A stretch of 64,000 bases of DNA from NCBI RefSeq assembly GCF_006345805.1, contig NC_042998.1, positions 177,754,001 to 177,818,000 on the forward strand, read 5' to 3'. Position 1 is the stretch's first letter; each line of letters starts with the position of its first letter. Below the pieces are notes generated by a model. The model saw only the letters and a program-made list of their open reading frames with translations, had not been told where the DNA came from and did not search any database. The translations under genes were made by a program, and so were the position numbers. Of this stretch, positions 1 to 64,000 are shown one piece after another. This DNA comes from Octopus sinensis. Its lineage: Eukaryota.

Positions 1-346
1 TAATAATACATCGAATTATCTGTATAATAGTCCTGCAGCCATATGGTTATTATATTCGTTTAGGAACCAATTTAGTAGTTTAATAAATATCAGCAAAATA
101 GATGGCTCAAACTATGTGTGTGATTAGTCTTATTTGGGGGTGTTCTTGTTTTTTGCTTTTTATAGATAAACTGTTTTATGAAATAAAATTGAGACAAACA
201 TAACCTGTATGAAAGTGCAACTGTTTTAAATGCACTCTCATTAAAAAAATGAAGTTAAGAATTTGCTTATCAATTTACCTGGGAAAATAATTTGTTATGA
301 GTAGCATAACTTGCTATGAGTAGCACTTTATAAAATAAAAAAATAC

Positions 347-418
347 CTGATTCATTTTTTCTGTAAGGCTCCAACAAACGGTTCCTTTTCTTTTCATATC
401 CTTTCTGGGTAATATCAC
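347..418 (-). CDS. DIP2: DIP2 (disco-interacting protein 2) internal coding exon, probably exon 2; C-terminal half of the DMAP1-binding domain
   Basis: Minus strand reads ttttttatctag|GTGATATT...GAATCAG|gtattt: canonical acceptor and donor, 72 nt, phase 1 to phase 1. It translates (G)DITQKGYEKKRNRLLEPYRKNES, matching the conserved DIP2 motif ELSE-GDITQKGYEKKRxKLL. Confidence 0.95.
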
Positions 419-1284
419 CTAGATAAAAAAGAAAAAAAAATTGAAAAAATGGACTTAAATTATTATATATGTATACATATATTGTAGTTATTATTTCACC
501 ATTCATAAATACAACATTATTATAATCTAGTTACAGCTGGTGAGCATTCAGCACTGTTCAATTTTTAAAAAGTTTGGCATGAAGTCAACAAGTTCACAAG
601 AACAAAAGAAAATATGCTTTAGAGGAAATCAATGTCGCCAATTTTAAAAAGTTTTTCAAAGAATAAGCTAATATTAAACTGCTATTCTTTATTGTATTTC
701 ATTGAAAGAAAGAAAGCTGACTAGCCATTAGGGTTTGGTTCAAATATACTAATTGCACGATTCCAGGTTACAATCAGGGTTTACTTTAGAACTCAATTTG
801 AATGTAACCTCTAGGAAGTTGTATATAATTTTTTTTTTTTCGTATGAATTGTGTAGGTAATTGAATGTGCACACATGTGTGCGGTTACACCAATTATTTT
901 TCTTATTAGGTTATCAAATTTAAAACAAACTAAAACATACCGATTTTGACTCAAGCTTAGTTATATAAATGACAAAATTTCAATTTTAACAGAAGTTAAT
1001 TTGATTGTTAAATGCACAGAAAAAAAACCAAATCAGATTTTCAGGCTTTTACGAAAGAGGATTTGGTAGAAGCACTGCTGTTCCCACAATAAGCTGCTAG
1101 TAAATTTTGATTTCAACATTTTTGATTTTACTCCTGTTCAAAGCTTGTTTAACAAATTATGTAGGGATAAACTTTTCAGTCAAACATCTTTAAATTCAAG
1201 ATTTTGATTTGGTTGCACAGCTATGATGCAAACACTCAAACAAAACAATAATTACTTGTTTTGGTTAGCTACAAAGTAAATTTT

Positions 1285-1435
1285 TAGCCCCGAGGTGTAT
1301 AATCAATTGAAATGACTAAATACATTACTGGTTCTTACTTTATTAACCTCATAATGATGAAAGGTTAAGTCAATTATAGCTGTAGACCAAATAGTGTAAT
1401 GAATTCATCTGATGCTCTACAATAGCCACCAACAT
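1285..1435 (-). mobile_element. Degenerate octopus tRNA-derived SINE, head type B
   Basis: Decayed reverse match to the intact copy at 10243-10454 (tactggttcttactttattaacc...atgaaagg). Confidence 0.5.
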
Positions 1436-3356
1436 ACTATTTTGAAAAAGACACTTTTATGATAAGAATGATAATGATTCTTTGTTTTGTGCAAATATTA
1501 TAGCATTGTTCAATATTATATTGCTCTTTCTTGTAAAATGTAATGGCTATCACCTGACTAATACAAAAACTGTTTCAACAATTGATGAAACAGTTTTAAA
1601 CAACTAACTGTAAAATAGTTAGAATGTGATTATACATATCTATTATAGCAGATAGAGATAGCTTCAAAAGAGAAAATGTGACTGCAAGAGAAGAGAGTTA
1701 TAAAACAAAAAAAAAAGAGATGAAAGAAAAGACAATGAAACAAAGCAAGAGTGAGATGGTACTGAAAGAAGAACATTTTGATAAGCCCTTTTTTTTTTTA
1801 ATGCATTATGGTATTTATTCTCACTCTAATCAGAGCTAGTGAATTTACAATTTTGACTCGGTTGGCTTAGACAGCTTCTACAGTTGAACATACACCCACT
1901 AAACATTCCGTTAACAAAAGTCACAGGTTCAGGCTGGAGATGATAGACAGTCATCTCTTTTGTTACCCACAACCCAAGTGCCACCAACAAAAGATTACAG
2001 CTAAATTAATGATAGCATAGTCGAAGATTTCTGCTGAATATCGACTTGAGTACAAACAATAGTAGCTTAATATAAACATAACATGGTAATTGCCTCATTG
2101 ATCTACTGCACATATGCAAACAGAATATTATTCTCAGGTACCAGTTGTCAAATGCTATGAACAATGGAGATACGCATTTCATAAATAACATCTTTCATAA
2201 TAGTAGTTAAGAGGGCAACAGGGCCAACCCAACAGTCATCTCTCCTCCACTCATCATCCCTTTAATGTTTCACTCTCTGATGTGACATAAAACTCTAGAA
2301 CTTCAACCTTCTGGTATTACCTCTCTCCCCTCATTTATCATGTAGGATGTAACTTGCAAATGTTATAATTGAACATCAACTGCATCAATCTGGTTGTGTC
2401 CGCAAGGGTTATAAGTACTGCTTTCCCTTCTCTGACTAGTAAAATCAAAATTCATTTTTAAAAAATCAGCTGGTAGCAAGAAAAAAACCCCAACCAACAA
2501 AATTCCTAACTTCTGTAGTTAAATGTCATTGACTGCTCACTTATGAAACCAATTTATAAAACCATAGTTTCCTATTTTAACACACCTTAAAACATTCTTT
2601 AGCTTATCCAATTTGTACTAGATCAGCATTGAACAGTTCAAGTACACCTTGATGCATTCAAGAACAGGAATAGGTAACATCTAGTTGATCTCTGGGAAAA
2701 ACAAATGCCAAATGCCACATTTTTTAAAAATACAGGACTATCTTCTTTGTTTGAATTTGTTTCTTAGGAAAACCTGTCTGTAGTCACCAAAGCACTCTTG
2801 CTGATCTGATCATAATTAAAACATGTTCAGCATGTGGTTTAGTGAAAAGCATTTCAGTCTAAACTGACACAGATACAGCACTGAGTCTTCAGTAAATTAA
2901 GATTACTCTACGTTTGATTCTTCTGTTATCATTCTCAGGTTATCATATTGTTGTTGTCAGAAAATCATCTTTACTCAAAGGTCTCATAAATTTGTTTGCA
3001 GTTGCAAAGCTGTGAAACATATGGAAATACTAATAAAATGAAAAAACAACAGCAGCATCTGTTCCAGCATAAATACCTGTTGATAACACAGTATACATCA
3101 TAACACATTTTCACTTTTGAGGGTGGGGATGGAAATTAGTGAGAATAAACATTCTCTACAATGATTTATTTCCATACAAACCATTACCTCACCTACCTTG
3201 TAAATCAAGATACTGTTACTCTGAACATTTTGAGAAGAGTTTTGAAGAATAGAGATGGTAAAGATAAAATCAACCCCACTGTTAACAAAGTTGACTAAAC
3301 CCATTCTCATAGCCTGCTATGTAATGTTACTAATTGTAAAAACCATTTAAAGTTTC

Positions 3357-3396
3357 TTCTCTCTCTCTCTCACATGTGCATACACATACACACAAA

Positions 3397-3430
<34 letters not shown>

Positions 3431-3452
3431 CTATCTCACTCACTCACTCACT
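3357..3452. repeat. Compound microsatellite (CT)n/(CA)n/(CTAT)n/(CTCA)n
   Basis: Read directly from the sequence. Confidence 0.95.
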
Positions 3453-3618
3453 GTCAAGTTTTATTTTTGTTTGCTTATTTGTTTTTAACAGAAGTAGTTT
3501 TAAAAATTTAAGAAAGTGTGGAGAGAAACATCACAACAAAATAGAAAATTTATGGAAACTCAGCAATTCTGGTATAAAATTTGGAAAGAATAAGTAATTA
3601 TAATTACTAGTGACAGAA

Positions 3619-3870
3619 GCAGTATTAATACCAAAAGGTAATATTTATCTTCCACTAAAAGTGGCTGTTGTGTTAGAACACAGAATATGGCATTACTTAC
3701 CACAATAAGACCTTTCATATGGACTTGTGGTGCATAAAAGCATTCATGTTTTTAACACTGTCAAGCAATAACTGACCACTGCAGCTGTTGGAACTGCCAG
3801 ATCACATGATTTCACCTTCCTCAATGGCAGGCATCCTTCAAAACACAGCCACTTTTAGTATTAATATTGC
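3619..3870. mobile_element. MITE-like element with terminal inverted repeats
   Basis: Perfect 15-bp inverted pair actaaaagtggctgt (3654-3668) / acagccacttttagt (3845-3859), with further imperfect inverted similarity outward. Confidence 0.5.
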
Positions 3871-5017
3871 TTCTCTCCCTATTATTTTTCTAATAGACCC
3901 ACTGGCTACTTGTAACACCAATACCTGAGTAGACACTGAGGTTCTATATATCGCAGACAGGGGAATCAGACCATGATTATATAACTCTACATCATATATC
4001 TATCTACTTATGTAGAGACGAATAGGTTTAAACAACAGCAACAACAAAAACAACAGCAACAACAAAAACAACTAATTTTAAACTAAATTCTTCTTTTTAC
4101 AATTTCATCATTAAATCAATTTCGATTACAACAATTTAAAAAAATTTTTCTATATTTGAATGAAAGGGTTTTGTTAAACTGAAATACTGATGTTAACTAT
4201 TTGATTTTCTGACTTGGGCTGACACAAAATAGTAACTTCTTTATTGGTTAATAGATAAATGTATTGATAGTTTTACTGCTGTGTAGACTGAACTATGTAA
4301 TGGGATAAGGCCACAAATATGTAACAGCTGCCAATGCTGTCCTGATTAAGGTTATACAAACTTCTAAACCATCTAACTCAAAAGTATGAAAATAACATGC
4401 TAAATTATAGGAGGGTATTGTAGTTCGCTTGAAGCATTGCGTATTGTTTGTAAAGAATAAAAAGTTTTGAATGGTACAACAATGCACTATAATACAAACA
4501 ATGGACTATATACCTCTTGTAATTTAGTCATCCATAGTCTCATAATTATATTTCACATTCAAAATATTTGAATTTTAAAACAAAGTGAAATAATTTCAGT
4601 AGAATTTATTTTTTCGTAATTTCTTTTTTGCCTGAATAAATTTGATCACTTAAAAGATTACAAGCTTCACACACACACACACACACTTAGGGCATACTGA
4701 CTGGCATTTCTGGACCATAGAATAATAGGATTTGAAATGAGGGCATGAACACTAATACCCCAAATTAAGGGTTCTGCTCTCTACAGTTGACTCACACTCT
4801 CAATCATAAACATAACTCTCCAGTTATTAGTGTCACAAAGCAATTTTACAAACGTTGTTTGCCTTTAAGTTGATTAATTAAAACTTCACTCCTTTTGAAG
4901 CAGATCACAAAGTCTAGCATTAGACTAAAGACAGTATCAAATTATATATAGGCTACATCAGATAGATCTATTATGGTGTAAAGTGTAAGCAGCCAAAGAA
5001 TGACTTTACTCACAGCT

Positions 5018-5400
5018 ATCATTTTAACATCCACTTTTCCACACATGCATTGGTTACACAGAGTTTAGAGCAGATTTTCTAGACAGATACTCTTGCAACT
5101 GTCAACCCTTACCTTTTTCTAAGCAAGGTAACATTTTCCCATAGTCAGACATATTCTCAGAGAATATTAGAAATGAATGACATTCATTTGCAACAATCAC
5201 ACACGGCCAAAACAACAGGATACAAACACAAACACACATATTCATGACAAGCTTCAGATTCTGTCTATCAAATCCACTCACAAGACTTTGGTGGGCCCAG
5301 GGCTATAGTAAAAGACACATGCCCAAGGTGCCATTCAATGGGACTATACCCAAAAGGATATGGTTAAGAAACAAACTTCTTAACTACAGCTATGACTGTA
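5018..5400 (-). mobile_element. SINE, head type A (tRNA plus core), with RTE-like 3' tail
   Basis: Reverse match to the SINE head and core at 52764 and 63197, plus the tail tttaacatccacttttcc shared with RTE 3' ends. Confidence 0.75.
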
Positions 5401-6619
5401 CCTTGACTTGAAATAATGTCTGCATCAATTTATATACATATATGTATATATACAAGTGTGTGAAAAACACACAGACAGAAACTTAATCAGTGTCATATGG
5501 TATATCATGATTTTATCACTAAGTTTGTCATGGCAACCCTATTTCTAACTCTAAACTATGACCTTTTGTTATGCATAAAACCTCAATTATGCTATACAAC
5601 TGTCATCATACTTTCATTTTGAGAAATTGAAACAATCTGAAAATAACATGTTTGCCTGAAAGGCCTCTCTCTAACTCATTATATGCTGCTTTTAGTCATT
5701 AGAAGAATGTAATGAAATTATATGATCACATGCCTCATCTATAGAGGTAGGGTTATACAATAATACAAAATATTGAAAGTATCAGAACTTGTGACCAACT
5801 AATTTTTGGAATGCAATGGTCTGTATTTCTTTCAATAGTTACATTCATCATTTTGGCACCATTCCTTGTTGATATGCTATTTAGAATATCTTGCAGTCTA
5901 TATAAATTTTCTTTTTTTTTTTTTTTTTTTTGGAAAAAAAATTTAGAGCAGTATATTAATGAAGATTGTTTTAATGAATTCTCCATCCTAGCATTTGTTG
6001 TATATGTCTGCAATATTACATACTCAATATGACCATAACTAACTACTACTTGTCAGGTGTTCCTTGGCCTTAGCACTATCATCCCTTTTTCACTCAACAT
6101 GTTCCATACCAATGACGTTATCTTTCTTCTATATATGTCAGCAGTTTTTTTCTTATACCCATGTAATCTGTCCTCCATATAGAGAGAAAATCCATTTATC
6201 GATAGCAGAGACAGCAATTATTATCTTCTTAACCCTAATTCTAGTTACAATGTTACCCTTAACTCTAAATCCTGCACTAAAGATGCCAGAAACTCCCTAT
6301 TATTTCCAAGGGTCATACAAGTAATCCATAGTTCAAGCCCACAGCTGCACATGCTATTAAGAAAAGTATTATATTAAGTATAATTATAGTTTCAGTGTTT
6401 ACTTAAGTATCAAATGAGTTTTTGAACACCCATTGTCAGCACAGGCCACATCAACATCAACTACTTCCCCCAACTGTTTTTTTTTTCTTTTTTTTTTTCT
6501 TGAAAATACTTTAGTCTTGGAAAATTAACCTCCAGGACCACTCTGCCATGTTTCAAATTTTAAAAACACTTTACAAATGCACTTTCAGATACAGGTAATT
6601 TCTGCATAATTGATATTCA

Positions 6620-6915
6620 GTTATTTGTAGCATTCATCTCACAAATCCGGGGATTTGCATCTGGTAAGTTTTGGTTCAAGTAATGTAGTAGCTTTTACAG
6701 TGTCTGTAGAGGAACATACAGAAGCCCAAACTGCAGCAGTTGCAGGCAATATCTACCAAGGTTGTCTTGGTGCCATTTTTTTGGTGGGTGCACTTTTCTT
6801 CAGCAGGAAGACTCAGATTCTTCACACCTCTTTCTAAACTTCCACCTAGTCCCAACTTCTAATGAGAGCAATGCCCTCCCACCTCTTAACATGCTCAGTG
6901 GCTCTCTGTCTCTAT
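6620..6915 (-). mobile_element. Decayed 3' end of a BovB/Expander-like RTE LINE
   Basis: Broken minus-strand frames give WEGIALIRS..AEEK.. and a Cys-rich tail resembling the BovB-type ORF C-terminus. Confidence 0.5.
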
Positions 6916-7197
6916 TAAAAAAACAATAAGCTTAACATTGACTTGATGCAACACCACTAAATAATTATGACTGCTAATTTTTGCTTAATGTCAACAGTAA
7001 ATTAGTGAGGTATATTACTAGTGTTTGTTTAGAATACTAATCATTTCAAAATGCCTTCTAAGTAATTGTTTTACATTACCATAATATTCTTGCGACAAGT
7101 AAATACTCTTTCTTTACAAAGTTTTTGATGATTTTCATACTTAACATCAATAAACATTGAGGAATTAAACAATGAACATATTTTTCCTATTTTTTCT

Positions 7198-8009
7198 TGA
7201 GAGAAATGTTGAACCTAAGAAGCATCAGATGTGGTGTGCAAGAGAGACGACTGCACTGGTATGGTCATGTAGCAAGAATGGATGAGGACAGCTGAGTGAA
7301 AAAGTGCCATACCCTAGCAGTTGAGGGAACCTGTGGAAGAGGTAAACCCAGGATGACCTAGGATGAAGTGGTGAAGCACGACCTTCGAACTTTAGGCCTC
7401 ACCAAGGAAATGACTAGTGACCGAGACCTTTGGAAATATGCCATGTGTGAGAAGACCCGGCAAGCCAAATGAAACCATAATCTCATGGCCTATGCCAGGG
7501 GCGTAACCAGCCCACTTATGCGTACCTTTTCCTTCTTTGGACACAAAAACTCTGCTTGCGAAGACCTGTTGAGGCAAGTGAAATCAATCAAAATAAAAAT
7601 CAAATTCGATGACAGGCGTCCGTACTAGCAGGTTGCAAAGAGCACCATACGAGCGCGACCATTGACTGAGCGGCTAACCGGCTTCTGTGCCAGTGGAACA
7701 TAAAAGGGCACCATTCGAGCATGATCGTTACCAACGTCGCCTTACTGGCACCTGTGCTAGTGGCATGTGTAAAAAAATTCGAGCGAGGTCGTTGCCAGTA
7801 CCGCCTGACTAGCCCCCGTGCCGGTGGAATGTAAAAAGCACCCACTATACTCTCGGAGTGGTTGGCATTAGGAAGGGCATCCAGCTGTAGAAACTCTGCC
7901 AAATCAAGATTGGAGCCTGGTGCAGCCATCTGGTTCGCCAGCCCTCAGTCAAAATCGTCCAACCCATGCTAAGCATGGAAAGCGGACGTTAAACGATGAT
8001 GATGATGAT
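7198..8009 (+). mobile_element. 5'-truncated RTE-clade LINE (end of ORF, 3' UTR, (GAT)n tail)
   Basis: Closely similar to 20150-21013; contains CGVQERRLHWYGHVARMDED and ends in gatgatgatgat. Confidence 0.9.
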
Positions 8010-8199
8010 TTCTAAAGTAAAAAAAATTTTTTTATTAGCTATATTATTTGTCTAGTTAATTTTATCATTTTGATAGTTGTAAAAATAATAAGTTTTGATA
8101 AAACTAGTTAATATAATTTACCATTAAATTTGAAATAAAATTGGTTTTCTTTTACTTTGTAGTTTCATTAATTGAACATAGTTACTTATATTTATCTCC

Positions 8200-8650
8200 G
8201 ACTATAAGAGGTCAGTTCCACAAGCAACAGGTCTTTCATTATCCTGACTGGCATGGGAGTAGTGAACATAACCCAGACAACATAGGCATCATTGTTAGAG
8301 TAGTATGAAGAGGCTGCATATCTGAGCATAGGTTAGGACTTCATTGTTAGGAACCCAATCAATCCCCTTGATGTCCAGGACGCATCTCAAGATGTGGAAG
8401 GTATTGCAACACTACTCTGGAGTGGAGTTTTGACTTTTACAGCTGTTAAGCAGTGTACGGAGGAAGCCAGCTCTGTTAACAACCTTAGTCTGTGTTGTCA
8501 ATTTGCTATTCTCTAAGACTCTCTTGGTCATCCAGGTGAGTGTTGGGGTGACTCTTCTGATCCATCTGTTAATCTCAGACACTAAGGAGAGATTGTCCAT
8601 GATAGTGGAACCAAAGTGTGTGAAGTCATGAATTACCTCCAGTTCACAAT
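8200..8650 (-). mobile_element. Decayed BovB/Expander-like RTE reverse-transcriptase C-terminal fragment
   Basis: Translates ELEVIHDFTHFGSTIMDNLSLVSEINRWI...NTFH...WVPNNEVL...RIMKDLL with stops and frameshifts, typical of the BovB-type ORF. Confidence 0.7.
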
Positions 8651-10242
8651 GATTGATAGTACTGTTAATTTAAATATACAATAAAATGTTTAGAGTACAG
8701 TAGGAGAGATTTTTACAACAAACTCTTGACGAATTTGCTTTATCTTGTGCAGTTTTTATCATTCATCAAATCTTCCATGCTTTGTAGCACTGAAAGAAAA
8801 TACTCAGACACAAAAATGGAACTATACATAGTGGAGAAAAATAAATAATGATGTTAATACTAATGTAGACTACATTATATAAAGTAAGGATGATGGAATT
8901 AAAAGAGGAAACTACTGTATAACAGACAAAATGTCAAAGACTAAAATCAAAATAGACAATATAAAGGTCAGAGTGACAACAATCTATGACCTTAGGGAAA
9001 TATCTTATAGTGGAAATATAATTATTCTATGCCTTTGTAAAGTAAAAGAATGAATATGCCTTTGTAAAAATTGTAACAAGTTGTTTTTTCAGTTATACAA
9101 ATTTACATACTCTATCAGAGGGAGGTAAGGTATAAGAGAAAAACATGAAACAAAGTTGATACACGATCAGATTTACTGAGCAACAATAAGGTATCTTTTC
9201 TTTATTCAATATTTTAAACAATAACATACAGACATTTAATACTGCAGAAACAATGCAATCAGTGTATAAGAAGGAAATGATGGTAGTCCTTGAAGAGTGA
9301 ATATGACATTGAGCAACATGAATACTTGCTACCAGTATAGGTAAGGTAAATCAGTGTTAGAAGAAATTATAGAATTGTATTTAGGCTAATTATGTACAAA
9401 GAGTGGTAAGGATTTTCCCCGATAAGTAAGATGAAGTGTATGATGTATGGACCAAAAGATTTTTAAATCTATAGGATAAAACTGATACTGAAAGAAAGCA
9501 AAATAAGAGGACTTAGTAATGAAGGACCAAAGTAGATTTGGTAGATGTGTAGACATTGGGATGTTAAAAGCCTCTAAGTATTGCTTGCTAATAAAAAAGA
9601 CAGTGTAAATTAGATAATCGACAATGATAAGTAAATAATGCAAATGTAGGTCAGTTACAGATGCATACATGCAATAATTTCAATGAAATCAAAAGGAATG
9701 CAGAAAATAAGTTTGGAAAAACCATGTGTGACCTCTCTGTTAGTATGGGAAAATACCAATAATAAAACTGTTGCTAATGATGCTGATTATAATTGCTTCT
9801 TTAGCAGCTCAATTAAGCCAACAACTATGTTTAGCAAAGTCCAGGGTATTGTTTTCAATATATATTTACAACCAATGACGTGATTTCTAAGCTTTAGTAT
9901 TTACTGTAAGTCAATGGATCGTAACGGAAATCACCAATTCAGAAGGGTTAATTGAATTGATTTCCGACAGGGACATTAATCAATATATGTTATTTTTGAA
10001 GGAAAGTAGGAAAGTGAGAAAAGTCAGATTTCATTTCTATCTGCTGCAGACAACAGGCATATCATATATATATTGAGAGGGTGAAATATAATAAAAAGAC
10101 ACATAAAAAATTAACACGAAGGTTTTAAATATATGAGGCATGGTATTTGATCTGTCTAGAAGGTCAGTAACTCCAAATAAAAACTGACTTGGCCCATGAC
10201 AGACTGTTCAACCCATACCAGCATAGAAAAGCAGACATATAA

Positions 10243-10454
10243 GGCAGTGAGTTGGCAGAAATGTTAGCGCACCAGGCGAAATGCTTAGCAGTATTTCGTC
10301 TGTCTTTACGTTCTGAGTCCAAATTCTGCCAAGGTCAACTTTGCATTTAATCCTTTCAGGGTTGATAAATTAAGTACCAGTTACATACTGGGGTCGATCT
10401 GATTGACTGGCCCCCGTCCCCCAAAATTTTAGGCCTTGTGCCTAGAGTAGAAAT
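10243..10454 (+). mobile_element. tRNA-derived SINE, head type B, nested in an older RTE tail
   Basis: A-box-like tggcagaaatgttag and B-box-like gagtccaaattc; flanked by gaaaagcagacatataa (10226-10242) and gaaaagcagatataaaa (10455-10471), a probable target-site duplication. Confidence 0.85.
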
Positions 10455-10721
10455 GAAAAGCAGATATAAAATGATGATTTCACTCACACATACACAAACA
10501 CTTGCTTGAATTTCTTAGAAAAATTATTATAAACTTATATATTTGCACTATTGTCCACCTCTTAGTTGTTTTAGACACAATCTTTCAGAGTTGTACTCTC
10601 TGATGCTCTCAATACCTTAAAAGCTTGAATAAGGCCAAAATGTACAATGGCTGAAATATTGTAACTATAACAACCAAGATGACAACACTAAGAGTTCATA
10701 TAAATTACAATTATTTTAAAC

Positions 10722-10893
10722 ATTGGCATGGGGGCACTTAGTTGGTTAAATCAACTTCAGAACTTTATTTTATCAACCCTGAAAGGACGAATGGTAAAGT
10801 TGATCCCTGCAGGATTCAAACTCAAATATAAAGTGCAATACAAATATCACAATGCAGCTTATTGGATGTTTTAATGATTCTGCCAACCTACTG
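10722..10893 (-). mobile_element. Degenerate SINE, head type B
   Basis: Reverse match to 10243-10454. Confidence 0.65.
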
Positions 10894-12789
10894 AAATTAT
10901 AATAATATCACCCACAAAAAGACAACTCTGAGTTTGATGGTATTCATTTACAATAAGGCATGGATATCAAAATGATACACATAAAAAATTTGCAGAGAAA
11001 CACACAGTAAAACAATATTTCCTTGCAAATTTCATGATTTTTATACATGCAAACTGTGCTAATTAAGTAAATGATCATACAGCAATGTTTTCAATATTAT
11101 TTCCTTCAGAACATTCCACTATTTACTTCTAAACATCATGATTTACAGATAAGACACAAAAAAGAAAAGAAATTTGTTTTAGAAGGTTGTAGGAATAAGA
11201 TTTCAAAGCAAATACAAATGAAATTATTTAATGTCTTAGTAGAAATGACACAAATATAGTTAAGTACATACATTTCCCTACCTCATATTAAGCACAGGTA
11301 AGTTGAGAACAAAGCAGATCTATATCACAATCAACAACATGTTACTTTCTCCACAATTCTTCTGTTTCTTAGTTTTAAAAGTTTCAATTGTATGATAAAA
11401 TTAATTCCAGATAAAATTCCAGCACAGGATAAAAATTTCAGTATAGTAAAATAATCTTTTTACTGAGAAATAGATATCAAAACTGCTTTTCCCTCATATT
11501 TCTAGATAAATAAAATATAATGAACAATGAGGTAAGTCACAGTGTGATAATTCCAGTCAATAACATTTCATGTTTTAACAGATGAACTCGAATACTTTTA
11601 TCGATCTATTAAACTACATAAACCAAACTCACTTTTATCAATGCAAATAAATTTCAGAGAAGTTTTCCTGCACACAGTCAGCTACGTTTTAAACCTGTCA
11701 ACTAACAAACCCTATAAGAAAGTTTCAACATGATTATATGACCAGGTAGAACCTTCTTCAAATCATATCCACACAGCTTTAAAAAATGGACTCATTAGAT
11801 ATAGTCTTATAAAATGGTCACAGCTGGAAGACTTCTTATCATGTCTGCTTAAGCATTGCTGAACTCAGGACTAAATAACTAACGAAAAAATTCTAATCCA
11901 CGTAGAATGTGTAGGAGTGTTTTCAATCATCATTGATTATTTATTTTTATCAAATACCCATAATACTGTGCATGAAACCCATTTTGTTCAGGCGCAACAA
12001 ATGATTCCATCAACGACCAAATGTATGTGGGGGCAGCACTGCCAGGTTTTCTAGTTTTGTGACAAATGACTCCAGAATGACTGTTTGTCTTTTGTAATCT
12101 GATTCAAGCCAATTGTTTACTGCAATAAATTTGCTGAAAGTTAGCTTTGTGCAGAGCCATTCCTATTCCTTTAAATAATAACATATTATTCATATACACA
12201 TAAGCTTTTATTTATTTTAGGATTCATTGAGCACTTTTTGACCATATATTACTTTCCATTTCACAATAAAGAAATTCTAGAACAATCTTAATTCTGTTGA
12301 AAAGATACTGAATTTTCAAATGTCTCATAAGTTGTGTGATATAGTTAAATGATACATGTAGATAATCTTACAATAATTTACTTTCAATTAAATGTATTGT
12401 TTTGAAACACTAATGAAAGAAAGATCTCAAATATCATGTGTGGTGAGAGAACTCAACAAACAAACACTGCACAGATGAGATGTATTAAATATTAGGTGTT
12501 TTATTTGTAAAAGAAAACATACTAGCTACCAATATAAAACATGATATTCATTACAACAGGAGAGAGATACAGTTAATAGACTTGGATATAATAGTGAGAA
12601 TGAATAACAGTATATTTAAGGAACAGCTGGTGGCTGATAGCTGCAGGAATTGAGGTAAGTAAAAAGAGCAAGTGGAATGAGATAAATAAAACTGAAAAAG
12701 GGATTTCATATAAACTGCCTCAAAGTAAATACCAATCAGGTCAAAAGTAAATTTAAAAAATAAAAACATAAACAAGGTAAAATGTTGTA

Positions 12790-13013
12790 GACAATATTGA
12801 CGGTAGCAGTGACAGGGGTGCTTCATGACAATAACTCCTGTCACCAACCCCTAACTGTTTCCAAGTAAGGCAATATTTCCCTATGCCAAGACATTTGTTC
12901 AAGAAAGATTGGAAATGAAGTACTCTGCTTGTAATAACAGTACTGCTTGTTTGCAATCACCACTGAATGCTAAGACAAAGTTCACAGAAAAACACACATA
13001 TATGTAGTACATT

Positions 13014-13058
<45 letters not shown>
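12790..13058 (-). mobile_element. 3' portion of a SINE type A with RTE-like tail, plus (CA)n
   Basis: Reverse similarity to 63450-63620 (gtaaggcaatatttccc...). Confidence 0.55.
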
Positions 13059-13063
<5 letters not shown>

Positions 13064-13189
13064 ATAAAAATATGAGAGAAAGGAAATGGAATTCACAAGA
13101 CTCTTATTATTCACCATGACAGTTTCGACCCATCATGCACCAGTGTTTTGTGGGTGAGATGCTGTGCTAACTGCTGTGGTGCATGCATA

Positions 13190-13275
13190 TATATAGTATG
13201 TCTGTGTGTGTGTGTGTGTATATATATACACAAAAACACGCATACATATGTATATATTACATATATGTGTATATA

Positions 13276-13342
<67 letters not shown>

Positions 13343-13352
13343 GTATATACAC
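13190..13352. repeat. (TG)n/(TA)n microsatellite block
   Basis: Read directly; it explains the YIYI/CVCV ORFs in the ORF track. Confidence 0.95.
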
Positions 13353-13749
13353 ACAAATGATGACAGACCAAGTAATGACAATTTTTAATGCCTTTGATAT
13401 ATACATTTCAGATAATTGCACAACAGATAAAAAGGAATATCATCTCTTATGCAAAATCTTCCATATATCAAAATATTTTAATATGTCTTAACTGTAGAAG
13501 ATTTTGCAGAGGAAGTGAAATTCCGTTTTTTATCTACCATGCAATTATCTGAAATGTATGCATTAAATGCATTAAAAAATATCATTACTCAGTTTCACTT
13601 CATTTTACACATAATATGACTATGTTCTGTACATGCTCGCCAATCCTAACTCCATTCACACCGATACTATGGGGTAGTTTGTTCTAACTCGAACTGAAAA
13701 TTCTGGTAACATACATTGCTTCTAAGCAATTACATATACACACACACAA

Positions 13750-13908
13750 CAGGCTTCTTTCAGTTTCCATCTACCAATTCTACTCAGAAGACTTTGGTTG
13801 GCAGGGGGCTATAGCAGAAAACATTTGCACAAATTGCCATGTTGTGGGACTGAATGCAAAGCTCTATCGTTGGGAAGCAAGCTTCATTACACAGCTATGC
13901 CTGTGCCT
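13750..13908 (-). mobile_element. SINE, head type A (head plus core)
   Basis: Reverse match to 52764-52925. Confidence 0.8.
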
Positions 13909-14080
13909 ATACATATGTGTGGGGGGGGGTGTGTGTGTGTGTTGTAGAGGATAAATGGTGTTTTTTTAAGCTGAAATTACAAATTATATTTTATTTTGAT
14001 TCTTGTTCTATGACCACAAACAAAATAACATCATCATCCCAGTTTTAGACAATAACATGCCTTAGCCAGATGACAATAAT

Positions 14081-14198
14081 CAAAAGGCTTTGGTTGTCCT
14101 GAGGTTATAGTAGAAGACACCTTCCCAAGGTACAAGACAGTGGGACTGAACTTGGAACCATGTAGTTGAGAAGCCACCACCCAACCATGCCTGCACCT
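14081..14198 (-). mobile_element. SINE, head type A (head plus partial core), followed by (TA)n
   Basis: Reverse match to 52764-52890. Confidence 0.75.
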
Positions 14199-14247
<49 letters not shown>

Positions 14248-16419
14248 GAATAGAAATTATGAAGTTAGTGAGAATAATGGCAGAGTGTGAGCAGAGAGAT
14301 AAAGAATAACTGCAAAAAGATAAAAAGAAATAAGAAAATGGAGCAAGGACTAAAGCCTTAAAATGTACTGAAAAAAAGGTAGAAATATACTCTATCATTT
14401 GTAACAAGTGCAATGCTAGTGTGTGTGTGTGTGTGTGCGCTCACACATGCATGCAAACACATTTGAAAATATAATCATTACTACCATTTTCCTCATTTTA
14501 CATCTGCTTTCCATGCTTGTATGAGTTGGGTGAGTCATCATAGAGTCAGTTCTTATTTAGAGATACTGCTCTCCTAGACTGAATGAAAGACCATACACAT
14601 ACACAAACATCCAAACTACATATCACCTATCATCATATATTGCCTAGATTATTATTTTCAATGGGACACTACATGACAAAACAATTAAAACATTAAATGC
14701 ATGACCTAGCAACACTTATGTATGACAAATATATCTCTAACATCATTTGAACTCATTCTGTAATATTTAAGAGAAAGTAAGAATAACATCGGAGAATTTT
14801 TATAGGTTTAGCTATGCTACAACCACCTTTACTTGAATAATTTTTATACTAATACTTTCATCTTTCTATTTGTTGATGGGCTAGGTTATTTCAAGATAAG
14901 CCTGTGTGTGTAAACAAGTCAGTTGCAATGATAAGTCACACATTTAGAGTATTTACTACAGAAACACTCAAACAACTGACAAAGAATGGACATTCAGAAG
15001 CTATAAATGATTTCTTTCTCAGTGACAAGATGTTTTTTGTTTGTTATTCTGTAAAGTTTAACTTGTTTTTAGCAGACAGATAAAAGCATAGAAATAAATG
15101 AAAGAAAAGAAAGCCTTGTTATAGTAGAATCTTTTAAAATGACATAGTGCAAAGAAGAGAGGGAGTTAGTGACCATATTCTTTTGAAGCTCTTCCTAGGT
15201 TGGTGAGGTTAATGTAGTTGGTGTTTAATTTGATCTTCCATAGGCTAATGAATATTGGGAAAATGTAGGCTATAGAGGTGTTTCAGAAGATTACTGTCTT
15301 AAGAGAAAAAAACTGAGTGTAGAGTATTTAGTGTATACAGTACGTGAGACAAGAGAAGGTGGCAGCGAGACAAAAAGAGAAGATGAAAGGGTAAGTGGTG
15401 GGTTCAGAAATATTAAATATATTTAAGCACACTTACCTAATATTCATACTATTTAAACATTTTAATAATTCATGATATATATCTTTAAAAAAGTCATCTG
15501 TCATGTCAAGTTGTAAACAAATTAGAAAAATGAACCATTTTTTGATAAAAGCTGGAATTGACTCCAGCTGAATTTGAAGACAAAAATGTAAACTAAAAAC
15601 CACAGAATATTTAGTCAAGTCTTCTAACAACTTGATACTTGTTATACAAATAACAAACATTTATTCTGATAATAACAATGTATTTCTAAAATGTCAACTG
15701 CTTATCTGCTTAGACAAAGAAATTATTGGAAATATGACCATTCCAAAAATATTCTAAATGCTCTTGGAGCATGGATGATGAAAATATTATAAAAACTATG
15801 AAATTAAACCCCCATGTAGCTCATCTAAACAGGACACACCCAAATTTTCAGGAAAAAAACAAAAAAACGAATGTATCAAATTATACACACTTTAAAACAT
15901 AGCACAAATATTTACTTTCTTTATGATTCCATAGTAAATTCTTGTTGGTGGGGTGAAATATTTCCAAAAATCAAGAAAAGGTCAGGTGAATACCAAAGTA
16001 ACTATTGATATGGTTTCACTAAAACAACTTCAAACCAAATAAACTTTACTGAGATAAATGGCTTGTTTAATAATTCTTTCCTCTACCTTCACTTAGATAC
16101 AACAGCCAGCCATTTTATTTTGCAAACTTTAGTAGAAACTGTTTTTAGTGGAACATTAGTAATATGTTGTTGCTATGAAACTTAACTTTTAAAAAGAGAT
16201 CGCAGATATAAAAATGATAAAATAAAGTTTAAAAAATCATGAACCACATACATTGATTCAAATAAAAATCAAGTAGACAAGGAATGAGTCTTGTTGCGCT
16301 CTATATGTGTGTGTCACAAATTTGAGTTTGTAAAATATCTAGAATATTTTAACTGAAATATGTTCTGATAAACATGTATGTGTGTATGTGCATGTGTGTG
16401 CATGTGAATGCAGTCAGTC

Positions 16420-16590
16420 TGTTTATCTTTTATTTTGTTTCAGTAATTTGACTGTGGCCATGCTGGGGCATTGTCTTGAAGGTTTTAGTCAAACAAACTG
16501 ACACCAGGACTTTTTTAAAGCCTAGTAATTATTGTCAGTAAAACACACCAACACTGGTTGTCAAGCAGTGAGACAAACACACACACACAC
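16420..16590 (-). mobile_element. 3' half of a SINE type A with CR1-like tail
   Basis: Reverse match to 52960-53137 (tgtttcagtaatttgactgtggccatgctgg). Confidence 0.7.
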
Positions 16591-16839
16591 ATCGTTGCTA
16601 TTATGTTACACTGTTGTATGTCCTAATTTGGCCAAATGCATTTTTTAAATATTTATTTTTGCTTGCAATAGCTGGTTCTTTTGGTTAAACTATCATATCT
16701 CCAGCTGCTTCAGATGCCAAGATATCAAAAATTGTCGAACTGTAGTACAATGGATTTGCTATGGAATGATGAAACTATTTTTTCCTTTTCTGAAAAAGCA
16801 ATGTTTTGGACTTACAACACTTTTGCATAATAGCAATGA

Positions 16840-17343
16840 TCATTATCATCATCATCATTTAACGTCCATTGTCCATGCTGGCATGAGTGGGGCAGTTTGA
16901 CTGGGTTGGCCCACTTGAAGGCTGCACCAGACTCCAGTCTGATTTGGCATGGTTTCCTACAGTTGGATACTCTTCCTAATGCCAACCACTCCAAGAGCGT
17001 AATGGGTGCTTTTATGTGCCACCAGCACGGGTGCCATTTGTGTGACATGGGGGTGCATTTATATGCCACCAGCACAGGTGCCAAGGGAGGCTGGTAACAG
17101 CCATGATCGGTTGGTGCTTTTTAAGTGCCACTGGCATGGAAGCCAGTTAAGGTGGCGCTGGCATCAGCCACATTCGGATGGTGCTTTTTATGTGCTACTG
17201 GCACAGGTATCACAACTACAATTTCCATTTCATTTTTTGATGTTGATGTACTTGACTCAATAGGTCTCCTCAAGCACAGCAGGTTGCCCTACAATCCATG
17301 GTAAGCACAGCAGTTCTTCGCAGTCACAGCATATCTCCAGAGG

Positions 17344-17347
<4 letters not shown>
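16840..17347 (-). mobile_element. RTE LINE 3' UTR and tail
   Basis: (CAT)n followed by tttaacgtcc... the reverse complement of the RTE 3' end. Confidence 0.85.
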
Positions 17348-17396
<49 letters not shown>

Positions 17397-17553
17397 CAGG
17401 CTTCTTTCAGTTACAGTCTATCAAATCAATTCACAAGGTTTTGGTTGGCCTGAGGCTATAATACAAGACACTTGCCTAAGCTGCCATGCCGTGGGACTGA
17501 ACTGAAAACCATGACGTTAGGAAGCAATCTTCTTACCACACAGCCACACCTGC
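17397..17553 (-). mobile_element. SINE, head type A
   Basis: Reverse match to 52764-52925; preceded by (TA)n at 17348-17396. Confidence 0.8.
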
Positions 17554-18298
17554 ATTTTTTAATTTTTTTAATGTCAATCAAGGAAGGTGGATGCCTATAG
17601 ATTTTCCAGTCCCTCCAAGACTAGTAAGTCTTGAACAGCTAAAGTGAAAAAAGAAAGTGAAAAAAATAAAAAGCATAGCCAAAAAGAGAATTCCATAGGA
17701 TGCAGTTATGAGGAGAAATGACTGAAGCATTTTGTGCAAAATCAAAGAGGTGAAGAGAACAGTATGAGTGGAGATGTTGCTGTGGTAGGGATAAAAAGCA
17801 CCCAGACAGTGTTCTTTCTCCATACTGATGTGCCTTGAATGAGTGAAGGATGTGAAAGTGTATACCCAGGGTATTTGGTCACATACTGAATTACCTCTGA
17901 TGAGTTAGGAATATAACACATGATAACATGGATATAACACATGATAACATGTGCTTAAATGCATGTAGACATCTGCAAGCTTGCATCATGAAGAGTTGGT
18001 GAGAAAGAATAAAGATGTGTGGAAGTGTGAATGTATGATGTGATAAAACTCAAGCTATGTGAAAAAAAATTTCATCAGATCGTATCTAAATACATCTGCC
18101 AATACAAATATTATTTAAGACAGAAAAAAAAAAGACACAAACATTCAACTAAAAATGTATTTAAAAAATTGTAGTATACATTTCTTGGGGAATGTCCTAG
18201 TTTGTCATCCTAGTGTTTCAAAAACGGAAATAAATTGCTTGCAGTGAAGTACTGTCTGATCTCACTCACCTCTTATATTAACAGTAGTCAAGAGAGTA

Positions 18299-18990
18299 GT
18301 GAGATCAAAAATAACTTCCAACCTACAGAGTAACTATCTCCTAAATCCCAACCAGCATAGTTTTCTTGATGGCAGAAACTGTTTAACAGTTTCTTCACCA
18401 CACAAAGACATTTTAAATGCTTTAGAAGAGGGCTCCAACACTAATCTCATATATCTTGACTTCAGTAAAGCCTTTAACAAAATTAACAAGAAACTGCTGA
18501 AAGAGTTATCCAATACTGGAAAGATATTGCAGTAGATTGTTTCCTGGTAAACAAAACCCAGCAAGTAATTGACAGAATCCCCTAGAATGCTGTGTAGAAC
18601 CCACAACAAACATCAACAGAATAAGTAGCCAGACAGAACACCAATCTATGATTCAAAGATATAAAAGAAAACAAAATGGCATGACAGGCTTTGATTACTG
18701 AGATTGCCTCAAAAGGTTCTGACTCTAGTCTCTCCAACACCAATATGATTGCTATATAATTTGTACAACATGGAAAATATTCCTTTAACATTGACCAAAC
18801 AATGCTGGTATCAAGTTAACAAATTACTAAAGATTAGGTCCCCAAGACAAGACCAGATAAAAATCAAGCTCACACCACATATCATTGTAACAGCCTCCAA
18901 GAAATACCAGTCAGACCATTTACACCTGGATACATTTTCACCAACATCAACTCCTTACTTGAGCAAGATAAAGTGTCCCAAAATATAACT
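18299..18990 (+). mobile_element. Old CR1-like LINE reverse-transcriptase fragment
   Basis: LLNPNQHSFLDGRNCL...ILNALEEGSNTNLIYLDFSKAFNKI matches CR1-group RT motifs; many stops downstream. Confidence 0.75.
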
Positions 18991-19253
18991 TGAAAGACTT
19001 CATCAGGTGATGCTATTCAGTTAATCATAGCCTGTTCCAATAATGGAAGTAAAGTTATCGAAATACTACACAGGTTGGGCTAAAAGTCATGAACGTATTT
19101 CTTAATTTTTTTTTTGTTTTCAATTTACAATACCCCAGTATTATATATGAAATAGTTGTAAGCTAAGTTGGAAAAATAACATCTAAATAATAAAAAAAAT
19201 AATTTAAAAGATTTGTTAAAAGTTCATACATTTCCATGACTTTTAGCCCACTT

Positions 19254-19297
<44 letters not shown>

Positions 19298-19412
19298 ATC
19301 CTTGGTTCCACTTCACTTTCCTCTAAGTTGAGTGTGCCCCACCTCCTCACATAATCACCATCTTCTCTCCCCACTCAATTGTTTTGCAAATAATTTGGTG
19401 GCCTTAGGATGC

Positions 19413-21013
19413 CCAGGCAATAACGGAGGAATTCAAGACAGGATGCCCTTGGGAGCTCCTCTATGCTGATGACCTTGCTCTAATTGCTGAGTCGCTATCA
19501 GAACTGGAGGAAAAGTTTCAGGTGTGGAAACAAGGATTAGAATCGGAGGGCCTCAGAGTCAATCTAGCTAAAACCAAAGTCGTAATCAGTAGGAAGGTAG
19601 ACAAATCACAAACGCCTTCAGGTAGATGGCCCTGCTCGATCTGTAGAAAAGGTGTAGGTAGAAACTCTATAAGATGCACCAAGTGTAAGCTATGGACACA
19701 TAAGAGGTGCAGCAATGTCAAAGGAAGGCTAACTAGGAAGATGGTTTTTGTATGTGGCAGATGCTCAGGAACAATAAACACTGAAAATGCTCTGAGACCA
19801 ACTTCCGTCACTTTCCAGGGAGAAAAACTAGAAATAGTTGATAGTTTCCGTTACCTAGGTGACCAAGTCAGTAGCGGGGGCGGGTGTGCTGAAAGTGTAA
19901 CTGCTAGAGTAAGAATAGCTTGGGCAAAGTTCAGAGAGCTCTTACCTCTGCTGGTGACAAAAGGCCTCTCGCACAGAGTGAAAGGCAGACTGTATGATGC
20001 GTGTGTACGAACAGCCATGCTACATGGCAGTGAAACATGGGCCATGACTGCTGAGGATATGCGTAAGCTCGCAAGAAATGAAGCCAGTATGCTCCGATGG
20101 ATGTGTAATGTCAGTGTTCATAATCGACAGAGTGTAAGTACCTTGAGAGAAAAGCTGGACCTAAGAAGCATCAGTTGTGGTGTGCAAGAGAGACGATTGC
20201 GCTGGGTATGGTCATGTGACGAGAATGGATGAAGATAGTTGTGTGAAAAAGTGCCACACCCTAGCGGTTGAGGGAACCTGTGGAAGAGGCAGACCCAGGA
20301 AAACCTGGGACGAGGTGGTGAAGCACGACCTTCGAACTTTAGGTCTCACTGAGGAAATGACTAGAGACCGAGTCCTCTGGAAGTGTGCTGTGCGCGAGAA
20401 GACCCGGCAGGACAAGTGAGTCCATAACCCATGGCCTTCTACTTGGGATGGAGACAGCCTACGTATGCATACCTTCCCTTCTTGGGACACAAAACTCTAC
20501 TTGTGAAGACCTGTTGAGGCAAGTGAGGATCAGAATGGAAATCGATCAATGGAAATTGCAGATGTGTTACCAGTGCCGGTGGCATGTCGAAACTCTACTT
20601 GTGAAGACCCGTTGAGGCAAGTGAGGATCAGAATGGAAATCGATCAATGGAAATTGCAGATGTGTTACCAGTGCCGGTGGCATGTAAGAGAACCTTCCGT
20701 TTCGCGACCGTTGCCAGCACCGCCCCGTTTCGTGTCCATTGCCAGCCTCGCCTGGCCCTTGTGCCGGTGGCACATAAAAAGCACCATCCGTTCGTGGCCG
20801 TTTGCCAGCTCTGTCTGGCACCTGTGCGGGTGGCATGTAAAAAGCACCCACTACACTCACGGAGTGGTTGGCGTTAGGAAGGCATCCAGCCGTAGAAACA
20901 CTGCCAGATTTGACTGGGCCTGATGAAGCCTTCTGGCTTCACAGACCCCAGTAGAACCGTCCAACCCATGCTAGCATGGAAAACGGACGCTAAACGACGA
21001 TGATGATGATGAT
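19413..21013 (+). mobile_element. Young 5'-truncated RTE-clade LINE with RT C-terminus, embedded PHD-like finger, 3' UTR and (GAT)n tail
   Basis: LLYADDL motif at about 19458-19478, ORF 19522-20232, one frameshift near 20200, continuation in 20177-20419, and a 98-bp tandem duplication in the 3' UTR. Confidence 0.95.
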
Positions 21014-21014
21014 A

Positions 21015-21197
21015 TTGGTGCCCTGTAAAAAGCACTCAGTACACTGTAACGTGGGTAGCATTAGGAAGGGCATCTAACCATAGAAACCATGCCAAAGCAA
21101 ATAGTAAAGTTTGGTGCAGATTTCTGACTTGCCAGCTCCTACCATCCAACCCATGCCAGCATTATGGAAAACAGGAAATGATGATGATAATAATGAT
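21015..21197 (+). mobile_element. Older RTE 3' tail fragment
   Basis: ttaggaagggcatc...ccaacccatgccagca...(GAT)n-like end. Confidence 0.7.
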
Positions 21198-21594
21198 GTG
21201 TGTGTGTATACACATACACACACTTTCAATGAAATAAACATTCATATATACAATTAGATTCTTTTCTTTATTCTCTATACAGCACCAAGTTTAAAATACC
21301 TACAGTAAATAAAGCAAGCCAAGCCTGACCAAACTTTTTAAATGAAAATATATATTTCAAGAAAATCAGTCACACTTGGATTATCATTATTTTTTTTTTT
21401 TGTAAATTAGTACAAGGTCACAAATATGTAAGGCAGAGGTAAAACCAATAGAATTATTCTCAATTGTTCACTAGTAGATATGGTGTTGAATAGTATATAA
21501 GTCTTAACCCATGCTATGGAACATGAACATTAAATGATGTTGATGGTGATCTATAATGTACAAACCTATAGGTGTCAGCCAACAGGTATGTCAA

Positions 21595-21705
21595 TAGGTG
21601 CAAGCATGGCTGTATGGGTACAAAATTTGCTTTGCAACCACATGGTTTCAGGTTTTGTCCCACTACATAGAATCTTAAACAAGTGTCTACTCTACATACC
21701 CTCAT
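21595..21705 (+). mobile_element. Degenerate SINE head, type A
   Basis: gcatggctgtatggg...ccacatggtttcagg similar to the type A head. Confidence 0.6.
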
Positions 21706-22226
21706 GAACATCATCTGGGAAAAAACAAATACAGTGATAGTGTTTATATTTGGCAATAAACAAAAGTCTCATAGTTCAGCAGATGCATGTAGGCCAGTGA
21801 AATGAAAAGTATTCTATTTGAAAGATAAATGGAATACAGGAAGTACATCCAGCTGCAGAAAATTTACCTCAAGAAATTTTGTCTAACTCATACAAGCAAG
21901 GAATAAATAAATGTAAAAACAATGGTAGTGATGATGATTATGTGTGTAAATTTCACAAGAAGTATAGAAGCTGTAAATGACTACCTTTTTCGAATTGTCT
22001 CAGTGGACATCACAAATGAGATCAGCCAGATCTTGCCATCTACATACAACAATATTACTGTATAGAACCAGTGTAATGTAACAACCCAGAAGAATAAACT
22101 TTGGGGAGATTTGAACTAACAACATGTAGAAACAACAAAATACTGTGAGGCACTCAATAAGGTGATTTACTCTTCTCCACTGGTTCAGTGTCATTAGATT
22201 AGTAACAATATAATGATGATGATGAT

Positions 22227-22850
22227 GGTTTCTAATGTAGGCAGAGGCTGCAAATTTTGAGGAAGTTTAATAAATAGCAATAATAATGGTTTCTGATTTA
22301 GGCATAAGACCAATAATTTTGAGGAGAATGAATTAGTTGATACTATTGACCCCAGTACTTTAATAGTACTTTATTTTATCAACCTCAGAAGGATGAAAGG
22401 TAAAGTCTGACATCAGCTGGATTTGAACTCAGACTGTCAAGAAACAAAATAATAATACAATATAAAGTGGAGTAAGAAAAGATGTTAAGCCTTTTTCCTA
22501 TGCTCTTCCAATACCAGCTCACCTGACCCCCATACTTGAATGATACTTTATTATACCAACCCTGAAAGGATGAAAGCAAAGTTGACTTTTGCAAGATTTG
22601 AACACCAAATGTAAAGAGCCATAACAAATATCACAAAGCACTGTTTCTGACACTAATGATTCCAACAATTTGCCATCCTAGGCCAAAAATTAGAAATTGG
22701 GAGGAGGAGGAGGCAGTCAATTATCTTGACCTAGTATTTAATTAGTACTTTATTTTTTTTTATCCACAGAAGGATGAAAGACAATGTTGACCTCAGTGGG
22801 ATTTAAACTCTGAACACAAGTACTGCAAGGCTTTTGTCTGATATTTATGC
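22227..22850 (-). mobile_element. Cluster of about three degenerate type B SINEs
   Basis: The motif aaggatgaaag...gatttgaactc recurs at about 22390, 22567 and 22770. Confidence 0.7.
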
Positions 22851-23766
22851 TTAGGAAGTATTCAACAGAAAATTGTCAGTTGAAATGAGTCACTTGATAT
22901 TGGTTACAAGAGCAACAACTTCTCATATGATTACTACTTGATAAAAGGACTCTTTCAAGGATTGATAGTATATGTGTATGTATGTGTTTGTGTGCGTGCG
23001 AAGAAAAATAAACAAGTCTAATACACAGTAGAGGAGCCAGTATTCAATACTATTCAACACCATAAACAAAAGGGTCTCTGTTTTCTCTTCTTTCAGCAAC
23101 ACCCACTCCCAGAAATTAAAAATTTATATACATAGTTTTTATAATATTTCCCAATAACTACATTTTCAGTTGGTAGTGAATGATATGCCTGACAAAAGAA
23201 ACAAGCAAAAACAATCCTGCTTTAACTTTGGTTAAAAAAAAATAAAAGACAGGGGGAAAAAGTCTTCCAAGCTAAAAGTAAACAAAATAAAATGTAAAAA
23301 ATTTTTAATTGATATCCACTAGTTTTACTATTTATTCTTATATCAAAAGAACCAAAACAACTATCTTATCTATTTTTCTGAGGCAATGCAAAAAATCACA
23401 ATCTCTCTCTCTCTCTCTCTCTCTCGCTTTCATAATAGTAGTTATGGTGCTATTAGCACAGAGTAAAGCAGTATTGCAATTTGGTTTTGAATCCCAGATA
23501 GCTATCACACATTTACTGTTAATGATTGCAGAAAAAAGCATGAATGCTTCAATATACTACTCACTTTCCCTCAACTGAAATTCTCAATGAGGAGAGATCC
23601 TTGCATACACAAAAGCTACATAAATTATATAATCACAAATAAAATTCAGATACTTTAAAACACATACTGCAATGATCAAACCTTAATACCAGTAACTATC
23701 AGGAAATAATTTGGGTAACCAAAGAAATCAGCAGTTCGACACATTACAATACGTATACATACATAT

Positions 23767-23814
<48 letters not shown>

Positions 23815-26159
23815 TTCAGGTAAGATTTAACTACTTATATCACTGCAACCAACTCTCATAATAATTCTACTATAAAACTGAAAAGTTGGTAACAGACAAA
23901 AAGTAGAGAAATACATACACTAATAAATCATACCAATGTCTCAATTTCCAAAATCATATAACCTCACATGCATGAAAAAAGTGTGATATATGTGTGCATG
24001 TTCGCATACACACACACACACACGCACACACAATGCCAACAATAGCAAAAGAAAAAAATGGAGTTTCCTATCAGGTTAAATATGCAATAAATATGCCAAT
24101 GATAAAAATATTTATGTATTTAGTTATGGATTTAGTTTTCTTTCTCTAAAATTCAATATACATAAATAGATGTAACTTCAGCTTTTATTAACTTTATGTT
24201 AAAACAAAAATATATTATCACCTTGTTTCAAGTAGCTGAACAGGATTATGGGACAAGAAAGCTAAAAGAAGAAATAACTGAATAAGAAAACTGTTTATTC
24301 AATAATCCTTTATAATAAGTCATGTATAATAAAACTTATAAATATACAATCATTTTAGAAACTTTGATTACAAAAAAATAACAGTTAAAAAAAAAACCCA
24401 CAAAGGTCAATGTATGGAATATGTCATTGAAACATATAACAAAGCAAAATATAAACAGCATCACTATGACATAGTATGAGAAAGAATTGAAAGGAATCTG
24501 TTTCTTGGCAATCAATACTCTAACCTTGAGCCTACATCACATCTGCAATAAGCTGATCAATTTTTTTTTCCTCTTTGTAGCAAGGATTATGAAAAGAGAA
24601 GACATAAAATAATAAATTGTATTAGCTATGTGTTCTCAACCAATACATTTTCCTCCGTAAATAGAAACACCCATATCAAACTGAGAGCAACCAGCAGAAA
24701 ATTGTCCAAGAACTCATTTTACTAAAATGGTGGCAGTAGGAATTTACTATAATTGCAAAAGCAAAATGAATATATAAAGGTTATACTACTTAAAGGGAAA
24801 TTTAATAAAATATCTTCTTTAATTCACAAGAATAGACAGACTAGGATATTTTCAAACAGTTTTCCATTGCTAAGCTTAGATATGATGATGATGTATTAAC
24901 ATGCAATTTATTTCAGAAAATTGTATGTGCACACATTATCTTTCTCTATTTATAGTTGAGTATTGTCAACCACAAGGTTACAGTCTTTAGATGTGAATAA
25001 GTGATCCTGTTTACCTTACATAACACAGACACACACACACACACACACACACATACATAAGGAAGCAATTTGTAGACTGGTTTAATATCACCATTTGGCC
25101 GTTAGGGGGTGTTTAATAGAATACAGATGGCTACAACCATTCAAGTTTGACAATAGCTCCCTCCATTCTTCACACTAGTCTTGGAGGCCCTGAAAAAGTT
25201 GATGGATGCTGTCATTCAACAACTAAGTCATATAAAATAAATAGAAATAAAAGGAAGTAAAAAAAACACCCAAAAGGTTGGAAATTCATCTTATAAGCAC
25301 TGTCCTGTGTCCATTGCCATGACATTGATATCTCAAATAGTCCAGTCCAACTAATTTTTAATGAGTTTCACAGGGTTAAAATAACTAACTCATTGCACTT
25401 CCTGCTATATAAAAAATAGTGATGGTGGTGGCAGCAATGGCAACAGGATTACCCAGTGTTGTTTGCATTAAAATTATATGACAGTTGTACCATATTGTAT
25501 TATTTATAGATTTCCCCATTTTTGGCACCAAGTTATCTCTTTATGCTTTGTTTTTCTTATTTACTTTTCAGGGTAAATCCAAAACTTCCTTATATACAAT
25601 GTTGTGGGGTTTTTTTTATAAGGATTATAGAAAGAAAGAGATTGTAAGAACTTTCAACACTTTTACACACAACATAAAGTTGTCTATGAGAGGGGCCATA
25701 TTATTCCAGTTACAGCCCAGCAACAGATAAAGCAGTCTCTGTGATTTATTTATGGACACAGCAAAATTGAGTTTTAATGGAAACTGCAAACTTTTATATA
25801 CAAGAAGAATTTCTGAATCAGATGGTACCTGAGTGTCCTAGGTATAAAAGCATCTCCCATAGAACAGATACAGATTAACAGAATAAATAATATAAAGGTA
25901 CTAATTTTTTTTAACTACCAGTCTTGTGCTAATAGCTGAAGTTGATCAAGATTACATTGTAGCATAATTGTGACTCCTATTTTCAACAGAAGTCAATGTT
26001 TTGCAAGCCCAGGAGATTTTAAAGAATTTAAGACAGCTTATTATTTTACTGGTTTCAGCCAAGGGACTGTGGTCATGCAAGGGCAGCACTTTGATCAAAT
26101 CAACTCTAGTACTTATTTAAAAAAAGTCTGATACTTACTGTCAGACTTAGGTGCCACTG

Positions 26160-26525
26160 TCAACATTTAACATCCATTTTCCATGCCAAAATAGGTTGGA
26201 TGGTTTGACAGGAGCTGGACAGCTGGCAAGCTGTCCAGACTCCAATTGTCTGTTGTCGTATGGTTTCTATGGCTGGATGCCTTTCCTAAGGCCAACCACT
26301 TAATAGTGTGCTGAGTGCTTTGTATGTGCCACCGGTTCAGGTGTGTTTATGCTGCACTGGCATGAGTGCATTATACATGGTACCAGCACCTATAAAGGAC
26401 AAGCCTATATATATATGGATGGTTACAATTTTACATAACTTGACGTGTCTTCTCAAGTACAACAAATTGCCACAACTCCTGGTCCTTTGTCATTTCCTCA
26501 GTGAGGCCAAACAGTTTCACAAGAT
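26160..26525 (-). mobile_element. RTE 3' end (ORF end plus UTR), degenerate
   Basis: tttaacatccattttccatgcc... through gtcatttcctcagtgaggcc, the reverse of the RTE ORF end. Confidence 0.75.
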
Positions 26526-27299
26526 ACAAAAGAGAGATAAATACAAACACAGACTCAGACATACATGCATACATAAACTTCTGATATGTCATAAGTAGTA
26601 ATGAATTGTAGATGTAAAACTATGATGTCAAACAAAAAGTAGTCAGTACAGTGGATTACACAATCATTGGTGTGACCAAAAAAAAAAAAAACAGGTCTCA
26701 GTAGTCTGAAAGAATCACTGTCAACAGTATAAACAATAAGCTATAGGATCACCTTACAGAAGATTCATAAACTAAGATACTTATAGACTCAGTCCTAAAT
26801 CTTGGATATATTTGGTCATGGATCTACTTGTTCAAGACCAATCTAAGGGCAAACCACAATCACCATCATTATAGTTTTCTATGCTTACACAGGTTGAACA
26901 ATACTCATTAAGGCAGATTTTCTACAGCCAGATGCTCTTCTTGCCACCAGCCTTCACCTGTTTCCAGGCAAGGTAATATTTCCTCATGGTCATAAATAAA
27001 TATCTAACCACACACATAGATGGATGTTGTATCAATTTTCATATTTTGCATCATTTACATCATGTTTAACATCATTTTTCAGCTTAAATTATGACAGTGT
27101 TCTACATTTCTATAAATATTTTTTTTTAAAAAATCTTTTAGTTAGTAAGGAAGACATTGGTCATGACCCTCTACAAGGCATCAAAGACTAGTGGTAGGGA
27201 GATAGGATGTTACTTTAAAACTAAAAACCTGGCCTGAATTCTCACAACACTTCTGCTAAAGATCCCCAAGGTATCAGACAGTGGTGTTATAAACAAGGT

Positions 27300-28530
27300 G
27301 ACATTCCATTGGCCATGGCAGGATTTGAACTCAGAACACAAAAAGCCAGATACTGCATGGCATTTAGTCTGACATTCATACTGTTACTCCCATGCACTGC
27401 TCTGGCTAGGTACATTTTTATCGATTCCTAAAAGATGAAAGCAAAGTTGATCTCAGTGAGATTTGAACCTGGTGTACAGAAAGCTGAAACAAATACTGTG
27501 AGGCATTTTAACCAACACTCTAATAACTCAACCAATTCACCACCTTGTGTTATTATATAATTTACTTCTTTATATTCCAGCTTCCAAGCTTGTTTGTATG
27601 ATATATGACTCCCAACATTTCTATAGTTTCTTGCAAATATTTTACAGCTGGATGGTTTCCCTAATTCCAGTCACTCAAATAAATGAATTGACTGATGCAA
27701 GTAGAATGGAGTGTGTCTTTGGTATAGTAATATATTATAATGCAAGTCTTAAGAGTTGTTTGAGCATGAAGGTAAGGTCAGTAACATAGACAATAATTCA
27801 ACATTCATGTATTTGTAACCTATGTACCTCAATATATATAGTCAAGCAAAGAAACAAGCCTAAAGGCACAAATCAATAATATATTTTGGACAATGAAAAT
27901 AGTTAAGTTAAAAGTGTTGTATACAATCAAATATTAATAAAAATGATTATTTTAACAGACACAAAGCCATGCTATTGAAAGAAAGAACAGTCAAGTAAAT
28001 TGACTCCAATATTTGACTGGCTCTTTTTTGAGCACAGTAGGGACAAGGAGCAAAGCTGAACCTAGTAGCATTTAAACTCAGAATGTGAAATGACATAAGT
28101 AAATAACGTAAGGCAATTTAGCTACTGATTTTGCAGCCTTTAATAATAACTATTTTTAGTTGAGGCAAAAGGCCAGCAATTTTGAAGGGAAGGGGCTGGC
28201 TGATTACATTGACCCCAGTCACTGACTGGTATATTATTTTTTATGAACCCCAGAGGGATGAAAGGCAAAGATGAACTTGGCGGAACTTGAACTCAGAACA
28301 TAGGAAGTCAAAAGAAATAATGCAAGGCATTTTCACTGATGCTCTAATGATTCCACCAGTCCACTATGCTGCTGCTAATAATAATGATAATAACCATTTC
28401 TGTTATAGGCACAAAACCTGAAAGAAATTTGGAGGAAGGAGTGTAGTTAATTACATTGCCCCCAGTGCTCAACTGTACTTATTTTACTGACTCCGAAAAG
28501 ATGAGAAGTAAAGTTGACCATAGCAGGTCA
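27300..28530 (-). mobile_element. Cluster of about five degenerate type B SINEs
   Basis: Recurring gatgaaag(g)caaag...tgaactcagaa and ttacattgaccccag motifs. Confidence 0.7.
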
Positions 28531-29164
28531 AGTACTGATTAACAAGCTCATGCAAGTAACCACTGCATATAAAAAAAATTACTGCATTATAATTTCTTCA
28601 TAGAAATGTAATAGTAATAAAATCCAACCACATGCAATTTGATGATCAATTTCATATTTGCAAATCTTCATCAACACTATATTACTTTGTACACAAACTA
28701 TAAATCCTTCAGAGTCAGACTGTATCATATAAACATATCTAGACAAAAATGTGGAATTTAGGAATGTGACATGAAGCCTCAGTAAAAACAAGAATAAAAC
28801 TAATATTGCTGTGTTGTATGTTTGACATTAATGTTTCTTTTGTCTTCACATTAACAGAGATAAGAATTTTTTCTTCATTCATTTTACATTTGCAAAATGG
28901 AGTGTTTTGCAGGAAGACCTACATACCTCATTATTTATACTTACAGAGTAGAGTATGTGTTATGAGATTTAATCATATATGATCATGTTAGATTGTCCAG
29001 AACTGTAACTTCATGGCCAGTGTCTATAGTCAGCAGCAATTACAAGTCATGACCCTTGAATTGAATATTTATGTAAATGAAAAAATGTGCCATAAGAACA
29101 TTATAACAATCTACATGATTAAGAAATGTAATAGTTGCAGATTTCAGCATTTACCCCAACTCAC

Positions 29165-29208
29165 CTTTTCTGTCCCTCTATCCCTATTCTCTTTCTCAAA
29201 TTTACCTG

Positions 29209-29258
<50 letters not shown>
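29165..29258 (-). promoter_or_regulatory. Candidate recursive splice site with a 41-nt RS/poison exon (29165-29205)
   Basis: Minus strand: (CT)24 tract, ccccAG|GTAAATTTGAGAAAGAGAATAGGGATAGAGGGACAGAAAAG|GTGAGT. The acceptor is immediately followed by a donor, with a second consensus donor 41 nt downstream, in the DIP2 sense orientation. Confidence 0.45.
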
Positions 29259-29260
<2 letters not shown>

Positions 29261-29388
29261 TGATAAGGAGACAAGAGCAGGTATCTTGCTGAAGAGGTGA
29301 ACACATGGTTGAGAGAGAGAGAGATGTGAGGTTTACCTTACATCTCTCTCTCTTCAGCAAGATACCTACTCCTGTCCGTTTATCACAC
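29259..29388. mobile_element. About 130-bp foldback/MITE-like element
   Basis: tgtgataaggagacaagagcaggtatcttgctgaagag is the near reverse complement of ctcttcagcaagatacctactcctgtccgtttatcaca; inner arms gagagagatgtgagg / ccttacatctctctc. Confidence 0.7.
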
Positions 29389-29419
29389 TATTTGCTATCC
29401 CTCAATATCCCACCCAGTT

Positions 29420-29615
29420 GAAGGATCTTGTCTTCTGAGTACTTAGTAACCTCACCAGTGTTGGTGCCACAAAAAAATGAACCCAGTACACTCTAATGAA
29501 GTTTTGGCATTAGGAATGGCACCAAGCTGTTAAAAACCATGCCAGAGCAGGCACTGTTGATTGGCACAGCCTGCTGATCAGCATGAAGAAAAAGGACATT
29601 AATAATAATGATTAT
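29420..29615 (+). mobile_element. Degenerate RTE-type 3' tail
   Basis: acccagtacactc...ggcattaggaatggca... similar to other RTE tails. Confidence 0.6.
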
Positions 29616-32600
29616 ATATATCACCAGTGAATGCTTTCAATTATAAACCACAACAAATTCTAAAAGAAAAAATATCCTTGAACAACAAAATATATTTTCT
29701 TAAATATTTTCTTTTTCAGTAAGGTTTAGTTAATTCTGATATTCTTACTTCAATTGCCTTCTAAGTGGACTCATAAATGCTAGTGTGGAGTCTGTTAGTC
29801 ATGAATTTGTATCCTTCACTGGTATTGTATTCTTGTTTAGTTCCAGGTCATCCATGAATGAACAGACTTATGATCAAAGCTGTTACAACTATGACCAGCT
29901 ATGACACTTTTGAAGGAGTGCTGTATATAGAGAGTACAACTTGTAGTATGTCTCATCCAGTACAGTGTAGTATTGCAATGGTGAACTTCACTAAAAAACT
30001 GAAGAGCCCAGGTAGCATTAAAAAGTGACAGACTAAGTCTATAATCAAAGATATGTCACAGAATAAATGCATTTTAGAACCAGGATGAAGTTACATGCAA
30101 AAAGAATTGTTTGTACTAAAATTATCTTTGGATTTAAAAGGGACCAGGCTGCTAACATTTCTGATATTTTGGTAGATATCCTGGTTAATACGGCAACAGT
30201 GTTATGAAGCAATTGAGAAGATTCATTAATGATATACTTTCTGAAGATAGATGGTATATTTGAACGAGTAGATTGTGCCTCTACATGGCAATAACACACT
30301 GAATGGCGCCAGCAAATGCTTAAATAGGCATTAGTTAATGGAACAGAGGCAGATTGCTTGTTGATATTTCAGCTACCATAGTAGTGGGTAGGTAAACAAA
30401 GAGAAATGACATCTTATAGTGGGTGGCTGTGATGAGGTAATCTTTAGGAGTGGTGTATGCACTGCAAACAACTGGCAAAGAAACAAATAAAAAATTGTCA
30501 TGAGAACTAAAAACCTGAGTTTTTTTTTTATTTTATGCTTTTGTTTTATATATTTTAAGCTTTTGTAATCACAAGACAAAAACAAAACATTGATACTTTC
30601 ATGTGTAGCCTTTTAGCTATAAACTTATTTTACTTTCTCCTACACCTCATATGAACAATTCATTTAACAGAAGCTTCGTAATGATTCATATATCAATCTA
30701 GACAATCCCTTTATAGAAAATTGTACACTAACGTTATACAAAGGATTCTGAATAATCAACTCAACTTCCATATTTTGTCACACAAAATTGCATTCTGAAA
30801 ATAATGAAAATCTGATAAAAACAATTGATATCAGACAACAACAAAAATCTAGTAATATTTTTTTTAACTGTACTTATAACTTTTATCCTGTTGTTAATAA
30901 TGATAATGAGAAAAAAAATTAATAGTAACAACTCTCTTTGTAACTTACAATTTTGGTGGATATGAACAAAAGAAAAAAGTTCAAGAAAAACTTCATTCTT
31001 GGAAGATATTTAATATGACAGTAAGTTTTTGTCAACTAATGTAAAGATTGAAGAGACTGAAGAATTATAAACAAAAATACAATGTACCCTAAAACTTAGA
31101 GCTCTCAAAGAGACCTGATCAGCTTCTGACCCTCCAAAAATTCAAATTAGATCCAGAACACTGTTGCTGTTACAAACAAACATACGAGAATGAATGAATA
31201 TTCCCATCTTCAGAGCCAATGGATAGGGACCTCAGATACAACCACCATTCTTGTCCATACATTGTGTCTACACACTCTCCTAGCCTTCATATTTTCATGG
31301 GCCCTCATAGGTAATGAGGGTTTATGCTTGAAGCTGTCCTCCTAGTCTAGCTACCTTCCAAAGCAGCCAAACCGAAACCCCTTCTTCCCTGTCCAGGTTT
31401 TGTTCCAAAGCAAAGAATGCTCTCTACACACACTCTGAAAAAAGGCTATCCTTGTTGACACTGACATATTTGTTTGTCAGATATTATGAAGACTGTTATA
31501 CATGCACACACAAGACCATATAGAACATTGCATAAGTAAATATATAGACAGGATATGAAAAAAAAAACAATAATTAGACAAAGAGAGATAGAAATTGAAT
31601 GTACAATACAGGGTTTTTTTCTTTCTCTCTCTAATTACAAGTTCATAGACTTGTTAGATAAATAAATATATTTTAGATATGAATCATTACTCACTGTCAC
31701 ATGCCCCAATTCACAATTATCAGAGAATTGTCCAGTATTCATTGGGCAGTATATAAAAGTATAACTGACAATCCCTAAACTTAAAAATTGTTAATTCCAT
31801 ACATGAACACAAAAACATGTCAAAGTTTATTTTTAAAATGCTGTATTTTAAGCATTTTGTTCTGTATTAAAATTTTTGCATAAATAAACAGTCATACTTT
31901 TATATCCTAATTTATAACTGAGTTTGAAAGCACAGTTCAAACAGTGCAAATGAATTAACTACCATAAATGAATTGGCAAACTACGAGTCATTTCCGGATT
32001 TCTTTAACTTTATCTCCTACCATTGCAGAATGATCGTGGTTCAACAATGAATGAATAAATTTGAACATGCTTCAAGCTATAATCAACATAATTCATTGTA
32101 AATTTTTATATAATCTGGTTACAATGAGCAATGCAGTTTAATTAAACTGAATTGTTCTGAAACAATAATTAAAACAAATGTTTAAAAACTTTATCTCATA
32201 ATAAAAAAAAAGGAAAGAAAGAAACATATAAAACACTTTATTGGCAATTGCTAGTAAATATTGAGAATTTTCTATGTAATCATCATCATCAAAATTAAGC
32301 TAACTCTTTCTGTGCCTTCATTTGCTGTAATGACTTCTGTTCCACTCTCAAGTCAAACATAGTCTTCAAACAGTTGTACAGACTGCTAGAAATAGCAGCC
32401 AAATCTCCCTCAAATCACATCCTAACATCTTTGAAAAGAAAGGACACATTAAATAATGTAGTCTAAGAGAGATTATGTCCAAAATTGAGTTGTTCACAAC
32501 TAGGATGCCTCTGATCTTAGGGGTCTGATTTAGACAGAGAAACAACAGCAAATCTTATTTCAAAAGCTACGGGCACTGCACCTGCTTCTCAACAGAATAC

Positions 32601-33693
32601 AAAATTATACTTACTAAGTATATTTAACTACAATCTCTGACAATAAGAAACTGAATAAGTTTTAAATTTAAACAGTTTATAGCCTGAATGCACAAGTGAA
32701 ATTGCCACCTTAATTTACTTCTCTGTAATGCGCTGAAATTTTAAGATCAAATAGAAGTTAAATTCTTATCATCATTTTGTTTAGTTCAAATTGCTGTGGA
32801 GAGGGAGGTGGGTAAGAGAAAGGTGGAGAGAGAAGAGTTAAGAAATAAAACAGTCCAAATGGATTTTATCCCCATGATTAGAATGCAAGCATAAATTATC
32901 TTGTAAATAGCTTTTATTAGCCTAAAGCTGATATTTTATTGGCTTGCAATTACTATCTGCACTGCAACATAATTGACCAAATCAACAACCAATCACAAGA
33001 TTGAAGACACACATCAATATTCAAACACATACATACGCAATAATATTTGAGAAAAAAAATATAATAAAAGTAGTTTGATACATGCAAAAATTGTTGATAT
33101 TTAGGACTATAAATAACATTCTGATTTTTCTTTTCTTTGTTATATAATACTTGGCAAATTAAATATTTAAAAAATATTTCAGGAAATAATTTAAGAAAAA
33201 AGTTTTGACTTTTTATTTAAAAACAAATGCATTTCAATCACAGAATTTCACTTTGAACAGTTAAATGAATGTTTCTTAGTTTTAGAATATATGAAATGGG
33301 GTGGTGGGGAATGTCAGGGATATCACTGAGCTAGACTTAAAGACTCTTCTGGAGTTGAGGAATGATATAGTTGGATAAATATGAGCATTGAGTGAATGGT
33401 GGTAGGTTAATATTTGGTGGGAATTGTTGGTAAAGAGTTACTGAAGGATAGTTTCTAGTTAACCCTTCAACATTAAGCACAGAAAGGTAACTAGTTTCTA
33501 CAGCTGAGCTCCACATACAGAACACATAAGAAACATGTATCTCAAATAAAGAGAGAATAACTAAATGCTACTAAAAGGAAAGACTGAAAAATTGAGGATA
33601 ATACGTATAAATGATAATCAGGGAATCTAAAACAGATAATGCAACACCAATATGGCCAGCTGATAGAGAACCAAATGGCCCTTATTTGAGATA

Positions 33694-34965
33694 CAAAGTG
33701 GTGTCAAAAAGTTCCCAGACTAGTTTTGTAGCATGCCAACAGATGGCAGCACATGGTTGTGTGCACAGTGATAGCTAGTAGTGACTTTCATGAAGCAGTG
33801 AGCTGAGTGACATCACTGCTTACTTTGTGGTTGTGAAATTTGTGTTTGTGTGATTACGTGTATGCTGTAGTCTGCGATTTTACCTTGGACAGGAAGACAG
33901 AACAAAGAGCCAACATGAAACTTTGCATTAAACTTAAGATGTCTACAACAGAGCCATTGAGTATGCTTTAGCAAGCTTATAGCGATGAGGCAATGGGTCA
34001 TAAGTAACGTTTTGAGTGACATGGGCACTTCAAAAGAAGAAGAACATCTCTGGAAGACAATGAGCAATCTGGAAGACTTGCCATGAGTGTCACCCCCGAA
34101 AATGAGGAAAAACTTGTGCACAAGGATCATCGAAGGACAATCAACAACATTGCTGATGTTGTTGGTCTGTCATATGGGTCTGTGCAAGCAATCCTAACAT
34201 CTGAATTGGACATGCAGCAAGTCTATGCCAAGTTTGTCCCCTGCCTGCTGTCTACTGAGCAGAAAGAACATTGCAAAGTCTGTCAAAATCTCCGTCAGTG
34301 TGTTGCCGATGACCTATCCTTCATGTCAAGGATCATCACTGGTGACTTAGGTCTATAGGTATGACTCTCAGATGAAGCAACAGTTGTTACAATGAAAGGG
34401 CCCTTAATCTCCATGACCAAAGAAAGCACAACAGAGCCACAGCTCAATCAAAATCATGCTCATAATTTTTTTCAACATCTCCCAGGGTCAAACCTTCAAT
34501 CAAGAGTTTTACTGTGACATTTTGAAGCATTTGAGAGAGAACATTTGGCGAAAGCAACCAGATCTGTGGAGCGCGAAGAATTGGATTTTTCACAATGACA
34601 ATGCACCCTGTCACCGATCTCTCCTCACTCATGAGTTTCTTGCCAAAAACAACATGGTACCACTTCCACACCTGCCCTATTCGCCAGATTTAGCATCTGC
34701 AAACTTCCATCACTTTCCCAAGACGAAAATGCAGCTGAAAGGTCACCGTTTTAACACTCGTATTGATCAAGAGCGAATTGCAGAAGGTCCTTGATTCACT
34801 TTTGGAAAACAACTTCCAGACCGGATTCCAAAAGTGGCAGGAATGCTGGAACCAGTGTATTGCTGTGCAAAGTGACTATTTCAAAAGAGATGATGTTAAA
34901 ACTTAGGTAAATAAGTTATTTTCAATTAAACATAACTAGTCCAGGAACTTTTTGATACCACTTCA
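33694..34965 (+). mobile_element. Full-length (1272 bp) decayed mariner (Tc1/mariner) DNA transposon
   Basis: TA flanks at 33692-33693 and 34966-34967; inverted termini caaagtggtgtcaaaaagttcccagactagt / actagtccaggaactttttgataccacttca. Confidence 0.93.
33890..34908 (+). pseudogene. Mariner transposase pseudogene (DD34D type)
   Basis: EQRANMKLC...SLEDNEQSGR, IITGD, WIFHNDNAPCH and PYSPDLAS motifs lie in different frames with several stops. Confidence 0.9.
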
Positions 34966-36724
34966 TAAATCACTATCATTTCCTACTTGAAATCTTCAAA
35001 TAACTTCCAATCATCCACTTGATATATTTGATCAAATTCCTGTTGATCTTTAGAATCTTCTAAAATTTGCAGCACCTTACTATTTGTAACCAATTTACAC
35101 CTCTGTCTTTTCTCTCCAAGAGAATTCAGCTGCAATGAGTTTCAGAGTCAAAATATTGAGAAAAACACTCAAAACAATACCATAAATAGCACTCTCTGCA
35201 AGTAAATATTTGTTAACAGCCTCATTACTGATGGCCTGTCTTTTTTCTGTATGACATATAGCTTTTGGACTGAATAGATTTTAACATAGAATTGACCAAA
35301 CCCCATTATATCGGAAATGTAGTTGAGTATCATGCCTGAAAATCCAGGTTAACTAAGAGTACAATCAGAGTAAATTAACAAACTACTTGCTGAAGACTGT
35401 GTAATAATTATTATAGTGTTCTAAATCTATAAACCAGGAAATCTTAAATTATTAGAGTATGTATGCATGAAAAGGAAAATAGATGGCTGATCAAAGTTTA
35501 AAATGAAGGGCACAGACAAAATAACAGAAAGATCATGACCCAAACAAGTTTATGCTGTAATGGCACAAAATACACACAATGTGCAGACCATATTTATACA
35601 AGCTGATGGGTTAGTGTTACACAAAACCTAAATAAATGGAAAATTAGAGAGATGAAATGTATTAAACAGACATTTCTTACTGTAGTACACAATAAATCTT
35701 AAATGTTACATAAAAGAGTGATATAAAATATTCATTATAATCTGCTTCTTATAAAGTTTGAGAGTAGTAAGTTATTTGAGGTAGTTGATAATTCCAGGGG
35801 ACAGCATGAATAAGAAGAATCATTTGTTAGCTATATACATATAATCATTCAATCTGGTTCCAGCCACCAGTCTGCGTTCGACCATAGTGGGTCTCCATTT
35901 TTTATGCAATTTTTTTAGTACAAAAGGAACAAATAGAAATCAATTCGATTGTTATTGTTTAGTTCTAGGCTGGTCCTGATCAAGCAGGCCTAAGAATGCT
36001 AATGTATGATGAGAGGGAAGGTGGTTACTATTTTTAACAGGATGAGTGATTTCATAATGGGTTCCTTTGTTAACTAAAAAAAAACCAAGTCATCAACATC
36101 ATATGTCCACTTCTCCATGCCAGGAAGAAATAAAAGAATTTAAAGTATCTTTTAAATACTTTTTGTCTATCAAAAAGCAATTCAAATAACAAAAAATTAT
36201 GTTCTCAAGTTTTAACTGCAACAGTAAACTATAACAAATCACTTGCTTAACTCACTCTAGCTGAAAAATAGGTATTACATGAAGTAATTGTTCAATAGCT
36301 ACTATAAGGAAGAGTATTAGACTGTATAATATTGATAGAAAAAAATCTAATTTTAACTTTTCAACTGATGCTAGCATAGAATTAATATACTCATTATCAC
36401 ACTCATCATAAATAAGTATATGAAGGAAAATTACATTTTAGAATAAAAGTTTTTTCTCTAAAGTGAAAGCAAGAGAACAAATAAATTCTAATTATTATAT
36501 AAATTAGATTGGATGAAATTTTATATGTAATAAATATATGGGTATGTTCATTTACCTGTACCAATGAATTTAGTTCCATTTTGTTATAAATAATAAAATT
36601 AGCTCATAACTTTTATAGTTAGTTAATCTACTAATTTTTCTATATATAGTAAAAAAAAATGTAAACAGTGACTTCATTTGTATATACAAAAATGGAAGTT
36701 TGTAATTGACTTGAAATAGTTTCA

Positions 36725-36875
36725 TTAAAAAGGCATCCAGCCATAACAACCATACCAAAACTGAAATAGGAGCTTGACAGCCTTGTAGCTTGACAGGTCC
36801 TTTCAAATTGTCCAACCCACATCAGTGTAGACAGAAGATATTGTTGTTACTACTGCTGCTGATGATGTCAATGAT
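36725..36875 (+). mobile_element. Degenerate RTE 3' tail
   Basis: aaaaggcatccagccataacaacc...gtccaaccca similar to other tails. Confidence 0.6.
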
Positions 36876-39800
36876 GAAAAAGCTTATAAATAGTAATATT
36901 CAAACTGTTTCTGAGATGTCATGGGGATAGATTAAATTAATACCAAACATCAGCCTTATACTCATAATTGTGATTATGAAATAAAAACTACATGAATACT
37001 GGCTGAATCATGCAATCAACAACAGTAAAATAAAGTACATCTTGTATCATTTCATTCAAATTTATATTAATTTTGCTAAACTTTGAGGCATCAATTATTG
37101 TTTGAAAACAAACTACCTCTTCAGATAATTATTATGGGCTGGTTCAGCATAACTTACTAGCTTGTGTGCCCTTGTTTCACACAATTATCTGTTTCTTATG
37201 TAACTAATTTATCTTGATCACTGTTACTGATGAGAAATAAGCTTTATTTTTCAGTCATATTCCCTGTTGGCAATATACTGAGTATCTACTTGATTGTTGG
37301 TTATATATTTTGCAGTACAGTAAAACTAACTTCCAAAAATATTAACTTAAAGTTCCTGTCTTGGAGTCAGACAGTAGTAAAAATATACAGTCTAATTTAA
37401 TGTCTATCAAACCTGGTCATGAAAATTCTTCCCATAGAATGAAAGCATAAAGCATATTTTAAGATTTAACCATTAATTCATAAAAGTTATGTAATAAGTG
37501 TTGCTTCATTAATGGATAGGACAAGACAGATAATCCGATGAGGAAAGTCTCTATGCAGTCATTCAACATGCTAGAAATAGCAACCAAATATCCCTCAGAT
37601 CATATCCTACCAATTTAAAAAGGAAGGCTTACTCAAGCTAAACAGCAACAACAGGATATAGATAACCATATTAAAAGGTAAATTTTGGCAAGTAGCAGAA
37701 AATTAATTACAAGAGCTTTAAATCTTACTTGAATTAACAGTATGGGACAAAAGTAAGACTACATAATAAGGTAGAAGGCCATAGAGATGTATAATTATTG
37801 TTAGCTATTTTATTGACCATTCTAAGTAAAAGGCCAATTGATCAAATTTCAACCTAGCCTCTTAATGCATTCAGTCTTCTTGTAGTATATGAACCTTAAG
37901 ATTATAATGACCTTCTATATAGATGTGAAACCAAAGAAATCTAAAAGAGAAATAAAAAGCAGTAATGTTCAAGCGATATTCTAAGTGTCAAAATAGTTAC
38001 AAGTGAGAATTGAACCAAAATTTGGTTACATTACCCTATTTTCACAATACCACCCACCCTAAGTGGATGATAATGACCTATGATGGTGATAATGATTTTG
38101 ATAAAAAATCAGTCAATCGGGTTCGATATCAAACAATGAACATTAATGTAACTTTTACCAGCATTATGTACAAGAAAAGCAGGAGTCAATAAGACAGTCT
38201 ATACATCTGTGATTTAAGCTGCAACAAATAGTGGCCAAATCTCCCCAAAATCACATTCAACCATCGTTAAAAAAGTGGAGAAAAGAAACACTGGACAATG
38301 TAATCATAAATACACAAAAACTACATGATGGTTACAAATGGAGAACCTGTAACTATAGTTTTGCTCAATCAAAGCTGACAAGCTGAAAAGGCAATAACAA
38401 GATAAAACAAGATATTGTAACAATCATAGTCAATGAAATGTTAAAATGATAGTAATGAAAAGAATGCTGCTAGGATGGTGGTGGCAGTTATTATAATAAC
38501 AGTGAGGATAAATACATAATTTTCCCTTACATCTGATGCTAATGTAGATGAGGTAACAAACAAATAGTAATATAATCTTGTATAAAACATCAATATACAA
38601 TCACAAAGATAATTATCATCGATGATGATGATGATGTTGACATGTCAAAACTTGCATCCAAATCTTTATAACATTCGTTAGATAGATTTAAGCTACATTG
38701 TTCAATATTCATATTAATACCCGAGTTTAGATTTTACTGCTTAGCAACAATTTCAGAATGTATCCAGGTTTTGATGTTTCACAAGAAATTAAATGCCATG
38801 AACTATGGAATACCAGCCACCAAAATATGCTAAATAGAAAGAGAGCCCATTCAGGGATATCAATGAAGTATATGTTTCTCTGCAAAGAGGGGTGGGGTGA
38901 GATTAATCAACTCATTTAAATATTGGTAATTTTCTCAGTTTCCTTACTTACAAGGTTCTTATCTTCAACAAATGGAAGGTTAAAGCAAAGATGAGGAATT
39001 CTAGGATGCTATGATGAGAAAAAATGGCTACTCTATTAGATGAACTCTTCATTTAAAGAATGAGATAATATAAGGAAATATTCCTTAGAAACCAACACAA
39101 CAGACAACAATGTTTTGCTTTGCTTGTGCAGACTGCCTGTCTCCTCAAATTATAGTGACTCTATAACTTATAGTGACTCAGGAAACTACTAAAGAACTTA
39201 CTTGCACATATTACAGCTTAGAATCCATTGCTATCAACAGTACTTCAAATGAACCTTCAGTCAAGTATCAGCTAGTTAAAGGTCTGTGGATGTTTAGTGA
39301 AGATAGGAGAAGCCATATCTTGAAACAAGCACATTCTTTCACTTTACTATATATATATTTAACAGACAACCTACCTCTGATGTATAAATTTTAAGATGAA
39401 GATCGACAAACCAAAAGAAGTCTACTTTATGAAACCAATAGCAACAGAGACACCTCTTTCTTTTGGTAAGACCGAGGTTTTAGTGAAATATGTAAATAAT
39501 TGATTTAAAAGAAAGCATAGTTCAACAAAAGTCATTCTATATGAAAATAAAATTTCAAATTGTAGACAACAAGCATGAGTCACTAGGTCACAAATAAATA
39601 AATGGATGACAGAGTTTGTTCATTTGTTAATCAAACAACATTGAAACATACATCTTCAATCTATCAATGTTACACAGACAAAACTAAACAATAGAAATTG
39701 TTATATTTTTCTATTTCAACTTGTCAACTCTTTATAATACTAATTCACTTGGCACAGCATTCATTAACTCTATTAGACTATTAATTTGAGAAATTCTGAA

Positions 39801-40479
39801 TAACTAACTGTATCTGAAAGTTTTAGATGCATTCAGAACATTTGGTTGCCTTGTTATATTATCACTAGCAAAGGTACAAATAGCAGCTATTTATATAACT
39901 GAGGATAGTTCTGAAGAAACTATTACTAGAAGTAATGGTCCCAAGATAATTCTTTGAGGTACTCCATTCAGAATTACTGAATCTTTTGAATGAAAACAGT
40001 TGACTGTAACAGCTTGACTTCTCCGAAAGCAAGTCTAAATTAGTTGAAAATATTACCTTGCATGGAAATAGGTAAAGGTTGGCAACAAAGAGCATTCAGC
40101 TATCTAACCCAACAAATTTGATTTGATGCATGCAAGCATGGAAAAGTAGCTGTTAAAATTATGAAGATGTGTGTACAGTGTGTAAAATAAAATGAAATCC
40201 AAAGAGGCTGACAAGATTTGTATTAATTTTAAAAATCAACAGAGTACAGTGAAATTACTATTTGGATTGGAACTAGTGATAACCAGTAAACTAAAAAATC
40301 TTTTGAAAAACAAGTAAGGGTTGGTGATAAGAAGGGCATCCAGCTTAAATAAGTCTTTGTCCAACCTATGCCACTATGGAAGAGTGAATGTACAAAACAA
40401 ACTGAAATACATATACATACATATACATATGTACACATATATGCAAACATAAACAGACAAACATCATCATTTTGCAGGT

Positions 40480-40960
40480 CTTCACCAGTATAGCATCTTG
40501 CTGCATGTTACTGCCCCTTGTCATTTATGTGAAGCTCCACCTAAAATCTTTACAACTTCTTTCTGTCTTCTTCCACTGAGGTCACTTGAATCTTTTTCAA
40601 CCAACTATCTTTCTTATGCATTATATAACCATAACAGCCCAGTTTTCTCATACCCAATATTTCCTCCACTTCATGTACTGTCACTCATGTTAACATTATA
40701 TATCCAGCAGAACATGTTCACCTCATTTTTAATCATCCATCACAGTCAATGCACATGTACAATACACTTTACACATAAACAATCAGTCTTTTAACTGGAG
40801 AGGAAGCCCTTTTTTGCCAATGAGGTAATAGCTTCAAAATATTTTCTAACCCCATACTTAATATGATTTTGCAACACCAATAGTCAACTGCTGATTTTGT
40901 CCAGCTTGCTCAAACTCATTGGTTAAATTATCATTTTCTTGAAATTAGCTCCACGAAAGT
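40480..40960 (-). mobile_element. Old RTE ORF C-terminal fragment
   Basis: Decayed reverse similarity to 19830-20330. Confidence 0.5.
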
Positions 40961-42954
40961 CAGTGACCTGGATGAGGTAGAGTTTAAAAGAGAATGGCTG
41001 CAACTGAAAAATATTAGAGTAGCAAACATAAACTATTCTAACTCAGATGTTAGTTATGAGTCTGAATGATGTAATTGTTGGTTTTTGAAGTAGTCTTTCC
41101 AGCATAAACTACTTAAAATATTTGCCTAAAATAATTTTTTTGCATGCTTTTCCACATAAATTCTAGTTCTGAAGTTTATATTACATATATATCATTTTCA
41201 AATGATGTTTACTCAAGCTTTTGTCCTTTTATAACAGTGTACTTGGTTTGTATATTTTTGATTGCTCTTAGCTTGAAGCACCATTAAAAAGATGGGAAAG
41301 TATCATTAATTTGAAACAAAATGTGGATTCTGAAAGCTGCATGGCAAGCTAATCAACTAGGAGATCAGTAACTTTGAATAAAAACTGATACAGAGTTGAG
41401 GGGACTTATTAGTCTTTCTTATATGAGACCATCTCTCTAGTGATAATGATGCAATAAAATGTTCCCAGTACACTCGTGGTTGAGGCAGGAAAAGCATCCA
41501 AACAAAGAAAATCACATCAAAAATGGAATGTATTATCAAAACATGGACTCTGCAAGTTGCTTCACAGACCATTGGTCCAGGAAAGTAGTAACTCTGAACA
41601 TGAATTGATATAGGGTAATGGAGACTCTTTAGTATACCTTGCTACATGATCATTTATGTTAATTTCCATACTGGTATGAGTTGATAAATGGCATAATCTA
41701 TGTCAGTTCTTATTCTGACTTGCTCCCCTTCTAGACAAGTAGGAGCGAAAATCATGTCCACTCATATACAGCATCTTAGTTTGGCATCTACAACTGGATA
41801 CTCTTTTCATCAAGAACCATTTAACAGAGTATTGAGAGCATTTTATTATCACACTGGTAATAGAGAGGTTCATGCCAAGTGCTCTTCTCAAACCCCATGT
41901 AGTCACTGTTCATTCACCAGAGAGTCCTGAGTAGATTTTTTTTTCTGTGATAACAGAAGTGGGGTTGCTTTGTAGCCCATAAGATTAGTGAGTACTCGCT
42001 ATTTTATAAACAGCTTAGTCACTTAAGGCTATGTGGGTGAGGAGGCAAATATGGGGGGGGGGTGATAGAGGAACCAGGAAGAGTGAGTGGGTAAAGGGAG
42101 TAAGAGTATGATGGCAGAAAGACTGATAAGGTGAGAGGGAAATAGAGGTATGAGAGAGAGAGGGGGGGGATGGTAATAAAGTGGACCACAATAAAAGTAA
42201 ATGCTAAATATCAACAAGTGGCCAAAGGTAAGGGTATGATGTCTCGAAGTACAAAAATGGATAACAAACAATAAGAGTTTATGGAATACAAGTAGATCTG
42301 ATGCAATCCATTATCCAAATATCTCATGATGAAAGAGTAGGTGAGTGCCGGAAAGCTGAAGGGATCAGACAGGTTCAATGATATTTTTAATTACACTGGG
42401 ACCATGGTACACTGATTATGAGAGATCCACTGTCATCTTTATACAGGCAGTACAGTCCAGTGAAGGTGAAAACAAGAGAGGTAGTAACAAAATTAGTGAT
42501 AGCAAGAGTAATGAGCACTAGACTGATGACAGGATGTCAAAGAAGCAAGAAGGACAGTAAATTCATAACAATAATTTAGTTATCTTGTTTGGATTCTACA
42601 TAGATTTTTATCTTTATCTTTCAAAAGATCTGCACTTTCATGGTAACAATGTAAGAATAAAGATAAGAGTCAAGGTGCATATATGAGTGTATACACACCC
42701 ATGTAGAGAGGGTTGCTATATGTCAAATGAAAATTCTACAAACTTGTTGCAGAAGGTAGCAAGGTGAGTGGTATTGTTCTACAATACATCTGATTCTCGG
42801 TTACAATGACTTTCAGATAAGATATGTAGACTAAACACAGAATAGGTCATATTGTGGGATGGGAGGAAGCAACCCACACCATCATCAAAAAGTGACTATG
42901 GCTAGCAAGCAAACAAAAAAGTATCTGTATAATTGCTAAGCCAGTTATAAATAG

Positions 42955-43165
42955 CATTTAAATCTCCTTCACATCACACCCAACCATCTTGAAAAGAAGA
43001 AAAGACCCATTTGATAGTATTATATCTAATATACTACGTCTAAATAAAGACAGGAATGACACGGAACTTCTTTGATCATAGGTCCACCTAATCAAGGCTA
43101 ATATGCAGCTAAACACCAACAAACAATGATCATTAGAAGTGGTATCTATTAACACTAATCAAAAC
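42955..43165. repeat. Dispersed about 200-bp repeat family (probable SINE portion); other copies near 11715-11885, 32340-32560, 37545-37640 and 38200-38400
   Basis: Shared motif (ctagaaatagcagcc)aaat(c/a)tcc(c/t)tca(a/g/c)atca(c/t)a.cc and tgatcataggtc-type segments across the copies. Confidence 0.6.
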
Positions 43166-44900
43166 ATCCTGACAATAAATGTTCATTTCAATTAGAATAA
43201 CTGAGCTATGGTAAACATAGCCTATAGCACAGAACTAATAGTTTTATTATTCCTCAAATGTGTAAAGTAAGATAAAAAAAAAAGTAATTTAGACCTTACA
43301 TTAATTTTTGCTAAAAACTAAATAAATAATATATTCTAAAGTGAAGAACAAATTAAACTGCATAAGAGGAAACTGAATGCAATTTAGGAAATCCTGCCAT
43401 TTCAGTGAGCTATCAGATAATACTATGAAAGAGAAAAAAAAAACGTGTGGTCATTATTGGAGACCAATATAATTATCTAGAGCTGCTGGTGTGACTTTCA
43501 TTGCAATAACATAGCAGTGAGCGAGGCTTTTAGTCTCGTAGCTTTTTTTTTTTTTTTTTTGTATTGATGAAGGAAATATATTAAAAACTAAAGAAGATAC
43601 ATATCAAACAATACATTTAATCAGATAATTAATGACTGCATTTTATAACATGAAACATACATTTGAAAATATTTTTCTAGCCTGCTTTTAATTACTTTAC
43701 AGTAGTTATATAAAGTACTGATATTCTATATAACTTTGAAAAAGTTTAATTTGTTAATTTAATATTTAGTCATCGTTTTATTGATGTCAGCTGCTAATTA
43801 CTTGTTCTTGTAAATCTGTTTTTTGATACAGGTTCTAAATTTCTGCTGCTCCACAAAGTTAAGACAATCCCTTGCTATGGGGTTAGTTTTAAAATTTAAT
43901 TTTATGTATTTGCAATGCATATTATATGTCATAACAAATTTTAAGTTCTTAGATTTTTGAGCAAATTTGTTATTTCTATATGGCTAGGTCATAACACAAA
44001 GGCACAAAATATATTCAGAATTGTACACTAAAAGTAAGAGTTTCAGCAATGAGTAATAATTCTAATAATAAAATCTCTTAAGTAAACATTATTATAAAAT
44101 CTCTCATGGAAAACATTACAAACTCTGATACTAAGATGAAAAGAGACTTTATTATAACAAATATAGTTTAGCTTATACCATGAACATACCAAATTAACAT
44201 ATATGCCTTCTGGGTGTTCTGTCTGAAACATTTCACATGAAACAGACACTTTGAATTACTTTTTGTAGGAATGATATAAAAGAATCCTAATGTTGAACAG
44301 AATATAAAGGATAGACTATGAACGAAATAATGTGAACCAAATAATAAAGGATAGACCTATGAACCAAATATTGTGCTCATCAGCTGCAGTACAAAGAGTT
44401 ACATTAATAAATATGTAATTTTGAACATAACTAATCAGAATGTACATTACAGTCCCATCAAACAGGTCATTTTTAGCTTAAAACTTGTTTTTCTATCTGT
44501 GCATAAGTAGAACATCTTCAACATACATAGTATATGCTGAATGACAAAACTTCAGTTACATAGCACATATTAAACAGAGTCCAATTTACCAAATGAGCTT
44601 ATAATTTATGTACCAAACAAGTTGATAAACTATTTAATTACAAAATGTTCTTTATTATTGATCCACAGCACTTGATTGGTGTTTTATTCTATCAACCTTG
44701 AAAGGATGAAAGGCAATGTTGACCCTGACAAGTTCTGTTTGAGCCAGAACAAATATGAAGGCATTCTTCCCAACATTCTCACATTTCTACCAAACTACTG
44801 CCTTTATTGTTCTTTAATATAAGAACTCATTCCACCTACAAGTTATTGACCTGAAAAAGGAGTTAGCATAACCTGATTGTAACTGGTTTGGAAATAAATT

Positions 44901-44947
<47 letters not shown>

Positions 44948-45545
44948 TGCTACGTGTCTTTTTGTAGATGTATATAAATATATATATATATATATTTGAG
45001 TAAAACTTCGATGTTTGAAGCTGTTGAATTTGTTCCAATTTATAAGATTTATAAGCTGGAGTTATTTTGTTTATTATTTCTTTTTTTTTTTTTTTTTTTT
45101 TTGCATTTGTCTTATAATGCTTAGTGAAACAGTTTTCTAAATTATTCAACAGCACTTCTTTCCTCTTGCTATAGCAACATCTCTACTTCATTGTTCTGTT
45201 TCTTTTTTGTATTTGAAAGTTCATTCAGCTTTCTTATCTTACATATAATAAAATTCAATGAATTGGTCATGCTGGGTGATGGAAACTAAAACAACAAATA
45301 GAATAGGGGTGAGTGACAGTGGGAAATGCTAAATGCAGTGAACTGTAAGATGTTTTGCTATGAAGTCATCAGTATTTAAATCAAAATAAAACTAAATTTT
45401 CCTCATAAATTATATTTTAACAATTTCACATGCACATATGATTATATATAAAATTAAATATTAAACTCTTTTATTTTCAAGGTATTATTGGTCATGTAAC
45501 ATTTATGATATATATATATATATATATATTCTCCTACGCCTATAT

Positions 45546-45609
<64 letters not shown>

Positions 45610-45620
45610 TTATATACACA

Positions 45621-45955
45621 CCTGACAGGTAGCATGCCAGTGGCACATAAAAAGCACTATGGGAGCATGGTTGTTGATAGTGTCACCTGTGTGGCTCACG
45701 TGCTTGTGCCATGTAAAAAGCACCATTCAGGCTTGTTCAATGCCAGCACCGCCTGACTGGCCCTCATGTTGGTGGCACATAAAAAGCACCCACTACCCTC
45801 TCAGAATCGTTGGCATTAGGAAGGGCATCCAGCTGTAGAAATCTTGCCAGATCACATTGGAGCCTTGCACAGCCTTCTGGCTTGCCAGTCCTCAGTCAAG
45901 CCGTTCGAGCTATGGCAGCCTGGAAAGCGGACATTAAACGACATTGATGATATGA
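45621..45955 (+). mobile_element. RTE 3' UTR and tail
   Basis: Repeated ...taaaaagcac modules, ttaggaagggcatccagctgtagaa, gaaagcggacattaaacgac. Confidence 0.85.
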
Positions 45956-45982
45956 CATATATATATATGTATATATATATAC

Positions 45983-47544
45983 GGATAAAGGTTGCAAATC
46001 GACTCAACCAACATCCCAAAAGTAGTGAAACGTCCCGCCTAAAAACAACACTGATGGAGATCGAAAAAAGGCTGCAACAATCCTATGTGAGGGAGAAAGC
46101 AGACAAAGAAGCCTGGGTTATAAAAAACATTAAGTCAAACCCAAAGGCCTTCTTTCATTATGCGAAAGAAACAGCCTCAGTACACTACAAGATAGGACCC
46201 CTCCTCCAAAAGGATGGCTCCCTCACAGACAGTTCAACTAAGATCAGTGAGATACTGAATGACCAGTTCAAATGTGTTTTTACCACCCCGTTGGAACAGA
46301 CAAGTGAACGAACCAACATACTTCTTTGCCGGCTCACCTATAACCAGCGAGGCAGTTACAATGGAATACATTGACATTAGCGAAGAAGATATACTACTAG
46401 CCATAGATGAATTGGACACAAAACTCAACTGCTGGTCCTGATGGTTTCCCAGCAATCCTCCTCAAATCGTGTAAGCATGCCCTAGTAAAACCCCTCAAGA
46501 TTCTCTTCCAGAGCTTTCTTACAAATGGCAAAATGCCAAGTAATCTGAAGGAGGGAATAATATGCCCAATATATAAAGGGAGAAGTACAGCAGATGCCAA
46601 AAACTATAGGCCTATCTCTCTGACTTAAACATCAGCAAAGTCATGGAATGGATAGTCAGAAGGAAACTAATTGCATTCCTTGAAAAAAATAACTTGCTGA
46701 CTGATACCCAGCAAGGTTTTCGACCAGATAGGAGCTGCCTGATCCAGTTCTTACAACATTATGACTGGGTGTTGAGGCAGTTACTCAACAAATGAAATGT
46801 GGACGTAATATACCTTGATTTTGCAAAAGCTTTTGATAAGGTGGATCATGGTATGATATGCCTGACTGGATGGATCCTAAGAACATTCAGAACCAGAGAT
46901 AAGGAAACCATGATGCTCCTCTGGAGGACATTCGTCCTCAGCCGCCTGGATTACTGCTCACAGCTATGGTCACCCACCAGTGTGAAATTAACAGCGGACC
47001 TTGAAGCAATTCAGAGAAGATTCACAAACAAGATCATCTCTTTGCAACAGCTCAGCTACTGGGAAAGGTTCAAGCAGCTAAGACTCTACTCCCTGGAGAG
47101 AAGACATGAGAGGTATGCAGTAATATATATCTGTAAGATCCTGGAAGGAATTGTGCCAAATTCTGGCATTGAAATCTACACCAATGCCAGAACAGGACGA
47201 CACTGCATAGTGCCAAAGATCCCAGCAATGCCATCATGCTCCAGGACCAGTTACTGTAACAGCCTGGGTTTCAAGAGCCAACAGCTTTTTAATATTCTCC
47301 CAAAGAGTCTGAGGAATTGCACAAAGTAGATGTAGAGGGTTTTTAAATCAAAGCTGGACCTCTTCCTGTTGAGAGTCCCAGATGAACCTACCTCACGGCA
47401 AGAGGTGCAAATGAGGGTAGCTATATCAAACTCCATTCTTCATCAAATGCCACATATTAGAGGAGGCTCTTAGTAATAACAGTGTAGCACAAAACGGCGG
47501 TGCATCAGCATGGCCGCAGCTCTGAGCTGAAACTAGAAAAAAAA
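45983..47544 (+). mobile_element. 5'-truncated CR1-like LINE with an internal deletion of the RT catalytic core
   Basis: IKSNPKAFFHYA, GPDGFPAILLK, NYRPISLT, QQGFR, YLDFAKAFDKVDH and LDYCSQLWSP motifs; jumps from KVDHGMIC to LTGWILRTF near 46862; ends in ctgaaactagaaaaaaaa. Confidence 0.92.
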
Positions 47545-47552
47545 TATATATA

Positions 47553-47591
<39 letters not shown>

Positions 47592-47649
47592 AGATGAGGC
47601 CTAATTTTGTAATTATTAAACAATTATGAATTTAATTATCCCTATTTTC

Positions 47650-47773
47650 TTACTGATATTTTTTCCTATGATGTCTGTAATAGATTTGTGACTATTCGGT
47701 GGTACAGAAATATTTTTTGACTTCTATTTTTTAGTGATATAGGTACTCATGTACCTTTTGTATATATATGTAC
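47650..47773. repeat. Left arm of a 124-bp inverted repeat (partner 50844-50971)
   Basis: Hand alignment: 5 substitutions and one 4-nt indel. Confidence 0.92.
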
Positions 47774-47782
47774 ACATCTAAT

Positions 47783-47851
47783 ATTGTAACTGTACTTGTT
47801 GAAGTGCCTCAATTCTGTGCATGTACATATATTTATTTGATTGCTGACATT
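47783..47851. repeat. Left copy of a 69-bp direct repeat (partner 53834-53902)
   Basis: Hand alignment: 4 mismatches in 69 bp. Confidence 0.92.
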
Positions 47852-50843
47852 AAAGTTCGAAGGTCGTGCTTCACCACCTCGTCCCAGGTTTTCCTGGGTC
47901 TGCCTCTTCCACAGGTTCCCTCAACTGCTAGGGTGTGGCACTTTTTCACACAACTATCTTCATCCATTCTCGCCACATGACCATACCAGCGCAAATGTCT
48001 CTCTTGCACACCACATCTGATGCTTCTTAGGTCCAGCTTTTCTCTCAAGGTACTTACACTCTGTCAAGTATGAAACTGACATTACACATCCATCAGAGCA
48101 TACTGGCTTCATTTCTTGCGAGCTTACGCATATCCTCAGCAGTCATGGCCCATGTTTCACTGCCATATAGCATGGCTGTTCATACACAAGTGTCATACAG
48201 TCTGCCTTTTACTCTGAGCGAGAGGCCTTTTGTCACCAGCAGAGGTAAGAGCTCTCTGAACTTTGCCCAAGCTATTCTTACTCTAGCTGTTACACTTTCA
48301 GCACACCCACCCCCGCTACTGACTTGGTCACCTAGGTAAGGGAAGTTATCAACTATTTCTAGTTTTTCTCCCTGGAAAGTGACAGAAGTTGATCTCAGAG
48401 CATTTTCAGTGTTTATTGTGGCATCTGCCACATACAAAAACATACAAAAACTATCTTCCCAGTTAGCCTTCTTTTGACATTGCTGCACCTCTTATATGTC
48501 TTATGTGTCCATAGCTTACACTTGGTGCATCTTATAGAGTTTCTACCTACACCTTTCCTACAGATCGAGCAGGGCCATCTACCTGAAGGCGTTTGTGATT
48601 TGTCTACTTTCCTACTTATTAGGACTTTGGTTTTAGCTAGATTGACTCTAAGGCCCTTCGATTCTAATCCTTGCTTCCACACCTGAAACTTCTCCAGTTC
48701 TGATAGTGACTCAGCAATTAGAGCAAGGTCATCAGCATAGAGGAGCTCCCAAGGGCATCATGTCTTGAATTCCTCCATTATTGCCTGGAGGACTATGATA
48801 AATAGGAGGGGGCTGAGGACTGAGCCTTGGTGGACCACAACCTTTACCCAGAATTCTTCACTGTACGCGTTGCCAACCCTCACCTTACTAGCAGCGTCCC
48901 TGTACATGATAAGGGATCGGGGGACCCTGTCGAAGGCTTTCTCCATGTCAACAAAAGCCAGGAACAGGGGCTTATCTTTGGCTAGGTATTTCTCCTGCAG
49001 CTGCCTTACCAGGAATATAGCATCAGTGGTACTTTTCCCTGGCACAAACCCAAACTGCATCTCATCTAAACTAACTCTCTCTCTAACCTTCATTACCTGA
49101 TCCAACAGCTTGATGCCTCTGTAATTATATGTATCTAGGGTGTCACCTTTACCTTTGTAGCAGTTGACTATTATGCTGCTACACCAGTCATTGGGTATGA
49201 CTCCTTTGTGTATCACCTGATTAACTATACGGGTGACTAGGCTATAGCCGACACTCCCAGATATTTTGAGCATCTCTGCAGTGATTCCTGATGGGCCTGG
49301 GGCTTTCCCTGTCTTCATGCTTCTAATTGCCTTAACTACCAAGGAACTGTCAACTCAGATAGCTGGTCTCTCTGTTGGGTCAACATTCGGCAGACTCTCT
49401 TTATCCCATTCATTTTCTTTATTCAGCAACCTTTCATAGTGGCGTCTCCAAACCTCTTTCTTTGCATCCTCATTTAGCGCAAGTGAACCATCTTCCATGC
49501 AAACACACTTCTCTCCTACCACATCACAATTCTCTCTCACACACTGTCTTGCAACACAAAACACCTCCAGTCTTTGGTCCTCACGGCGCAGAACATTGGC
49601 AAATTTTTTCTTATCTGCTTCCCCTCTGGCTAGATAGACCTGTCTCCTAGCTTCCCTTTTGGCAGTCTGATACAATTCCCTGCTACCACCATTCTTCGAG
49701 TCCTTCCAAGCCTGTCTCTTTTCTCTAATAGCCCTGTCTACAACATTGTTCCACCACCACGTTACCTTGGGACAAGAGGGGACTTTGCACCAGCCACAGA
49801 TCTGGTCAGTGGCTCTCAGCAGGTTGTCCCTTAGAAACGTCCAGTTGCCTTCTACCCCATGTGATACTCTATCCCCTTCTACTTCGTCAAAGGCTTCAAG
49901 TAGCATGTCCCTAAATCTCTGTCCATTCGCAGGATCTTTAAGCTTCCAGATCTTTCTTCTCCATGTTGGTCGTCTTCTGGTTGTCCTCTTAGTCCTGATC
50001 CTAAAGTCACTAACTACTAGTCTATGTTGCGGGGTACATTCTTCGCCTGGGAAGGTTTTGGCATTTATAAGCAGCCATCTCTCCCTTTGTCTGGCAAGGA
50101 TGTAGTCAATTTGGCTGGTATGTTGGCCCGATCGGTAGGTGACTAGGTGGCTGGTAGGTTTCCTGAAGTTAGTGTTGCAAATCATAAGATTATTTGCATC
50201 GCAGAACTCCAGCAGCCTGGTTCCCTCCTCGTTGCAAGAACCATAGCCATAGCCTCCATGTACACCATGGAAGACCCAGCATGTCGTACAATGTGACCAT
50301 TGAAGTCACCAGCCATAAAGAGAAGGTCTCTGTCGTTTGTCAACGAGGTAGTCTGCAGTAGAGTGTCATAGAATCGGTCTTTCTGTCCATCGGGTAGCCC
50401 CGACTGAGGAGCATAGGCCGATATAATGGTTGCTAATCCATGATGAAGCACTAATCTAATCTTAAGTATTCTGTCACATACTCTGATTACCTCAATTACT
50501 TTATCTACCCATTTCTCAACGATAAGTATACCCATGCCACCAACCCCGTCAGTGTTCCCTGCCCAGAAAATCTTGTACCTGTGTTCTTGCCTGTGAGGAA
50601 CCTAGCAGATCCTCCTCTCCACCTTACCTCCTGCATGCAACATATATCAACACATCTCCGTTCAAGCATCTCGACTATCTCGCCAGACCTACCTTTCAGT
50701 ATGCCAACGTTGAGGGTGCCAAACCCGAGGGTGTGGGAGGTATGGGCCCTAGAGACCCTGGGACGGTGGACAGTAGCTTCATGTACCTGAAAAGAAAGCT
50801 CGCATTTGGCAAAATTCATGAGCAAGTAATACAGTAGCCTTCA
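47852..50843 (-). mobile_element. Near-complete RTE-clade LINE ORF (APE endonuclease, RT, PHD-like finger), frameshifted and lacking its 3' UTR
   Basis: TLNVGILKGR, CMQEVRW, GDFNGH, SQIDYIL, QHRLVVSD, APGPSG, YRGIKLL, QFGF, DMEKAFDRVP, HQGSVLSPLLF and YADDL motifs across ORFs from 50825 to 47833; stops abruptly at cgaacttt. Confidence 0.95.
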
Positions 50844-50971
50844 GTACATATATATACAAAAGGGTACTACATGAGTATATATATCACTAAAAAATAGAAG
50901 TCAAAAGATACTTCTGTACCACCGAATAGTCACAAATCTATTACAGACATGATAGGAAAAAATATCAGTAA
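50844..50971. repeat. Right arm of the inverted repeat (reverse complement of 47650-47773)
   Basis: Hand alignment as above. Confidence 0.92.
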
Positions 50972-50983
50972 ACAATAATAATA

Positions 50984-51096
50984 TCTTACGTGGGTCAGAA
51001 CAAGTAAATGCTGGTCAACCTGGTACTGGTTTCAAAATTTCAAAACCGGTATCAGGTTGACCAGCATTTACTTGTTCAGACTCAGTAGAGGTAAGA
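50984..51096. repeat. About 110-bp palindrome (small MITE-like hairpin)
   Basis: 50998-51022 is the exact reverse complement of 51053-51077 (25 bp), extended by 10 further pairs inside (two G-U on the plus strand) and by tcttac/gtaaga outside. Confidence 0.9.
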
Positions 51097-51136
51097 CATT
51101 AATACATATATATACACATATATACACATATATATA

Positions 51137-51229
51137 TCATCATCATCATCATCGTTTAACGTCCGTTCTCCATGCTAGCATGAGTTGGACGGTTCGACCG
51201 GGTATCTGGGAAGCCAGAAGGCTGCACCA
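51137..51229 (-). mobile_element. Short RTE 3' tail
   Basis: (CAT)n cgtttaacgtccgttctccatgctagc. Confidence 0.8.
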
Positions 51230-51391
51230 ATATATATATATATATAATATATATATATATATAATATATATACACATATATATATACACACACACACATA
51301 TATATACATATATACATACACACACACACACATATATATATACATATATACATACACACACACACACACACACATGCATATATACACATAC

Positions 51392-51549
51392 GTATAAAAA
51401 TTAGAAAAAGCCACCTTTTATCAATTCAAAATAAACAATTAAATTACATCATCTAGAAAATTACATATAATAGAAATATTAAAATTAAAATAATAATATA
51501 CCGATGATTAAGTAAATTGCAAAATAATAATAAAAACGTATATATTTGG

Positions 51550-51585
<36 letters not shown>

Positions 51586-51889
51586 ATATTGGTTGGCGTT
51601 AGGAAGGGCATCCAGCTGTAGAAACACTGCCAGATCTGACTGGACTGGTGCAGCTTTCGGGCTCCCCAGACCCCAGTTGAACCGTCCAACCCATGCTAGC
51701 ATGGAAAGCGGACGTTAAATGATGATGATGATGATGATGATGATGATATACGTTTTTATTATTATTTTGTAATTTACTTAATCATCGGTATATTATTGTT
51801 ATTTTAATATTTCTATTATATGTAATTTTCTAGACGGTGTAATTTAATTGTTCATTTTGAATTGATAAAAGGTGGGTTTTTTTCTAATT

Positions 51890-51896
<7 letters not shown>
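51392..51896. mobile_element. Foldback element with about 150-bp AT-rich inverted arms (51392-51542 / 51747-51896) enclosing (TA)n and a plus-strand RTE tail (51589-51746)
   Basis: The arms are roughly 90 percent identical reverse complements by eye and are flanked by TA-rich microsatellite. Confidence 0.8.
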
Positions 51897-51923
<27 letters not shown>

Positions 51924-52049
51924 AAGCAATAAAGGGTTTAGCAACGAATTGCCCCACCACATACCGAATTTAGAAATAGCAGTCAAAGAGTTATAGCTAT
52001 TTCTTCTACTAAAAAGGGAGATCTCAGTAAAAACAGCAATTGGAAGGCA

Positions 52050-52131
<82 letters not shown>

Positions 52132-52399
52132 TTTTTTGTGAAATGTGATTCAGTATTTCTAAATTGAACTTTTCCCTTTAAGTTAGGAATAATATTCCCT
52201 CAAATAATTATTATACATACATACATTTATATACACATACATATATATTTATATATATATATATATACACACATACACACACATATACATTATATATATA
52301 CACACACACATATATATACATATATATATACACACACATATATATACATATATATATACACACACATATATATACATATATATATACACACACATATAT

Positions 52400-52710
52400 A
52401 TCATCATCATCATCATCGTTTAACATCCGCTTTCCATGCTAGTATGGGTTGGAAGGTTCAACTGGGGTTTGGGAAGCCAGAAGGCTGCCGCAGGCCCAGT
52501 CTGATCTGGCAGTGTTTCTACAGCTGGATGCCCTTCCTAACGCCAACCATTCCATGAGTGTAGCGGGTGCTTTTTACGTGCCACTGGCACGGAGGACAGT
52601 CAGGGCAGCCCTGGCTATGGCCACGTTCGGATGGTTCTCTTACATGCCACCAGCACTGGTATCATAGCTACAAATTCCATTGATGTTGATCGATTACGAT
52701 TTTGATTTTG
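52400..52710 (-). mobile_element. RTE 3' UTR and tail
   Basis: (CAT)n cgtttaacatccgctttccatgctag... Confidence 0.85.
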
Positions 52711-52763
52711 ATATATATATACATATATATACACATGTGATTAATCATCATCATCATCATTTA

Positions 52764-53137
52764 GCAGGAGTGGCTGTGTGGTAAGTAGCTTGCTTACCAA
52801 TCACATGGTTCCGGGATCAGTCTCACTGCGTGGCATCTTGGGCAACTGTCTTCTACTATAGCCTCAGGTCGACCAAAGCCTTGTGAGTGGATTTGGTAGA
52901 CGGAAACTGAAAGAAGCCCGCCGTATATATGTATATATATATGTGTGTGTATGTTTGTCCCCCTAGCATTGCTTGACAACCGATGCTGGTGTGTTTACGT
53001 CGCCGTCACTTAGCGGTTCGGCAAGTGACCGATAGAATAAGTACTGGGCTTACAAAGAATAAGTCCTGGGGTCGATTTGCTCGACTAAAGGCGGTGCTCC
53101 AGCATGGCTGCAGTCAAATGACTGAAACAAGTAAAGT
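52764..53137 (+). mobile_element. Young full-length tRNA-derived SINE, head type A, with CR1-like tail
   Basis: A-box-like tggctgtgtgg, B-box-like gggatcagtctc, core cttgggcaactgtcttctactatagcc, tail ggcggtgctccagcatggctgcag...ctgaaac. Resembles octopus OK/OR-type SINEs; the exact family was not verified. Confidence 0.88.
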
Positions 53138-53139
53138 GA

Positions 53140-53453
53140 GAGCCATATACTCACATCAACTTACTGCCATGAGTCTCACTCACTCATCAACTTTCATCAA
53201 AATCGGACAAAAAATGCAAAAGCTACAGGAGAAATAACACTATTATGGCACTTACCATTCAAACGCCCGATTCAGCTCACAAAAATTGATGCCAACAGAG
53301 CATTATCGAGTTTTCAAAAAATTCTGTCCTTATTTGGACTTCAGGGCATGTGATCTACCTATGAGCCAAAACTCATTAAAACTGATTGGACAGTATGGGA
53401 GAGTTAGTGTAACCCCAAACACACAAACAGACAGACACTATTACACATTTATC

Positions 53454-53458
<5 letters not shown>
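53140..53458 (-). mobile_element. Possible Helitron/Helentron-derived (DINE-like) non-autonomous fragment
   Basis: tttcatcaaaatcgg...caaacagacagacac...tttatctatatat resembles the terminus and (GTCT)n microsatellite of such elements; recognised from memory only. Confidence 0.4.
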
Positions 53459-53484
<26 letters not shown>

Positions 53485-53486
53485 TA

Positions 53487-53520
<34 letters not shown>

Positions 53521-53525
<5 letters not shown>

Positions 53526-53770
53526 CGAAGCGCTGTTGCGCCGCCCCGAATCGCGCGGCCGACGACGATGAATCGTGGAGGGAGCCCGCCGACGAGCGGA
53601 AGCAGAGGAGTAGGAGCAGTAGTAGGAACAACAACGACGACACGGCGAGGGCCCCCTCGTCCCGTCCACGTCCTCTACGTCCCTCCACAACCGCTGCCCT
53701 CCGTCGTCGCTGCCGCCGCCGCCGTCTCGGCGTTCGCTCTGTGGGAAATATCGCTCACGTTAAACGAACA
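53521..53770. mobile_element. 250-bp GC- and CpG-rich island; candidate solo LTR
   Basis: Begins TGTT and ends AACA, embedded in TA/CA microsatellite; no clear target-site duplication. Confidence 0.3.
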
Positions 53771-53833
53771 CACATATATATACATATATACAAACATATA
53801 TATTACGTAGGCAATAATATTTTCAACTGAGAC

Positions 53834-53902
53834 ATCGTAACTGTACCTGTTGAAGTGCTTCAATTCTGTGCATGTACATATATTTACTTGATTGCTGACA
53901 TT
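53834..53902. repeat. Right copy of the 69-bp direct repeat
   Basis: Matches 47783-47851 with 4 mismatches. Confidence 0.92.
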
Positions 53903-54019
53903 TATCAATGGTTTCTCTCACTGTTTTGATGTATCATTTTCTATCATTAATAAAACTGTCAGCATTTTTTACAACATGGGTATGCTAGTTTAATTATGAG
54001 AGAAAATATAACTGACATC

Positions 54020-54290
54020 TTCATGCAGTGCTCACCAACACACTTCAGTCTCTGACTCACAGATGTGCAGTCACATTTCTCTGCATTTCATACCTCAACT
54101 ATAGTGGCTACAACTCCTTAAAACTGACTGGTCTCATACCACCTCCATACAGACCCAACTCTCCTCTTATCACCCATGTCCACTTGCAGACCCTGCATTT
54201 CTCACCCACAAATATCATCCCATAAATTCCCCACCCTGCCCATGTATTCTCGCAGCCATCAACTTGCACATTCAAGAGAAATGTTAACTA
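54020..54290 (+). mobile_element. Decayed 3' end of a CR1/Jockey-group LINE (related remnants near 33300-33480 and 44814-44890, both minus strand)
   Basis: SLTHRCAVTFLC...LIPPP and YANSFFRSITCRWNEF resemble the HRR.VASL / NSFF.RT...WN.LP C-terminal motifs. Confidence 0.45.
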
Positions 54291-57200
54291 CTAAACAAAT
54301 TTTTAAATAATTTGATTTAAAAAGCAAACAAATGATTTTAATTCACTGTATCCAACCAAAGAATTTGTGGCTTTGTGCTATAATTAAAATATATGTAATA
54401 ATACCCAAATAAAATAACTTCCTTCACTTTCCAATTCTAAATTATACTCTTTCATAATATTTTGAAACTACTGTATGAAAATACACATTATTCCATCCAT
54501 TTTATTTTTGGCTGTTGCATAAAAAAAATCTTTAAAAAATCAACTATCTGATAAGTATATTTTTATTCACCTACAACTGCCTGTTGATAAACTGTATCAT
54601 CTGTTTTATTATTATTATGTTTCCAACTGAACTTGTAAGCTACAAACCACCTTGACCCAAGCCTGATGTTTGTTCTGCTTTTTATCTCTACTCTGTCTTA
54701 TCATCCCCAAAACTCATAAATTCTTTTCTTAATTCTTTCTCTTTACATCTACAATTCTATAATACATAACCACACATACCTTACAGGCATTAGCTGACAG
54801 AAGTTTAAATTAATTATTAATTGCATCAATCACAGGAAGGGAGGGATCTGTACTTTTCCAGTTGCAATTATAAAAAAAAAAAACAAAGACAATATTCTTC
54901 ATAACACATTTACAATTATTTTTATTATTTTAGATCTAACAAACAGGTCCAAGTGATATTCACATAAACCATTTACAGTTATCATTACTAGCTTAATAAG
55001 TGTGGAATCCATCCTTTTTCCTAACTTGAATACTTTCATTAGGAATTATGAGTAAAGTTGATGTTTTACTTCCTTCTTTATATTTGCTTTTTAACAAGTG
55101 AGATGTCCTTCTTACTATTAATCACTAAATTGCATGGTAGGACTAACATTCACTTTCAACTAGGATAGCAAGCAGACTGACTGCTTTGTAGTAAGCTTTT
55201 AACTCCACCTTGTGAGCAGCAATCCAGCATCTTAATTCAACAGCTAAATTACATTAATAACAGAGAACAAGTTAAAAAAGAGATCTTCTACATTGAGAAT
55301 TCCCTTAAAATTAATTCTCTTTTCTAAACATGCCAGTTCATATGGCTCATATTTATTAGCAGTTTCAGAGACTAGTAAAAAGACACCTGTATGAGACAGT
55401 CTATCACAGATTTTAACTAACTTTTCTAAATATTTGACTTCAAGGCTTTTGAATCACCTAGCAGCATTATCAGATAGGTGATCATTCTAGCATACACTTC
55501 TTTTACTCAATCTTGTTTTCTTTGAAGAAAAACTAAATTACACGCTTATCATACCAATTGAGTCCTCGAAATAAGCAACTGAAGGAAGTTAATTTACATT
55601 ATACACTACACAGTTAACTAAACTGTCATATATTATACAGCATAGATAACCTCAATATAAATTCAGTTAAGTAAAAGATCAAATTGTTTACCTCATAATC
55701 TCAAATCAGAAAGTAGTTTTGTAGATTTAAACTTGTAAGTGATAACAATAATTTACTATATTACATGTTTAGAGCAACATATAGATCTGTATAATTGTCT
55801 AATTTCCTGGTTGCTAAACTAATATATTAATTTGTCATGCTTTCTGTCACATTGATATTCAACAGAAAATCATGGACAATTTATGACACAAATTTTTTAA
55901 ATATCACACTTTTAAATAATATTTTGAACAAGAATTAGACCAATAACTTTATAGTTTTTATTAAGATCTGTGTGCATCCAAATTATTGTGAGGGCGAACA
56001 TAACTTCAAACAATTTATGCTAAAAATAGATATTTTCTTTATGCACACCAAGCCATGAATATCAGTTTTAACATTTACTTCCCACATGGATAGATTAGAC
56101 AAATAGATATATTACAGGTGACACTAAACAAATTCAGCAGATTATGTTAAAGAGAAAATACAAATGCACATTTGTATCCACACTGAATGGAAACAGTTGT
56201 CAAGAATTGTAATCTAACAGACAGCAAGAATAAATTTTTCAATCATGATTATGTTACAGAATATGTAACAGTGTATTTGGGAAGAAAATAGTTGAAGTCA
56301 TCTGAGATGATAATCAATAAATTGAAGGTGCCAACTCATCTAACAGACAATAGCTGGGCATAATACTGAAATTTAAATCATACATCAGCTTTGTGGCTTA
56401 ATTTTAAAGAAATACAGTTAAAAGTAATCATATAACAAAAATAGATTCTGTTATAATAAAGTATATTCCAGCTCTGATGGATTTTCTTTCACTATATTAA
56501 AAAAAAAGAAGAAAAATGTACATCAAAAATAAGTCTGATCTACAACTCAAGAAATAGAGAAATCTGCCTTGAGAAGGAAATTATTTTCAGTACAAGCATA
56601 AAGTAAGCTTCAACATATTGCTATACATTTCTATTTTAGCATTCAGAGGAGTACCCATCATAATGAAAGCACAGACTACCTAAACAAAATGCTATGTAAC
56701 TTCAATCTCAACCGGCAACTGAGATGCCACTTCATCAAAGGCTGGAATGTGGTGAAAATGTCTTGCTAAATGAATAGCAGATAAAGATCATATAGTTGAA
56801 AATGACACAGACAGGGTTATGTTAAGGAAGTTGTAAAATTCATTTTACTCATACATGAAATGTGTGTGTGTGTGTGTGTGTACATGCGTCTGTGTCTAAG
56901 CATATATGTAATGACTTGAGTGTGTTCGTCATCATCTTTATTTTGTTCCATTTTTAACAAAAATGAAAAATTATCAATACAGTACTTAAAATCATGTTAC
57001 ACACTTGTATTTTTTCCAAGATAAAAAATAAATAAATACATGCAAAGCAATCACAGCCTGTAGCTAAACGTAGCTGCAGAACAAGATGACATGGAAAACA
57101 ATGGGGAGAATTTCTGATTTTAATTGTTAGACAAGGGTTGGAGTGTTTATTCTAGTCATTCATTGAAAAGAGAGACAGAGAGAGAGAGAATATTGTTGCA

Positions 57201-58403
57201 TAGTGGAACCAAACAGCAAAATTTCCAGGAGATACTTTACAAAGAGGAAAATTTCTACAATGGGAAGAGGGGATCATTTAAAAAATAGTCCTTTGTTTAA
57301 GCTAAACAAAAATATACTCGTTCTATATGACCTATTTGAGATGTACACACAAACACATTTGATAACTATCTAAAAAGTAAGATTTTATAATTAATTCAAA
57401 TTGACATTTTGAAAAGCATTCTGGTCACATTCTTAATAGTAACTATATTTTAAAAATACATATGGGCTAACTGGTCATTGAAATTAGTCATTGAATACAC
57501 ACATAAACATATATATATATATACATACATATAAAGATGCACACATATACATCTATGAGTTTATACGCACACACATAATTTATATATGAACATAAACATA
57601 TATATACATATAATACATATATAATTTATACTCATATATATACACACACGAAGCTGTGAAGAACAGAACAATTTACTAGAGACTACCACCATCACCACTA
57701 TCCCAATCAACGTATGTCATTCATTTATCAGCTGTTTTCTCCTGTCTGCAACTAACATGCACCATATTTGCTGCTGCTGTTACTGCTCATATATACTAGA
57801 CACATGCATGAATTGTGAGAGACTGATGGTTCATTGTCAAGTTGACGGGCCCCAGTGGTATTTGTCAGATTTCTTCCAAATGAAATTGCTGGAATCACAC
57901 AGCACCATATATATGATTAGTTAAATATTTTCCGTTGAGCCATTAACACAAATGTGTACTAATACACTGCCGTATAGCAACACTCCGATCTATGGCAGCA
58001 CACCTCATACCTCATGTGATATCACCAGCAGAATATATACGGGGAATTGATTTACCATCACTACAACCATGTATCTATTATACATACATTTTTAACTTAC
58101 AGATATTACATCCATTTCAGAGAAATGATAGTGGGTTGGATGGTGTTGCAAATAGTTATGTTTCTCATAAGTAGAATATTCTTTATGATGTTAACCACTC
58201 AACGATGAGGTAGAAATGGTATCTTTTTGACAGCTGGTTAGGCTAACTGAATGGAGTATACAGAGGTAAAAAGACACTAATGTGTATGCGTGTGTGCTCA
58301 TAAGCATGCACACAAACATTCTAAACATAATCTTCTATATCATTTCCATTAAACACACATACACCAATATATGTAAAACCTTGTTGACAGGTTGAACATT
58401 AAA

Positions 58404-58450
<47 letters not shown>

Positions 58451-59269
58451 CACACACACACATGTGTGTGTATGTATTAGTCATACTAGCTTTTAAATAT
58501 ATAGTACTTTCAAACCAACACCTGAATCATGTTTTGGGGTGTTTCACAAATTTCAATTTTCTTTTAGTCAGTATTCATTGTTAATCTTATCCAAACCACA
58601 AATACAGCAAAGACTCACAAAGCTATGGACTCAGTTCAGAATAACTACAAATGAATGGTAGAAAGAGAGGGGAAGGAGGGAGGGAATGAAAGAGGAAGAG
58701 AGAGAAAATGAGTGAGTGTGAGTGTTATTTTAAACCGTCTTTGTTTTACATGGAACATGTTATAGCAAAAAGAAAGTCATTGAAAGATTAACTTCAGATG
58801 CTACATATAGCACAATTTCAAAATGAAAATGGAAAAATTTCATGGGAGAGACTGAAAAGTCCCTTAGCTTTCTCATGGTTAAAAATACATTTGGTTGGTT
58901 AACACCAGCCACGTGCCGAGGTTCGTTAGCAGAGAAACAGATATAGGATTATATTAACAAAACTGAATTTATTAAAACAGGATGATGCAAAAGACTTTCA
59001 ATTTACACACAAATATATTCTCTTTCTCCCCTCTCTCTCTCTCCCTATCTCCCAACCCTTACAGTAAACTCTTTCATACAGCCTTTTTTGTGTATCTCAC
59101 GCCATCTTTTTCACTTATACTCTCTCTCCATTTTGCATCCAGTCTCACTCATTATCTTGCTCTCCACTCATACACACTCAATTTGATGCTTTCACTCACT
59201 ATACTTTTGACACACAGCCTATACTTAATGCATGCACTTCCTTCTACTGATTTTCAAGTATCATCACAT

Positions 59270-59520
59270 ACTAGCAGTTCCTGGACCAGGCAGACACTCT
59301 TTACGCCCTACTCTCCAAAATTTACACTCAAACTCATCCACTTAAGCAATTAGTCTGAGAAGTCTTTCTCTGCCACTCAGTCTGTGAAAGTGTTTGACAC
59401 TAATCAAATCCTAAGAGTATTTTGGATCATACACTGAAGAGCATCTACCCTGCTCCTGCTAAACATTCGCCTACCTTTCTTTTGACCAAGCTAATCATTT
59501 CGATATACTTACAAATACAC
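59270..59520 (+). mobile_element. Possible Penelope-like GIY-YIG C-terminal remnant
   Basis: Broken frames approximate FWI-HTLKSIYP-LNIR, like the PLE endonuclease tail; a weak PLE-RT-like remnant may also lie at 42200-42560 on the minus strand. Confidence 0.3.
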
Positions 59521-60194
59521 ATATTATCTATGCAGATATACAAAAATATACATCCAAGTACACATGTATACACAATACATAGATGTACATATGCATAGAT
59601 ACATCATCCATGCAAATACATGCATGGTTTTCGTGTCTGAGAGCAAGAGACAGAGAGAGTGCATGTGTGTGCATGAGAGAGAGAGAGAGAGTGTGTGTGT
59701 GTGTACATACACATACATACATGTAAATGCACACAATCATGCACACAAGCTAAAACATTCTAAAAAGGAACAATAAAAAATCTCCAAAACAGCAGTTCTG
59801 CTGATGTAATGCAACCGGCATTTTTGGTGCTTCATTATTTACTGCTACTATTGTCATCATGGTGGGAGTTTATTGTAGATATGTGCTGCGATGCTCTACG
59901 TTGCCTATTAAAATACTTTACTGATTTGAGTTCATATTACATCAGTATCAACTTCCATTCTTTATACATTTGAAGAAAATGAAATAAACAATATATCAGG
60001 GTTGATTTCTTTATCAAATTAATTGCTTCATCAAAACGAAATTTCTATTATTATCATCATTGTAGGTGTTACTTTATGGTTCTAGACTACATATTGTTCT
60101 GATTTTATTTGAAATGTTACTATCATTATTCTCATCATTATTATTTAATTATAAAATTATTATTAATGACGATTTTATTATTATTATTATTATT

Positions 60195-61500
60195 GTTGGA
60201 AAAATCTGTGGAAAAAAATACCTTGCAGTTTTTAGTTATTTCTCTTTAGGTTGTGAGTTCAAATTTCAGCAAGTTCAATTTTACCTTTCACTAATAATAA
60301 CAAGTAGCTCTCAAATTCTGGGGTTGGGTAAATCAATTACTACCCTGCAAAAGATTTGCAGCTTTGTGCCAACGTTAGAAACCATTGGCTTTGTGCCTAA
60401 ATTAGAAACTATTATTATTATCAGGCAGCAGCTGGCAGAATCATAAGCATGCCGGCCAAAAAGCTTAGTGGCATTTCGTCTGTCTTTGCGTTCTGTGTTC
60501 AGATTCCACCAAGGTCCACTTTGCCTTTCAGCCTTCTGGGGTAGATAAATTAAGTAACAGTGAAATACTGGGGGGGGGGGTCAATATAATCGACTAGTCC
60601 CATCCCACCAAATTTCTGGCCTTGTGTCTTAGGAAGAAAGGATTATTATTATTATTATGTAGCAGCTGGCAGAATCGTTAGCACACTGGGCAAAATGATT
60701 AGCAGCATTTTGTCCATCTTTACATTCTGAGTTCAAACGCCACCGAGGTCGAGTTTGCCTTACATCCTTTCAGGTCAATTAAATGAGTACTAGTTGAACA
60801 CTGGTGGCAATGTAATCAACTAGCCCCTTCCCCTCAAATTTCAGGCCTTGTGCTTATAGTAGAAAAGATTATTATTATTATTATTATTAGGTGGCAGCTG
60901 GCAGAATCGTTAGCACATTGGGCAAAATGATTAGCAATATTTCAACCATCTTCATGTTCTGAGTTCAAACACCACCGAGGTCAACATTACCTTTCATCCT
61001 TTTGGGTATATAAAACAAGAAGCATTTGAGTACTGGGATTGATGTAATCAATTTACCTACTTCCTCGAAATTGCTGGCCTTGTGCCAAAAATTGATATCA
61101 TCATCATTATTATTATTATTAAAGCTGTCAGTTGACTAAATGCTTTACAGTATTTATCTTTATTCTATATTCTGCATCTATTAGTATCTCTTTACATTCT
61201 CTGTTCAAACCCTACTGGGGCCAATTTTGGGGGGTGGAGTCAATAAAAAAAATGCCACTTAAGTATTGAAGTTGATTTAATCGATTACATCTTCACTTCC
61301 CAAATTTATGGCTTTTGTGCCTATGCAGAAATTATCATTATTATTATTATTATTATCATTGGGGTGGATGAGAGGCAGAAAGAGTTGTGTACTTCGTAAA
61401 AATGCTTTGCAGTATTCAGTTACATTCCAAGTTCAAATCTCACATGTAAGTCATACTGGGTCAATGCAATCGACTATCTGGGCCTATCGCCAAAGTCAGA
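60195..61500 (+). mobile_element. Head-to-tail array of about six type B SINEs separated by (ATT)n tails
   Basis: gcagctggcagaatc heads at about 60427, 60662 and 60894, each directly after an (ATT)n run; B-box gagttcaaa. Confidence 0.85.
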
Positions 61501-61589
61501 AATACTACTACTACTACTGCTGCTGCTATTACTACTACTATTACTACTTCCCCTTCCTCCTATTTGCATCATTAGATTATTAAAATATG

Positions 61590-62578
61590 TCTGGAACAGA
61601 AATACCTATCAAGATGCGCAAGCGACAAACATCGATGTCGTCCCGTACCCCTTCACACATAGTTAAGAGTTAGGAATGAATGAATGAGAGAGATAGAAAG
61701 AAAGAAGTAGAAAGGCAGACTGACAAGAGATAGTTTTGCTGTATTTAGAGAGAGAGAGAAGTAGACACATATATCTTCATTCATATTTGTTCATTTAAAA
61801 ATCTTATGCAGTGAAGCTAGCTCCATCCCTCATGCACTACTACTTTTCTTTGTCTTACATAAAGCTTGTTTGTACATACACGCATGCACTAACACAGACA
61901 CACACACTAGTTATTTACAACCACTATCGGTTCTGGTATTGCAAACATACACAACATACATTATTGATTGAACAACTAACAACAGTGAACAAAAAAACCT
62001 AGGCATTATTGTGTATGTGTGTGTGCGCGTATAGACACACACATATATACACGTGTGTGTGTATATGTGTATATATAGTGATGAGAGATGGAAATGTACA
62101 AATAAATTTATGCTTTATAATATTATAGAGATTCTGTTTCAGTTTACAAATATGGAAAATGCTTTTGTACGTGTAGAAACCAATATGCCAGCCAATGTGT
62201 GTGCGCGTGTATCTATGGATATATTATGTGCACACATGCATACATACAGACATACGTATATTATATATATATATAGATAGATAGATATATATATATATAA
62301 GCACACACATACAAATAATGAAAGAAATCCCGGATGCAGAAGCTACAGAAGACAAGTCTAGCAAAGACAACAGCAGCAGCAGGCCTGGACTACATAATGT
62401 CGAAATTTCCAGTAAGAAGAATCCAGACGTGCCAATACCACTGTAGATTTTAGGCGTGTGTCTTCTAGAAGGCGAATGATATAGACAATTTCACCGTGTT
62501 TATGCCAAGGATGATAAAAGCAAGAGCTTGGTGGGTTCCACCATGCACTTTTTATTGTTTTTCATTACGTCATGTGTC

Positions 62579-62625
<47 letters not shown>

Positions 62626-62920
62626 CACACACACAAACCACTCACGCACGATATCGCATTGTTTCGTGTAGTAACGTATCTGTTGTCACAAAATATTGTC
62701 ACTGGCATTAGCATCTCCCCTTTTCTTTAAAATAAATTCGTTTTTACAACACCTCAAATAACTAATTCCATCGTAAGATAAAGAGAAACTGTTTTATTAT
62801 TATATTATTTTTATGTGCGTGCATATGTGTGTGAGCACATTAAAGGATGAGTCAGGCTTATAATCAGCAGCCTTATTACACACACTACGTGCTGAAAGCG
62901 CGCGCGCACGCACACACGCT
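61590..62920 (-). promoter_or_regulatory. CpG-retaining zone, candidate promoter or 5' region
   Basis: About 36 CpG in 61601-62920 by hand count versus 0 in 54301-55500; Inr-like TCAGTC on the minus strand at 61723-61718. Confidence 0.45.
61606..61660 (-). CDS. Candidate (alternative) first coding exon of DIP2: MCEGVRDDIDVCRLRILI + G
   Basis: ATG with A at -3 (aactATG), 18 codons plus 1 nt, then AG|GTATTT; phase 1 matches the exon at 347-418. It lacks the canonical LAELDLELSE sequence, so it is unproven. Confidence 0.4.
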
Positions 62921-63143
62921 ATATCTATATATATGTATGTGTGTGTGTGTGTGTGTGTGGTGTGTATATATATATATATATATAAAAGATGTACATCAGA
63001 TAAAAAATACTAACTACAACTTCAATCTGTTTCTACAGACACACACAGAGGAGGAACAGAGAGCAATATAATTACAGCAGACCAATAAGGGAGGGGAGCA
63101 ATTTTGTTGATTTCTTACTCAATGCATGGTATGAGTGTGTGTG

Positions 63144-63184
<41 letters not shown>

Positions 63185-63196
63185 TACACAAACATC

Positions 63197-63700
63197 AGGT
63201 GCAGGTGTGGCTGAGAAATTTGCTTCTCAACCACATTGTTTCAGGTCCAGTCTAACTGCATGGTACCTTGGGCAAGTGTCTTCTACTATAACCCTGGGCC
63301 AAAGTAAGCCTAGTGAGTGGATTTAGTAGACAGAAACTGGAAAAAAAGCTTTTTGTGTGTGTATGCACAGGTGTGTGTATGCACAGGTGTGTGTATATAT
63401 ATATATATATGTATGTATCTATAAATATATGCATGTCTGTATCTTTGTGAGTGTATGCTTGTGTCTCTTTGTCTTGACATTATATAATAGTTGTAAACGA
63501 ATGTCATACAAGCAGCATCATTCATTTCTAATATTTTGTAAAAATATGTCTAGCCAGGGGGAAAAATTACCTTGTTTGGGAGCAGGTGAGTTGGTGACAT
63601 GAAGGGCATCAGTCCATAGAAAATTTACCTCAACATAATCTCTCCAACCCTTGCAAGCACGAAAAAGTGAACATTAAAGCACTAAAGATGATGATGATAT
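63197..63700 (+). mobile_element. Full SINE, head type A, with RTE-like tail ending in (GAT)n
   Basis: Same head and core as 52764, then tgaagggcatc...ccaacccttgcaagcacgaaaaagtgaacattaaa...gatgatgatgat. Confidence 0.85.
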
Positions 63701-64000
63701 ACATACATGTATATATATCATCAGTTTATGTCCACTTTCAAAACCAGTATGGAAAACAGTTTGACAGGATTCAATGGGCTCTCATCCAATGTCTGTTTTT
63801 GTTTTACTTTCCTAACACCAACAACTTTACAGAGGGTATTGGGTACATTTTTCATAGCACCAGCACTATAGAGGTTGTCATGTTTTCAGCATAACTAATG
63901 AGTCCTGCATTGTTGCAGTTTGGATCAATTACTGAATAGAGTGTACGGGGTGCTTTTTGTGACATAAGCACTGGGGAGTCACCTTGCAGCTTGGATGGAA

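What the first reader, a model, noticed from the sequence alone, without database searches (positions are those of the whole stretch)
29165..29258. Candidate recursive splice site with an RS/poison exon near the middle of the DIP2 intron
Seen in gene-sense orientation: branch-like CTTAT, a 48-nt (CT)n tract, ccccAG followed immediately by GTAAAT, a purine-rich 41-nt segment, and a consensus AAG|GTGAGT donor. It splits the roughly 61-kb intron into about 32 and 29 kb. Established: Drosophila and vertebrate recursive sites in long neural-gene introns have this AG|GT plus downstream-donor (RS-exon) architecture. Inference: skipping via the regenerated donor leaves the mRNA intact, while inclusion (phase 1 in, phase 0 out) shifts the frame and would be an NMD switch. 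I know of no description of this in a mollusc, but cannot check.
Basis: partly seen in the sequence, partly recalled or inferred. Interest (0 to 1): 0.75.

Follow-up and report, generated by a model that had tools for sequence, protein, structure and literature searches.

The report
Microsatellite-built pseudo-exon in DIP2 intron
The splice-site-like motif is really there and is the strongest exon look-alike in this long DIP2 intron, but it is built from a simple CT repeat and its flank. Its two donor sites have the wrong relative strengths for recursive splicing, and no RNA or cross-species evidence could be reached, so it is most likely an accidental pseudo-exon.

Summary
The motif is confirmed base for base on the minus (gene-sense) strand. 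It reads CTTAT, then a perfect (CT)24 inside a 51-nt pyrimidine run, then ccccAG|GTAAAT, then a 41-nt segment that is 83% purine, then AAG|GTGAGT. DIP2 exon 2 lies 28.7 kb downstream, and the phase arithmetic (1 in, 0 out) is correct.

With a crude PWM, this is the best acceptor in the window on either strand and the best pseudo-exon. But strong pseudo-exons are common here: a SINE-derived one at 22561 scores nearly as high. The feature specific to recursive splicing, AG followed by a usable GT, is expected by chance at about 1-6% of such acceptors.

- **Donor strengths.** The regenerated donor (xxG|GTAAAT) is much weaker than the downstream GTGAGT. This reverses the relation that published work ties to efficient recursive splicing, so the 41 nt would be included rather than ratcheted out.
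- **Branch point.** There is no A within 52 nt of the AG. The branch-like A sits at the base of a -78 kcal/mol hairpin.
- **Intron size.** The canonical DIP2 exon 1 is not in the window, so the "61-kb intron, mid-point" claim is unverified.
- **Missing evidence.** Conservation and RNA evidence could not be reached.

Verdict: most likely a fortuitous pseudo-exon (about 0.6). A regulated poison exon (about 0.17) and a true recursive site (about 0.12) remain open.

The parts
29263..29267 (-). Branch-point-like CTTAT (A at 29264), 58 nt upstream of the AG. The only other nearby adenines are at -55 and -53.
   Evidence: In the 461-nt fold, P(unpaired) for A29264 is 0.00, because it lies in the basal helix of hairpin A.
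29208..29258 (-). 51-nt uninterrupted pyrimidine run. It consists of a perfect (CT)24 microsatellite (29211-29258) plus CCC(C).
   Evidence: TRF reports (GA)24 with 100% matches. It is the longest Y-run in the window. There is no AG between -79 and the acceptor.
29200..29207 (-). Juxtaposed acceptor and donor, AG|GTAAAT. The first base after the AG is 29205.
   Evidence: The 3'ss PWM is 15.5, top of 7,561 AGs on both strands. The normalised composite score is 0.89. The donor part lacks +5G.
29165..29205 (-). 41-nt segment, 83% purine (the putative RS, poison or pseudo-exon). It has no stop codon in the entering frame, and inclusion shifts the frame of exon 2.
   Evidence: It pairs with the (CU)24 tract as an imperfect hairpin (dG -31.3) that leaves AG|GU in the loop.
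29159..29167 (-). Consensus-like donor AAG|GTGAGT.
   Evidence: PWM 8.4, among the top 3 of 3,929 sense-strand GTs. U1 duplex -10.7 kcal/mol.
29257..29392 (-). Long near-perfect hairpin directly upstream of the CT tract. Its 3' basal helix contains the branch-like sequence.
   Evidence: dG -78.3 kcal/mol. z = -7.9 against shuffles. The inverted repeat was also found by self-BLAST. Rfam gave only sub-threshold generic hairpin hits.
347..418 (-). DIP2 exon 2 (72 nt, part of the DMAP1-binding domain). This is the true downstream exon and is entered in phase 1.
   Evidence: Homologues carry PF06464, and their sequences show the ...LSEG|DITQKGYEKKR junction.
61606..61660 (-). Unverified.
   Evidence: Local CpG o/e is 0.7-0.8 against 0.27 window-wide, the only hint in its favour.

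Best explanation
This is a fortuitous pseudo-exon. A (CT)n microsatellite sits on the transcribed strand of the long intron upstream of DIP2 exon 2. Its GA-rich complementary flank happens to provide an excellent pyrimidine tract, an AG, a purine-rich 41-nt body and a GTGAGT donor. The AG happens to be followed by GT.

It is probably silent, or used only at noise level. If the spliceosome does use it, exon definition followed by donor competition would include the 41 nt. That shifts the DIP2 frame and makes a nonsense-mediated-decay substrate; it would not ratchet the intron out seamlessly.

Shown here: the sequence anatomy, the scores, the predicted structures and the frame consequences. Inferred: silence or noise-level use, and the absence of selection.
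For: 1. The tract is a 100% pure dinucleotide repeat. That is the signature of ongoing slippage rather than of a base-by-base conserved signal (established knowledge of microsatellites).

2. The tract and the 41-nt 'exon' are two arms of an imperfect inverted repeat (dG -31.3; generic hairpin hits). The pyrimidine tract and the purine-rich body are therefore not independent coincidences. A purine-rich context also raises the chance of AAG|GTGAGT about 10-fold in Markov simulations (2.4e-4 against 2e-5).

3. Strong pseudo-exons are common in this very intron. There are 21 on the sense strand at relaxed cut-offs, including a SINE-derived one at 22561 scoring 19.1 against 23.9. Only the AG|GT juxtaposition is special, and it is expected at about 1-6% of acceptors.

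4. The regenerated donor is far weaker than the downstream donor. This is the reverse of what functional cryptic RS-exons show (PMC8605326; PMC6224609).

5. No adenine lies within 52 nt of the AG. The three candidate branch adenines sit in the basal helix of a -78 kcal/mol hairpin.

6. CUCUCU repeats are the classic binding motif of PTB-type splicing repressors (established knowledge from vertebrates, not tested here).
Against: By my scoring, the site is the single best acceptor and best pseudo-exon in 64 kb on either strand, and the only intronic AG|GT with a normalised composite score above 0.85.

It lies in the kind of intron where recursive sites are usual in flies: very long, in a neural gene, and the first coding intron (PMC6110457).

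GTAAAT is no weaker than the gene's own exon-2 donor GTATTT, so the regenerated donor is usable.

The basal helix that holds the branch A is A/U-rich and could be opened. Distant branch points with AG-exclusion zones are known, and the zone here is intact.

My PWMs are approximate metazoan values recalled from memory. They are not trained on this species and are not MaxEntScan.

No conservation or expression data were available, so the absence of function is inferred, not shown.
Confidence: 0.6

Rival explanations
1. This is a regulated poison (NMD-switch) or cryptic exon. The 41-nt exon is defined by the strong acceptor, the purine-rich enhancer-like body and the GTGAGT donor. It is normally repressed, for example by a PTB-like protein on the CU repeat or by the RNA structures. 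When included, it shifts the DIP2 frame and lowers DIP2 output.
For: The splice-site pair is the best in the window. The body is 83% purine, resembling GAR-type enhancers (established knowledge). At 41 nt it shifts the frame, with no stop inside the exon or exon 2. The downstream donor out-scores the regenerated one, and EJC deposition would favour inclusion further (PMC6224609). A distant branch point plus a long CU tract with an intact AG-exclusion zone is the layout of several PTB-regulated vertebrate exons (established knowledge).
Against: There is no transcript or conservation evidence. Classic poison exons are highly conserved, whereas this one hangs on a pure, presumably length-polymorphic microsatellite. 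Exons of 41 nt are poorly defined without special factors (established knowledge). Chance pseudo-exons of similar strength occur in the same intron.
Confidence: 0.17
2. This is a true recursive splice site of the RS-exon type. Exon 1 is first joined to 29205. The regenerated xxG|GTAAAT donor is then used to remove the 41 nt and the remaining 28.7 kb, leaving no trace in the mRNA.
For: AG|GT is juxtaposed with a very strong pyrimidine tract and a downstream donor at +41. This matches the RS-exon architecture described for flies and vertebrates. The intron is at least 63.6 kb, and most fly introns above 40 kb contain such sites (PMC6110457). It is the only plausible candidate in the 63 kb of intron visible here.
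Against: The RS-5'ss is much weaker than the RS-exon 5'ss (PWM 1.4-2.9 against 8.4; U1 duplex about -6.5 against -10.7 kcal/mol). Recursive sites in flies and mammals generally show the opposite, and experimentally weakening the RS donor converts skipping into inclusion (PMC8605326; PMC6224609). The regenerated donor also lacks +5G. The hallmark ultraconservation could not be tested, and it is hard to reconcile with a pure microsatellite. The mid-intron position is unverified. No report of recursive splicing in molluscs, cephalopods or DIP2 was found in the library.
Confidence: 0.12
3. The element acts at another level than splice-site choice. Candidates are the (GA)n·(TC)n tract as a GAGA-factor or H-DNA (triplex) element in chromatin, the adjacent hairpin as a small-RNA precursor or ADAR substrate, or the pseudo-exon as a decoy that stalls splicing.
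For: The polypurine/polypyrimidine tract is perfect. A very stable 136-nt hairpin adjoins it. Sub-threshold matches to miRNA-precursor models show only that it is hairpin-shaped.
Against: No match reached any Rfam gathering score. There are no other copies in the window. Nothing specific points to any of these roles, and none is testable here.
Confidence: 0.05

Closest known systems
Drosophila intronic ratchet points with cryptic RS-exons (Ubx, kuz, Bx; Hatton 1998, Burnette 2005, Duff 2015, Joseph 2018/2021, Pai 2018)
   Same: Both have a juxtaposed (Y)nAG|GT inside a very long intron of a neural or developmental gene. Both have a short out-of-frame cryptic exon (about 50 nt there, 41 nt here) closed by a downstream donor. 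In both, the exon body need not be conserved.
   Different: In flies the ratchet-point donor is generally stronger than the RS-exon donor, and the AG|GT motif is ultraconserved (PMC8605326). Here the regenerated donor is clearly the weaker one, the tract is a pure dinucleotide microsatellite, and conservation is unknown.
Vertebrate RS-exons (Sibley 2015; Blazquez 2018)
   Same: The logic is the same: the exon is defined first, then the regenerated 5'ss competes with the downstream 5'ss. Both occur in long brain-expressed genes, and inclusion gives a frame-disrupting isoform.
   Different: Efficient recursion there requires a strong RS-5'ss, and the EJC otherwise enforces inclusion (PMC6224609). 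By that rule this site would behave as an included exon, not as a cryptic recursive one.
Poison / NMD-switch cassette exons (Lareau 2007; Ni 2007)
   Same: Both are short, frame-shifting exons that are normally skipped and sit in a regulatory gene.
   Different: Known poison exons are defined by observed inclusion, NMD sensitivity and usually extreme conservation. None of these was shown here.
Intronic pseudo-exons and repeat-derived cryptic splice sites (e.g. the polymorphic (TG)m(T)n tract at CFTR exon 9; Alu/SINE exonisation)
   Same: In both, simple or dispersed repeats supply a splice-competent signal by accident. A second, SINE-derived example lies in the same intron at 22561.
   Different: This one additionally has GT directly after the AG, which gives it the formal recursive-site look.
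PTB-repressed exons with long CU-rich tracts and distant branch points (alpha-tropomyosin exon 3, alpha-actinin, c-src N1)
   Same: Both show a CU-repeat tract, a branch point more than 50 nt upstream and an intact AG-exclusion zone.
   Different: PTB-type regulation has not been shown for this organism or this site. The comparison rests on my own knowledge of vertebrate cases.

Membership tests
Recursive splice site / cryptic RS-exon | [quoted passage not shown] | tested here: met
   ccccAG|GTAAAT at 29210..29200. It has the top composite PWM among 425 AGGT sites scored on both strands, and a normalised score of 0.89.
Recursive splice site / cryptic RS-exon | Lies inside a very long intron (flies: the longest ~3% of introns, and most introns above 40 kb carry such sites) | tested here: met
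   Exon 2 is at 418..347, and no canonical exon 1 lies in the remaining 63.6 kb. The criterion comes from PMC6110457.
Recursive splice site / cryptic RS-exon | Short downstream cryptic exon closed by a 5' splice site (exon definition) | tested here: met
   A 41-nt segment followed by AAG|GTGAGT, PWM 8.4. The criterion comes from PMC8605326.
Recursive splice site / cryptic RS-exon | The regenerated RS-5'ss is strong enough to out-compete the RS-exon 5'ss | tested here: not met
   PWM 1.4-2.9 against 8.4, and U1 duplex -6.2 to -6.8 against -10.7 kcal/mol. The requirement is stated in PMC6224609 and PMC8605326. Caveats: the PWM is approximate and the last 3 nt of exon 1 are assumed.
Recursive splice site / cryptic RS-exon | Strong evolutionary conservation of the AG|GT motif | not testable with these tools
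   No orthologous DNA could be reached. Exact ORF look-ups found nothing. The homology search with the ORF spanning the site found nothing. The metagenome scan found nothing.
Recursive splice site / cryptic RS-exon | Splicing intermediates: saw-tooth coverage, exon-to-RS junction reads, recursive lariats | not testable with these tools
Recursive splice site / cryptic RS-exon | Tendency to lie near the intron midpoint | tested here: inconclusive
   The downstream part is 28.7 kb. The upstream part is 32.4 kb only if the unverified exon at 61660..61606 is real, and otherwise at least 34.8 kb with no upper bound.
Poison (NMD-switch) exon | Inclusion introduces a frameshift or premature stop | tested here: met
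   41 nt, phase 1 in and phase 0 out. The exon-2 frame is shifted, reading GKFEKENRDRGTEKVILPRKDMKRKG....
Poison (NMD-switch) exon | Observed regulated inclusion and NMD sensitivity; usually high conservation | not testable with these tools
   No transcript or comparative data could be reached.
Microsatellite | Tandem array of a 1-6 nt unit | tested here: met
   TRF reports (GA)24 at 29211-29258 with 100% matches and score 96.
Rfam miRNA precursor families | Score at or above the family gathering threshold | tested here: not met
   The best hit scores 34.7 bits against a gathering score of 80 (MIR533). All hits are generic hairpin matches.

The most novel reading that the evidence does not exclude
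The site is a genuine recursive or RS-exon splice site in the giant first coding intron of a cephalopod DIP2 gene. It would be the first documented in a lophotrochozoan. Its pyrimidine tract would be a length-variable (CT)n microsatellite. The balance between the regenerated GTAAAT donor and the stronger downstream donor, possibly gated by the adjacent dsRNA hairpin or a PTB-like protein, would set how much DIP2 mRNA is diverted to a frame-shifted, NMD-targeted isoform.
Probability: 0.12. Interest if true: 0.65.

Novelty: new member of a known kind. Interest (0 to 1): 0.27.

Why it matters
If it were functional, it would extend recursive or RS-exon splicing to molluscs. That would show that very long neural introns in cephalopods are handled as in flies and vertebrates, and it would offer a natural case where a polymorphic microsatellite tunes a splice decision in a conserved neuronal gene.

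As it stands, the finding mainly illustrates a caution. In AT-rich, repeat-laden introns, microsatellites and SINEs readily generate high-scoring pseudo-exons, and an AG|GT juxtaposition on one of them is expected by chance in a few percent of cases. Motif-only calls of recursive sites therefore need RNA or conservation support.

Tried and rejected
1. **Repeat membership.** Self-BLAST of 28800-29600 found no other copy of the site or of hairpin A in the window. Only microsatellite matches and a neighbouring SINE (~29451-29610) turned up, and that SINE is a separate element. I therefore rejected 'part of a dispersed repeat' for the site itself.

2. **Local duplication.** I tested whether the 41-nt segment is a diverged direct copy of the 5' arm of hairpin A. 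The local alignment score was 13 against shuffles of 10.1 ± 1.9 (p about 0.1), which is not significant. Three GGTAAA within 183 nt is suggestive but post hoc.

3. **Rfam.** All hits were below gathering scores.

4. **Orthologous or other-individual DNA.**
   - Four exact ORF look-ups gave nothing.
   - A homology search with the ORF spanning the site gave nothing.
   - An exact 26-mer scan of metagenome contigs gave nothing.

5. **The gene's real N-terminus.**
   - The word-index search returned only five short DIP2 N-termini from other animals.

6. **Literature.** No paper in the library links recursive splicing to DIP2, octopus, molluscs or cephalopods. DIP2 is not in the held supplementary files of Pai et al. 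2018.

7. **Naive joint probability.** My first estimate, that everything coincides at one Y-run (2e-5 to 2.4e-4), overstates the surprise. Strong pseudo-exons are common here, so I replaced it with the conditional AG|GT probability.

Full report
**Orientation and gene.** The gene runs on the minus strand. At 418..347 there is a 72-nt exon, tatctAG|GTGATATT...AATCAG|gtattt. It encodes (G)DITQKGYEKKRNRLLEPYRKNES. This is the second half of the DMAP1-binding domain of DIP2. Short DIP2 N-termini retrieved from other animals, including two gastropods, read ...LP.DVRE.LAELDLELSEG|DITQKGYEKKR and carry PF06464. The Gly codon is split G|GT, so exon 2 is entered in phase 1. I could not verify the species.

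**Check of the observation.**
- CTTAT lies at 29267..29263.
- A perfect (CT)24 is reported by TRF as (GA)24 at 29211-29258 with 100% matches.
- The tract sits in a 51-nt pyrimidine run, the longest in the window.
- ccccAG|GTAAAT follows, with 29205 the first base after the AG.
- The next 41 nt (29205..29165) are 83% purine.
- AAG|GTGAGT follows, with the donor G at 29164.
- Inclusion after a phase-1 exon gives GKFEKENRDRGTEK and then reads exon 2 out of frame, with no stop inside either.
- The donor lies 28.7 kb upstream of the exon-2 acceptor.

**What is not confirmed.** The '61-kb intron' is unverified. The conserved exon-1 peptide is not encoded anywhere in the window (regex and tblastn). 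The canonical intron therefore extends beyond position 64000 and is at least 63.6 kb. It is one of about 40 ATG-ORF...G|GT phase-1 candidates upstream of the site. No protein in the 1.8-billion representative library covers it. A locally raised CpG o/e (0.7-0.8 against 0.27) is the only hint in its favour.

**How unusual is the motif?** I scored splice sites with approximate metazoan position weight matrices written from memory. They are neither species-trained nor MaxEntScan, so treat the scores as ranks.
- The acceptor scores 15.5, the best of all 7,561 AGs on both strands. The real exon-2 acceptor scores 9.5.
- The downstream donor scores 8.4, among the top 3 of 3,929 sense-strand GTs.
- The composite AG|GT score is the highest of 425 AGGT sites.
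- In a Pai-style normalised score, only this site (0.890) and the real exon-2 acceptor (0.894) exceed 0.85 on the sense strand.
- As a pseudo-exon it ranks first, with a summed score of 23.9.

Markov simulations of the sequence after a long Y-run gave a joint probability of 2e-5 to 2.4e-4 for 'AG within 10 nt, followed by a GT at least this donor-like, plus a donor of at least 8.4 within 25-120 nt'. That number overstates the surprise. Strong pseudo-exons are common in this intron: 21 on the sense strand at relaxed cut-offs. One SINE-derived example at 22561 (39 nt, containing a stop codon) scores 19.1.

The only feature specific to recursive splicing is GT directly after the AG.
- Any GT follows 5.7% of AGs (206 of 3,612).
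- A GT at least as good as GTAAAT follows about 1-2.4%.

Genome-wide, repeat-built pseudo-exons with an accidental AG|GT should therefore number in the hundreds or more. This is my inference from these rates.

**Anatomy around the site.** Immediately upstream in gene sense lies a 136-nt near-perfect hairpin (29392..29257). Its dG is -78.3 kcal/mol, and z is -7.9 against dinucleotide shuffles for the 271-nt context. It also appears as inverted repeats in self-BLAST.

The (CT)24 tract contains no adenine. The nearest adenines to the AG are at -53, -55 and -58, and all three lie in the basal helix of that hairpin. P(unpaired) for the CTTAT adenine is 0.00. That basal helix is short and A/U-rich, so this is a handicap rather than a block. 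The AG-exclusion zone is intact, with the nearest upstream AG at -79.

The tract also pairs with the 41-nt purine segment (dG -31.3), leaving AG|GU in the loop. The 'pyrimidine tract' and the 'purine-rich exon' are thus two arms of one imperfect inverted repeat, not independent features. Rfam gives only sub-threshold generic hairpin matches. The site and the hairpin are single-copy in the window. A SINE copy begins about 60 nt further upstream in gene sense (~29451-29610) and is a separate element.

**Mechanistic reading.** Published work defines the class as follows.
- A tandem acceptor|donor sits at the start of a short cryptic exon that is defined first.
- The regenerated donor then competes with the exon's own donor.
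- In flies and mammals the regenerated donor is generally the stronger.
- Weakening it in vivo converts seamless skipping into inclusion of the frame-changing exon (PMC8605326).

Here the relation is reversed:

| Donor | PWM | U1 duplex (kcal/mol) |
|---|---|---|
| Regenerated xxG\|GTAAAT (no +5G; depends on the last three exon-1 bases) | 1.4-2.9 | -6.2 to -6.8 |
| Downstream AAG\|GTGAGT | 8.4 | -10.7 |
| Real exon-2 donor CAG\|GTATTT | 0.7 | -7.2 |

GTAAAT is not unusable, since it matches the gene's real exon-2 donor. But in direct competition over 41 nt the expectation is inclusion, which means a frameshift. Constitutive use of this acceptor would therefore damage DIP2 output.

That argues the site is either largely silent or a deliberately repressed poison exon. 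Silence could come from a distant, structured branch region, from a CU repeat that resembles the binding motif of PTB-type repressors, and from a 41-nt exon near the lower limit for exon definition. These last points are established knowledge from other animals and were not tested here.

**Weighing.**
- Fortuitous pseudo-exon, silent or used only at noise level: 0.6.
- Regulated poison exon: 0.17.
- True recursive site: 0.12.
- Other roles (chromatin or H-DNA element, small-RNA or ADAR hairpin, decoy exon): 0.05.

The case against pure chance is that this is the single best candidate in at least 63 kb of a very long intron of a neural gene, the kind of intron where flies almost always have such sites (PMC6110457). 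The case for chance rests on three points: the microsatellite and inverted-repeat origin, the reversed donor hierarchy, and the high background of pseudo-exons.

**What could not be done.** Every route to related DNA failed.
- Four exact ORF look-ups found nothing.
- The homology search with the ORF spanning the site found nothing.
- The exact 26-mer scan of metagenome contigs found nothing.

The paper library holds nothing that links recursive splicing to DIP2, octopus, molluscs or cephalopods. If the site were real it would be new for the clade. But absence of literature is not evidence for function.

**Verdict.** This is a real and locally outstanding splice-like motif, correctly described. 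As a recursive splice site it meets the architectural criteria, fails the donor-competition criterion, and is untested on conservation and intermediates. It is best filed as another instance of a repeat-generated pseudo-exon that formally mimics an RS-exon. It is worth a quick look in total RNA-seq but is not a discovery on sequence grounds alone.

Noticed in passing
window 29257-29392 (minus strand = gene sense): A 136-nt near-perfect hairpin (dG -78.3 kcal/mol) with a (GA)n/(CT)n core, single-copy in the window. It would form long dsRNA in the pre-mRNA, making it a possible ADAR substrate, small-RNA precursor or fold-back element. Only sub-threshold Rfam hairpin hits were found.
   Followed up: partly
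window 19413-20341 (+) and 47851-48788 (-): Two inverted copies of a non-LTR retrotransposon fragment, 93% identical over 948 bp. They flank the candidate site at about 9 and 19 kb. In the pre-mRNA they are complementary and could loop out about 27.5 kb of intron. The larger copy region (48180-50825, minus strand) carries an RVT_1 domain, and the 19522-20232 ORF carries a PHD finger.
   Followed up: partly
window 22523-22561 (minus strand): The second-strongest pseudo-exon of the intron. It reads ...tttgctttcatcctttcAG|GGTTGG...GGTCAG|gtgagc, is 39 nt and contains an in-frame TAA. It appears to derive from the same SINE family that is scattered through the window.
   Followed up: partly
window ~29451-29610, 45767-45879, 16919-17033, 7833-7901, 21015-21099; 60410-61121: A SINE-like family with a conserved GGCATTAGGAAGGGCATCCAGCTGTAGAAA core and a (GAT)n tail occurs at least five times. 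A 232-bp-period tandem array of a related unit lies at 60410-61121.
   Followed up: partly
window 347-418 (minus strand): The real DIP2 exon 2 itself begins with GT (AG|GTGATA). It has the same normalised recursive-motif score (0.894) as the candidate, so it is formally an 'annotated RS-exon'-type start. Its regenerated donor G|GTGATA is weak.
   Followed up: no
window 61500-62500: CpG observed/expected rises to 0.65-1.1 against 0.27 for the whole window.
   Followed up: no
window 20492-20685: A 98-bp unit is tandemly duplicated at 98% identity inside the retrotransposon-rich block.
   Followed up: no
window 34083-34794 (+): Two adjacent ORFs look by eye like remnants of a mariner/Tc1-type transposase (...HNDNAPCH...YSPDLA...). 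Pfam gave no hit at E <= 0.01.
   Followed up: partly
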